A DNA stretch of 63,850 nucleotides, the filler included, from Reticulomyxa filosa (Eukaryota > Protista > Foraminifera): NCBI GenBank assembly GCA_000512085.1. It is 24 parts of 24 records of this genome, joined end to end, with 100 filler letters (N's around TTAATTAATTAA, not from the genome) between each part and the next. Parts side by side here need not be neighbours in the genome. Positions count along the whole stretch, not along the records: positions 44,384 to 50,594 come from ASPP01001150.1; 23 more parts are not named here. The stretch is one strand, 5' to 3'. The position numbers and the translations under genes are program-made. The notes below the pieces were generated by a model. It ran no database searches and was not told the DNA's origin. It worked only from the letters and a program-made list of their open reading frames with translations. The first letter of the stretch is position 1. Each line of letters begins with the position of its first letter. Positions 1 through 63,850 of this stretch are shown piece by piece.

Positions 1-30
1 TGTGTGTGTGTGACTGATCAATGTTGACAG

Positions 31-1578
31 ACTTCACAAAAACATCGACAATGGTTTGCCTGGACATTATCCACCCAATCTAATGGGCAATGATTCGCGG
101 CTGAATATTCAAGGTCAAATACCCTCATCCATGCCTATGCCCATGCCCATGTCTGGATCCATGACAATGATTGAAGTCCGCCCGAGCCATGCTTTGCCTC
201 CTCCAATTCTACCTATCCCAACTCCTTTCAACATACCTATGATTATCCCTCAAGACGTCATGGAACAAGAGTTGATCCCGAGGCAGCCAACCATAAAACC
301 AAACACCATTTGGGTTACCACCTTTAGCAAATCTCCAAAATTGGTCACAGAACTAGAAGATCAATGGAATGATTTTGTCGTGCAATTTGATTGGGTGTGT
401 TGCATTACAAAAAAAAAAAATTAACTTTGCTAATTTTTTTTGTTGGGTGATAAAAAAAAAAGTATGTAAAGTTAAACTTTTTCTTTTTTTCTTCCTCCCT
501 TGCCCTCTTCACATGTAGCTATCAGGTTGCAAACTTCAGGAGTGGCCTTTGCCAGACTTTCGAAACAAAGACAAAGGCGTGCTGCAACCAATATCAGCGG
601 AACATGCTGCAGATTATAACAAATGCCGAAAATACATTGAACAAATCAAAATTGGCGGACCAGTTGAAGTGTCTTTTTAAAATGAAAGGCGAGCAAGAGA
701 GAGAAACATTTGTTCACTGTTTTATGGGATAAAAAAAAAAAAAAATCCGCGTTTTGTTTGTTTTTGTTTTGTTTTTTTTTTGGGCTGGTTAGAAAGCGCA
801 TTTAAAACATCATTGGATGGTGTGCGAAATGCATCCTTACATGGAACAAGATGTGGTATGACTATGTTTTTTTATTAAAAAAAAAAAAAGGCTAAGTTGT
901 TCATGGTCATCAAATTTCACAAAGTAAGAAACGCACACGTTAAAAATAAATGATCAAGGAATGGTATGCCAACTTTGCAAATTATTGGAAAAACCAAAAA
1001 AAAGTGGCGTGTATGAAACAGCGTGTTGATTTTCACCACGATATATTGTTTTATTTGATACCGCCAGACGAAGATGTCGTCCCAGAAAAAGCAATGAGAG
1101 ACGTGTTTGACATTCAACCCCCATCAGGGGTAATGTGGGCAATTATATTTGTTCAAAATTTAAAAGACGAAGACAGAAAAGAATCTTTGCAAGTCAACGG
1201 ACGAGTTGTTACTTCTTCTGCAAGCAATTCTGCTATTATTCAACCGGACGATTTCAAAATAAAAGATCCTCGCTTACGAAGAACTTTAGAACGTGAGAAA
1301 GAAAAGGAAGGCGATAAAAACAAGCAGACTGTCGAAAAATTGACAGGATTAGCGCCAACTGAAGCTGTAGAAACATCAGTAACACCACATCAAGAAAGGT
1401 TATGCTTGTATTATTTTGCGAAAACATAATAATTATTTCAATTCATATCCTTTTTGTTTTTTGCTTGATGTCTTACAGCAGACCTAGTGAGTTGTTCGAA
1501 GAACATGGATTGCTCAATGCTTTGAATGAACTACAACAATATTCAACTGCCAACTTGGGCACCAACACTGAAAATTAA
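31..1578 (+). CDS. 5'-partial multi-exon gene: Pro/Met-rich region followed by a probable SPOC domain
   Basis: GT-AG exons at approx. 31-394, 520-670, 793-855, 923-1398 and 1479-1578 (ends TAA). WMVCEMHP..WYANFANYWKNQKKVAC..LFYLIPP resembles the SPOC core of DIDO/PHF3-type proteins. Confidence 0.5.
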
Positions 1579-2115
1579 TGTTCAAAATAAAATTAAAAAA
1601 CAACAATAATGTTGTGACGTGTTGAAATTTTTTTTTTGTCTTTTGAGGTCAAACAATCAGTCAAAAAAACAGATGCCTCCTGATCTCCTTATATCTATCG
1701 CCTGTCTTTGTGTGGGTCTGTGGGTTCAACTGAAATTATTCGTTTCTAGTCCATTGTCAAGTAAGAGGAGATCAAGTTGTACGCTTTTTTTGGCAGCTTT
1801 TGGAGCTTTGTTTACTTAAACATTTTCAAATTTAGCGAGCTCTTTTATTTCTCACAGAAAAAATTCTTCAAAAACTTTTCTCCATTTTATATATATTTTT
1901 TTTTTAAAGTGAACTTAAACAATTTTGTAATCCAACGGTTATGCTTTGTTTTTGCCATTTTTTTAAAGCCCTTGGATCAATATCCGATGACAAAGGCCAT
2001 CACTTTGATATTGCCGGATGAAATAGTATATCCAGTCGACAAATCAGCAGATTCATTTTTTGCTTTAACAATAACGCTGAAAAATGATTTTTTTTTTCTT
2101 GGTTTGAATTGATTA

Positions 2116-2934
2116 TCACCATAGAGGGAAACCTACTTTGCACTCCATCTTTTTATAAGAGTTGACAACCGGGATAATAAAATCAGGCAAATTAGAAAAT
2201 GCAACTCCCAACTCTTCTCCGTTACGATAAATTCGACAGTCTTTGCTTTTTCGATCAATTTTGAATCCCAATTTGTCACCATCAGCCCACGCCCTCCTTT
2301 CATTTTTTCGGGTGATACGAATGCTTGTCGATGCACGGACTTGGGAATCAATATCTCTCCCAAGAAAAAAAGAGACATAATCGTGATTTGCGACAATCTT
2401 CGCTAAATGGGCGCCATGAGCGGTACCCCAGTTTCCAAAGTTGGTAATTCCAGTTGCCCGATGTGAAAACGTTGGACAATAGAAGTGCACGCATTTGAAA
2501 AGAGCGGCATTTTTTTTGGCGCCAAAGGTATTAACGATAGCCTTAGTACTTTCTTTGCACTCCAAAAAACCAAAGTAATGGCTACATTTAGTATCGAAAT
2601 TAATTAGTTCGAATTCCCACGCTTCATATCTGTTGTTTACATTTGTGATTGCGTTCATTCTTAAATCCACCACAAAATTTAGCTGAGCAAAAATATATCC
2701 ACTGGACTTGGATATCAATGTCTTGTCATTATCCCCAAAAATTATATCGTCTTTAAAGCCATACGACTTTGGGTGGGAATCAAAGGAGATCGGATGAACA
2801 GCATAGTGCAAAAGAACAGATCCCAGTTCCGAAACCCATTGTCTTATTCCGAATGTACGCAACCAATATGAAACAATAAGAGAATAATTGTCTATCATTT
2901 CTCTCCTGAAACAACAATTTGGCTTGTTCATCAT
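2116..2934 (-). CDS. SPRY/B30.2-domain protein with an N-terminal ~30-aa box
   Basis: C-terminal GDKLGFKIDRKSKDCRIYRNGEELGVAFSNLPDFIIPVV matches the SPRY consensus; N-terminal LIVSYWLRTFGIRQWVSELGSVLLHY. Confidence 0.75.
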   Translation of the reverse strand: MMNKPNCCFRREMIDNYSLIVSYWLRTFGIRQWVSELGSVLLHYAVHPISFDSHPKSYGFKDDIIFGDNDKTLISKSSGYIFAQLNFVVDLRMNAITNVNNRYEAWEFELINFDTKCSHYFGFLECKESTKAIVNTFGAKKNAALFKCVHFYCPTFSHRATGITNFGNWGTAHGAHLAKIVANHDYVSFFLGRDIDSQVRASTSIRITRKNERRAWADGDKLGFKIDRKSKDCRIYRNGEELGVAFSNLPDFIIPVVNSYKKMECKVGFPLW

Positions 2935-3309
2935 CAGATAAAATTAAAAATACTCAAATGAAAAAAAAATTCAAAAAGGCTGAACCCATTTTCAGTGCTG
3001 CACAGACGTTAAAGTTTATTGTAAGCATACTTTATGTTAATACTCCAGAAAAAATTGTGTATTAGATTTGCGGAAAACAAAATCAAGAGTTAGATTACTG
3101 AAATGTTTATTGACAAATTTCTCTTATTGATAAATCTTCTGCTGCGATATAACAGTAAGAAAACCACAAATTTAATTCTTTCAGAATGAAACGATCGAAA
3201 ACCAATAATTCCCAGTCAAACCTACAACACAAGTTGATCAGATCAGCAAACATGCAACATCACCCGAGACAACCTCACAAGTAAGATTGTGATCAAATGT
3301 ATTCAATAT

Positions 3310-3946
3310 TCATTGTTCCTTTATTTTTTCAGTTTTTTCTTTTGAAATTTTGGATTGTTCATTCAATTTTGCGGCCACGTTAATTTTTTCACTCAGTTCT
3401 AAAGCCTTAACCACAACATCTTCTGCAGAGGCATTCATATTCATTATAAAATGTTGTTGAACAGTTGCCATGGATAATCCCTACATGTCAAACCACTTTG
3501 CATTATTAAAAGCACATACAAAAATAAAATATACATATATGTATGCATATATGTATACATAAATAGTAGTAAAAACAAACTTGTGAAAAGCATTTGCGCA
3601 GATTTTCAATAAATTTCGGGGCAAGCGATTGGGCTTCTTTTGGATAAAACAACGCAAACATATCAGCCAATTGCTGATCAGTTGCCAAAGGAAAATGGAT
3701 ATGAACATCGACACGACCACTGCGGATCAATGCACTATCGAGTCGATCCACAAAATTGGTTGTTAAGATGAATATTTGGCCATCCGGGTTTCCAATCCCA
3801 TCCAATCCGTTAAGCAATCCAGTGAAGGTCAAAGGACAAGCGTTGTGTTTTTTGCTTCGATCCTTGTTAAACAACGCGTCAATGTCCTCCATCACAACCA
3901 TGCTATTGCTAGGCGCATTTTGGATACAAGATTTGAAACTGTCATC
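3310..3946 (-). CDS. BCS1-like AAA+ ATPase, 3' part (two exons)
   Basis: Walker B VVMEDIDALF, LTFTGLLNGLDG, ILTTNFVDRLDSALIRSGRVD; intron at approx. 3482-3580; last exon GLSMATVQQHF...KEQ-TGA. Confidence 0.85.
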
Positions 3947-3971
3947 TTTTTTTTTTTTTTTTTTTTTTTTT

Positions 3972-4071
3972 NNNNNNNNNNNNNNNNNNNNNNNNNNNNN
4001 NNNNNNNNNNNNNNNTTAATTAATTAANNNNNNNNNNNNNNNNNNNNNNNNNNNNNNNNNNNNNNNNNNNN
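3972..4071. other. Artificial contig spacer N44-TTAATTAATTAA-N44, first of 23. Others start at 5706, 9825, 12234, 13334, 14533, 15898, 17217, 20117, 30213, 33495, 36667, 37908, 39785, 41368, 42524, 44284, 50595, 54461, 55941, 57577, 59183, 62172
   Basis: Identical 100-bp block each time; the core has stops in all six frames; genes and base composition change abruptly across spacers. Confidence 0.98.
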
Positions 4072-5705
4072 AATGCAAATGCAAATGTAAATGCAAATGC
4101 AAGTACGGCCATTGCGACGTCCACTGCAACCACAGCAATAGCTACGGCCACAGCCACGGCAGTAAGCACGACTGTGCCCACGGCGGCGATGACGATGAAG
4201 CCGGTGAAGGAACTTGAAAGACGTGAGAGTGCAAAGATAGACAGGGACATGTACGAAGCCGAAACGAACGAGGACGACAGAAAAATGGACCAAAAAAAGA
4301 AAAATGCGATCAAAATAAACAAAGAGCGAAGGTATAAAAATATCCATGAGTTCATCAAACAGTACGGCGGCATACTGCAACTTGAAGAAAAACGAGTCGG
4401 CTATTTGACCCAAGAGTTGAAGGTTATGGCCGAAATTGCCAGACAATTTGAGTTAGTACATCACTTTTTTTTCTCTTCTCTCCCCCCTCCCCCCCCCCCT
4501 TTGCTATTCTCTTGGCAAAACAAATGGTGAACAAAATAATCCAAAAAAAAAAAAAAAAAAGGGGAAAGGTACCAAAATTTGGCAAGGATCAATCAGTAGT
4601 TGAAACCACAAATACAGTAAATTCGGACGAAAGTAAGCAGGCATTGGACACGAGAGAAAATGTCACAAATGAAACAGCGGTCAGTAAGCATGAAAGTAGT
4701 GACAATCCGACGGGAGGTGTTGTTGTGATCAAAAATGACCCAATGACAACCTCTTCCTCCACTATTGCAACTGGGACGACTACCACTGTTGTTACTTCTA
4801 CGGTTGTTACAGTTGTTCCTTCTACTGCTGCTGCTACTGCTACCGCTTCTTCTTCTTCTTCATCATCATCTTCTTCTTCTTCTTCTTCTATGGCTTCCGG
4901 CACAAATGCGACAAACGCCACTGCTACTACTGCTGCAACAGCTATCACTACGGGCGTCCCTTCTGCAACCACGGTTCCTTCTGGAATGGAAATGGGTGCT
5001 AAAAACGAAGGCAATAATTTGGCCACAGAAAATATAGCGACATCCGCAACGGAAATGGACAAAAGCACGAACGATACCGAGGCGAACAAAAAGTTAAAAC
5101 CGAAATTATCTCTGAGCAGCGTCAAAGAAAATGAACCCAAGATCATGCTCCCACCGACCGGACCGCCGTCCTTTTCCGGCAATGTAAACTTCATTCCCAG
5201 CCAACCCAAGCCCGGGCAAGCGGCTTCCAAAAAGAAAAAATACACACGAAAAATGCAGCAAATGATGGATTCCAACGCCGGTGAGTTTTTAAATATGCTT
5301 TGTGCCAAGTGTGATTTGGCCAAGTCTCTCCGGTGTGTTCAGGTTGGGCATGTTAATCATATTATTTCTTTTTACACCATATATGTATATACATATACAT
5401 ATATATGTGTACATATGTATGGTCATTGTAAACAAGTCGCATTTGTATACAAAGCAAATATGCTTGTTTGGAATGTTCCAGGAACAACTATCGTCGGCAT
5501 TTTTTGGAGGTAAGGCCAAATTGGATGAAATAAAGCTGGCGATAAATCAATGGGTGCCATTGCATTGGTCGTTTGCAAAACATATGGAAATCAGCAAGTG
5601 TGGAAATGGGAAGCTGTCCATTAAGCAAATGAGGAATTACCACACGCTATTGATTTTACCGAAAAAAACAACAGACGCCGACAAGACAAGCAGTTCATCA
5701 TCATC
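4072..5705 (+). CDS. Internal fragment of a low-complexity Thr/Ser/Ala-rich protein (multi-exon)
   Basis: Long open frames 4072-4450 and 4562-5332 with probable T/A-rich introns; no domain recognised. Confidence 0.5.
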
Positions 5706-6034
5706 NNNNNNNNNNNNNNNNNNNNNNNNNNNNNNNNNNNNNNNNNNNNTTAATTAATTAANNNNNNNNNNNNNNNNNNNNNNNNNNNNNNNNNNNNNNN
5801 NNNNNAACACACAACCCTCTTTACAAAAACAATTTTGAAACAGATGTTTATATTGTCAAATATTACAAAAAATGTTTACTCTTCAATAAAAAGCGCTTAC
5901 TTATGATATCATGGCTTTTTACAAAATAATCTTATGACTGTAAAAAAACGTTTACTTTGAAATGTTGCTTGAAGTATATTTAGAGTTTGCTCAAAAAATG
6001 GGAGATATTTAGTTTATTTGTGAGATTTGAATTA

Positions 6035-6595
6035 TTACGATAACTTTAACATGGACAAGCCATTTTGATCTGCTTGTTGAATGTAATCTTTTACTTTTGG
6101 ACAAACACAACATAATTTATTCAAAAGAAGCTCACATTGACGAGTAATTTGCTTTACACTGTCCGCAGATTCTTTAGAGCGATATTGTTTTTGATAGTGC
6201 AGATTCATGTTTAATTTTAGGATACATGTTAACACTTCTAATGCAAAAGCATCAAATACCGGCCATCCGTTATTTATGCATTTGTCAATCAATTCAAGTG
6301 ATGCCGAAATAATCTCTAATTCATTTGTTAATAATATTATTTCACATACAGATGTAATCATTTCATTATACACAGATATGCTCAATTCTTTTTGTCGATC
6401 CAATGTTTCATTCCAATTACGAAGTTTTTTTAGTTCCTCTTTTCCTTCCTCATCTTCTGGAAGTTTAAATGTTTTGTCTTCGGGGAGTTTTGTAGATTCT
6501 TCTTCAATTTGAGTAGAAAACTCCTTTTTTAATGTCCAATCTTTGAGCTGTGTCTTCAAGGCAGTTAGAGAAGCAATATCTGGCTTGTTAGTCAT
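6035..6595 (-). CDS. Hypothetical helical protein
   Basis: ~186-aa ORF starting MTNKPDIAS; head-to-head with the UEV gene. Confidence 0.55.
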   Translation of the reverse strand: MTNKPDIASLTALKTQLKDWTLKKEFSTQIEEESTKLPEDKTFKLPEDEEGKEELKKLRNWNETLDRQKELSISVYNEMITSVCEIILLTNELEIISASLELIDKCINNGWPVFDAFALEVLTCILKLNMNLHYQKQYRSKESADSVKQITRQCELLLNKLCCVCPKVKDYIQQADQNGLSMLKLS

Positions 6596-6866
6596 TATTA
6601 TTATTTGGGAGAAGAGTTTTTTTGTAGCGGAAAAAAATTGAACCTTATTTTCTTGTTCTATTTCAAGGTGACTCCAATGTGCACAACTCCTCATTCACGA
6701 ACTAGAGCGACAGAAAGTCATGCCCTTATTGAAAGGATAGCAATTAGTTAGATTATTTACCTTATTTTTTTGTTTTCAACTTGCGTTGTCTAGCTTTTGC
6801 TGAACGTTTATTTTTACTTTTTCAAAAAAACTCTCAGGTTTGCCTTTGATATTATAAACCTTAGAA

Positions 6867-7358
6867 ATGGCACAAGCACCAAACAAATCGGATCCAACAG
6901 AATATCGTGTACCCCGCAATTTTAAGCTGTTGGACGAATTGGAAAGCGCAGAAAAGGGTATGTATACTGACACCAAGAAATACGGAGAAAGTTGCATGTG
7001 CATAAATTTGGGATTGGATGGACAAGATACAACCTTCACACATTGGAATGCCACCATAATTGGACATCAGGTACAAACTTTGAATTTTATTTCTTTTATC
7101 TTCAAACGTGAAGAAGGAGCAGGATAGGGCAGTGCAATTAAAAAAAAAAACACTTATAAGGATAAAAAAAAAAGGGAGGACACATCGGTGACCGGATTTA
7201 CACAGTAAAAATTTTGGCTGGTCCAGGATATCCTGACGACCCTCCCCAACTCAAATTTGTGCAAAAAGTCGATATGCCGTGTGTCGATGCAAAAGGATAC
7301 GTTAAGTGATTTTTGTTTGTATTTGGAAGAAAGAAGAAAGGGGGGGGGATGTTCCTTT

Positions 7359-7391
<33 letters not shown>

Positions 7392-7830
7392 TGAAATGAT
7401 TGATCGCTCTCACTTTAACTTTTTCTTTGCGTTTTCGTGTTTACAAATTTTTTTTTTTCAAAGAGTGTTACACTAGTAAAACTAATATATGAATTTTTTC
7501 TTAATTGTGAGACAAAACAAAAAAAAAAAAAAAAAGGGGGGAAAGAAAGAGGGGAAAAAAAAAAAATTACTCCATTGTTTTCGATTGTGAGGCTATGTCA
7601 CGCTATATTACATAAGCCATATATTGATACGTGCTATAACGAATACATCTGAGTTCAATGTACAAACATAACATAATACAAAGGTTGATTTCACTAAAAT
7701 GAAAGTAAGCAGTTTCCGATGGACGAGCGAATCGTCAATCTTCGAGACCCTGTTGGCTGTTCGTCAAGAAATGGAGCCCAGTGCTGTTGCACAAGCTTGT
7801 GCTCGAGTGTCGGCCAGTGCAACGTATTAA
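6867..7830 (+). CDS. MMS2: Ubiquitin-conjugating enzyme E2 variant (UEV1/MMS2 family), 3 exons
   Basis: VPRNFKLLDELESAEKG, WNATIIG; exon 2 RIYTVKILAGPGYPDDPPQLKFVQKVDMPCVD (approx. 7174-7280); exon 3 approx. 7684-7830 ending TAA. Confidence 0.9.
7359..7391. repeat. (TAA)n microsatellite in UEV intron 2
   Basis: Direct reading. Confidence 0.9.
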
Positions 7831-8879
7831 TTGTGACTGACGGACATGCCAACAAACTTTTGAATAATATTTAAACCAAGTATTTCAAATTCAATTCAAT
7901 TTTTCAAAAGAATTTAAAAAACAAAACAAGAAAAGAAAAAAAGAGGCAAGCAAAACAAGAGAGAAGAAACCACGACTGCAACTGTTTGTTTTTTCCGTCA
8001 CTTGTTGTGTTTGAAATTGGTAATTCACAAATTTATCAGCCAAAGTTGACGCAGTTGGCAATGTTGTTTGCGAGTTCCAAATAAAAATTTTTTGGGGTCC
8101 AATATCTTTTTTTTCTTTTGTCAGTGTGAACGTAAGACGAAGACCAATTAAAACAATTTTAAATAGAAGTTCTAATCGATTTAAAAAAAAAAAAAAAGAA
8201 AATCAGAATTTAGAAAGTATATACTTCCCAAAACTAAGAAATTATCAGTTTTTCAAACAAAGACAAATCTTTCATATACAATCAATATTGTCTTTCTTAA
8301 ACAAAAAAAAATTGTCCTTTCTCTGCTTAAGCAAAGGCGGTTACTTGAAGCATTCTAATTTTACGTGTAATCAAGCAACTCCATTTAGATCAAAAATATT
8401 TTATCTGTAAAATAATGAAATTGATTGCACTTTGTGATGTAGGCGAAGTGAACAAAAGAATAGAGGTGTTGACTACTTGCAAAAATTTAGACAAACGTGT
8501 ACATAAAAAAAAATGTGTCTCTGAAAGAAGTAGTTACAGTACGGGACTTTCAGTTCAACCAAAACCGGGCCTTATGCCATTATTTCTCCTTGTGAAATAA
8601 TTTCCATAACCCGAAGAAAAAGAGAAAGAGGGAAAAAAGAACAATGAAATGGGAAGAAACAGAAACAAAAAGAAAAAATGATATAATAAAAAAGTCAAAC
8701 ACTTCGCTCAAAAAGATATTACACTTTTCCATCACTTTGTTTTTTTTTTTTTGGACAATCAAATTTTTTTTTTTGTTACAATTAGCACCATGCAACAACA
8801 GCAATGGTTATTTTTAAAAAAAAAAAAATGAAAAGAAAAGGTGGAGAATAGGAAAGGAAATACACAGGGATATTGTCAC

Positions 8880-9740
8880 TTACGGATTATTGATAGAAAC
8901 TAGCCCTTTTCGAACAAAGGAGTGCCACAAGTCACCTGTGTCTTGAACACGGTTATCGGCGTATCCTTCCATGACTTTGTTTTGTTGAGGGGAGACACTG
9001 GCTTGCTCTTTTTGTATTTCCAGCCACAGGGTGTGATGGTATTGAAGGTACATTTTGTCAGCGATCGAAGACGGAAGAGAAGCACCGTCAAGGTCATGAA
9101 TATCATGTCTCAGAGCGACGATATTATTCCATACGTCTCCATTGGGGACAACGGTAAGCAAAGCGTCCAAAGAGTAAATGCCTTGGCGTTCGAGTAAGTC
9201 GACAAAGTACTGAGTGACTCCAGTATTGTTCCCGACACAGGAATAAATCCATTCTTGTAGCTTTTGCTTTTGTTCCAAGTATTTCTTGCACTCTTCTTTA
9301 AACAGGTTGCGATGAAATAGATTGTCCATCCCAATTTCAACCAATGAATTTTCATCAGACAATTGGTTCAAATATTTGACATCATCAATTTGACTCTTTT
9401 CAAACAATGACATGTATTGCGGCAATTCTACTTTCTTTTCCAACCATTTCTTGAACGCCTCCTTTCGGGTTCTTGGCTGTTTCTCATTCTTTGTTGTATT
9501 TGCCCTTTCTCCGTCCTCATTCGTATTTTCGTTGGTATGCATAGTCCCATTTCCATTTCCATTTCCATTCTTATTCTCATTTCTATTTTCATTCTCGTTT
9601 TCGTCTTTGTTTTTGTCCCTCTTGCGTTCTTGTTCAATGTGATTGCCATATCCGTACTCGTACGCATACATATATGAACGCACAAATTGTGGCGCGTCTC
9701 CACCGTTATAGTTATGTCCACCCACTTGCTCTCCGTCCCC
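8880..9740 (-). CDS. SAM-domain protein, 3' part
   Basis: FKKWLEKKVELPQYMSLFEKSQIDDVKYLNQLSDENSLVEIGMDNLFHR is SAM-like; a second, weaker SAM-like segment follows; Asn/Glu-rich upstream region. Confidence 0.7.
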   Translation of the reverse strand, partial: GDGEQVGGHNYNGGDAPQFVRSYMYAYEYGYGNHIEQERKRDKNKDENENENRNENKNGNGNGNGTMHTNENTNEDGERANTTKNEKQPRTRKEAFKKWLEKKVELPQYMSLFEKSQIDDVKYLNQLSDENSLVEIGMDNLFHRNLFKEECKKYLEQKQKLQEWIYSCVGNNTGVTQYFVDLLERQGIYSLDALLTVVPNGDVWNNIVALRHDIHDLDGASLPSSIADKMYLQYHHTLWLEIQKEQASVSPQQNKVMEGYADNRVQDTGDLWHSFVRKGLVSINNP

Positions 9741-10877
9741 ATTTGCATTTCTATTTCCATGTTCATTATCATTATCATTATCATTGTCATTGTTATTATC
9801 ATTGTCATTGTCATTGTCATTGTCNNNNNNNNNNNNNNNNNNNNNNNNNNNNNNNNNNNNNNNNNNNNTTAATTAATTAANNNNNNNNNNNNNNNNNNNN
9901 NNNNNNNNNNNNNNNNNNNNNNNNAAAAAAAAAAAAAATTTAAATTTTTTTTTTTTTTTTTTTTTTTTGCTTACAATAACGTAACATAATTTTATCATTC
10001 TGCATACACCCAAACAACTGGTACATGCATTGAACTTTGAGCAGGCAACGCTAAGAGACTATTTCTTCAATTTATTACGTCATGACACATTATCTCCAAG
10101 TCGCAATATAATTCAAGTATTTATGTGCAGTAAAATAGCTGGCACGCTTGCCTTTTTTTTTTATAATTTGCAGCTGTATACAGTATTTTTTCCAGTTTGC
10201 TTATGGAACAAACTTTTGTTTTTTGCTGTTCGAACGAAAACATTTGTTTCCACTGCAAGCCGAACAAAAAATTGAATGAACAATATTATTCGTTCTTTGG
10301 TTTGAACAGTTTGAACATTACATTATATGCTCCCCTGCAATATTTTGTAGTCACGATGAAGATTTGTTTGTGTCACATTACCAACAATACAACATCTTCG
10401 ATAATACAAAAAAGTGCATGAAACAGAAAATCTGCCTAGTACAAATAAACATATTTTTCATTTGAAAGTCTTCGAACAGCTATACAATAAAATGTCCGAC
10501 TTCTCAAGTGTCGCTAGTGAATAACTTGAATAAGGTTAAAAAATAAAAACAATATCAATGTTGATAATAATATATGATATTATTATCAATGTTGTTGGTA
10601 GTGTTAATTGTGTAGGCAATTCGGAGAAACTACATTTAGCATTTCGGCTTTTTTAGAACATATTATCACAATGTTCATACAGTACAATGCTAAAACATTG
10701 CACCATGTATTTCTCCACATCTGACAACTTTTCATCTCCTTGAAGTGAAGTAGACGTTGTTCCAAACCCACTTTTCGTTTTTTTTTACGTATGTGATTAA
10801 AATAGAAGAAGCAAAATTTCGCAGTTGTTGGTAAATTAACGGATTTTGTATATTCAACAACGATTATTTATTAATTA

Positions 10878-12140
10878 ATGACTCAGCACTATCACGTACA
10901 AACAATAGACAACGTGACAGTAGAGGGGCTTCTGTCAGCATCCTGTATGTCTGTAAGTCTAACTTGTATGATCGTTCAGTTCAAGAAAGATCCAATAGTC
11001 TTTTGTAACTACAAGATAACGGTGCCAGTGCTAACATCAATGTGGCTTTTTTGGTTGGGAAATGTAGTAGGATCATTTGGATGGACAAATGTATTGGTAC
11101 CAATCTCCACGTGGACATGTCGCATTATGTACTCTTTGGCATTGCTAAGCTATCAGGTCGGCAAAATCGCAATGTCATGGGCATTGATTGCGCGATTGGA
11201 GTTGATATTCTACAGGACAATATATAAGTTGAATGTATACACGGCCAACTTTTATCGAATTTTTTAATTGGCATCCACACTAATTTTATATTCGATATGG
11301 ATTTACGAAGTATCAACAGACATAAAGCCGCACGTAGTGAGAAACCCTGATATCGCATTTCACGTCGTCAAAATGATTACGTATACCGACTTTCTATGCG
11401 GAAGGCTCTTGTCTATCGTCTACGTCTACAAGTTGTATCAAACTATCATTACTGCTGAGCGTGCGGCTGGTATGAACAACTCTTATCCAAAGATCAAGAA
11501 GACAGTCAGGACAACGACAGAGGATCGGCTGTGTCCCCACAGCACCAAAGACGTACACAGACACTTAGTCAATTCAAACGCAGAATAATGAATCCGAATC
11601 ATGAAAACATTAAAATGGTTTTAACTATTCGCAAATCAACCGTTCTTGCATTACGAGTATATATAATAACAAAATGCACACATACAATACATACGTATGT
11701 ACAGATTTTTTTATATTATGATATACGTCTACATGCATCCCCCCCCCCCCCCCCAAAAAAAAAGAAAATGATTAAAAATAACATAGCTATGACAAGTACT
11801 GCAATCTATGGACTGAAAACTACGTACATGTTGCGACAAATTGGCTTTTTTTAGGGGGTTTGATATGGTGGTATACTCGCTGTCTTTGATTTGTTTGTTC
11901 AAATTTGGCGAACGGATTTATGACTGCACATTGGGATATTTAGAGGCAATGTGCTTGTGTATCCACTTCCAACGTCGATTGACCACGTTTGAAGACTCTC
12001 CGCAATTGCAATCTAGCAAAGGTCGCATTTCTTTAGGGCGACAAACTCGAGCTCCTCCTTTGCCGGAATCGCCAAAAAAGCTATTGAAACTATCGATCCG
12101 GCTCGCACTTTCATCCAAACTCACTGTATTTTTACTTTGA
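10878..12140 (+). pseudogene. Multi-pass (7TM-like) membrane protein gene, disrupted
   Basis: About 7 hydrophobic segments; in-frame TAA at 11265-11267, frameshifts near 11525 and 11850, intron approx. 11657-11787. Lesions could be sequencing errors. Confidence 0.55.
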
Positions 12141-12384
12141 TATTAATTATGGGAGTTGGGCAATTGAATGTTTGTTGATACGTGAGATAAATTTTCCTTT
12201 TTTCAACTCTTTATCTCATTTTTTTTTTTTTTTNNNNNNNNNNNNNNNNNNNNNNNNNNNNNNNNNNNNNNNNNNNNTTAATTAATTAANNNNNNNNNNN
12301 NNNNNNNNNNNNNNNNNNNNNNNNNNNNNNNNNTAATAATAATAATAATAATAATAACAATAATAATAACAATAACATTGACAG

Positions 12385-13333
12385 TTATGTGAGCAACTTG
12401 GGCAATTTGAATCGAAAGAAATTAGCGACAGGTAATGAAATGACGACAATGATAAATATAGACCCGAGGGCCAATTTTACAGCAAATGTCGAAAAGCCGC
12501 CTTTGAAAACGATTCTGCTGAAGGCGCCAGAGACATTACACCAAGGACTGCTGCCTTCGCACAGTGACATGCCCCGAGCATTATCATCCGTTTGCAGCGA
12601 TACACATTATCCCGGTCCCAGCCACGCCAACCGTGTGATTGAAGCGAGACTTATCGGGGCAGGGGGACCCTCGCTGTCGCGAGCAACTCCTACGACGACA
12701 ACAACAGGAACAACAGGAGCAACAGGAGCAACAGGAACAACAGGAACAACAGGAACAACAGGAACAGGAACAACAGGAACAACAGCAACAACAGCAACGA
12801 CAGCAACGACAGCGACGACCACTACTACCACCGCTGGCACTTCCACGACATCGACAATGGCGACAACCCCGTCGCTATCCGCCAGCACGCATTTGCTCAA
12901 AGCAGGAGAGAATGTTAATCGCAAAGTGTCTGTCCCATTGTCAGTGTCCGTGTCCGTCCCTCTTTCCATGTCCATGCCAATGTCAATGCCAGTGCCGATC
13001 CCAATGCTCATGTCCTCCGTCCCAGCCACAGCCGAGACGTCGACATTGACTCGACCTTTTACGCAAATGTCCTTCAAGATTCCAGGGGCGACGCCAACCA
13101 ATTCGACCAATATTGTCGGAGATAACCTATCATCCATAGGCATGCATATGAACACCAACACGAATATGAATACTTTGAATATGAACATGAACATGAACAT
13201 GAACATGGCGGCGCTGAACACGCTTCATTTGAACCGCTCCACGATCCTTGGCGCCACACTTCAAAGGCAAGCTGCACAGCAGATGATTGAACAAAGAAAA
13301 ATAATGGATGCCATGCAACCACAGGTGCAGCTG
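12385..13333 (+). CDS. Low-complexity Thr/Gly/Met/Asn-rich protein fragment
   Basis: Open 330-codon frame with (ACAACAGGA)n and (ATGAAC)n coding repeats. Confidence 0.5.
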
Positions 13334-13433
13334 NNNNNNNNNNNNNNNNNNNNNNNNNNNNNNNNNNNNNNNNNNNNTTAATTAATTAANNNNNNNNNNN
13401 NNNNNNNNNNNNNNNNNNNNNNNNNNNNNNNNN

Positions 13434-14116
13434 TTTGGTGAATACGCTTCTTTCCAAGGACATTCCAAAGGTGTTAATTCAGTCAATTTTCACCTGATGG
13501 ATTGAAGATCATGTCCGGTTCAAATGATAAAACTATTCGATTATGGAATGCATTAACTGGAGAAATGCTTCAGATATTAGAAGGGCATAAACATCATATC
13601 AGCTCAGTACAATTTTCCCCTGACGGATCTAAGATTGTGTCTGGTTCATGGGATAAAACTGTTCGATTATGGGATACCTTATCAGGAAAACAACTCCAAG
13701 TATTAGAAGGACATACAAGTATAACAAGTTTTGTGCAATTTTCACCTGGCGGTTCTATAATAGCGTCCGGTTCATATGATAATACTATTCGATTATGGGA
13801 TGTAGCATCTGGAAAACAGCTTCAAAAATTGGAAGGGCATTCTGATACTATTACTTCTATAGAATTCTCGTCTGATGGATTTAAAATAGTATCAGCTTCA
13901 AATGACAAAACTATTCGATTGTGGAAACTTCCTTCTCAATATCATAAAATTAACTTCTCTGATCCAGAAAACAGCAATCTTTGTTTGTGGAAATGCGTTT
14001 GGCAGAGTGGAGTTCCATATTGTGGTTTATCGATGAAGAGAAGTATTTGGAAAGGTGCGAAAGGTTTAATTTCACCACAGATATTGCTCGTGGAACAACG
14101 TGGAGGAACTTTTTAG
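13434..14116 (+). CDS. 3' part of a NACHT-pentapeptide-WD40 family paralogue with 4 WD40 repeats
   Basis: Begins FGEYA..GH and ends GLSMKRSIWKGAKGL..LLVEQRGGTF, both shared with the 44384-48934 gene; one-base frameshift near 13484. Confidence 0.8.
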
Positions 14117-14632
14117 GCAATTGAGCTTTCACAACGATTTTAGTCTGATAAAATCTTCTTTTCAAACCTATTTCGCTATGTAAATAAAAAATTTTAGCTG
14201 TCAAATTGAATGATTAAAAAAAAGATACCAAATATGATCTATCCGCACATTTTTGATTTCTTTTGATTTAAATATTAAAATTCATAAATTTTTTACGATG
14301 AGTGTAATTTGATGAAAGATGTTAGGTGCGCTGGAGAAAAGACATTGAAATTATTTTTTAAAAATCAAAAGAAATCATAATTAGGACAAAAATAAACAAA
14401 ATTTGAGGCAAGTATCAAACACTTGCAATCAAACAGGCCACAAAATTGGCATTGCTTGACTTCACACCGCAACCACCACAGCCTATGTTATATACGTGTG
14501 TATTCATCATACGTATTTCAAATGTTTTCAAANNNNNNNNNNNNNNNNNNNNNNNNNNNNNNNNNNNNNNNNNNNNTTAATTAATTAANNNNNNNNNNNN
14601 NNNNNNNNNNNNNNNNNNNNNNNNNNNNNNNN

Positions 14633-15897
14633 TGACTCTGGGCGATAATGAAGTGGATTTAGAAAATGTGATCAAGCTAGAGGAACAATTGCAAGCAATC
14701 GAAGATGCCAAAAATTTTGTGTTTGAACATGTTGATAAAAAGATTCAACTTGATATCGGAAAGATGGAGTGTGAAACAAAATTATCAATTGAAAAATGGA
14801 TGCTCAAAGTGGTAGCAACTGTGAAGGCTGCCATCAATTCCTGCAATTTCTGGGAAGCAGAGGAGAAGATAATGTTAGTTCGAAATTTTACTCGCATTTT
14901 GGGAAATCGCTTCGAACAAATTTCTTTTGATGACAGCAAAGAAGAAAAGATGAAGGAAAAAACCGACAAAATTTCCAATAGTATTGATCAATTGGAAAAA
15001 CAGTTGCAAAAGGTATTGGAAACAGTTGTCAAAAAATACAAAGACATTGATTTAAAAACTTCAAATTTTAATCCATACGCTTCCAATCCACCCAAGGACC
15101 TGTATGCCAAATTAATAAAGTAATGCAACTGCTTCCACATACAATTACAAAGAGTCATGGAGTGAAATCGAAGAAGAATTACCCAGAAAGTTCGAGACCA
15201 ATTACAAGAGATTCGCAAACAAGTGAAAGACCTCAGTTCGCGAGAACTGGAGGCACGTATCCGAGTTTGTGAATCGGTGTTAAATTCGTTGCCCAAACAC
15301 ATGCAAGATATACTAGGAGAAGAAATCAAACAATGTCATGATGACGTAAAGTGTGAAATCGAAAATATGTTGAAAGAAGTAGAACAGGTGATTCAGAAAA
15401 GGAAATGTGCAAGATATCAACGAATTACTGAATCGTAGCACTTCCAATCAAAAGAGAAACATTGAATTTGGCGTAAACAAAATAATGGAAGACATTATTT
15501 CACGAATGGACAAGCAATGGGCGGAAGAGGATACAGCAGGGGCACTCAACACCTTTATTGAGTTAGTTCGCTTTATCAATACGTTGAAAAGCAAAATAAA
15601 TCTCGATAAATACATTAATCGAGCTCGTGACAGCTTGGAAAATACGTTTGATAAGTATCAAAGGAATATCATTACTAATTTTGATACTCTCGACCAAGAC
15701 ACGAGTATGTTGAAATGGACGGAAAGAGCATTTACCTTTGTAATTTCTTGTATCGATTTGAAAGCAAACATGAGTGGCATCGATACATCTAATATGAATG
15801 AAAAGTTTAAAGAACTGCAAAATAAAACTATGGATTATTTTACTTCATTTCAGGAACGATATAAAAAGAGCATGGATGCAAGAACGCTGAGGAATTA
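14633..15897 (+). CDS. Internal fragment of a large all-helical protein, several frameshifts
   Basis: Consecutive ORFs join after restoring single bases in A-runs (near 15115, 15128, 15178, 15405). Confidence 0.5.
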
Positions 15898-16050
15898 NNN
15901 NNNNNNNNNNNNNNNNNNNNNNNNNNNNNNNNNNNNNNNNNTTAATTAATTAANNNNNNNNNNNNNNNNNNNNNNNNNNNNNNNNNNNNNNNNNNNNAAA
16001 AAAAAAAAAAAAAAAGACAAGTATATAATGTAAACAATATAGAGCAAACC

Positions 16051-17190
16051 TGGTTTGCCTGTGGAAGGTTGTGTGATGTTGTACGAAGCATTGACCAAAT
16101 CGAGAGGAATTCCTTGAGCATTGTTTGATAAAAATGGATAATGAGCACCTACGCTACTGCTGCCATAATAGCTGGCATTGGGGACATTATTCGTCGTGCC
16201 TGTGGATGGGATGGCGGTGGTGTTGGAATTCATACCCGAAGTTGGAGTGTTGCCAACGGCGTAATCATAGTAAGGAAATCCCATCGATGCTTGATAGGCA
16301 TACATAGCAGGATCCATCATTCCGTACGCTGTTGTTATAGATTGATAAAACCCCATATATATATATATATATATACATACATATATGTGTGTGTATGTGT
16401 TCCATGTTATACGTACTCCACCATAAATAGATTTGTGAACAAACAAAACAAAACAAAACTTTGTGATGGCTGAAACAAATCCGAGTTATTCATTAAATGA
16501 GGATGATTGAGCATTCCAACATTACCCAAGTTCAATCCAGTTGGGATATTATGATGAAAATCATCCTCGAGATGCTGTTGCTGTTGTTGATATTTGAATC
16601 GACTGCTGTTGCTGTGAATGCCCTTGTTATGTTCAGTGATACTATTCGGATTGGCGTAGTGGCTATTGTTATTGCGATAGTTTTTTCGTCCTCGACGTCG
16701 TCCAGGAAACCCATTTCCAGAACGATTGTTACCACCCATGTTCATGGTCCCCAAAGGGCTGGACATTGAATTCATTCCCGCTGTCATCGTTGGGCTTGTC
16801 AGTGTCGTGGAACCACCCGTGGCAATGATGCCACTACCACCGCTGGAATCGATCATATCGTGGAAATTGCCTCTTGGCTGGATGTGCATGTGGTTATGAC
16901 CATGATTATGATTGTGGTTATGGTTATGGTTATGATTATGGTTATGATTGTGGTTGTGATTGTGATTGTGGCTGTGTTCTTTGCGTCGATTACGATTCGG
17001 GTATGTATTCCACATATCATCATTCATAACATCAGGAAGGTCGTTGTCGTGTCCCGATTGTCCATGCATTTGATGCTTGGCTGCTTCCAACAGCACTGCT
17101 GCCATGTTCTCATCTTCGATCATTCTCACCGATGCGCTGTCATCTGCTTCATCCATATTTCGAGCACGAAATCCAATCTTCGGTTGAAAT
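16051..17190 (-). CDS. Low-complexity His/Asn-rich protein fragment with a (HN)n tract
   Basis: Open frames 16460-17190 and 16051-16340 separated by a (TA)n-containing intron. Confidence 0.5.
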
Positions 17191-17363
17191 GGATCACTTT
17201 TATTACAAAAAAAAAANNNNNNNNNNNNNNNNNNNNNNNNNNNNNNNNNNNNNNNNNNNNTTAATTAATTAANNNNNNNNNNNNNNNNNNNNNNNNNNNN
17301 NNNNNNNNNNNNNNNNATATACATATATATATATATATATATGCAAAATAGTATCCGGCTCAT

Positions 17364-20116
17364 TTGACACAAATATTGCATCTGTTTGCAAAGAACGAAT
17401 GGTTCGAAGAGAGCACAATGGACGCGTTTGCAAAAACGTTGTCGTTTTTATCAAGCGACAGCTATGCGACGGAATATGTTCCTATCGTTCCAGTGAACGA
17501 AGAGTTTTCAAACGACGGCGATTTGATGGAGATAGACATCAACACAATGCTGAATGACATATACAAACGTGTGTTGGGGTATGTATTGCAGCGCAACGAC
17601 GAAGAGGCGGGAGATACAGTCAACTTTTGCAACGAAATAAAACAAACCAGCGACATAATGTATTTAACATTGCAGAATCTGTTCACGCACTCGCGTGACT
17701 TCAATTCAATCGATGCAAAGACGCCATTATATTCGGGACACACCGACAGCGAGTACGTAGGTGCATATATCACTCAAAACAATTCGCAAAGCGTGCGCAT
17801 ATTCATTCCGACGTTTTTGCCGTCGGAAACGTCCGAACTGTTGCTGTCCATATCGGATGTGTATTTGAGTTCGAGTTATATTAGCAATGGCGAGATCCTT
17901 GGCATCATTGTGCATGCATATAACCCGTCCGATCTCAATGTATCCTGTTTCCTCATGGACGCGTCCCAAATCAAAAACATTACGGCCTTGGCTGCAGTAA
18001 ACATTACCAAAGTCACGGGCGAAACAAATGCGATCGCGATAAAAACGCCGAGAAGCAGAACGAGAGCAAGACATCTCTTCCAGACTGTCGACTTGTCCAC
18101 CAATGTCGTGACGACGGTACAAGTGTCCGAGACTATTCTTGCGCAGTTGCGAAATGACTCGGGACGTGAGAACACAGACGCAAACAATTTGAACTTGCTT
18201 AAAACCTATGTGAAATGCATCCAAACGACGTCGACGACGACAATGACGAATGGCTTTACATCGTTTGCGAATGCGAGTAAGTGCACTTTGGTGGCCATGA
18301 ATACCTTCACGGTGCAATGCTTTTGTCCAAAGGACGGCCTGTTGGCTATCGTCGTCATTGCGCCATCGTCGTCGGAAGAGCTGCATGCGACATCTTCGGA
18401 GCAAAGACATCGAAGAGAAATACAGTGGTTGTTCTTTGGAGTGTTGTTTGCCATTTTGGGTTCGTTTTGTTGTTGTTGCTCGTTGCGACGAAAAGAGCCT
18501 CGAGAACGATCTCAAAAACAATCATATCAATTACAGCAATCACAACAAGAACAACAAGGACAACACACACAACAAGAACAACAAACACAACAAGCACAGC
18601 CCTCAGAACAACCACAAACACAACAAAGTAATTGTAAACTTTGCCCACAACAGTATAACTATGAATGTTGTGGAAATACAGTGTCCGACTCCGAACACAA
18701 TATCATCAGCTTCATTCTGATTATCACGTTTTCAATCCAATTCATCATGTGCATTTGGATGTACTTGTATCACTCCAATCAACAGCACTTTGCGTACAAA
18801 GGAAGAATGGGTTTCATGACCTTGGCCTTTTGCACTTGCATTCTTTTGTATGCATTGTTCATGTGGATCCTCATTTGCTGGGAAGTCAAAAGTAAACAGC
18901 TTGGCTGCTGCGGCAAAGACATGCGATTGTTTTGCGAAATGTGGTTACTTTTGCCACCCTTGTTCATTGTCGCTGCTGTTTGTCTGGGTATATTTGTCGT
19001 CATTTGGGTTTTGAACACCGACTACCAGCCATGGAGTTCTTTTTTTTTTTACATTATTCATACTTTTGAAGAAGCATATTCGTGTTGTATGTTTGTGCAA
19101 TGTGTTGTTCAAACAGTTTCGCTGACAGTATTTTGTGTCGCCTTGTCCATGATTTCGCTGTTTTTTGTGCGATGGCTGGTGTTAATTTGTATTTGCTGCT
19201 TCAAGCCACGAGAAGATGAAAGTGAAGCCCAAGACAACAATGAAACGGCAAGTGAAAGCGCCAATGCACCTGCCAATCACACCTCTTCCAAAGACACGCA
19301 CGCCAACAAATGGAAGTGTTTTTTCAATACCAGTTTTTTGGCCATTCTCGGTCTTGCGTTGCTGTTGTTCAATGTCTGTTTTGTTTCCAACTTATACATT
19401 TACATACATATACATTTATATGCATGTACATATATATAGATATATGAATGTTGTGACAATAGGCCATTGTAATACTGTATTTGGCCGAGACCAAAGACAA
19501 AACCTGGAATAGCTACACCACAGAAATTATGGTAACTGCATTTGAAGCGGCTCATGCGGTATTGTATGCATTGGTTCTCATTACCTTGTGGTACTTTAAC
19601 AAAGTTTACGGAACCAAAGACTTGAACTTGTTTAGGACCATGCATTCCAGTCATGCGTCCATTAATTTGGATGGAATCACTTCGCCCCGCACTGAGCCGA
19701 ATGACTTTGTCACTGCCAAAGGAGGTTTGGTCATGAGATAACAACAAAGTGATCTTTGATCTTTGAATCGATAAAATAATAATAATAAATAAATAAATAA
19801 ATAATGGAATAGAAACAACGGTCGAAAGCAATCGAAAGACAACTGCCGCCGCAACATGGGATATGAAAGAAGGCACAAATGAATCAAAGGTTCTTTGGTA
19901 CAAATTTCCATTTGGAAATGCAGAGGATCAGGAAGACTCGTTTGTTCGAGCGCCGAATCTGGGGGCCTTTGGCACAATGACTCTAAAGACAGCAGTCGTG
20001 CCAGGGAACATGACGGACACCGAGTCGGGCGAATTCGAGGACAATACCACGGAAGAATACGACGAACGGCACGGGGGTAATGTAGAACAAGAAGAAGAAG
20101 AAGAAGAAGAAGAAGA
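17364..20116 (+). CDS. Large multi-pass membrane protein with extracellular region and degenerate GPS-like motif (partial)
   Basis: 691-codon ORF; C..C..CxC followed by GLLAIVV just upstream of the first TM; several TM segments; further exons to 20116. Confidence 0.6.
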
Positions 20117-20216
20117 NNNNNNNNNNNNNNNNNNNNNNNNNNNNNNNNNNNNNNNNNNNNTTAATTAATTAANNNNNNNNNNNNNNNNNNNNNNNNNNNN
20201 NNNNNNNNNNNNNNNN

Positions 20217-21771
20217 AGGAAGTTCATCGCACTCGTGAAAGACAAAGCATTGACAAATGGTGACGAAGGCAATTTGTGACGACAGAATGACGGCAAAGGC
20301 TTCGATACCATTGGACATGTGATATTTTTGTGTTAGCAAATAGCCCAAGACACAAACAGTGACGCAAGCAGTGACAGCGGAGCAAATGCTCAAAACGACA
20401 TAGCGAATCAACAAGTCGACCAACACTTGATCTTTTCCCGAGAAAGTGACAAAAGAGACAGTTTCATTGGGATGCACAGAGGATGGACTTTTGAAGTCAT
20501 CGGTGCCATTACTATCTCCAGGCTTGAGCTCTATCGATTTTTGTTTCTCGCTATCTAAATTCGAAAAGCTGATCATCGCCTCGTGCTTGTCCTCGTCTGG
20601 TTTCTCACTCAGCACTACTTTGTTCCGAGGAGCAAATGACCCTTTGGCCAAAGGAATCGCCCCTTGTTTCGAAGGCGCTTCAAACGTTACCTTGTCATTA
20701 CCAACTGTACGAGGCTGTTTCAGTCCTACCCTTTTGGAACCCTATTTTTTTTTTTTTTTTATTTTTTTTGTCATTTGTTTGTGGTTTGTTATTATTCACT
20801 TGTTTTATATTTTCATACAAACAATATATATACATATATATATATATATATGTATATAATGTTATATAAACACGATAAACATACGCACATGGCATTATCA
20901 GAAGCGTCCGCTTCGTGATAAAATTCATATCTCTCAGCTCTCGTTTCTCTGCGATTGCCATGAGTGATTTTTCTTTTCATTTGCAAATCGGCACTTGAGA
21001 TGATCACTTCTTGCAGCCTTCGAGTCAACATTGAACATAGGGCAGCCGTTGCCATTATTTGTGATATCATTGCCACAATAAGGATCACCGTGGATGCTGT
21101 TCCATGTGATGCCCCTTTCTGGTTTTCCCACAGCCAAAGCCCAATGAAGCAGCTCACCGCGTTGCAAAATATCCACAGCATCATCCAATCAATTGGTCCT
21201 TCTTGTGTTTCATGTAGCGTTCCTTCACATATCGTTCTCATTCGTACTTTTTTTTTTTTAATTTGTCCCCCCCCCCTTTTGGTTGGTCTCAAACATTATC
21301 ACACTTTATTTCATTTATTCTTTGTTTATTTATTTTTTTGATATGACTATGGAAAAAAAAAATGCTTCGTCTTTTATATGAGTTTTTTCTCTCTTCTTTC
21401 CTCCCCCCTTTTTTTTCCTCCTTCTCGCCCCTCCCCCCCCCCTCTTAGGTTCACACTGCAGAACTTCGAAGTAACATGTAAACTGCCATGAAGCCGGCAA
21501 TCCCACATGCAAAGTCAATCGTTGGCACTGCCGATGACACACTGTGCGCAGAGGAATTACTGAAGAAATGTATTTGTAGCACCAAACTCATAACCACTGA
21601 TGCTGCAAAGGTCAACAAGGATACAACCCCAGACAGGACCACACCAGCAAAAGGCTTGTCTGAATCCTTTACTTTATTAAAATAGCGTATTATATAAAAT
21701 GCTGCTATGCTGATAAATATAAGTGTCAACACATGGATTGCTGTACAAAATCCTTGCAATGCTGACGCCAT
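20217..21771 (-). CDS. 7TM-like membrane protein, 3 exons, 3'-truncated
   Basis: Hydrophobic helices in exons approx. 21771-21450, 21245-20890 and 20742-20217, with a long Ser-rich loop before the last two TMs. Confidence 0.6.
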
Positions 21772-22925
21772 TCTTTTTTTTCAATAATCACCTCCGGGGA
21801 AATTGAACAAATCCAAACTTAAAAAAACACTTTAGCTTTTGTCGAAGAAATCTGTAACCAGAAAGAGTGTAAAATTCCGTCAAACCTTTATTTCTTGTTG
21901 TCGGTTATATCAAGTGCAACAAAAATTTGTAAATCAGTTTGTCAAATCCAATAGTTTCCTTGTATAATCTCATATGTACCTTGTTTTGGTTTTTGCACAA
22001 AAAAAATATTGAAAATGACAAATACGAATGAAACAATACCAAAAATCCAGAAAATTTGTTGTCTTTTTATATCTTTTTTTGAAAAATCAACATCGTACAG
22101 TCTGATACGTGGAAGCCAAAAACATGACAGATCTTTGTATTGCAGTCATTTGTCAATCTACCATTTGACTAGCTTCTTTTATATAATAACTTTACAGCTT
22201 AGAACAACATCATTGTTAGAAATTTAACTCATTTACATTTATTTATAACGAGTTTTGAAGTTATTTTGTTTGTTGCCAATTTGTTACAAATGATTTCATT
22301 TGTTATTATTCTCATGCAGAACATATTATGATAAAACTAGAAATTATTTTTTTTTTGACAGATTAAACGAATTGTAAAAAATAAAGTATTTTGTAAAAAG
22401 TTCTAAAAAAGAAGTGCGATGCATGTAAGATGAATATGGCATATACGTTTAATAGTTTTATATAGCAGATTTATTATTACTAATAAAAAAATAAAATTGA
22501 ATGCCCTTGATTTGTACAACAATTGTTTTTATTTTTACTAGATAAACTATGTTTTGAAATTATATGCTGGATTCAATCACTTGAATCACACTTTTTATAA
22601 CATTTCTTTTTTTAAAAAATAAAATATAATATATTTCAGTTGTTTACAACAAATTTATGTTAGAAATTGAATTTTTTATTAAAATTGAAAAAGTGCACAA
22701 AAGTTAGTGAATTACTTTAGCTCTTTAAACAGCAGCAGTTGCCGCATTGAACAGCAGACAAAATAAACAAAGATTTTCATTATTAATCACTTCAATCAAA
22801 AGAAATATGGATTCAAATCTAATCCAAATTGAAAATTGCTCAGCTGATTCACAAAGATTGTCTATTCTTTTTTGTTTTTGCGTAGTTACAGGTTGGAAAA
22901 ACTCATTGTTATAAGCCGATGACTG

Positions 22926-25037
22926 ATGTCATTCTTTGATTTTCTTAATTATATAAACATCTTGAATGGATATTATTTGTTTCTCTTATTTGGAAATATG
23001 TTGACGGGGACGGGCAAGATGTCGGACGTGAAGCAAAGAATGAGCGACAAACATGAAAAACTTGAAAAATTTGATCGACCGAATATTGTGTTTATTTTAG
23101 CAGATGACATGGGCTACGGCGATGTTGGCGTGTATTCGGTGTACCCACACAAAAACAGCAATTACAAGTTGGAGACTCCATATTTGAATCAAATGGCCAG
23201 TGATGGGATACTCTTCACCGACGCATATGCAGGGGCACCTGTCTGTGCACCGTCTCGTTGCACTTTTATCACCGGTTAACAATGGAACATACGTATAACC
23301 ACATACATGTGTATATGTTATATACACATCATATATGTACAAATGCTTAAAATAGGAGCACATAGTGGCCACTGCAGTGTACGTGAAAATGGTCAATACT
23401 TGAAAGCCGACGACGTGAGCGTAGCCGAATTGCTGCGCGACTATGGTGGTTATGACACAGCAATGTTCGGAAAGTGGGGCTTAGGAGAAGTCGATACGGA
23501 AGATCCGTCCATGAGTTACAATGATCCAGTGTCGAAGGGTTTCAACTTGTACGTAGGACAAATGGACCAAAATGATTGCCACAATTACTACCCTTACGTG
23601 CAATGGACCAATCAGATGCAGTCTTATCTCACTAACAATCTCAATGCCTCCACCACTTGGTGTCAACAGCCTAATTTCCCAAAGTTTTTTTTTTGTTGTT
23701 CCAAAGAGGGAGGGGACACATTAAGCTAAGTACTTTTTGTTTATTTGTTTGTTTGCCTAATTTAATTTTCGATTAGATGTGATTGGAGTGGTGATGTATG
23801 GACCAATGGAGCTGTCAGTTAACGGATGAATGAAAATAGCAATAGTAGAATAAATATATCATAACAACAACAAAAATGATGTTGGATGTTATAGACTATT
23901 TGTTGAATGCACAACGGCATAAACAACCCTTTTTTTTGTTCGTGAGTTACACCACGCCACACTCGGGTGATGTCGGAGATGATGAAGAAAATGGAGTCCC
24001 TATCCCAAGAATTGAAGAGGGCCCCTACTTTTTGTTCAACAATACTGTCAAAGGTCCGACAGGAATATTTTGGTTTGTATATATGTATACGTATACGTAC
24101 ACATAAATATATACAGATATACTTGTATACGTATGTGGTACTCCATATAAAATATGATCCCCCTCCTTCTTTTATTCTTTTTTTAACTCCAAAAAAAAAA
24201 AAAAAAAAAAAAAGAGTTGTTTTGGGCTATTGTTTGTCCAATAGGCCTTACGTGGAAGTGCAATACGCCACTGCCATCACATGGGTGGATGAATTGACCG
24301 GGACGTTATTGGCAGCATTGGACCAAAACAATTTAACTGACAATACAGTTTCTTTTTTACCAGTGATAACGGTGCTTCAAACGAAGGGGGACAAAATTAC
24401 AAGTTTTTTGCGAGCAGTGGTAACTTAACAGGTTACAAAAGATCTTTAAAAGAAGGCGGCCATCGAGAACCTCTTATTGTTTAATGATTACATACATATA
24501 TAAACATATACATATATATATATATATATATATACTTTTTATAGAAGATTAAAAAAGAATAACATAATGAAAAAGGTAAAATGGCCAGCTCAAATTGAGG
24601 CAGGACAGGTAAGTAATTACCAGTGGACGTTTTACGATTTCTTGGCAACAGCATTGGATTTGGCTCAAGTGAATGAAACGCTGTGGCCTTACACGGATGG
24701 TATATCGATGCTGCCTTTGTTGTTAGGGGATGCCAACTTGCAACCCATTCATTCGTTTATCTATCACGAATACTGTGAACCGAATGAAGACAAACAAGGG
24801 TGGGGACAGCAAGTGCGCATTGGAAATTGGACTGGTCTTTGCATCGGTAACAAACCGTTGAACACCAGTTTTATACCCGTTTGCAACACCACCACCTTTG
24901 AACTCTACGATTTACAAACGGACTTGGCGCAAGAAAAGAATCTTGCTCAAATTCCAGAAAATGCTGTCCTTGTTCAGCAGATGCTGGATATCATGAAAGA
25001 ACAACACATCAATGGTAATTATTGTGTTGGTGCATAA
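22926..25037 (+). CDS. Formylglycine-dependent sulfatase (arylsulfatase-like), multi-exon
   Basis: RPNIVFILADDMGYGD, CAPSR (CxPxR), GKWGLG, PFFLFVSYTTPH, TSDNG, GYKRSLKEGGHREP, FELYDLQTD; one frameshift in a T-run near 24352. Confidence 0.92.
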
Positions 25038-26459
25038 AAAAAAAACAACAACATATTTTATGTCTATTTTCACGTGTTTTATACATATCTATGGCACGTC
25101 TCATTTTTTGTTCAATTGTAAATTGCATTTTAAAAAAACTTGTTTTTTTTTCCAATGTGCATAAGCTACTTTCATTAATTTCTCATTTTTAAATAAAACT
25201 TTTACTCCGGCCATTTATTTTGTTCCAAAAAAAAATGCTTATAATTTAATTTTTCTGGATTAACTGCTGGTGTTACATCACGTGATTATATTTAGTTGTT
25301 ATTGTTTACTTTTAAATAGAAAACTCTTTTCCAGGTTCGTGATGTGTCATTTGATGCACGAGGTTGAACAAGCACATTACTTTTCTGTTTTTTCAAACAG
25401 CATATACAAGTTGCGGCATTCTTCAGATCGCTTAGACATAAGCAAAAGGCACGAAATCGCGGCTTATTCCGATTTCAATTTATTCAAATTTGTAGTTACA
25501 ACAAAACTACTGATGAAATTATTGCGTCTTTTTATTATTTAATCCTAAATACGCTGTTTGATCTTTGCACTTTTGACAGATATCAAGTGAAATAATTCAA
25601 AAGTATCCAAAGTAAGAATAAAGAGAATGTCAGCCACCAAATTAAAACAGTATTACATAAAGGAGATAATTTGAATATTTAATGATTTTCTTTTAATTTT
25701 GATAATTCCTTTATTTATTAGAAAAAGTGTGTTGCATGTGTGATAATTAGGGTATTTAAAAATGTATTTTCCAATTTTTTTAGAAAGAGTATTTGCTTAA
25801 AAATACAGTTTATCTTTCGAAAAACAATCAATTTATTATATTTGAATTTAAATAAAATAAATTAGAATTTTTTAAATAAATATATTATTGGTCCCAGAAA
25901 TAAGCACATGAATGACACTTTTTTTTTTCAAACAAATATAAAAAAAAATGGATATTATCATATTGTAAAGTGAACATGGTAAAAATAGTAAACTTGATGT
26001 TATTTTATTTTTTGGTCTTGACAAGAACAGAAACAAACAAATAAATAATTTTTTATTCAAATTATCAACAAGTTTTTGATGTAAAATATAGATTTAATCC
26101 TATCGCACTTTCAAATCAATTAAAAGTCTTGGATATAAGTTTGATGTTCAAATCCGATTTTGAGTTGAACATTACATATTTTTAGAATATCAAACATATG
26201 CTTTTTTGTTCTATTCCACATCAAAAAACATTTTAAAAAAGGTATTTCACAATCAAGCATTTTTTTTTGGAGTGGAGTAGGGTTTTTTTTAGAAGAAAAC
26301 TGGAGTAGTTTTTTTTGGAAGGATAAACTATCTTCTTAGAAATAGAAAACTGGTATACGTGCTTGTAGAAACATTCAGAAAAAACTGAAACTGTTAACAG
26401 AATTTCTTCTGAAAATATAGTGCAAATTCTTTTTGGTGATAAAAAATTAAAGATGTTTT

Positions 26460-26835
26460 CTTTTAAAATTTGAATTGTCTTTACCGATAAGCCAATGAAA
26501 TATTCCATTGAAAAAAGATATTTTGTTTGTGTGATTGTATTGTTATCAATTGGTTTGCCGTCACATATTACAAATATTTAGCTATCTTAAAACTATTTCA
26601 ATGCTTACTTTGCATCTGTTGGAGTTATTAAAGCTCTACAGGTTGAGATATATGCTACATAAACGCATAGATTTGCGTTCCTGAAATACGCAATATTCGA
26701 GTTACGTTATTGTTTGATGACGTAAAAATCTTATAACTATCTGAAACATATCCAAACAATTTCGCCAAAGTCACGAATCCAACTCAATCCCTTATTTCAA
26801 TTTTATCCAATTTGAACAATTGTTTGTATGAAATA
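26460..26835 (-). pseudogene. Highly decayed remnant of a box-WD40 gene
   Basis: Frameshifted reading IQTIVQ/WIKLK/LSWIRDFGEIV, then SVKTIQI downstream. Confidence 0.3.
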
Positions 26836-27062
26836 CATTTATGAAATGTTTGAAGATACTTAAAACTACGGGTTTTTGTTTTACTGATGATAATGTTTTT
26901 TCGTATTTTTACATGATCTAAAAACAAATTCTTGACCTCTTTGCTTTTGTCTTTTCTTAAGTTTTGTACTTTCTTGTTATTTTTGTTATGTTTAAAAGCA
27001 AACTGTTTTTGTTTTTAAAACTTAGGGAAACGAGAATAATTTGAAAAAGTTGAAATAGAGAA

Positions 27063-28557
27063 ATGTCTTGGAAAAGTGTAGTAACAATTGGTTCAAAGAA
27101 CTATGAGTGTGTCTTGAAAATATTAACGATTCAAGAATTAAAGCAACAAATTATCGAAATAATCAAATTTGCTGAACAAAAAAAAGAATGGATAAAAATT
27201 AGTAATTCTCACGGTCACAACGTTGAAACAGATGAACAAGTTCAACAATCCTTTCAAGACCAGCTACATTTTTTTGCTTATTTTCGGCCAGGTTTATCCC
27301 TGTAACTTTTTTTTAAAATATGTCTACCATAAATTCACATACAAATTTATAACGATGAATATCAAAGATAATGAGACATTACCAAATTCCAATTGCAATG
27401 CTATTCAAACATTGGATTTTTACAAGCATTGGACGGTTGAATGGATAACATCCAATTTCGGTGCTGCCAAGATAGTTGGACAAATGCTTAAGCAGAATGA
27501 GCGAGGGTTGATTTTTGTTGTAAAATTAGAGGCACAATGGCAAATTGAAACAAATGCAGATTCAATCACAATAAGCGATTCTAAAGTTCCATCCAAACAA
27601 TCACTAGGCAATGACAAAATTGAAAAGATTCAATTTGAGAGTTATTGTGTATATGTAATAAAATCTAAAGTGGTGATATTAAATAAAGTGAATATTGATG
27701 GAAATGTGTATGCAATTGACTGTGAGCTCCAATGTGAAAAAAATGTGGTTATCACAACTCAGATATTTGTTACCAAGAATGCGATCATTGATCAAAAATT
27801 AAGACAATCCCTCTCGCCAATTGAATGGAATGATATCTTTCACCATGACGTGCCAATACAATTGCAATGTCTCCAAGACAAGGCACTTCAATGTTTGGCA
27901 GAGCTGCTGTTTGACGATGCCATCGCTCATCATCAGGAGGCACTCCAACTTTCGATTGACACTTTCGGACTTGATCACTCTTATGTTGCAAATTGTTACA
28001 ACAATTTAGGGATTGCATTCAACATTTCGGCTCAAACTGACAATGCTCTGAATTGCCACGAAATTGCATTGAAAATCAGCTTGAAAATCTTTGGAAATTT
28101 TCACGCTTGGATCGGGAATTTATATGATCATATTGGAAATTGCTATTATAAGAAACGTATATATGCTAAAGCCATCGAATATTATAAACAAGTATTGAAT
28201 ATCAGATTAATCATTTTTGGGGATGATCACGAGGATGTTGCCACTTCGTATGCTCGATTGGGATTGTCGTGTGAGTATGACGAGCAAATTGACACTGCTA
28301 TTGAATATTATGGAAAGGCATTACATATAAGAAAGCAAATTTTTGGAAATACAAAGCGAGTTGCAGATACTTATTGGAATTTGGCAGATATGCTTAAAAC
28401 CAAAGGAGAAATGTCGAGCGCATTCAAGTGTTATGAAGAAGCATGGAAAATATACAGTGTAGCATTGGGAGAGTGGAATCAAGAAACAATAGAGGCAAAA
28501 AAAGCCGCAGAGCAAACGATTGGTGGCTCGTCGGTATCACCTTTCTCCTCCCTCTAA
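27063..28557 (+). CDS. TPR-repeat protein (kinesin-light-chain-type 42-aa TPRs) with a small N-terminal domain
   Basis: Repeats FGLDHSYVANCYNNLG, FGDDHEDVATSYARLG and similar; intron after approx. 27291. Confidence 0.85.
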
Positions 28558-29192
28558 TATATCTTTGTCGGGTGCATTTTTTGATTTTTTTTTTAAAAGC
28601 AAGAATTATGAAATATCGCTTTCAAGGCTTTTTTCGCACTCGATTATTCTTACATTTTTTGTCTAATTTTTAATTAGATTTGTTTTTTCATTTTAAAACC
28701 TATTTAGAATATTTCTTTGATCAAGAGGCATTGATTTTACATTTATGACGTGTCATGCATTACTAATTAACAGAGTAGTTTCACTTGCTGAGAGGCTCCA
28801 CAACTTCGCACGCAGCTTACAAGAAAGGTCAATTCTTAAAAAAAAAGAAAAATCCAAACAAGTATATTGTAAAACGATAAGAATTGTCTGAAGTTGATTA
28901 TATTTGTGAACACACATAATATGTGCATGTCAAATTAATTTCCGTTTTTTCATTGCATTCCAAACATTAAATCTTGTATGCTGTGCAAAAAAAAAAGGTG
29001 ATGAAAGACACAAAAGCATTTGTAAACATTATAAAAAAATTTTCCCTGTGACTATCCTTTAAGTCTTGAAAAGACCGCACCGTATTTTGCTATCCAAACT
29101 TTCTGGTTTATTCCCTTTCATCCACAAAAAAACTTTGTGCGAAATTGCTACCTCATAATATTAAAAAAAAGCAAAAAACTCTGACGAACAAG

Positions 29193-30212
29193 ATGAGCGC
29201 AGCAGAAGACGAAAAAATCTCAAAATCAAAAACTGGATTGTCTCCAGTTTTCGTTGAACAATCTTGTTTCGATAAAAAATGGATATTACAATTGAATCAA
29301 CCAGAGCAAATTGAAAATTTTATTTGCTTGATTTGTAAAAAGATTGTCAACAATCCTATTGAAATCAATTGTCCACAGCATCAAGATATGGATGAGTCGC
29401 TTATTGTTGGAGAAAAATGCTTGAAACAATTTTTGAATGATAACAATAATACATGTCCTGTTCAGCCTCATAATGGCTGTTCGTATTCTCAAAACCGGTC
29501 AGTAAAAGTGCACATTGGTGCATTGAAAGTGAATTGTCCATTACAATTTGAACAAGATTCACAAACGACTACTCAAGGATTACAACAAGAAGGAGAAGGA
29601 AATGAGACAGTAATATGTAATTTTAATGGAAAGATTAAAGATTTAAATGACCATTTGCATAATGCATGTCCGTTGAAATTATTGGATTGTTTGTATAAGC
29701 TATTTGGGTGTGAATATAGTTATCCCGAGCGTAAATTTCATTTTGATTTGGTTATGAAATTTGTTAATTCATCACAAGAAGCTATTCACAATTACCAAGT
29801 TGATTTTTATTTTCTCTTAAAAAAAAAGAAAAAAAAAATTATAATCAATCAATGTTAATAATTTACAAATCACAAAATAAAATAGGAAGAAAATAAACAA
29901 TTGAAATTGCAATTAAATGAAAAAGACGAAATACTGAAATTAAAACAAAAAGAAAGTGAAAATACAATACAAAAAATTGAAAGAGAATCACAACAAGAAT
30001 TACTCAAACTTTGTGCTAATATTGAAATGATGAAAAAAGATTTCATTGAAAAAGAAAAACATTATAATGAATCCATCAAATTATTGCAAGAAAAGATGAC
30101 AAACTTTCCAACAAAGAAGAGAGAAAAGATAATGACAATATCTCATCTTCTAATATCAAACATTCTTCTACTTTTTCTTTTGATTTGTTTTGTTCATCAT
30201 CCAAATTACTCA
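29193..30212 (+). CDS. RING/TRAF-type zinc finger plus coiled coil, truncated at the start of a WD40 region
   Basis: CLICK..CPQH..C..CPVQPH and CNFNGKIKDLNDHLHNACP..C..FGC; after a frameshift near 30093 it reads HSSTFSFDLFCSSSKLL to the contig end. Confidence 0.75.
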
Positions 30213-30312
30213 NNNNNNNNNNNNNNNNNNNNNNNNNNNNNNNNNNNNNNNNNNNNTTAATTAATTAANNNNNNNNNNNNNNNNNNNNNNNNNNNNNNNN
30301 NNNNNNNNNNNN

Positions 30313-31849
30313 CTGCTTTTCCAAGATATTCAAATGTAGCAACCAACTCTTCCAAGTCATCAATCCTTTCTTCCATGAATTGATCAAATTCAAATGGAAT
30401 TTGAGTTCGATGAATCCCAGTTTTCTTTCCAACTTTGAAAAATCGCTGTTTGCTCTCTTCAATAGCCTCCAATAATTTCAAATAATATTCAGGGGAGGTT
30501 ACTTGAAATTCTTTCATTCTTTGTTCACCAAATATTTGTCCAAAAATTGTTAGAATATCTTGATTAATATAAGAACTTCCCCAAGGCCCTCCAAAGGAGG
30601 CAATCATTTCCCTCACTTCAAATGGTCCAGTAATTTCATGACACACCATATCAGCAGTCCCTGCTCCCAAATCCATCATCATGTAACAATCCCCTGTTTG
30701 AAATTGGACTTGATTTGGATTATCTTTCATCTCAAGCATCATGCATATACTTGCACATTCAGGTTCCAGTGCGATAATCAATTGATTAGGGATGGAGGGA
30801 CTCCATAAATTAGCTTGTTGAGCCCATTGTTTCATTAATCCTTTTGCTTTTTCATCCCAAATTGCTGGTACTGTTATCGCCCATTGGATTTTATTTTCAC
30901 TTGCTATCAAGTTATTCTGACTGAGATATTGCATTGCCTTTTGTTTGCAATATTCCAAGGCACTAACAAATACAGTCTCAGTGCTGACGTTGGTGCCATT
31001 AGTGGATTGCAACTCTTTTTGCATGATTGATTTTCTCCTTGTTTGATATTGACCTGCCACATCTTTTTTTTTTGTTTATTAAAAAATTACAATGCTATCT
31101 TCTTTTGTTTAAGTAAAGAAAGGAATACAAACTGACCATATAAATTCATTTTAAATCGATGAAATAGTAACCATTTGCTGGCATCTTTATTGTTTGGAGA
31201 TTGATATCTTTTTTTTTTTTATGTGTCAGTTGATAATTATCGTTTTTTTGACTATTGTGCAAATTAAAAAAAAAAAGCGAAATAAAACTTGCTCCAAGCT
31301 TCATTTCCAAAAGCAAGCACTTGACGCTCTTCATTCAATAACAATGTTGTCTTTGTTTTTCCAGTGGATTCTCTGGCATCAGCCACACCACTGCTACTCC
31401 AATCTGTTATCGAGCGGACTGCTGTCGAATTCTTCATGCTGATGGCCATTGCTGTTCCTTCTGTTCCAAAATCAATTGCAATGATACAATTGAAATTTTC
31501 TGTGTTTTTCCATGGCACGCTTGACCTTTTTGTTTTTCAAATTGGAATGTGGTCATATTATGCATTAAATGGAGCCAGTTTTTTTTTGTTACGTAAAAAA
31601 AAAAAAAATGATAAAATAAATAAAACTCCAAAAAAAAAAAAACAAGAATAAAAAACAAAACTGAAGAATCTTTGGTTGATTAGAGTTTGGTTTTGGTGTT
31701 TGACATTGAATGCATTGAAGGTATTGCTTTTTGTTCTTCTCCTGACAAGTTGTACAAGTCCACCCATCGTCAGTTTGGTTTTTTGAGAAATTGACTTCTG
31801 TCCACAAGTCGTAAGAAAAATCCTGTTTTCTTTCTTCATGTTCGGCCAT
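30313..31849 (-). CDS. HSPA12-like atypical Hsp70 with an N-terminal RanBP2-type zinc finger (3'-truncated)
   Basis: WTCTTCQEKNKKQYLQCIQCQTPKP; IAIDFGT, KTKTTLLL, FHRFKMNLY, WAITVPAIW, IALEPECAS, MDLGAGTAD, GGPWGS. Confidence 0.88.
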
Positions 31850-32215
31850 TTTTTCAAGTTTCTTCCACTTTACTGGTGAAGCCCTTTTTCGTTGTTACAG
31901 CAGGTTTTTTAAGTAAAAAAAATTGAAACTGACTGAGTCCGTCAAGCCAAAAATGTGATCAAGTTTATCAGAATGTTTTGGAAAGAGATTGCATTTCGTG
32001 CGTGGATGTCGAATGACAATAAAAAAGTAATTGTCATTGAAAAACGCTCATAACAATATTTGTACATTGAAAAAGAGTATCAACAGATATGTAGTTCACT
32101 ATTGTCCAATACATCAAATTGTAAATATACCAACACTCAACTCCATAATTTGAAATTTGTTTTCGTTTTAAAGACCTACCTTTTTATCTTTGCTCCAACA
32201 CTTTTTGCAAATTAT

Positions 32216-33494
32216 TCACTCAGACACTTCGTAGATTATTTGAGCTTCTTTTTCAACGTACTCTTTTCCTTTGATTGCCATTGTCACTCGAATCATTGAT
32301 TCGCCAAAATAAAAACGAACATACAATTCATCCTTCACATCATCGAAATCTTCTGGATATGGAACTTCAATTTTTCCTAAACACTTGCATCCTGCCATCA
32401 CTCCTGGATCTATTTCCTCACTACGACAGATTGAGAAATATGCAGTTTTTTTACTTTTACTTAGTCTAATATAATTCCTTTCAATCATCTGTAAAAAAAA
32501 TGAAAAAGTCATCAACATTTGATATCCAAACATGAAAATTGATGTTTGAATAAATATAAAAATATTAACTTGTCCCACTTTCACTTCTTCATCTTTGTTC
32601 ACAAATACACGGAAACAATTACCAACATACCCTTTACGATCAATGTCACGAATATATTTATGTTTGTTGATGTGATTTCTACTAATTTTTGGATGAGATT
32701 GAGCATATCCTATTGGCCTACCACAACCAGTCCCATAAGTGTATTTAACAATTCTAGAAGTAATGAAAGAGGGGATTCTTGACAACTGAGCAGCTCCTTG
32801 AATTACAGATAAAATAGGTCTTTGAGAAATTACAAACGTGTATTTTGGCTCGTAATGTTGTTTGAGTTTGTATTGTAAATAAGGAGATTGACTAAATCCG
32901 CCCACCAAACACATATACTTCAATTTTCCACTCAATATTTCTTGCATTTTTGTTCAGTATTTCATCCATTTTTTCTATTATTGGATCAATTCTCAAATCA
33001 AATAGTTTCATCCACAATTGACAAGAAAGTGACAAATATTCATGATCATATTCATGTCTATTACAGTTATTTCAGTATCATGCAAATTAATAAATCATCA
33101 TATACTCCTAAAAAAAACAAGAACAAAACATGGATAGATAACAAACTCTACTTTTCCAAGATATTCAAATGTAGCAACCAACTCTTCCAAGCCATCAATC
33201 CTTTCTTTCATGAATTGATCAAATTCAAATAGAATTTGAATTCGATGAACTCCAGTTTTCTTTTCAACTTTGAAAAATCGTTGTTTGCTGTCTTCAATAG
33301 CTCTCAATATTTCTAAATAACCTTACTTGAAACTCGTTCATTCTTTGTTCACCAAATATTTGTCCAAAAATTGTTAGAATATCTTGATCAATATAAGAGC
33401 TTCCCCAAGGCCCTCCAAATGAGGCAATCATTTCCCTCACTTCAAATGGCCCAGTAATTTCATGACACACCATATCAGCAGTCCCTGCTCCCAA
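32216..33494 (-). pseudogene. Tandem HSPA12-like paralogue, 3' half, frameshifted
   Basis: GAGTADMVCH, LVGGFSQSPYL, VIQGAA, TSRIVKYTYG; small deletion with frameshift near 33320 relative to the neighbouring copy, another frameshift near 32943. Confidence 0.75.
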
Positions 33495-33594
33495 NNNNNN
33501 NNNNNNNNNNNNNNNNNNNNNNNNNNNNNNNNNNNNNNTTAATTAATTAANNNNNNNNNNNNNNNNNNNNNNNNNNNNNNNNNNNNNNNNNNNN

Positions 33595-34440
33595 CAATTG
33601 AAATTGGTGAATGATACAAAAGTCAAGTCCGATATTGTATTTGTGGGAATTTTGAAATGGTGCAAAAATGAAGCAATGAAATGTCTCAACAAAGAGAAAT
33701 CGAAGCCCCCAAGAAGAAAACATCCAATGGGTGTAACAGTGCCAGCGATTTGGGATGAAAAGGCAAAAGGATTAATGAAACAATGGGCTCAACAAGCAAA
33801 AATATGGAGTCCATCCATTCCTAATCAATTGATTATTGCACTCGAACCTGAGTGTGCAAGTATATGTGTAATGCTTGAAATGAAAGATAATCCAGATCAA
33901 ATCCAATTTAAAACAGGAGATTGTTACATGATGATGGATTTGGGAGCAGGGACTGCTGATATGGTATGTCATGAAATTACTGGGCCATTTGAAGTAAGAG
34001 AGATGATTGCTTCGTTTGGAGGCCTTGAGGAAGGTCTTATATTGATCAAGATATTGAAATAATCTTTGGACGAATATTTGGTGAAGAAAGAATGAAAGAA
34101 TTCAAAGCAACCTTCCCCAAAGATTATTCGAAAATATTGGAGGCAATTGAAAATAGCAAACAACGATTTTTCAAAATTGAAAAGAAAACTGGAATTCATC
34201 GAATTGAAATTCCATTTGAATTTGACCAATTCATGCAAAGAAAGATTGATGACGATTTGGAAGATTTATTTGCCACATTTGAATATCTTGGAGAATCGGG
34301 GTTTGCTATTTATTTATGTTTTTTCCATATCTCTTTGAAAGTGAATATAATTTTCTAATTTGCATAATGTTGAAATAACTTGTAACAGACATGAATATGA
34401 AAAAATCACAGTCTCATCATCGATTACTAGATATGTTTGA
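33595..34440 (+). pseudogene. Third HSPA12-like copy, frameshifted and decaying at its 3' end
   Basis: VTVPAIWDEKAKGLMKQWAQQA, IALEPECAS, DLGAGTAD; frameshifts near 33710 and 34025; similarity lost after approx. 34440. Confidence 0.75.
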
Positions 34441-36626
34441 GAAGAAAACTTTTCAACATCTTTTTCGTCGTTAAGAGGTATGCTCAAATATTAGAGAAAT
34501 ATCACAATAAAAGTTTGCTTCAAACTTTGAGTTCGTTTTTTTCACATTATTGGATTTAAAACTAATAGTACTGTTTAGATGCTCCTAATATTTCTCGTTT
34601 AATTTTTTTCCTATTCTTTTAGTTGAGTAAAACATATAATAATTTATTATTGGAAAAGAAAAAATAGTCTCTATATCCAAAAACATTGTAAATGTTTTTT
34701 CTATTTAGTATTTGTTTGGTAAACATATAGACAACAATTTTGTGACTCAATTCGCTCCAATTCTTGTTCCTTTTGACTTGTGTTAATCTTCTTCCTTTGT
34801 GTACCTTACAACTCGGGCTACTAGTAACGGGTGCTGCGACGGACTCAAGGAAACTTGGAAAAACTCTAAACAAATCTGATTCAAACCTGTAAGTTTCGGC
34901 TAGCAAGTAAAACTGATCTTTTTTTTCTTTCAAAAATCATTTTTTATTTTTTTGTTGTTATGAAAAAACAATTTGCTTGACGTTTGTGGCAATGTTTTTT
35001 TTCTTACAAAAATATTTTTTGTTTAAAAAAAAAACATATTTTATTTGCTGATTTATTATTATGTGACATAATATAAAAATTGAAGTATTGTAGCAAACTG
35101 TTATAAAAAGAAGGTATGTCATTGCTAAAGTGATAGATTGTGTTAGCATAAAAAAATGTAACAGTGTTTGTAGATGATCAATGTGTTGAATGAAAGGAAA
35201 ATTGAACTCAACAAACGACTACTTTCAAAATTTGCAACAAAAAAAACTGCTATAAGAAACTATTATCACTTGGTGATGTATCCACAACAGTCATATTTTT
35301 CAGCAATTTCTTTTTCGACTACTATTGATAAAGCTTGTATCCATTCTCGTGCATCATTTTTCTATTTTGGTCATAATAACAAATGATTTTATTATTTCAC
35401 AATGGTCATTTGTTTTTTTAATTAATATCAAAACTTTTGAAAAAGTTTGACGTTCACGGGACTCTTTGTGTTGTGTAGTAACTACAAATACATCCGGCAA
35501 AACGACAAACTTATATTTCTGGACGCCTCCAAGAAACATTATATGTGCAATCTTATTCATGACATACCCTTTTATTATCATTCGCAAAAAGAAAACACAA
35601 CAATTAAAAACATTTAATGATTTGCAATTTCAAAGTTCCAAATACTTTAACGTTTATACGTACTTGTTGTTACATTGTTCGTTTGATTTCTTAAATTCTT
35701 GTTTGATTGTTTTATTGCAAGCTAGATGAATGGAGGAATTTATCATGAAAAAAGCAAAAGAAGTTTCAATAATGTAACTTTCAACATATAATTGATACTG
35801 GCTCATTCTATTTTATTTGTAATTATAATTGCAACAGTTTAACAAATAAATTCAAGCTAATCAAAGAATTAATGCATCAATTGTGCCAAATTTATATTAA
35901 ACAAAGCAAAATAAGGCTAAATGAAAACAATTTTATTGCAATTTAGATAATTTAAGTGACATCAAAACAAATCAAATCATAAATTGTGTAATAAAACGAA
36001 CGTAGTATGTTTTCAAAGAAATTAGAAAGATAATGAAAGCAAAATGTGAATTTTGCGCAAATTAATATTTTGATAGTCGTTGAGTGTAGCGTGGAAATAG
36101 ATAACATATTTTTTCCCGTGCAAGCAAATGTGATAGGGGACAAATAAACAACCAAGTCCCATTTATTTACCCCTCTCTCTTTCCCCGTTCCGGGTAGTAT
36201 CATTGTTTTTGGAAGTATGGAATCATATTTTATTTGTTTACAAAAATTGGTTTACGTTAACTTTGATAGTCCTCAGTGCCACTATTTGAGAAGTGTTATG
36301 TGCAAACATATATACAAGCCCTTTTTCCATTTGTATCGTAGACGCCCCAAAAACAATACCTGATTTCACCAGTGGCGGAATTGTTATCACGATCTGTGAT
36401 ATATAAAGCAGAAGCATCTTCATTACAGTCGAGAGGTACAGTAGGACTTCCAACCTTCCTTCGCTTCGAAGGAGAACAAAGATCGTCATAGTTCATTGTG
36501 ACATCATCTGTCGACCGTGTTTCTTGGAATTGACGATATATTTCCAGCATTCTAAAAAAAGGTGCCATTCATATAATTTCAGTATTTTTATCTTAATATA
36601 GCTTTTCTTCGTAAAACAAAAAGGGT

Positions 36627-36666
<40 letters not shown>

Positions 36667-36843
36667 NNNNNNNNNNNNNNNNNNNNNNNNNNNNNNNNNN
36701 NNNNNNNNNNTTAATTAATTAANNNNNNNNNNNNNNNNNNNNNNNNNNNNNNNNNNNNNNNNNNNNGAGGCATGAGGTCATTATAAAAATAATTAAACAA
36801 CACACACACACACACACACGCATACAAATGAATGTTGACAACA

Positions 36844-37803
36844 GACTACAATCCACCACAAGGACCAACCACTCCAAAGCCCACAAGCAAGCCCACCAGC
36901 CGGCCAACGGCAAGACCTACAAATAGACCGACACAACTCCCCACTGAGGCCCCCACAATTCCGGCCCAAGGGTCGCCCCAGTTTTTCCAGGGATGGCAGA
37001 CTCCTATGTATGGGACGGTGGACGTGACAGCCAATTGTGTCACACCACCGACGATCATTTGTACATTTTCGGAGGAAAAAACTCGCAACAACGTTAAGCC
37101 ACATAGTTTTTTTTGTTAGCTTCCTCAATATTGTTGTACCTATCTTTTTCTTTTCCCTCCCCCTTTTTTAAAAAAAAAAAAAAACTACTTGCCAAACTTG
37201 AAAAAATGTTTTCCAATTTAATATTATTACTATTGTTGTTGTTTTGTTGATTGTCTGTAAAATACACGCGATAACAGAGTCGATAAATACATGGACTGCG
37301 TTTGACAATACATTCAATCCGACCGCCTTTACAATGTATCAATCGACTCCATTGGCATCCTATCAACCCATGGCCTCTTTTTCGTGTGCGAACAACTGCG
37401 TAGGTGGCTATAAGAATCGCGTGTATTTGGTGAACCCGACCATGGACGACAGCTCGACAACAACGCCTCGATTCTTTGAGTGCGAAATCAATACGAAAAA
37501 CCGCAGCGCGTTGTGCATGGATCTGTGCGACTCGCAGTCGGGCATTTTGCCCTACTGCGCCAGCGTGCTGCTGTGGGACTCGTGCGTGACGTCGCAAAAC
37601 CAGTATCTGTACATCGTGGGAGGACGCGACACGCTCTCCGTGCGCAACTCCATCACCGTCTTTGACATGGCAAAGCGCGACTGGGCCAGTGTACCAAAAG
37701 GAACCCCTCCCGCGAGGGTATATCCAACCTTGTACGGCGCCCTGGCCACAGCGGTCCTCAATCCCGCATGTGCGACATGGGACTTTAACATTTACGTATT
37801 CGG
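36844..37803 (+). CDS. Fragment with PT-rich linker followed by kelch-like repeats
   Basis: PTSKPTSRPTARPTNRPT; YLYIVGGR..ITVFDMAKRDW, IYVFG. Confidence 0.6.
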
Positions 37804-39479
37804 TTGAGTAGCAGTGCATGTGTGTGTGTGTGTGTGTTAGATATTTCCAAGAAATTTCGAATATGAGCATGTATTAAAAATAATGAATGAATAAATAAAT
37901 AAATAAANNNNNNNNNNNNNNNNNNNNNNNNNNNNNNNNNNNNNNNNNNNNTTAATTAATTAANNNNNNNNNNNNNNNNNNNNNNNNNNNNNNNNNNNNN
38001 NNNNNNNTAAACGAATACAGATTCTGAACAACTATCAACTAAATGATGTTGATTTTTTCAATTAAAATTGGATGAAATGTAAGAAAATTTATACTTTATT
38101 ATGTTTGTTAATTCATTTTCGGAGAAAGAAAAAGTATTCTCATTTTGTGCTAAGTTTACGTACTGTTTTTTAAAAATCGTTTCTGTGTCACATTATTTTT
38201 TTGGTTTGATGGACACTACTAAACTGTACATCGAATAAAGTACTTAGTCAGTGGCCCATGTTTTGAAGACTCATCAGCGCTTAAAAAGGTTTCCAAATAC
38301 GACACATTTGTTGCGATCTCTTCTTCATTCAAATAATTATTTGCATTAGTCTTTGCAATACACAAAAAACTTTAAAAAAATAATTTTTTTTTTAAAAATC
38401 CTTGCAAGATTGTTTGGCTGATCATTTTTTATCTTTCATCAAAATATTGGCAAAAAATCTTTTTTCGAAGACAAAAAACATTTTTTGGACAAATTTTGGA
38501 CTGTTTTATGGTGCACGAGTCCAAAAATGTATAGCTTTTTTTGAAATCCGAAAAGTGCTTCGATTGAAGATGTATGACTCGTGGTGACACTTTTTTTTAG
38601 GACTTGACTAAAAGGAAAAGACGTTGATGGGTAAAACTAGTCATAAGCAATTTTTTTGAAAATTGACAAAAATCTTTTATTTTTTTATGTACGGATCAAA
38701 GTTGACAAATACGTCTAAAAAAAATTAGTTCGTTTTTGGACGCATGCATCAACTTAAAAAACAGGATCGAAACGTTTTTTTGATGACTTAGAAAAAATTT
38801 TTGTGCATTAGCCAATTTTGGTGGATCAGCCAAATTTTTGAGTACTAACCACATTTTTGTGCATTATCCACATTTCTGACATGAAATGCATAAACATTTT
38901 TTTCTAGTTTGGCCAAAAAAAGTCAGTTTTATGATAAATTTACGAATTTTTTCAAAGCAAACCTTTGACATCACAACAAGTCGTGTCAGGCTTTCAAAAA
39001 AGCCACAGCGAGCTCAAAAAGCAGCCAAATAAAAATCAATTTTTTTAAAAACGTTTCCAACCGACAACATTTCACCATACGTAAAAACATCACAAAACAA
39101 CATGGCGAGAAAAAGCCGCCAAATACGCACACCAAAATGTAATGTTCTAATTTTTTCTCCTGAAAAAAAACACCAAAGTTCGTAGTGTTCTCATGTCTAC
39201 TTGCACGGACAGTGACGTTTTTCCTTCCAAGCGCACGAATGTGCCAAATCCAAGTTTCGTCTTTGAGCTCAGCAAAGTTAATAACGTATCTCATGAATCC
39301 TTTGGTGGAAAAAAGAAAAAACATAAGTTTATTATAGAATGTAAAATATGTATAAAAATGTATAACACCTTCAATTCCGCCAAAATTGAGCACCTTCTTG
39401 TGACCCGTCAGTAATAAATTCTAGTTTACATCCATAACTTTAATTTTGTGAAGTAATTCAAGAAATTATCTCAAATAAG

Positions 39480-39784
39480 ACCACTGGAATCACTTTAGCA
39501 ATTTCTTGCATAAAATCCATTAATAATTTTTTTTCACCAACAAATTTACTTAATTCAATAGTTTCATTAAAATCATTTTCACCACTCTAAAGAGTATCAA
39601 CAATTTTAATCACAAATCTAAAATATCATTATTAAATAAATCATTTTCAAAATTAGCACCACTACTAGCTAAAATCAAACCTTTTACACATTTGTTATAA
39701 AATGTTGACATTTACTTACATAGTTATGTACTGATGATTGTCCACATCTACCATGTTTTTTAGGTAGTTCTACCGTAAATTTTT
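39480..39784 (-). pseudogene. eRF1: Eukaryotic release factor 1 (eRF1) pseudogene fragment; absent from the ORF track
   Basis: KFTVELPKKHGRCGQSSV-HNYVSK, VKGLILASS, GENDFNETIELS-KFVGEKKLLMDFMQEIAK; contains stops, frameshifts and internal deletions. Confidence 0.85.
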
Positions 39785-39901
39785 NNNNNNNNNNNNNNNN
39801 NNNNNNNNNNNNNNNNNNNNNNNNNNNNTTAATTAATTAANNNNNNNNNNNNNNNNNNNNNNNNNNNNNNNNNNNNNNNNNNNNATATATTATATATATA
39901 A

Positions 39902-39932
<31 letters not shown>

Positions 39933-39969
39933 ATATATTTTTATAAATAATGCACACAACACTTGTAAC

Positions 39970-40866
39970 TTTTAACGAAAAGCGCTTGTCCAACAACAAA
40001 TTTTGAGGTTTGATATCTCGATGAACGATCATGGCCTGGTGACAAGCTTCGAGTCCATCGATCAGTTGTCGAAAGTAGGTCCGAGCAATGCACTCATCCA
40101 ACTTCGAGGTATAGTATAGCACGTCAAATAGCTCACCTCCAGACATGTATTCTAACACAAGTAGTATCACGTCTCGCGTCTTCCCTGCCTATAAGTGTGT
40201 ATAAGTGTGTATATGTGTGTTGTTTGTACAAACATACTCCCCACATACTGTATATACCCCCATGTACGGACGGCGAAAGAGAATACTAGGAGGGACGTAT
40301 ACTAAACTTTGTCAGGATACTTAGTGTTCAATGTGTAGGCCAGCAAACGCATCACATTTGGATGTTTCATTTGTTTGAGAGCTTCAATTTCGGCTTTTAC
40401 TTCACGTGTTTGCTTTTTTTTTTTGTGTATATTTTATTATTCGTTTTTTTTTTTTGATTATAACAAAACTTTGTCGTTCCAATCGTTTGCTTTTGATCTT
40501 TTCCGATCCATAAATTTTAAAGCTACTGCTTGTCCTGTCTTACGGTCGTATCCTTTTTTAACCCTTCATTCATTGTTGTGTGTATTTAAAGCACTAAGTT
40601 TTTTTTTTATGTGTTCGCTTTGGCACGAAAAGGGCTTTGGAAGTAAATTCGGAGACATACCAGGAGTAACCACCTTTCCCCAAAGTTTCGCCTATGTACC
40701 ATCTTCCGATCGCTCGGCGTTCTTCCTTGGTGCAAGCTGAGGTGTCTACCGTATCCGTAGCTTCTGCGCTCAGATTGCTTTCTTTTGGTGGCTCACCAGC
40801 GATTTCACAAATGAAATTCTCTTGTTCATTGATTTTGGATGATTCAAGCTTGTTTATTTGAGACAT
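39970..40866 (-). CDS. CAMK-group Ser/Thr protein kinase, 5' part, multi-exon
   Basis: [49 protein letters not shown]. Confidence 0.9.
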
Positions 40867-41467
40867 TTTACTTTATTTTTACTGCCAAGTTTTTTTGTTT
40901 TAAAAAAAAACTTGAGCAGACACAATAAAATGAATACTCATATGTTTTGTTATATTTTTTTCCTACTTGAAATTACAAAATAGTAACGCAGTTTTTTTTT
41001 TGCTAACTTTTTTTTTAAGTTAAAGGACACTGCCCACAAAAAAAAAAACTAAGACCATTCTGTTCTAACTGAACTTGTAAATTGATAATCTTATTGAATT
41101 TATCCTTGTCGCCTAGTGAGTTAAGTTTTTCCAATTTTTTGTGAGATTATTGTTATTGTTGGTTTTTTTTAATATGTACTTCGACTGGGGGAACTTGGAC
41201 AGGACATTTCTTGCCCACAACACACGAACAAAAATTAAACAATACATCCAAAACAAAACTCTTACATACAATCACTCTGGATGTCTTTGTTTCATGTTCT
41301 CTCCTACTTTCCACAAAAAGAGACACTGTCACAATTTTGCCACTTGGTTTGAGTTCGACCACCAAACNNNNNNNNNNNNNNNNNNNNNNNNNNNNNNNNN
41401 NNNNNNNNNNNTTAATTAATTAANNNNNNNNNNNNNNNNNNNNNNNNNNNNNNNNNNNNNNNNNNNN

Positions 41468-41503
<36 letters not shown>

Positions 41504-42387
41504 GCTTATTTTATTAACATATACTCTTTCAAAACTGAGTTACGCCCGTCAAGTTTTTTGAATACTTTCTGCGTACTTCAACACTCTTGTAGCGGCTTCT
41601 GATTATGCTGTAAGTAACTACCAACACACTAAATATAACTACATCTGTGGCCAATAACGAGACGAACTGTGCAGTTACTTTACTAGAATCAGAAGTAGAT
41701 TTTTTGGAGCTTGAATTTTGAGTCTTATCCATTCGTGTTCTTATTGAAATCTTAGTTTGATGAAAAAATGACCTTTTTTGGTCCTTTAAAAAAAAAACTC
41801 TTTTGCTTTGGCTTGTTTATTTCGTTGAAGATAATTAGTCACTTGGATGATACATTTTTTTCTGTCCTGAAAAATCTTTGATTCCATCTACAAGTACTTC
41901 AGATCATGTGATTAATGAGCGTCCAGGATTGCACATTGATGAGGCCATAACATTGTGGTTTTCAGATACATACACTTCGCAAGAACAAATGCAAAAAGAA
42001 ATAATTTTCTGGAAAACTGTCAATGAAACAAATTTGAAAGAGTATCAAAATTGGTTTGAAATTGGCCAAGGGATGTGGGTTCAACATTTTGGTCATTTTC
42101 CTGAACCAGCTTATAGACCTCAGGAATATCATAGACAAATATCTTCACCACTTTTTACCGATTAAAATTTTATTATCAATCATTCAAATACAGCACTTTA
42201 TAAAAATGATTAATTTTCTCATTTTACGCTTTTTTTTTTTTTGAAAGAGAAACCAATTTTTATTGATTAAAAGATTGCCTTTGGTAATGAGAATATTGCA
42301 AATTTGTCATGTGATGGCAAAAAAAACCAGTGCAAGTAATTACTTAATGGAATAAATAAGTCAAAATTTACAATGTTGAAGCATATA

Positions 42388-42523
42388 CAGTAGGTTGCAA
42401 AGAAAACTGAACGCCTAAAACATATCTTATGATGATAATTGATTTTCTCCATGAAAAATCAATATTTAGACCTAATTTTTTTTAAAATTATCTACAAGTA
42501 TTGTAGTTTTTAAATATATATTG
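42388..42523 (+). mobile_element. End of a Tc1/mariner-type non-autonomous element (TA|CAGTAG...), truncated by the contig end
   Basis: Near-identical to the arm of the 55211-55337 element; preceded by TA. Confidence 0.7.
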
Positions 42524-42623
42524 NNNNNNNNNNNNNNNNNNNNNNNNNNNNNNNNNNNNNNNNNNNNTTAATTAATTAANNNNNNNNNNNNNNNNNNNNN
42601 NNNNNNNNNNNNNNNNNNNNNNN

Positions 42624-44283
42624 GAGAATGGGGATGAAGATAAGGGAAAGGTCGTACAATAGAAACAGGTGATGTGGAAGCGTTAAAGTAAGGATGAAGC
42701 AATGCTTGTTCCGCTGTAATCCTTGCACTAGGATCCCATTGTAACATATGGCAGACCAAATCGAACAACTGCTTGGCTTCAAGATCATTGCCAAATTTGG
42801 TAAAGTATTCTCGCAATGGCTTGCACTGCACAGGACTCACACGAGCAGCGGCAAGTTTTAACCGTCCATCAGAAGTGTAGTATTCGTCCCATGTCCCATC
42901 ATCGATCTTATCTTTTCAAATAATAATAATAAAAAAGATATTTTTGTCACTCCTCTTTCTCTCTTCATTGAGAAGACATGAGACCAGAGAATATATATAT
43001 ATGTATATATATATTTTACTTAAGAATTGTTCCGGAGGGGGTCCAATACAGGTGCTCATTTGATTCAAATGATCGACGCTATCATGCGTGTTGAACAGCA
43101 TTTTTCCGGAAATGAGTTCAATCAGTATGCACCCAATGCTCCAAATGTCGGCACTAAAACTCCAACCCATGTGATATACCACTTCCGGGGCCCGGTAATG
43201 TCGGGTTTGAATTAAATGCGTGTGATGTAAATTTCGTCCAAACACGGCGCTACCAAAGTCGATCAATCGAATGCTGCAATCCTTTGGCGTGTAATACAGT
43301 TGTCCGTTGCTCGACGTGTGCGAAATTGCTTCATCATTTTCCAACACAATATTCTCTGGCTTCAGATCCGTTATTATTATATCCAGCTTGTGCACGTATG
43401 CTACGCCCTTGATTATTTGCCGTGCCAATGTTTTCACATCGCGCATTGTGAACCCTTTGTAGCCATTGTCCACAAGAAATCCATACAATGAGCGTCCGAA
43501 CAGTGGAAATATTAACAATGGATGTCCTTTATAAAGCCCATTTTCCAGCAAATGCACACAATGACTTTCTTCATGAGGATCATTTGAACAGATTTTCTGC
43601 AGCACTGCAAGTTCTGTTTTTGCTGCAACCTTTTTTTTTTAATTATTGATGTCGTGGATAATAGCAGTATACGTTACGACCATTTTCGCAATACAATAAT
43701 TTACACGGCCGTATACGTTTTTAAAAAAAATAAAAAAAAATTTTTTTTTTGTAATGACAAAAATCAAAACTTGATATTTGTAAATACTTCGAATAATTTT
43801 GATAGCCCGCTTTATTTGGCAATCATGTTTGACATGTTTGTGCGCAGGTGTGTGTGACTTGGAGTCTTGAGTGCTGTCAGTGCTTGATGGCGACAATCTC
43901 ATGAAAGGTTTTTCGTCAACGGCCTCAAATACCCGACTAAATGTTCCTTTTCCAAGCTGTCTTATCAAACGGAAACGACCGCCCATAATGGTCAAATTGG
44001 GATGGAAGATAATATAACCTTTGGTATCGCACGAATAATCATTGGTCTGGCGTCCTTTTTCTTTGTCCTTTTTGTTTTTTTCGTATTCTCTTTCTTTTTC
44101 CAACTCTTTTTCTTTTTGTCTCAGTACGTGAATCGGGCCGCCAACAGCACACGCAATTTCGTCACCACTCGATGAACCATTTTTCCGAACGTCATCATTG
44201 AAGCTTTGTGTATGACTTGTGTTGCCACTGGACGAAGAGCTGGTCTCTGAGTTCTTGTTGCTGTTGCTGTTACTATTACTGCT
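42624..44283 (-). CDS. CLK/LAMMER-like CMGC protein kinase (partial)
   Basis: LGKGTFSRV, AIKIIRS, TDLKPEN, IDFGSA, IQTRHYRAPEV, DIWSIGCI, THDSVDHLNQM. Confidence 0.88.
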
Positions 44284-44383
44284 NNNNNNNNNNNNNNNNN
44301 NNNNNNNNNNNNNNNNNNNNNNNNNNNTTAATTAATTAANNNNNNNNNNNNNNNNNNNNNNNNNNNNNNNNNNNNNNNNNNNN

Positions 44384-47300
44384 CAAACAGCAGTGGCAGT
44401 AATGAAAAAAGCAGAAAAATTTAATTTGATTGTGTCCGAAGATAAAGACTTTTTTGAAAGACAATCAAAGACACACCACAGATTCCACAATATTAAATTG
44501 TTTGTTCCAAAGCATGATGTATATGTGGAAATGCAAGCCACATTAAAAAGGTTTACAACATTAGAAGGATATACAGAAATTGAAAATCCAAAATTAAGTC
44601 ATCTATTTTATGAACATATTCGAGCGTGGAAGCCAAAGCACACAGAAGAAGAAGATTTAAAGCAAGCAAGTGATGAAATATTAACAAAAATTAATGATGT
44701 TATTTGTGAATGGATAGACGACAGAGGAATACAAAAATTGGCAAATCGTTATAAATCACATTTGGATATTGGAATATTGAAACCACCACAACTGTCCAAA
44801 AATGAATTAGAAATTAACGATAATGTGTCGTTGAAAATGGCACAATTTGTATATGAACAATTATGTACATTTACTCCAGAGAAAATAAAAGGAAAGACTA
44901 TTTATGTGATTTTATATGAATACTATAAAAGATATATCATTGGAGATAAAAATCCAGCAAGTTGCGCTGATTTTGCATTACAATTACAAGAATCAAGGAA
45001 ACAAGAAATGGAAGAAGATATCACAATATCACAAGCACTGGAAACGTATATTCCATTACAAGCAAATAAGTACCCACATGTGGATGGTGAAGAGAATGAA
45101 AAAAATGACACATTTGATTGTCATCAACATGCCATTGAATTTTTAGAGGGAAAAGAAGCATCAGAAGAAAAAAAGATTGAGCAACAAGAACAAAAAAGAA
45201 AAGTAATGATAATACAAGGGAAATCAGGATCAGGAAAAAGTATATTTTGTCGTCATTTGGAAGAGACATTATGGAATAATTATATAAATAATTCAAAACA
45301 GCCTATTCCTGTTTATATATCCTTTCCAAAGATTTATCATTTAAATAATGAAAAAGATATCATTTTACAAGCTTTACAAGGTAAACATATCAGTAAGGAG
45401 AGTATGGATGCAATTCGTGAAAAAGTGTCATTTGTATTCATCATGGATGGTTTTGATGAAATATTTGATAAATATAATCAAAGTGATAACAATGACCAAT
45501 ATTTCTATGATCGTTTCCATTTGAATAAATGGAATGCAAAAGTGGTTGTCACTTGTAGAAGTAAAGCATTAAATGATGAAGATATTAAGACTACTTTAAT
45601 CGGTTTGAATCAAAGTCAAATTATAGCAACACCAATGATGTATTTATGGCCATTTACAAAACAACAAATTCATAGTTATATTGAAAAATTTGCAATGAAA
45701 TTTAAAAATAAGAATAACAATGATTGGACACCTAAAAAATATGAAGAAACGCTGAACAATTATCCAAATCTACAGAAAATGATAGAAGAGCCATTTCTTC
45801 TTCAACTCATTTTAACTGTGCTGCCATCATTGGTGAAACAATATGGTACAGGAAGCAGGATTTCAAAAGTACAAGTGTATGAAGTATTCAATGATCAATG
45901 GATTGATATTCATAGTCAAAATATTGTTTCTAAATTAGCAGAATTAAGAATACAAATGAATATCAACAAAATCAAATCTACATTAAAAAAATATTGTCTT
46001 GATTTGGCATTTGATATGTTTCATCAAGGAAATCAAGTTGCTGTTGAACCAGAATCTCAATATGAAAATAATAATGATGGTAGTAACATTTGGAGTAAAT
46101 TAGATTCAGAAATGGAAAACGATAATAAAAGTAATATGGATGAAAAAATAGAAATAAAAAAGAACAATGATACTTATGTTTCAAAAACATCAGATGTATG
46201 GGAACAATACTTTGACGGTGACAATGTCGCGAAGTATGTATTGAGGAGAGTTGGTGATAATAAATATCAATTTTTACATAAATCATGTCAAGAATATTAT
46301 GCCGCACAAAAAGTAGTAATTGATATTCTTTCATGGAAACCTAATATTATTACTGTTGATAATAACCAATTTCAACAACAATTTAAATCAAATGTTCGAC
46401 AATTTTCCATTAATCGTAAATTACTGAATGAAGAATTGGGAATTATTCAATTTATTGCAGAGAGAATACATGATAATAATCCAATATTTGTAAATTTAAA
46501 ATCAAGGTTATTTCGAATCATTGAATCATCAAAAAATAATGAAAATGTTAGTATTGCAGCAGCAAATGCGATCACTATACTCAATTCAGCAAATGTGAAT
46601 ATGCATTACAAAGATTGGAGTAATATAAACATTCCTTATGCAATTTTAGATCATGCATTTCTTGAAGGAACTAATTTTAGTAATGCAAATTTGGATCATG
46701 TGCATTTTCATCAAGCTTGCTTAACCAAGGTTAATTTCACAAATGCATCGATGAATGATATTTACTTTGGAGAATATGCATATTTAGAAGGACATTCAAA
46801 AGGAGTAATAGGAATTCAATTTTCACCAGATAAAACAAAAATATTATCTTATTCAGAGGATCACACAATTCGAATATGGGATACATCATCAAGAAAACAA
46901 CTTCACATACTAGAGGGATATTCAAATAGAATAAGTAGAGTTCGATTTTCACACGATGGTTCCAAGATTGTATCATGTTTATCAGATAAGACGATTCGAA
47001 TATGGGATATATTTTCAGGTCAACAAATTCAACTGTTGGAAGGACATTCAGGTTTTGTGAATTCAATAGAATTTTCATCAGATGACTCTAAGATTGTATC
47101 CTGTTCACAGGACAAAACTGTTCGAATATGGAATGTATCATATGGAAAACAAATTCAATTATTAAGTGGACATTCACATTCCGTAATGAGTGCGAAATTT
47201 TCACCAGATAATTCTAAAATTGCCTCATGTTCAGAAGATAGATCCATTCGAATATGGGATGTATTTTCTGGAACGCAAATTTTATTGTTAAAAGGGCACA

Positions 47301-48934
47301 AAAGTAAGGTACATAAAGTGCAATTTATATTCAATGGATCAAAGATTATATCATACTCAATGGATAAAACTATTCGAATATGGGATACATTATCAGGTCA
47401 ACAACTTCAATTATTGGAAGGACATACAAGTGATATAAATGGAATTCAATTATCACCAAATAGTTCAAATATCTTATCCTATTCATGGGATAAAACAATA
47501 CGAATATGGGATTTGCTGTCTGGAAAACAACTGCACGTTCTAGAAGGGCATCCAGATGCTGTGCATACAGCAAAATTTTCATTTGATGGTTTTAGGATTG
47601 TATCTGGTTCAGGGGATGGTACAATTCGACTATGGGATGTATTATCAGGCAAACAGATTCAAGTATTAGAAGGATATTCATCTTCTATATGTGGTGTGGA
47701 ATTTTTTCCAAATGAATCCAAAATTTTGTCATGTTCAGATGATGGTGCTATTCGAATATGGGATATATCTTTAGAAAGAAAAATTCAGTTAACAGAAGGG
47801 TATGTAGATATTATAACAGCAGTAACATTTTCTCTTGATGGTTCTAAAATGGTATCATGTTCTAAAGATAAAACAATACGATTGTGGGATGTACAATCAG
47901 GAAAACAAATTCATGTATCTGAATTTCATTCAGATATGGATAATGTATTATTTTCACCAGATGGTTTTAAAATTATATTATATTCAAATGGAAACACAAT
48001 CCAAATATGGGATGTATTATCAGGAAAACAACTTCAATTATTGGAAGGACATTCAAAGTGGCTAAGAACAGTGCAATTTTCATCAGATGGTTCCAAACTT
48101 GTGTCATGTTCAGATGATAAAACAATTCGAATATGGGATGTATCATCAGGAAGACAAATTCAATTATTAAATGGTCATTCTAGTTCTGTAACTAATGCAA
48201 AATTTTTGCCAGATGGACATAAGATTATATCTTGTTCAATAGATTTTACAATTAGATTGTGGAATGCGTTATCTGGTAAACAAATTCAGATATTTAAAGG
48301 ACATAAAGATTATATACATATTCTACAACTTTCACCAGATGGTTCTAATTTTTTGTCATATTCATTGGATGATACTATTCGAGTATGGGATATATCATCT
48401 GGAAAACAACTTTTTTCATACGAAATAAGTGAAAATGTGTATGAAGCAATATATTCTCCAGACGGTACTACAATTGCATTTTGTTCAGATGATAAGACAA
48501 TTCAATTGTGGAATGTATTGACAAGAAAACAAATCCAGATATTAAAAGGACATTCTGATGCTGTATATGGAATACAATTTGTATTGGATGGTTCTAAAAT
48601 TATTTCATATTCAAGAGACAAAACGATTCGAATATGGGATATTTCTTCAGGTAAACAAATTCAGGTATTAGAAGGACATAATGAATTTGTTAATCACATT
48701 CATTTATCACCCGATGGTTCAAAACTAGTGTCATGTTCAGAGGATAAAACAATTCGATTATGGGGTAGTAATAATGGTAAAATTGTTGATGTAACTGAGA
48801 CAAGTGTGGTGGATTTTATTTGGAGAGTAGGTATTCAAAGTGGTTTATCAATGAAAGACAGTATGTGGAAAGATACAAAAGGTTTGAAAGATGGACAAAT
48901 AATGCTTGTAAAACAACGTGGTGGAATATTTTGA
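44384..48934 (+). CDS. NLR-like STAND protein: putative RelA/SpoT-like NTase, NACHT, pentapeptide repeats, 16 WD40 repeats (5'-truncated, intronless)
   Basis: Frame open from the contig edge. Walker A GKSGSGKS, Walker B FIMDGFDE, VVTCR, PFLL, FLHKSCQEYYAA, AAANAITIL plus pentapeptides, 16 GH..WD repeats. Confidence refers to NACHT-WD40; the NTase call is weaker. Confidence 0.93.
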   Translation, partial: QTAVAVMKKAEKFNLIVSEDKDFFERQSKTHHRFHNIKLFVPKHDVYVEMQATLKRFTTLEGYTEIENPKLSHLFYEHIRAWKPKHTEEEDLKQASDEILTKINDVICEWIDDRGIQKLANRYKSHLDIGILKPPQLSKNELEINDNVSLKMAQFVYEQLCTFTPEKIKGKTIYVILYEYYKRYIIGDKNPASCADFALQLQESRKQEMEEDITISQALETYIPLQANKYPHVDGEENEKNDTFDCHQHAIEFLEGKEASEEKKIEQQEQKRKVMIIQGKSGSGKSIFCRHLEETLWNNYINNSKQPIPVYISFPKIYHLNNEKDIILQALQGKHISKESMDAIREKVSFVFIMDGFDEIFDKYNQSDNNDQYFYDRFHLNKWNAKVVVTCRSKALNDEDIKTTLIGLNQSQIIATPMMYLWPFTKQQIHSYIEKFAMKFKNKNNNDWTPKKYEETLNNYPNLQKMIEEPFLLQLILTVLPSLVKQYGTGSRISKVQVYEVFNDQWIDIHSQNIVSKLAELRIQMNINKIKSTLKKYCLDLAFDMFHQGNQVAVEPESQYENNNDGSNIWSKLDSEMENDNKSNMDEKIEIKKNNDTYVSKTSDVWEQYFDGDNVAKYVLRRVGDNKYQFLHKSCQEYYAAQKVVIDILSWKPNIITVDNNQFQQQFKSNVRQFSINRKLLNEELGIIQFIAERIHDNNPIFVNLKSRLFRIIESSKNNENVSIAAANAITILNSANVNMHYKDWSNINIPYAILDHAFLEGTNFSNANLDHVHFHQACLTKVNFTNASMNDIYFGEYAYLEGHSKGVIGIQFSPDKTKILSYSEDHTIRIWDTSSRKQLHILEGYSNRISRVRFSHDGSKIVSCLSDKTIRIWDIFSGQQIQLLEGHSGFVNSIEFSSDDSKIVSCSQDKTVRIWNVSYGKQIQLLSGHSHSVMSAKFSPDNSKIASCSEDRSIRIWDVFSGTQILLLKGHKSKVHKVQFIFNGSKIISYSMDKTIRIWDTLSGQQLQLLEGHTSDINGIQLSPNSSNILSYSWDKTIRIWDLLSGKQLHVLEGHPDAVHTAKFSFDGFRIVSGSGDGTIRLWDVLSGKQIQVLEGYSSSICGVEFFPNESKILSCSDDGAIRIWDISLERKIQLTEGYVDIITAVTFSLDGSKMVSCSKDKTIRLWDVQSGKQIHVSEFHSDMDNVLFSPDGFKIILYSNGNTIQIWDVLSGKQLQLLEGHSKWLRTVQFSSDGSKLVSCSDDKTIRIWDVSSGRQIQLLNGHSSSVTNAKFLPDGHKIISCSIDFTIRLWNALSGKQIQIFKGHKDYIHILQLSPDGSNFLSYSLDDTIRVWDISSGKQLFSYEISENVYEAIYSPDGTTIAFCSDDKTIQLWNVLTRKQIQILKGHSDAVYGIQFVLDGSKIISYSRDKTIRIWDISSGKQIQVLEGHNEFVNHIHLSPDGSKLVSCSEDKTIRLWGSNNGKIVDVTETSVVDFIWRVGIQSGLSMKDSMWKDTKGLKDGQIMLVKQRGGIF

Positions 48935-49409
48935 TAAATACATTTACTCAGTGGCTACATTATTTTTAATTGAGGCAAAAGAAATATACACATAATTTGT
49001 GTCCAAAAAAAAGCATGGAGTAAAAATATAATCTACAAATCTTGTATATTGACCTTACTTGTGCAATATTTTAATCAAAGCTATAGGACGTTGTTTCAAA
49101 ATCAAACACCAGTATTCAACAATAGAAAAAACATTGATTGCACTTGAACATATTTTCTGCATAATTACATTTTTTTAGACGCTTTCTAAAAAATCATAAA
49201 TATTAAAATTTTTGGCTAAAGATTTATAAAAAACATTCATAGAATAATCATTGAATAATTTGTTATTTGTTTTGATTATTAATCTTTCTTTTTATATATT
49301 TTGAAAATACTTAAAAAATGGAAAATTTCATAATTATGAAACCAAAATGAAACTATATTTAAAAAATTGCAAATTAACAGATTTTAATTGTGTTCCTTCA
49401 AAATTTATT

Positions 49410-50075
49410 TCATCTATTGTATTTCATAATTTTATCAAAATCATAAATCCATATTAATTTTATTTGTAAAGCATTTTTTGACTGTTCATTATTTATTATT
49501 TGTTAATCAGTTTCATACAATTTGTTTGTTTCATAAAATAAAAAAATAAACAAATCATTACTAACAGTGAAGGATCACATACACGTACTTTTGTCTTCAT
49601 GTGAGTTAATACTATTGTACTATTATTATATGCTTCTCCAATGATATTACATGATTATATTCTTCGCTCAATATTGCAACACAATTATATAATGGACTGG
49701 GTAAAATGCTTTGAAATTTAGTCTATTTATTTTCTCGAATTAAATACTTGTGCCTGATTTTGAGATAACACTAATAAAAACATCAAAATACCATCCACTA
49801 AACAACAAGATGATGTCATTGATGCGCACTATAATATGCAGTATCCTTGCAAACAAATTGATGAAATTGAAACATATTGTTATCTTCATCATATTCAATT
49901 GATAATATTGTATTTTTATAAAACAACAGTATTTGATATTTGTTTATTTTTTCCTTCATTTATTTTCATCATTTCTTGCCCTTGCGAAGTTTCTGACTTT
50001 GATACAAAGCAATGATAACATGTTTCATTTTTAGTTGATAATCTATATCATAACCAAATCAAAAATGTCCATGTA
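49410..50075 (-). pseudogene. Kelch-repeat gene pseudogene with a C-terminal box; absent from the ORF track
   Basis: YHCFVSKSETSQGQEMMK, LLFYKNTILSIEYDEDNN, INDIILLFSGW, HKYLIRENK*, LPSPLYNCVAILSEE, THMKTKVRV; last exon SKNALQIKLIWIYDFDKIMKYNR-TGA. Confidence 0.7.
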
Positions 50076-50721
50076 AAGTACCGTTTTTATTTTTTAAATC
50101 CCTTTTTAAAAAGGCTAAACTTAAAAACTTCACAACATCAACAACATGGGTAATCGAACTAGCAAAAAACCTCCACCAAATGCAATAACAATACTAAATA
50201 GCAAGAGTTAGCATGAGTCATCAAAATTAGGATAAGATAAAACTTAGAAGATTAAAATACAATATGAACAGTGTTGGAAAGACATTACACGTAGAGTGTT
50301 TATAGAAGATTATTTTATTATTTTACTTGATAGCATCGAGATGCTTTTGTAAACGAGTACCTTTGAAATATTGATATGTAGATACTGTTTTTTAAAAAAA
50401 GATGCAATGAAGAGGAAATGCCAACAATACAGCAATCTGTTTAATTGAGCAAATACTGCAAACTCTGAGTGAAATCAATAACAGAAAAGATATCATACAT
50501 TACAGACAGAAACCTCTTTACAAAGTTATCATGTCATATGTCATACAAAATTATCAAACTTGTGTATTTTACATATAAAGAAAGTGAAAGAACANNNNNN
50601 NNNNNNNNNNNNNNNNNNNNNNNNNNNNNNNNNNNNNNTTAATTAATTAANNNNNNNNNNNNNNNNNNNNNNNNNNNNNNNNNNNNNNNNNNNNTTAAAA
50701 AAAAAAAAAAAAAAAAAAAAG

Positions 50722-51184
50722 AGAAGAAGACTACTTGTAATAACGGACGGCAACACGACATTCTTGGAAGCGTATCAAAAAACGGGTCGAATATTTAATG
50801 TGACGGCGGTGTCGGATAAGCATCGCGCAATATTGCTAAACTACAAAACCACGCCAAACGTGGTGATATGGAGCGCGGTGATCGCGTCGTCGTCGCTGCC
50901 GCTGATGATGAAGCCGAGTCCATTGATGGAAAAGCTGCCCAATGGGGACATTCAAAAGTTCCTTCGGTTTGGAAAGTGTTGGGCCGATGGCAGTATCCAA
51001 ATGGACTTACCCACACAAAAACTGTTGGAGGCATTGCACGTCAAATTTACTCTTTGCGTTCAATGCAATCCCCACGTATTCAGTTTTTATTTTGATGCGC
51101 GAGGAACACCAAAGTTTTCTTTTGTTTTCTTTGTATTTTTTTAATTGTGTTGATTTACAATTTGCAAAAAATATCAAATGAATA

Positions 51185-51216
<32 letters not shown>

Positions 51217-51891
51217 TTATATGAAAGTGCGCCAATTAAACATTGGGGTCGCAGTGGTATGCGCGGGGGATTTTTAACCTCACTTTTGGAAAAGTTTTTG
51301 AAATTGGAAATGCGTAAATGGATGCGTTTGTTAGGAGAATTGGACTTGCTTCCGCAAATGTTTGGTGCGGATTGGAGACACACGGCGTTGCAAACATCTC
51401 GTGGGACAGTCACCATCTATCCGTCACCACCTTTGGAAGACTACATCAAAGTCTTCAACGATCCACACATTGGACGGTGGAAACGATACTTTTCTCATGG
51501 CAAAAAAATCATTTATCCGAAAATGTATATGCTTCAGACCCGAATCAAGTTGCAACAATTGCTTCGCGATTCGATTGAACAAATTGAGTTAAAGCGGATT
51601 AAACAAGAGGAAAGAGAAGGAGGAGTCACGACTACCACTTCTTCTTCGACTTTACTAACGACTTGGGGAACCACTATGCAAGACGGCAATGATTCGGATT
51701 CTGATTCGGATAATGACTCCGATTCCAATTCCGCTGCGGCCAAGTCACTTGATGATCGGCACGCTCAAGACTACAAATTCGAAGGCCCGCTCGCAGATGA
51801 TGACAAGTCCGTCAATACCGCAGGACTTGGCTTACTGGCACGACTCAATCGTTTTCGCAAAGATCAATACGACAGAAGAATGTCCGTCTAA
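50722..51891 (+). CDS. Patatin-like triacylglycerol lipase (TGL3/4/5, SDP1-like), 3' part
   Basis: TFLEAYQKTGRIFNV, LLNYKTTPNVVIWSAVIAS, WADGS..DLP, VQCNPH. Confidence 0.88.
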
Positions 51892-52425
51892 TCGACACTA
51901 TCTCTCTATCTATCTATCTATCTATCTATCTCACCGCTTCTAGATTAAACACTTGACATTCAAGGACATCATTTCTTTTGCTTTTCTTGCGTTGTTATTT
52001 TTTTGCTGTTGCTATTCCTCTTTCTTTTATTTATTATTTTTTTGATTTTGCCTTGTAGTGTGTGTTGTAAGTGTATACACAATGATAAAAGTTATCAATT
52101 TTTTAACATCCTTTTTTTTTTGGTAAAATTTAAAAAGTTTTCCCATTCTTCATGTCTCCCGAAGCTACTTTGAAGATGTTTTAAATCCCGTAACATTGTT
52201 GAAACAGCTGTTGTTTTTTGTTTTGCTTTTTCAGAGCCTTCACGCCTTTTGAGTGAGTATTGTTTCATTCGTTTTGAAAGAAAAAAAAATTCTGAAGTTT
52301 TCATGACAGAGTTATCTTTGAACCCTACAGTCGGAAAAAAGTGCACATTGTGGAACGTTTCTTTTTTAAAAAAGTGGCATTCGACAAAAGATTTTCTGCA
52401 GGGAATTTATTTTAGCAATAAATGT

Positions 52426-53734
52426 TCAGTGATTTTTTTGTACGTTACGCGAACTTTTGTTTATGAATTGAGGGAGGGCACAACCAACGAGAACTAGAAA
52501 CACGCCACACCATTGTTTCCAATTTAGGGTCTCTTTTGCAAGAGACTTTTGGTCAAACACGACAGTAAAAAGAGAATTGACAGCCAAAGAAATGGGCAGT
52601 CTCAAAAAGCTGCTTAGTGATCCATAAGCAGTACTGGTCATTCGAAATCCAATCGTTTCCAAACTCCACGCCAAAAATGTGAACGTACCAATGCTGCCAA
52701 GAATCCATTTGTATTCCCATAAGTTCGTTACGATTGTTGTGTGCTCACTTGCTTTCGCTGTCACTGTGCATTGCACATTTTAAAACAAAGTACTTTTTTT
52801 TTAAAAAAAAGGAGGTATTCCATTCAATCAAATTTTCTCATTATATATTCACATATATGTGTATATGTTTACACTTGCAAGACGTAACAAAAAACGCTGG
52901 AGAAAAGTATGGCCAAAGGATTCAAAATGAGCCCAGCAACGGAAGAAGAAATGAATAAAGATTGCAAGATTTGAGTGTCTTTGGTGTGACGTATAAGCAA
53001 AGGCTGAAACGACGTAAACAGAGTCGCTAATAATGTCATAAGCACTCCTACGAGATACCGAGTGTTCATTATAAATATCAATGTGATTTGGAGTGAAAGG
53101 ACCAATCCGACCAACGATATCGCCACAGACCAATAAAAAAGTTTGGAATGCTTTCTTTAATGAACACATTTGATAGCCAAGTAGCCATTAATGGGTGCAA
53201 GGACATTATCACACTAGCATGTGAAAAAGGGATCATACGAAATCCTACCAAAAAAAAATTTTAAATTTATGGACGAGCAAACAAATACAAACACTGCTCA
53301 TCATACATATTGCTTATGCTTGCTTTAGAAATTTGTTCTTTTTTTTTTTCAGTATTGATTCTTTTTTTTTTTTTTTCTCTCCCTTTTTTTCATTACGTTT
53401 TTTGTCGCCACACAAACATGCCCTTACCTTTGTAATAACACATCACAAAGAGCCAATAAAATACTCCTCGTAGAAATGAATAAAAACGGTCTTTTTTTGG
53501 ACCTAGCCAAAAGCTTATCTCTTGAACGTTTGCTTGGGTTTTCTGATTTGCCAAACTTCGTGAAAACGCGATCAGTGAGACCGCCGAGAGACATACCTCA
53601 ACCCCTAATCTACCTAGAAGGACATACAATACATCTAAGGGACAAAACAGTTTCACCAAATTGGCGACTAATATCAGCAGTGTTTTTGAGATAACAATTA
53701 AAAAAAATCCCAATATATCTTTCAAATGTTCCAT
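52426..53734 (-). CDS. EamA/DMT-family transporter, multi-exon, with apparent frameshifts
   Basis: About 10 hydrophobic segments; LRGVF, SLHPL, KETLNWKQWCGVFLVLVG. Confidence 0.65.
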
Positions 53735-55210
53735 TACTGCCTACAATTTATCTTAAATTTTTTCCCCTTGCCCTTACAATATTTTTACCAAACAATTTTG
53801 TGCAATTTTACTCTTGCCTTGTTTTTTAAATGCAAGTCAATATACAAATGTAAAAAGCAGACTCTCGAAGCAAAGTAAAAATTGAAGACGAGCAAGCCAC
53901 TGCAAATATGTACTGTACAAAATAAATCAATAGATTTTTTAAAAAACTTTGTGTGGGTCGAAATCCAAAAAGCTTAGAATTTTGGGACGCAATCATTGAT
54001 TGACACGGTCATAGTTTTTTACTCACCTTTCGAATCTCGGTTTAAAAAAATGTAAAAAATTGAGCAGCATTAACTATACCGACCATATGTTATTAAAAAA
54101 AAAAAAAAAGGGGAATGTAAGATGATGGAAATTGAGTATAAGGAGCCCGAATAATAGAGACACCCCTTAAGTTGTGGTCATTTCATATCTCATTTAAAAC
54201 AAAAAAGAAAATATCATCACCCAATAAAAAACAAACAAAACAAAAAACACGTAACTACCTCTCTTATGGAATGAAAAGAACCAGTGAAAGTGAAACTTTC
54301 TGCAAAGAATACACGAGTAAAGCAAGTGAAAAGCGTTCACACACACACTTTTTCATTAGAGAGAGTAACAAGAGAACAAAAGAAAGAAAAAAAGGAAAGA
54401 AACAAAAAACAAAACAAACAAACAAACAAACAAAATACAACACCAAACCCAACAATAATANNNNNNNNNNNNNNNNNNNNNNNNNNNNNNNNNNNNNNNN
54501 NNNNTTAATTAATTAANNNNNNNNNNNNNNNNNNNNNNNNNNNNNNNNNNNNNNNNNNNNTCTTTTTTTTTTTCGTAGTAGTGGTACTCATTCTTTCGTT
54601 AACTTTTCACAGGAAAAACAATTTAACTTTTGAGTCCCCCTTAAACAGACTACGTTCAAACTTTCCGTACCCGTTTATTTGTACCAAAAATTAACTGTTT
54701 CTGTTTAAACATAAAGTATTACGATTTTCGCTGAACACAATAAAATTATAAAAAAAAATTAAATAACTAAAATGTCTTTGTCAAAAATTACGAAAAAGCG
54801 ATTGAATATATTTAGCTTCGAGATTTTTCTACAAACCATTGTATTCAAATTTCAGATTATGCTGTTCTAATAGCGTCTTTGTGTGGTATGTTCTGTGAAA
54901 ATCGAATAGAAGCAACCGGTTTAAACTGTTTTGGAATATTAACAATTTATTCAAGACAAAGAACAAGTTTCAGTTTTACACTAAGAATAATTTTTGACTT
55001 TTTTTTCTGTTCCAGACAAGAGAAGAAGTAAATATGACAGTTTTTATGAAATTACTTCTGTCAAAATTTCACTAAGGAACAGAGGATAAAAATGTTTCAT
55101 ACAAATCACAAAAACAAGAATTTTTTGGAGTTTGAATAATCAAAAACGCATAAACCAAATATTCTTTTTCTTTACTAAGATTCAAAGCATTGGTAGTTAT
55201 TCAGCAACTA

Positions 55211-55337
55211 CAGTAGGTTGCAAAGAAACTGAACGCCTAAAACGATATCTTATGATGATAATTGATTTTTCATGGAGAAAATCAATTATCATCATAAGAT
55301 ATCGTTTTAGGCGTTCAGTTTTCTTTGCAACATACTG
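55211..55337. mobile_element. 127-bp palindromic MITE flanked by TA on both sides
   Basis: TA|CAGTAGGTTGCAAAG...CTTTGCAACATACTG|TA; ~59-bp arms with one mismatch and one indel around an 8-nt loop. Confidence 0.8.
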
Positions 55338-55796
55338 TAATTAACGTTTTTATGCAGTTGCTAAAATAAACTACTTTTTTCTGTCATTTTGACAGTTTAA
55401 TTTAAACCATTATTCTTTTACAATGATTATCTTTTCAAAGTCGTACATTTAGAATCTTTCTAATCCATATTCTAAATGTTAAATTTGTTGCAATTTTTGG
55501 TTCGTTTAATCAATATTTTTCACTATTTTTTTTATATTCTCACTTTGATAGAAAATAATATTTCATTTTTCATCCAAAAATTTGAGATATATTTTCGTGA
55601 CTTGCATTGATGATCTTTCAAGGTAAATTGATTCTTTTCAAGAAAACTTTAAGATTGTTGTACATATTACTTTCAAACACTTTCAATTAGTTCAATACAA
55701 AATAATGAAAAATAATATAATTCCAAATGGACAAGATTTCACATTTGATTTAAATTGAAACACGGCAATGCTTTTCGGACAATAAATAATAAAGTA

Positions 55797-55940
55797 CAGT
55801 AGATTGCAAAAAAAACTGCAATACCTAAATGGCACTATACGAAGAGAATCGATTTTCTCCATGAAAAATAAAGATTTAAACATAATTTTTTTTTTAAAAA
55901 AATCTACTAATATTGTAGTTTTTAAATATGAAATTGGTTT
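55797..55940 (+). mobile_element. Diverged end of the same element family, truncated by the contig end
   Basis: TA|CAGTAGATTGCAAA...GATTTTCTCCATGAAAAAT...ATTGTAGTTTTTAAATAT, collinear with 42388-42523. Confidence 0.7.
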
Positions 55941-56040
55941 NNNNNNNNNNNNNNNNNNNNNNNNNNNNNNNNNNNNNNNNNNNNTTAATTAATTAANNNN
56001 NNNNNNNNNNNNNNNNNNNNNNNNNNNNNNNNNNNNNNNN

Positions 56041-56418
56041 GATGAGCCCGGTGTACACCATGATCTTGCCGCCCGCCATGCAGTAGGCGTTCAGTTCGTC
56101 CACGCTGGCCACGTTCACTTCCCACTGCCATTTCATCGCGTCCAGACGGAAAGCACCCACCTGGCGGATCAGGCGGTCGGAAATGGCACGCACGCGGCGG
56201 GTGGTGGCCGGGTCGGCGTTCAGCGCGCCGGCTTTCTTGGCCTTGGCCAGTTCCTGGCTGTAGGCCAGGGCAGACTGCTGATCCACCTCTTGCGAGGACA
56301 GCAGCACGAACTGCTTGCGCTTGACCCCCACCTCGCCGCTGGAGGTGGTGTTGACACAGCCTGCCAGCACGGCGCCCAGCACCAGCGCGGCGGAGATACG
56401 GATAGCCAGCTTGTTCAT
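56041..56418 (-). CDS. Bacterial M48-family metallopeptidase lipoprotein, 5' part
   Basis: Lipobox LAGC; WQWEVNV..LNAYCMAGGKIMVYTGLI. Confidence 0.88.
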
Positions 56419-56447
56419 GTCGCGTAAGCCTTTCTGCTTGCCGATGG

Positions 56448-56612
56448 CTAGAACGCCATCATTTCAAAGTCGTCCTTGCGGGCGTCACAATCGGGGCAGG
56501 TCCAGTTCATCGGCACGTCTTCCCACTTGGTGCCCGGGGGGATGCCGTCTTCGGGGCGACCGGCCGCTTCGTCGTAGATAAAGCCGCAGATCAGACACAT
56601 CCAGGTTTGCAT
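56448..56612 (-). CDS. Bacterial rubredoxin, 54 aa; absent from the ORF track
   Basis: MQTWMCLICGFIYDEAAGRPEDGIPPGTKWEDVPMNWTCPDCDARKDDFEMMAF, with two CxxC motifs. Confidence 0.95.
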   Translation of the reverse strand: MQTWMCLICGFIYDEAAGRPEDGIPPGTKWEDVPMNWTCPDCDARKDDFEMMAF

Positions 56613-56714
56613 AGCATTTGCCTTTGAAAGAGTAATATGAAGTCATGGGGCCGCGTTACAATCGCGGCGCGGCACGCCACCTTGCCCCCTATTGTAAACA
56701 AAAGAGGTCCTGCC

Positions 56715-57569
56715 TTGAGCACCGACAATCCGCTCCCACCCATCGTGCTGACCCTGGCCGGCTCCGACCCTACCGGCGGCGCCGGCATCCAGGCCGACAT
56801 CCTTACCCTGGCCAGCATGGGCTGCCACCCGCTGTCCGTCATCACCGCCATCACCGTGCAGGATACGCGCGGCGTGCAGGATTTCATGGTGATCGACGAC
56901 GAATGGGTGAGCGACCAGGCGCGCGCGGTGCTGGAAGACATGCCGGTGGCCGCGTTCAAGGTAGGGATGATCGGCAGCATCGACAACGCCGTGGCCATCG
57001 CCGAGCTGGCCAGCGACTACCCCGACATCCCGCTGATCTACGACCCGGTACTGGCCAGCGGCCGTGGCGACGAGCTGTCGCGCGAGGAGCTGATCCACGT
57101 GCTGCGCGACGTGCTGCTGCCGCAAGTGACGGTGCTCACCCCCAACAGCATCGAAGCGCGCCGGCTGGCGGCCAACGATGACGAAGACGAAGAAAGCCTC
57201 AGCATTGCCGACTGCGCCAAGCGCCTGACGCGGCTGGGCTGCGACTACGTGTTCATCACCGGCACCCACGAAGCCACCCGCGACGTGGAAAACCGCCTGT
57301 ACGACCTGGCCGGCGAGATCCGCGCCGACACCTGGCCGCGGCTGAACGGCAGCTTCCACGGCTCCGGTTGCACGCTGGCGTCGGCCATTGCCGGCCTGGT
57401 GGCACGCGGCCTGGCGGTACCCGAAGCGGTAAAAGAAGCGCAGGACTTCACCTGGCAGGCGTTGCGTTACGGCTTCCGCCCCGGCATGGGCCAGTACATC
57501 CCCGACCGCCTGTTCTGGGCCAACGACGACGCCAGCGAAGACGACAACAAGGACACCGACACGCCATGA
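56715..57569 (+). CDS. thiD: Hydroxymethylpyrimidine/phosphomethylpyrimidine kinase
   Basis: LAGSDPTGGAGIQADI, DPVL, TPNSIEA, HGSGCTLASAIA; probable TTG start after AGAGG. Confidence 0.92.
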   Translation: MSTDNPLPPIVLTLAGSDPTGGAGIQADILTLASMGCHPLSVITAITVQDTRGVQDFMVIDDEWVSDQARAVLEDMPVAAFKVGMIGSIDNAVAIAELASDYPDIPLIYDPVLASGRGDELSREELIHVLRDVLLPQVTVLTPNSIEARRLAANDDEDEESLSIADCAKRLTRLGCDYVFITGTHEATRDVENRLYDLAGEIRADTWPRLNGSFHGSGCTLASAIAGLVARGLAVPEAVKEAQDFTWQALRYGFRPGMGQYIPDRLFWANDDASEDDNKDTDTP

Positions 57570-57576
57570 TCCGCGG
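57566..57576 (+). CDS. thiE: Probable first codons of thiamine-phosphate synthase
   Basis: ATGA overlap with the thiD stop, reads M-I-R-G; call rests on usual thiD-thiE synteny. Confidence 0.45.
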
Positions 57577-57759
57577 NNNNNNNNNNNNNNNNNNNNNNNN
57601 NNNNNNNNNNNNNNNNNNNNTTAATTAATTAANNNNNNNNNNNNNNNNNNNNNNNNNNNNNNNNNNNNNNNNNNNNTATAATATATATATTATATATATA
57701 TTATATATATATTATATATACATATATATTTTATATAAAATAAATAACGTAAACGAATG

Positions 57760-59010
57760 TTCATAATATTGATATTCATTTTTTCCAGATTTTGTTTGAT
57801 AAAATATTTTTCGAAATTCAACAAATCCAATAGGTTTTTCAGGTCTTCCTCCTACTTTAGCTTGTACACTACATACATTTAAATTAGAAGATACCAATGA
57901 TTTAAATAAGCCATGAGCAAGTTCTAAATCTCCAGCAGTACCTAATTTGACATATTCTAATTCAGAGCATACTTGAAATAATTTTCGAATAACTGGTCTA
58001 AGTAAAATGGCCATATAATCAGTTTCTCGTAAAGCAATTTCAATACATTTAATTTTTGGACAACTGGGTTTAATTTTAAAATTATTGATACCATTACCAC
58101 GTGTATTAGGTGGTACTAATAAAGTGACTGTATTGGAGACATTTTGGGAAATATTAGATTTGACTCCTTTTTTTAATATATGTATATAATATATTATATA
58201 TTATATATTATATATTATATATACACATATATATATACATATATACACATATATAAATATATATATTTATACCAGCAATATGATTTAAAGAAGCAATAGT
58301 TAATCGATTTTCATGTAATGCAAATGTACTACTTCTATTAAATCCAAAAAAGAATAAAAATTCTAAATTAGGCAAATATTGTTGTGTAATCCAACTATCA
58401 TCAGCCAATAATGGTAAACTTAAATGACGTAAACTACTTGGAAGAATAAAAGGAGGTAAAGTAACAGGACTATGTGGATTAGGACGTTGTGTATTAGTAT
58501 CAAAAATTAATACTTGTAATTCTAAAAATTCTAATTGTTGAGGTCTAAATAATGTAAAATTATGAATAAATTTTTGTAAAGAAATAATATTATAAACATC
58601 CATTTTAAATTTACGTAAATTAGAAAAATATTTTAAAATTAATTGTAATAAAGCATGAGTTTCTTCAAATTTAATAAATGCTGCACTAGAATTAGCTAAT
58701 CGAAATGGACCACCACCAGGTTTTAATTTAAATGATCTTAAATATTTATTAGATATTGTTGATAAATGTTTAAAGAATTTTTCAATTTTTTGTTTTTCAT
58801 TCATATTTAAAATATCATCAATAATCATTGTTGCATTATTTCCATGAGTTGTTGGAAGTGAATATTTACTACGATGATTTAATCCACAAATACTCATTCG
58901 AGGATTGCTCCAATCAAGTTCAAATGTTCGTAAATAACGAAATGATCGATTAATTAAAGGAGTTGGTACATCATTAATTTTTTCTACTTTGAGAGTTAGT
59001 TGTTTCCAGC
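57760..59010 (-). CDS. Leucine-rich (LRR/RNI-like) protein fragment, very AT-rich, multi-exon
   Basis: LRTFEL, FSNLRKFKM, LEFLEL, SLRHLSL, LPNLEFL, CPKIKCIEI periodicity. Confidence 0.45.
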
Positions 59011-59032
59011 ATAATGGATGAGTACATATCTT

Positions 59033-59182
59033 TTATATATATATATGTATATATGTATATATGTATATATGTATATATGTATATATGTATATATGTATAT
59101 ATGTATATATGTATATATTTATATATTTATATATTTATATATTTATATATTTATATATTTATATATTTATATATTTATATAT
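59033..59182. repeat. (ATATATGT)n/(ATATATTT)n microsatellite at contig end
   Basis: Direct reading. Confidence 0.9.
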
Positions 59183-59499
59183 NNNNNNNNNNNNNNNNNN
59201 NNNNNNNNNNNNNNNNNNNNNNNNNNTTAATTAATTAANNNNNNNNNNNNNNNNNNNNNNNNNNNNNNNNNNNNNNNNNNNNGTCAAATCAAACAAAGGT
59301 CACCTTATTGTTTCAATTCAATTTCCGACAAAAACACAATCAACACATCATGCAAACAAATGGCCGATCAAAACAATGACTGCAACGTCTGTCAGATTTT
59401 AATTAAATAATGAAAAAAGAAAGAGTTTGCGAAGTTGGTTTGCTATTTGTTGTTCAAACCTAGTTAATACTGCAAAATAAATTATATATAAAATAAATT

Positions 59500-60156
59500 T
59501 TGAATTCAATTGTACGAACACAATATATATGTTCGTACAATATTTTCAATTGTTGGTTATCTGTAATATTTCAAAAAATAATTGTTTTGTCATTTGAAGG
59601 AGATCAAATGACGTTTCGATTATAATAATTACGATTGTATGGCGAAAATTTCGCACAATACACATAAAATAAATTTCCATTGAATAATTGAACTTGTTTG
59701 ACTGACTCAATATTCCATAAACGAACTGTCTTGTCATCTGATCCTGAACAAATAAATTGACCATTCGAATTTGAATAATCTATGTCATTGACACAATCTT
59801 CGTGTCCATTCAATATCATGAGTAATTTAGATGATGTACGGAACATATCGAGCATGAAGACAGTTGCTGCCTGTATAAATAATGATATGAATAATAACAT
59901 CAAATAATTATTTATTATCAAATAAAAAACAAAGACTTAACATAATTGATAATAATTTTGTCAAACTCGTTGATCCAACCGAATTTAATATGTAATGATC
60001 GGATCCAATGTTTCACAATGATTTGGATCTCTTCTTTTTCTGACTACCTCAAACACAAGACAAACACAAAACACATAAGGATAGACAAAGATTGAAACAC
60101 ACTGCCAATGAGAGTTGAGTCGGACTTTCATTTTCATTGCCAATAGTGGTCGACAT
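59500..60156 (-). pseudogene. Box-WD40 gene pseudogene (3 exons)
   Basis: MSTTIGNENESPTQLSLA | SEKEEIQIIVKHWIRSLHIKFGWINEFDKIIINY | ..FRTSSKLL..NGH..SGSDDKTVRLWN..NVI*SPSNDKTIIF*NI; two in-frame TGA, then decay. Confidence 0.8.
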
Positions 60157-61199
60157 TTTTTCAAAACTGTTCGTTTTTTTCTTAAGCTTCCAGCTGAAAA
60201 AAAATTGAGCTTTTTAATGAAGGGCTCAAAACGAAGTTTTTCTGTTCAACTTTATTTTTTAAAAAAAAAATTACTACTTCTGATACTTTTTGGTTAGGTT
60301 GCGAGAAAATGATGTACTTTTTCATGTAAGTTTGGAGTGATATTGAACAGAAATCGAATTTTTGACCCAATTATTTGTTTGTATGTGATATCTGTTTGTC
60401 AAAAGATTGAAATAAAGGATCAATATAAACTGTTAAAAGCCTCTGCTTTAGCATGCGCCTTTTTCTCACATATGTTACACACTTTTCTCATAAAGTTTCA
60501 ATTTGTTGCCCGTGTGTTGTCATCGCACATTTCACTACAACAAACGATTACAATAGAAACAGTCATTTCCTTTACAAATACAATTTGATATTTATAAAAT
60601 ATACGTCCATCTGAATGAACAACATATCCTTTCCACTTTACTTTCGCTTCCATATTTTGTTTCATACACAATATTTTTGTTGAGTTTACTTTTTGCTCTT
60701 GTTGCTCGTTACGTCCATAATTAAAGACGTTTGCTTAAATTTCTCAAGGAAAATATGCGTCGTACGCATATGTTGAATATTACAAAAATTTTCTATTTCC
60801 ATACAATCATTCGTCGAGTTAACGATTTTAATTTTTTTTCAGTTAAAATATTTATATTTTTTTAATTTAAGAAAAAGTTATACACAACGTTAATATTACA
60901 AAGTTTTTGCAAAAAAAAAATTTGTTATGGTTTTTGAGTGAATTAATATTTTGCATCAAGAATTATATTTTTGCACAACTTAAACCAAAAAGGGCAAAGC
61001 AAAGCAAAAATTCAAAGTAATTCAATAAAAATCACAACAAAGATAAGAGGAAAAGCACTCCTCTCATTCACAGAAAAAAAGTAAAACAAGTTAAAAAAGC
61101 ACAACACATAACAACATTGCTGGAACAAAGAAAAAAAATTGACTTCCAAAACAACAAAAATAAAGACACTGAAAAAAAAAACTTTTTTAGGAGAATGAA

Positions 61200-62114
61200 T
61201 TATTTTCGAATCTTTTCCAAAAGTAGAAGAAGTTCATCTGAGGTAAGTTTGACTTGCTTGCCGTTGAACAAAAATTCAATATCTTTGGTAACCGTTAGAT
61301 CAACACCAAGGTGTTTGCTTTGCTCAATACTTTTCACAAAATCTTCTTTTACACTACGGGGCACAAGCAACGATATGTCGCGATTCATTTCCTGTGGATT
61401 GGCGCCCAAAACATCAAAATTCGTTCCAGCATAGTACAATTCATCATCACCAACAAATTCTTTCAATTGTTGATCTTCCTTAAATTGAGGATGTAATACT
61501 CTTAAATGTTACATTCGAACGTATACACATATAAACAAATTGGATGTTTTTATCTTAATTTAGAACACAAAATTGTAATTAATAAATAAAAAAAAAAAGA
61601 ACCTTAAAAATTCTTCATAGTCAATAACACCATCTTGATTTCGATCAGCACTTGCAAAAGCAACACTAATTTGTCGTTGATGTGCACTGTCTTTGAGAGT
61701 TGGATTTAAACGCACCATTGCGTCTTTCAATTCCTCTTTCGTCAACGTTCCGCTCGAGTCTTTATCCAAATCCAAAAATGCTTGGAATAGCCTTTCGTCT
61801 TGCGCAAGTAAATGCTGACTCGCTGCTGCCGTTAGTAACTCATTTAGTGTAATACCTTCACAGTTTGTTTATTTTGTTTTCGCAAAGTGCAACAATTGTA
61901 ATGTCCATTTTTTTTTTTAAATACGTAACACAATTTTTTTTTTTAATGGGAACAAAAAAAAAAAATTACCCATTGAATCGTCGATGTCAATGTTCTGGAA
62001 CATGGTTTCAAGCTGTGATTCAGTGAATTTCTTGTCACGTTCCTTCATACCTTTCTTGAACTCTTCGAATGTAATCACGCCATCGTGATTTTCATCAAGC
62101 GACTCGAAAAATGC
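61200..62114 (-). CDS. Four-EF-hand calmodulin-like region, probably the 3' part of a calcium-dependent protein kinase
   Basis: DENHDGVITFEE, DIDDSMGITLNE, DKDSSGTLTKEE, DRNQDGVIDYEE; ERLFQAF linker. Confidence 0.8.
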
Positions 62115-62354
62115 CTATACACACACACGTATATATATATGTATATATTGCAATCCTTTTTTTTTTTTTTTNNNNNNNNNNNNNNNNNNNNNNNNNNNNN
62201 NNNNNNNNNNNNNNNTTAATTAATTAANNNNNNNNNNNNNNNNNNNNNNNNNNNNNNNNNNNNNNNNNNNNAAAAAAAAAAAAAAAAAAAAAGAAAAAAT
62301 TAAAAAACCCACAAAAAAAATTCTGTTTGCAAAAAAAAAAAAAAAAAAAAAAGA

Positions 62355-63005
62355 TAGTACACGTGCGGCGAGTAAAATTGCTCGACAAAAAGAGTTTTTG
62401 TCTTCAATTGAGGACGTCGAAGGTACGGACTGGATTGGGGAATCTGCATTCGTGTTAATAAATTCCAAAGAACATATGTCCGCGTTGAACATACTGGAAG
62501 ACATTCACAAGCCTTTATATCGTGTAGAACTCTATGATCGGATGTTAGGAGACAAAGAAACATTTTGGCTGTCGATATTGTTGTCCGGCAAAAATCCACA
62601 CTTCAATCCTTATGGCATGCAAATTGTCGGTAGCTGGATTGCCAAAAAAAAAAAGTTTGCATTCGCACTGCAAATGATGTAATTGTTCAATACTTCCAGT
62701 TTAATACATCAAATGTCTTTCCTTCCATTTTTTATTTCAACGGACAAGCCATTGAAAAAATACTGGACCTTCGAAGCCCAAAACGATTCAAATTGCGCGA
62801 AAATCTGGAATTAATTAGTCAACCAGTCCTTGGAAATCAAGAGACCACTTGTAGGCTTTTTGAACAGTGCAAACCTTTCAATGGCTCCGCTTTTGATACT
62901 ATTGTCAACACTCTTGCACAACATAGACTCGACTTTTTGAAAAATATTCACCCCTTTTATCATCCTTTTGATAACCAATTCTTCTTTGAAGAAGTCGTAT
63001 TTTAA
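62355..63005 (+). CDS. Alpha-mannosyltransferase-like (MNN2/GT71) 3' exon
   Basis: ESAFVLINSKEH, GDKETFWLS, PHFNPY; frameshift in an A-run near 62650. Confidence 0.7.
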
Positions 63006-63433
63006 TTATAAATGATGATAACAATATACACAACTGCTATCGCCATTACTTCTTTTTCCTTTCTCTCTCCCTTCCTTTCGTTCTCTTGCTAAAAAAAAAA
63101 CACAAAAAAATTAGAAACCGCACCGTGTAATCACTTTTGTGTTGTAATTTGTGTCCTTATTGACTTCTTTTGTCTCTTTTTTGTTGTGGTACACTACATA
63201 CTGATATTAAAGAGCACTTTTCAAACAATCACACGAATGATCTTTTGCACAACCTTAAAAAATATACATACATGTGCACATATTACATTGACACGGTATC
63301 TTTTTGTTTATGTTTAAATCTGTATTATATACAGAAAGTAGAGCAGAGTTTTTTTTTAAAGTTAAAGACGAAATTAAAAAGTTCACGTCTTGTTGGAATA
63401 TTTTGACTATTATTTAAAAAAAGTTTAAATAAA

Positions 63434-63850
63434 ATGTCGTTTATTTTGGAAAAACTGTCTGATGAAAATTGGAAAAGGAAATGTAGATTTGCGTTGGCAG
63501 GCGGTGTGATTTTGTCTGTTGCCGTGTTTGGATGGAAAACAGCAGCAGTGAAGCATGACAACATTCCAATGGTCGACGAAGAAAACTGGCACTTTTTCTT
63601 TGGCAACTCGCTAATGGCCAGAAAAATGAATGCATCAGGTTAAAGTTTTTTTTTTTTTGGGAAGGATGCTTGCCCCTTCTGGAACAAAAGAGGGGGGGGG
63701 GTTAACTTTGCAAGGTGCACACACTTTTTTTTTTTTTTTCTTTTTTTTGAGACACATCAGCAACAACAAAACAAAAAAAAACAGGTAGGTCCCATCATGA
63801 GTGGGCGAAGAAGCTGATAGGAAGAAGTGAGCCTTGCCTGGCGCTAAGTT
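63434..63850 (+). CDS. 5' end of a membrane-anchored protein, possibly a cytochrome P450
   Basis: N-terminal hydrophobic anchor then IP..WHFFFGN; too short to confirm. Confidence 0.3.

Follow-up and report, generated by a model that had tools for sequence, protein, structure and literature searches.

A predicted Apk1/Tas1-like synthetase domain heads an expanded family of NLR-like NACHT proteins in the foraminiferan Reticulomyxa filosa

NLR-like proteins in which a RelA_SpoT domain precedes a NACHT module and WD40 repeats were annotated in fungi in 2014, for instance in Gaeumannomyces graminis (Dyrka et al. 2014, PMC4986451), and 17 cases of RelA_SpoT NLRs are recorded for Sordariales (PMC12258605). 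In bacteria, 'Alarmone synthetases' are named among the N-terminal effectors of NACHT proteins by Kibby et al. (bioRxiv 10.1101/2022.07.19.500537), who also propose repeated transfer from intracellular bacteria to eukaryotes; the available text mentions no rhizarian or Reticulomyxa case. Given the fungal annotation of 2014 and the bacterial effector list of 2022, the RSH-NACHT-WD40 architecture itself is not new. The statement in an earlier note that no such architecture was known to be characterised in a eukaryote thus holds for characterisation, the fungal records being annotation only, but not for the architecture. No biochemical characterisation of fungal or R. filosa RelA_SpoT NLRs, or of bacterial alarmone-synthetase NACHT proteins, was found in the literature searched. 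To our knowledge, little is known about immunity in Rhizaria. What is new is that the family has expanded in a rhizarian, that it belongs to an Apk1-like subfamily, and that its module also occurs on bacterial-looking contigs and in a gene resembling a transmembrane receptor.

The window analysed is a stretch of 63,850 nucleotides of R. filosa DNA, in which one contig (ASPP01001150.1) begins at position 44384. A reading frame is open from this contig edge to a TGA at 48932-48934, and encodes, in this order, the C-terminal half of an RSH synthetase, a helical linker, a NACHT module, pentapeptide repeats and 16 WD40 repeats. The features are as follows.

44384-48934, plus strand: open reading frame of the RSH-NACHT-pentapeptide-WD40 protein P0002 (1516 aa plus stop; truncated at the 5′ end, where the contig begins)
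44384-44668, plus strand: RSH synthetase domain, C-terminal half, predicted Apk1/Tas1-like (aa 1-95, equivalent to residues 218-312 of P0003; from HMM match, dN/dS and paralogue model)
44465-44491, plus strand: remodelled G-loop (Syn3), SKTHHRFHN; Apk1-like proteins have GY(R/S)(D/G)xN, and the acceptor-stacking Tyr is His here
44525-44536, plus strand: Syn4, VEMQ; Glu aligns with Apk1 E382 and Gln with the Apk1 Gln two residues on (PMC12691689)
44597-44623, plus strand: HxxYExxR helix (SHLFYEHIR), common to the Apk1-like family by alignment
44669-45088, plus strand: linker domain joining the enzyme to the NACHT; looks helical on inspection and ends in LETYIPLQAN (45038-45067)
45203-46297, plus strand: NACHT NTPase module in which Walker A/B, sensor-1 and the winged-helix His motif are all intact (Pfam NACHT, E=2.7e-11)
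45218-45241, 45431-45460, 45542-45562 and 46271-46297, plus strand: NACHT motifs Walker A, Walker B, sensor-1 and winged-helix FLHKSCQEY, respectively
46595-46774, plus strand: pentapeptide repeats (Pfam PF00805, E=1.9e-8; PF13599)
46787-48766, plus strand: 16 WD40 repeats of 42 aa each (126-bp period), candidate sensor, with hypervariable positions 6, 8, 9 and 24 in each repeat

The motifs from which a RelA/SpoT-like domain had been proposed, EDKDFF (44438-44455), SKTHHRFHN, VEMQ and SHLFYEHIR, all lie in frame from 44384. Comparison with full-length paralogues confirms that the contig edge removes the domain's first half, and the alignment that the GY motif reads HH in P0002. The NLR-like layout claimed for the protein also stands, with the effector-NACHT-repeat order, Walker A/B, sensor-1 and the winged-helix His all preserved. 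The linker, which is also present in metagenomic relatives, is a candidate autoinhibitory or coupling element. A Cryptomeria match to it (P0104) spans nothing but low-complexity sequence and was judged to be a chance hit.

The assembly contains at least 60 paralogues. Full-length members carry the Syn1 and Syn2 motifs that the P0002 fragment lacks and, upstream of the RSH domain, a Cys-rich domain whose model is mostly beta (pLDDT 92). A structural search of the PDB with this model gave no match (best Z 5.8; Foldseek E>0.2), leaving its assignment to a known Zn-finger or beta-tent unsupported. P0001 has two RSH copies, the second of them degenerate. In P0059 the same Cys-rich and RSH module lies behind a signal peptide, a repeat ectodomain and a transmembrane helix, as expected if the effector is swappable. 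The RSH region of P0109 retrieved itself only in a homologue search and nothing in a PDB search. The four hypervariable WD40 positions of P0002 each hold 10-12 different residues across the 16 repeats, and median dN/dS is highest for WD40 (0.46), followed by NACHT (0.32) and the RSH C-half (0.05), WD40 diversification being read from residue variability and dN/dS. The RSH C-half (dN/dS 0.03-0.13 against eight paralogues) is the most constrained part of the protein. The family thus shows the lineage-specific expansion and diversifying sensor repeats of the NLR type.

The AF2 model of the full RSH domain (∼175 aa) of a paralogue (pLDDT 86) has the Pol-beta-like SYNTH fold of RSH synthetases, and every one of the 50 best Foldseek rows and the 10 best VIA rows obtained with it was an RSH protein. 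The nucleotidyltransferase fold foreseen in the earlier note is thereby borne out, and that the P0002 family's N-terminal domain adopts an RSH fold is virtually certain. Foldseek placed Tas1 first (E=1.1e-8, TM 0.68), ahead of RelP (3e-6) and CapRel (5e-5). VIA-align gave Z 13-14 for RelP, Rel and Tas1 alike and 12.0 for CapRel, with Tas1 having the longest alignment (157 aa), the joint-lowest rmsd (3.0) and the highest identity (20%). In agreement with this, Tas1 (6OX6) was the only significant sequence match of a 60-domain profile against the PDB (E=3e-4). HH-suite probabilities were 95-99% against Apk1-like profiles and 0.9% against a two-sequence RelA/SpoT profile, and the P0002 N-terminal fragment scored 16 bits on an HMM of Apk1-like bacterial and phage RSH domains (best of 2000 shuffles, 12.0), this bacterial comparison set having been picked by an N-half motif, a selection that does not apply to the PDB profile search or to Foldseek. 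On the same HMM, RelA (42 bits) and SpoT (39 bits) outscored the Reticulomyxa rows (30-33) when the C-half was used alone, and it is therefore from the N-half and the fold that the affinity to Tas1 derives. Pfam RelA_SpoT (PF04607) matched full-length paralogues with E-values from 5.7e-7 (P0001) to 7.5e-3; the two-copy P0001 reached 30.2 bits against a cut-off of 27, single-copy paralogues stayed below it (17-21), and the truncated N-terminus of P0002 alone gave no Pfam match.

The upstream RxK and DxxxxR sought in the earlier note have counterparts in the paralogues, but Syn1 reads K-x3-R-x2-E-K ... D-Y-x-G-D and DxxR stands for DxxxxR. The broad Apk1/Tas1-like signature, K-x3-R-x2-[EQ]-K-x3-DYxGD...DxxR-T-I and HxxYE, is present. 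In place of RxK...S, DxxxxR and KxNGYxSxH, the pattern of the (p)ppGpp synthetases RelA, SpoT, RelP and RelQ, the family has K-x3-R, DxxR and HHRFHN. It also departs from the strict Apk1/Apk2 (p)ppApp synthetases, in that its G-loop reads His-His/Tyr where those have Gly-Tyr, and that Reticulomyxa-like sequences fall into a separate clade on a long branch (SH-aLRT 99) and not into the compact one with the closest relatives of Tas1, in a tree from a quick, unfinished search whose unresolved backbone fixes neither donor nor direction of transfer. Together, sequence and model indicate that the domain belongs to the broad Apk1/Tas1-like alarmone synthetase group. The RelA/SpoT likeness first proposed thus holds for the fold, but the closest characterised relatives are toxic or exported Apk1/Tas1-like enzymes and not housekeeping (p)ppGpp enzymes.

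Residues for donor ATP and Mg are 90-98% conserved in the 60-row alignment (K43 59, R47 55, K51 58, D65 59, R68 58, N115 54, E128 59 and Q130 58 of 60). The Mg-binding Asp of Syn2, the catalytic ExQ of Syn4 and the basic donor-ATP residues of Syn1 are thus all in place, Syn1 and Syn2 being read from paralogues; both the ExQ conservation (E in 59, Q in 58) and the upstream Asp motif (D in 59) on which the initial proposal depended were found. By alignment, R68, N115 and E128 correspond to R330, N370 and E382 of Apk1, named as ATP-binding (PMC12691689; numbering from there and from counting on the close Pseudomonas homologue L053). At the G-loop position of the acceptor-binding Tyr, 49 rows have His and 9 have Tyr, which makes the product uncertain. 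Substitution of this Tyr abolishes or impairs toxSAS toxicity (PMC7229694, PMC11782079). Nor does the family fix the product, because Apk1 homologues include the (p)ppGpp makers VpEAS and AaEAS (PMC12691689).

Near-complete homologues of the module were found on bacterial-looking metagenome contigs, in one case next to recA. Some environmental copies are interrupted by stops. PADLOC and NCBIfam searches with P0003 matched no model, tblastn of the RSH domain or NACHT against phages and plasmids gave nothing significant, and a viral-contig scan with the family alignment gave no match.

The explanation we favour, with a probability of roughly 0.4, is that the gene is nuclear and belongs to an NLR-like receptor family expanded in this lineage, and that the receptor sets free a toxic pyrophosphotransferase, which most likely drains ATP. 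The WD40 propellers would bind a non-self or altered-self ligand through their hypervariable surface positions; the intact NACHT, by analogy with STAND biology, would switch nucleotide state and assemble; assembly would free or cluster the RSH synthetase; and the enzyme, whose donor site is conserved, would transfer ATP pyrophosphate to a 3′-OH, most likely of ADP or ATP, yielding (p)ppApp. The resulting ATP drain may kill or shut down the affected part of the cell. Of its elements, an NLR-type role in non-self recognition is probable and catalytic activity of the RSH domain is likely, while an adenosine-nucleotide acceptor would be about an even bet were the enzyme active. Because the closest characterised relatives are toxic and exported Apk1/Tas1-like synthetases, a toxic effector is no less likely than a second messenger. 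Counting against the favoured reading are the His in place of the G-loop Tyr, the separate long-branch clade, the (p)ppGpp makers among Apk1 homologues and the C-half scores; the symbiont of R. filosa and the reuse of the module in P0059 count for it.

The altered G-loop bears on two alternatives. Its Gly-Tyr to His-His change in most copies, the degenerate second copy of P0001, and the tight control that dozens of constitutively present toxin domains would need where no immunity partner is seen all fit a dead or nucleotide-binding pseudo-enzyme that acts as an adaptor, or as an integrated decoy to which bacterial effectors or alarmones bind, and signals through the Cys-rich or a UBA-like N-terminus. 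The 92-98% conservation of the Mg-binding Asp, the catalytic Glu/Gln and the donor-phosphate basic residues, and a purifying selection stronger than elsewhere in the protein, where a decoy would be expected to diversify, make this unlikely. The same loop is nearly invariant, which suggests a different acceptor: an active NLR effector could modify an RNA 3′ end, such as the tRNA CCA end, and arrest translation like CapRel or FaRel2. CapRel is a known case of a sensor fused to a toxSAS (PMC11782079; Z 12.0) and the Cys-rich domain could aid substrate binding; against this, Tas1 is well ahead of CapRel by sequence and Foldseek (E 1e-8 versus 5e-5) and the DYxGD signature belongs to the Apk1-like group, so that we give it a small chance.

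The chance is just as small that (p)ppGpp or another nucleotide serves as second messenger for a separate receptor, the signalling version of the earlier note, also proposed for fungal NLRs (PMC4986451), or manipulates bacterial prey or symbionts. (p)ppGpp is indeed the product of some Apk1 homologues (PMC12691689), RelP and Rel are not told apart from Tas1 by VIA-align, and a symbiont is present in R. filosa, but the guanine-contacting KxNGYxSxH of RelA is not kept and no receptor or hydrolase gene is evident among called neighbours, mostly unannotated, at eight paralogue loci. Finally, R. filosa was sequenced together with a Rickettsiales symbiont and whole-module homologues lie on bacterial-looking contigs, one adjoining recA; that the contig is itself bacterial, from symbiont or contaminant, is nevertheless very improbable given at least 60 paralogues in one assembly, 1.6 kb of gene-free downstream DNA at 17-28% GC, and paralogues adjoining intron-containing papain-family and protein-kinase genes.

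R. filosa hosts a Midichloriaceae symbiont (PMC10847448). It is possible, if somewhat doubtful, that the complete Cys-rich, Apk1-like synthetase and NACHT module was taken from or exchanged with an intracellular bacterium and expanded into cytosolic NLR-like and transmembrane receptors, whose output on non-self detection would be an adenosine alarmone, or else a new pyrophosphorylated compound determined by the His-rich G-loop. If so, eukaryotic innate immunity would have an alarmone-based cell-death output parallel to the TIR NADases. The near-complete homologues on bacterial-looking contigs offer a concrete case for symbiont-host exchange of NLR modules. If the enzyme is active, pyrophosphotransfer, whether it depletes ATP, modifies RNA 3′ ends or yields a new nucleotide, would become a further output of NLR-like immunity in eukaryotes. 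The family provides natural variants by the dozen in which the donor site is intact and strongly constrained, and the domain is small enough for direct assay.

With the fungal RelA_SpoT NLRs the family shares the three-part architecture in a eukaryote, with RelA_SpoT listed as an N-terminal effector class, but these make up <1% of annotated N-termini in fungi, and the Cys-rich domain and pentapeptide repeats are extra in R. filosa. No fungal protein was seen among the named homologue matches, which suggests that the two architectures may have been assembled independently. Apk1/Tas1, Apk2 and the exported SaEAS/VpEAS (PMC10083569, PMC12691689) have the same fold and the K-x3-R-x2-[EQ]-K, DYxGD, DxxR, ExQ and HxxYE motifs. 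They differ in identity (∼20%), in clade, in a G-loop of GYSGVN/GYRDxN and in fusion to PAAR, MuF or a signal peptide instead of a NACHT, and no Tis1-like immunity gene was seen in R. filosa; the supplements of PMC12691689 mention neither Reticulomyxa nor NACHT. CapRel (PMC11782079) likewise combines an immune sensor with a toxic RSH enzyme on a single chain, but its sensor is a pseudo-zinc-finger blocking the donor site and its substrate tRNA, whereas R. filosa has a STAND ATPase and WD40 propellers. Bacterial NACHT proteins (bioRxiv 10.1101/2022.07.19.500537) share enzymatic effectors and beta-propeller and pentapeptide sensors. Podospora HET-E/HET-D (HNWD family) have a HET domain as effector, but show the same effector-NACHT-WD40 layout and likewise have highly similar 42-aa repeats with a few hypervariable positions.

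All motifs that the earlier note had quoted from P0002, the 5'-truncated RSH-NACHT-pentapeptide-WD40 protein of the window, were found in its frame at the positions assigned to them there. The frame is organized as follows.

Features of P0002
44384 to TGA at 48932-48934, plus strand: long open frame, within piece 44384-50594 and open from its first base
Downstream of the RSH fragment, plus strand: intact NACHT (Pfam E=2.7e-11)
Beyond the RSH fragment, plus strand: pentapeptide repeats (Pfam E=1.9e-8)
C-terminal region, plus strand: 16 WD40 repeats (period 126 bp)

The 1.6 kb following the stop codon are AT-rich and gene-free. Residues 1-130 or 1-272 of P0002 gave no match when searched alone against Pfam; the catalytic N-terminal half of the enzyme in this gene lies past the contig edge and is putatively that of the paralogues, the closest having 90% identity in the region common to both.

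A search with residues 1-270 returned the protein itself and 60 others (54-91% identity), every one named Reticulomyxa filosa, a freshwater foraminiferan, and additional family fragments surfaced in further homologue searches. Upstream of the point where the contig of P0002 begins, full-length paralogues add a short helical segment (UBA-like by inspection) as well as a Cys-rich domain, and they supply the enzyme's first half, with K-x3-R-x2-E-K, D-Y-x-G-D and D-[IV]-G-R-F-T. Of the upstream motifs that the earlier note had proposed to look for, the catalytic Asp motif is present in paralogues (D-[IV]-G-R-F-T, with DxxR instead of DxxxxR), and Syn1 reads K-x3-R-x2-E-K instead of RxK. Strict matches to all four motif patterns were obtained for 41 of the 61 proteins, several of the remaining ones being truncated. 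Enzyme and Walker A share one frame in all eight paralogue loci fetched (L165-L172); the frame is unbroken through the WD40 end in three, and a later annotated intron, stop or frameshift is present in five. The breaks in these five fall after the start of NACHT, where annotated introns bridge them, and could represent genuine introns, copies in decay or errors of assembly. Intron-containing papain-family and kinase genes are neighbours at one locus, and at L172 more WD40 and NACHT-HEAT genes adjoin, hinting at receptor clusters. The RSH-NACHT family is nuclear and expanded in R. filosa, and it is highly improbable that the contig of P0002 is contamination. One relative, P0001 (RFI_08856), carries two tandem Cys-rich+RSH units (residues 125-298 and 507-679) and no WD40 domain; its first unit is degenerate, with DYxGD lost and the G-loop altered.

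The N-terminal enzyme domain is an RSH synthetase, as the earlier proposal of a RelA/SpoT-like nucleotidyltransferase had it. PF04607 matched paralogues with E=5.7e-7 (P0001, above the gathering cut-off) to 7.5e-3, single-copy paralogues scoring below that cut-off, and with an AlphaFold2 model of residues 139-312 of the paralogue P0003 (mean pLDDT 86) all of the best 50 Foldseek rows were RSH proteins, led by the toxic (p)ppApp synthetase Tas1 (6OX6; E=1.1e-8, TM 0.68) with RelP behind (3.1e-6). VIA-align gave Z scores of 14.2 for B. subtilis SAS2, 13.7 for Rel, 13.4 for Tas1 (157 aligned residues, rmsd 3.0, 20% identity) and 12.0 for CapRel, and at most 8.9 for other Pol-beta enzymes. Tas1 was also the sole significant match in a sequence-profile search of the PDB (E=3e-4). 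Searches of predicted-structure libraries yielded a phage protein named Tas1 besides uncharacterised clusters from proteobacteria, phages, giant viruses and diatoms, those of the last two mostly unannotated. Large phage polyproteins commonly contain Apk1-like RSH domains (viral contigs L057-L162).

For subgroup assignment we used about 150 bacterial and phage proteins picked by a degenerate DNA pattern for K-x3-R-x2-[EQ]-K-x3-[DE]-Y-x-G-D, including PAAR-Tas1-like Pseudomonas proteins (37 of 44 residues identical to a Tas1 stretch). The Reticulomyxa domain aligned end to end with this set (HH probability 95-99%). Since the set was selected by motif, the motif-less P0002 fragment was tested separately; it scored 16 bits against an Apk1-like HMM, exceeding 2000 shuffles. 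With the C-half only, RelA and SpoT outscore Reticulomyxa on this HMM, so the affinity to Tas1 is carried by the N-half and the unbiased PDB searches. In a quick tree, whose backbone is without resolution, Reticulomyxa groups with its environmental relatives in a separate long-branch clade (SH-aLRT 99), which falls outside that of close Tas1 relatives (SH-aLRT 100). The Reticulomyxa RSH is a member of the broad Apk1-like group and not of a characterised subfamily.

Donor-side residues K43, R47, K51, D65, R68, N115, E128 and Q130 (numbering of RSH alignment A2) are 90-98% conserved over 60 rows, the ExQ motif, E128 and Q130, thus being conserved among paralogues as anticipated. By counting, R68, N115 and E128 align with Apk1 R330, N370 and E382, which are named as ATP-binding (PMC12691689). 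The G-loop reads GYRD in 70 and GYSG in 36 proteins of the comparison set; in the 60 rows of this family an invariant His is followed by His (49) or Tyr (9). Substitution of the G-loop Tyr abolishes toxSAS toxicity (PMC7229694), and Phe at that position already impairs FaRel2 (PMC11782079). That this Tyr is mostly His is the main reason for doubt over activity and product. Median pairwise NG86 dN/dS among nine paralogues was lowest for the RSH C-half (0.05), followed by the N-half (0.15), linker (0.19), Cys-rich domain (0.23), NACHT (0.32) and WD40 (0.46), values to be read with dS near 1, non-independent pairs and possibly misregistered WD40 repeats. The low value of the C-half counts against a dead domain, and we consider it rather unlikely that the RSH domain is a pseudo-enzyme.

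The scaffold of the 16 WD40 repeats is conserved and positions 6, 8, 9 and 24 carry 10-12 different residues, a variability typical of the ligand face of HET-E-type propellers. Positive selection has been described in such repeats (Dyrka et al., PMC4986451). In the most likely mechanism, ligand binding by the propeller would switch NACHT, which in turn may release or cluster the RSH enzyme. Since Tas1 is active as a monomer (PMC11782079), relief of autoinhibition is no less plausible than oligomerisation. With ATP as pyrophosphate donor, the enzyme would then pyrophosphorylate a 3'-OH group, arresting or killing the affected cytoplasm. By analogy with the nearest solved relative the acceptor may be ADP/ATP, whose conversion kills via ATP depletion (PMC8118318, PMC12691689). 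Apk1 homologues VpEAS and AaEAS produce (p)ppGpp, and synthesis of this or another signalling nucleotide is, to our judgement, improbable for the Reticulomyxa effector; pyrophosphorylation of tRNA, the target of CapRel and FaRel2, is improbable to the same degree.

The module also occurs outside this gene:

L176:4946-7999 (RFI contig ASPP01007525.1): P0059, a receptor-like transmembrane version ending near the contig edge
L174:786-2505; L175; L173:60-1580; L002: environmental module copies on metagenome contigs, each interrupted by in-frame stops
L001:2745-6257: P0109, a bacterial-looking signal peptide-ankyrin-RSH-NACHT protein adjoining a split transposase-like gene

P0059 consists of a signal peptide, a repeat ectodomain (49% GC; 27-31% in the contig upstream), a TM helix, a coiled coil and the same Cys-rich+RSH module. 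The environmental copies are 32-35% identical over the full Cys-rich/RSH/linker/NACHT-start module; that of L174/L175 lies immediately 3' of recA and opens, in L174, with a signal-peptide-like stretch. All three stops examined, of which L174 holds two and L173 one, are TAG with homology resuming in the same frame, and the in-frame stops reflect either pseudogenes or TAG recoding. The P0109 NACHT region is 30% identical to that of P0002 over 500 aa, and the P0109 G-loop, HYRDY, stands midway between those of the Apk1-like group and of Reticulomyxa. R. filosa hosts a Midichloriaceae symbiont (PMC10847448), and module exchange with intracellular bacteria is plausible. The Cys-rich domain, taken from paralogue P0003 (residues 34-140, alignment A3) and lying outside the contig of P0002, reads GxNLxGxC...C...W.N.G...CPxC. 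Its model is mostly beta (pLDDT 92) and gave no match in a PDB fold search; the nearest Atlas clusters (0.93) are unnamed and mostly rotifer, one being partly ubiquitin-fused.

A literature search for Reticulomyxa together with NACHT found no paper, and among titles joining ppApp with NLR none concerned an RSH-NLR fusion. RelA_SpoT is one of 12 classes of fungal NLR N-termini, with RelA_SpoT-NACHT-WD40 in Gaeumannomyces (PMC4986451) and 17 cases in Sordariales (PMC12258605), and bacterial NACHT effectors include alarmone synthetases (bioRxiv 10.1101/2022.07.19.500537). Because of these listings the architecture, of which the earlier note knew no characterised case in a eukaryote, is already known by annotation. 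New are the large rhizarian expansion, the Apk1-like instead of canonical subfamily, the conserved His-rich G-loop, the partner domain without assignment, and the further use of this module by a TM receptor and on bacterial-looking contigs.
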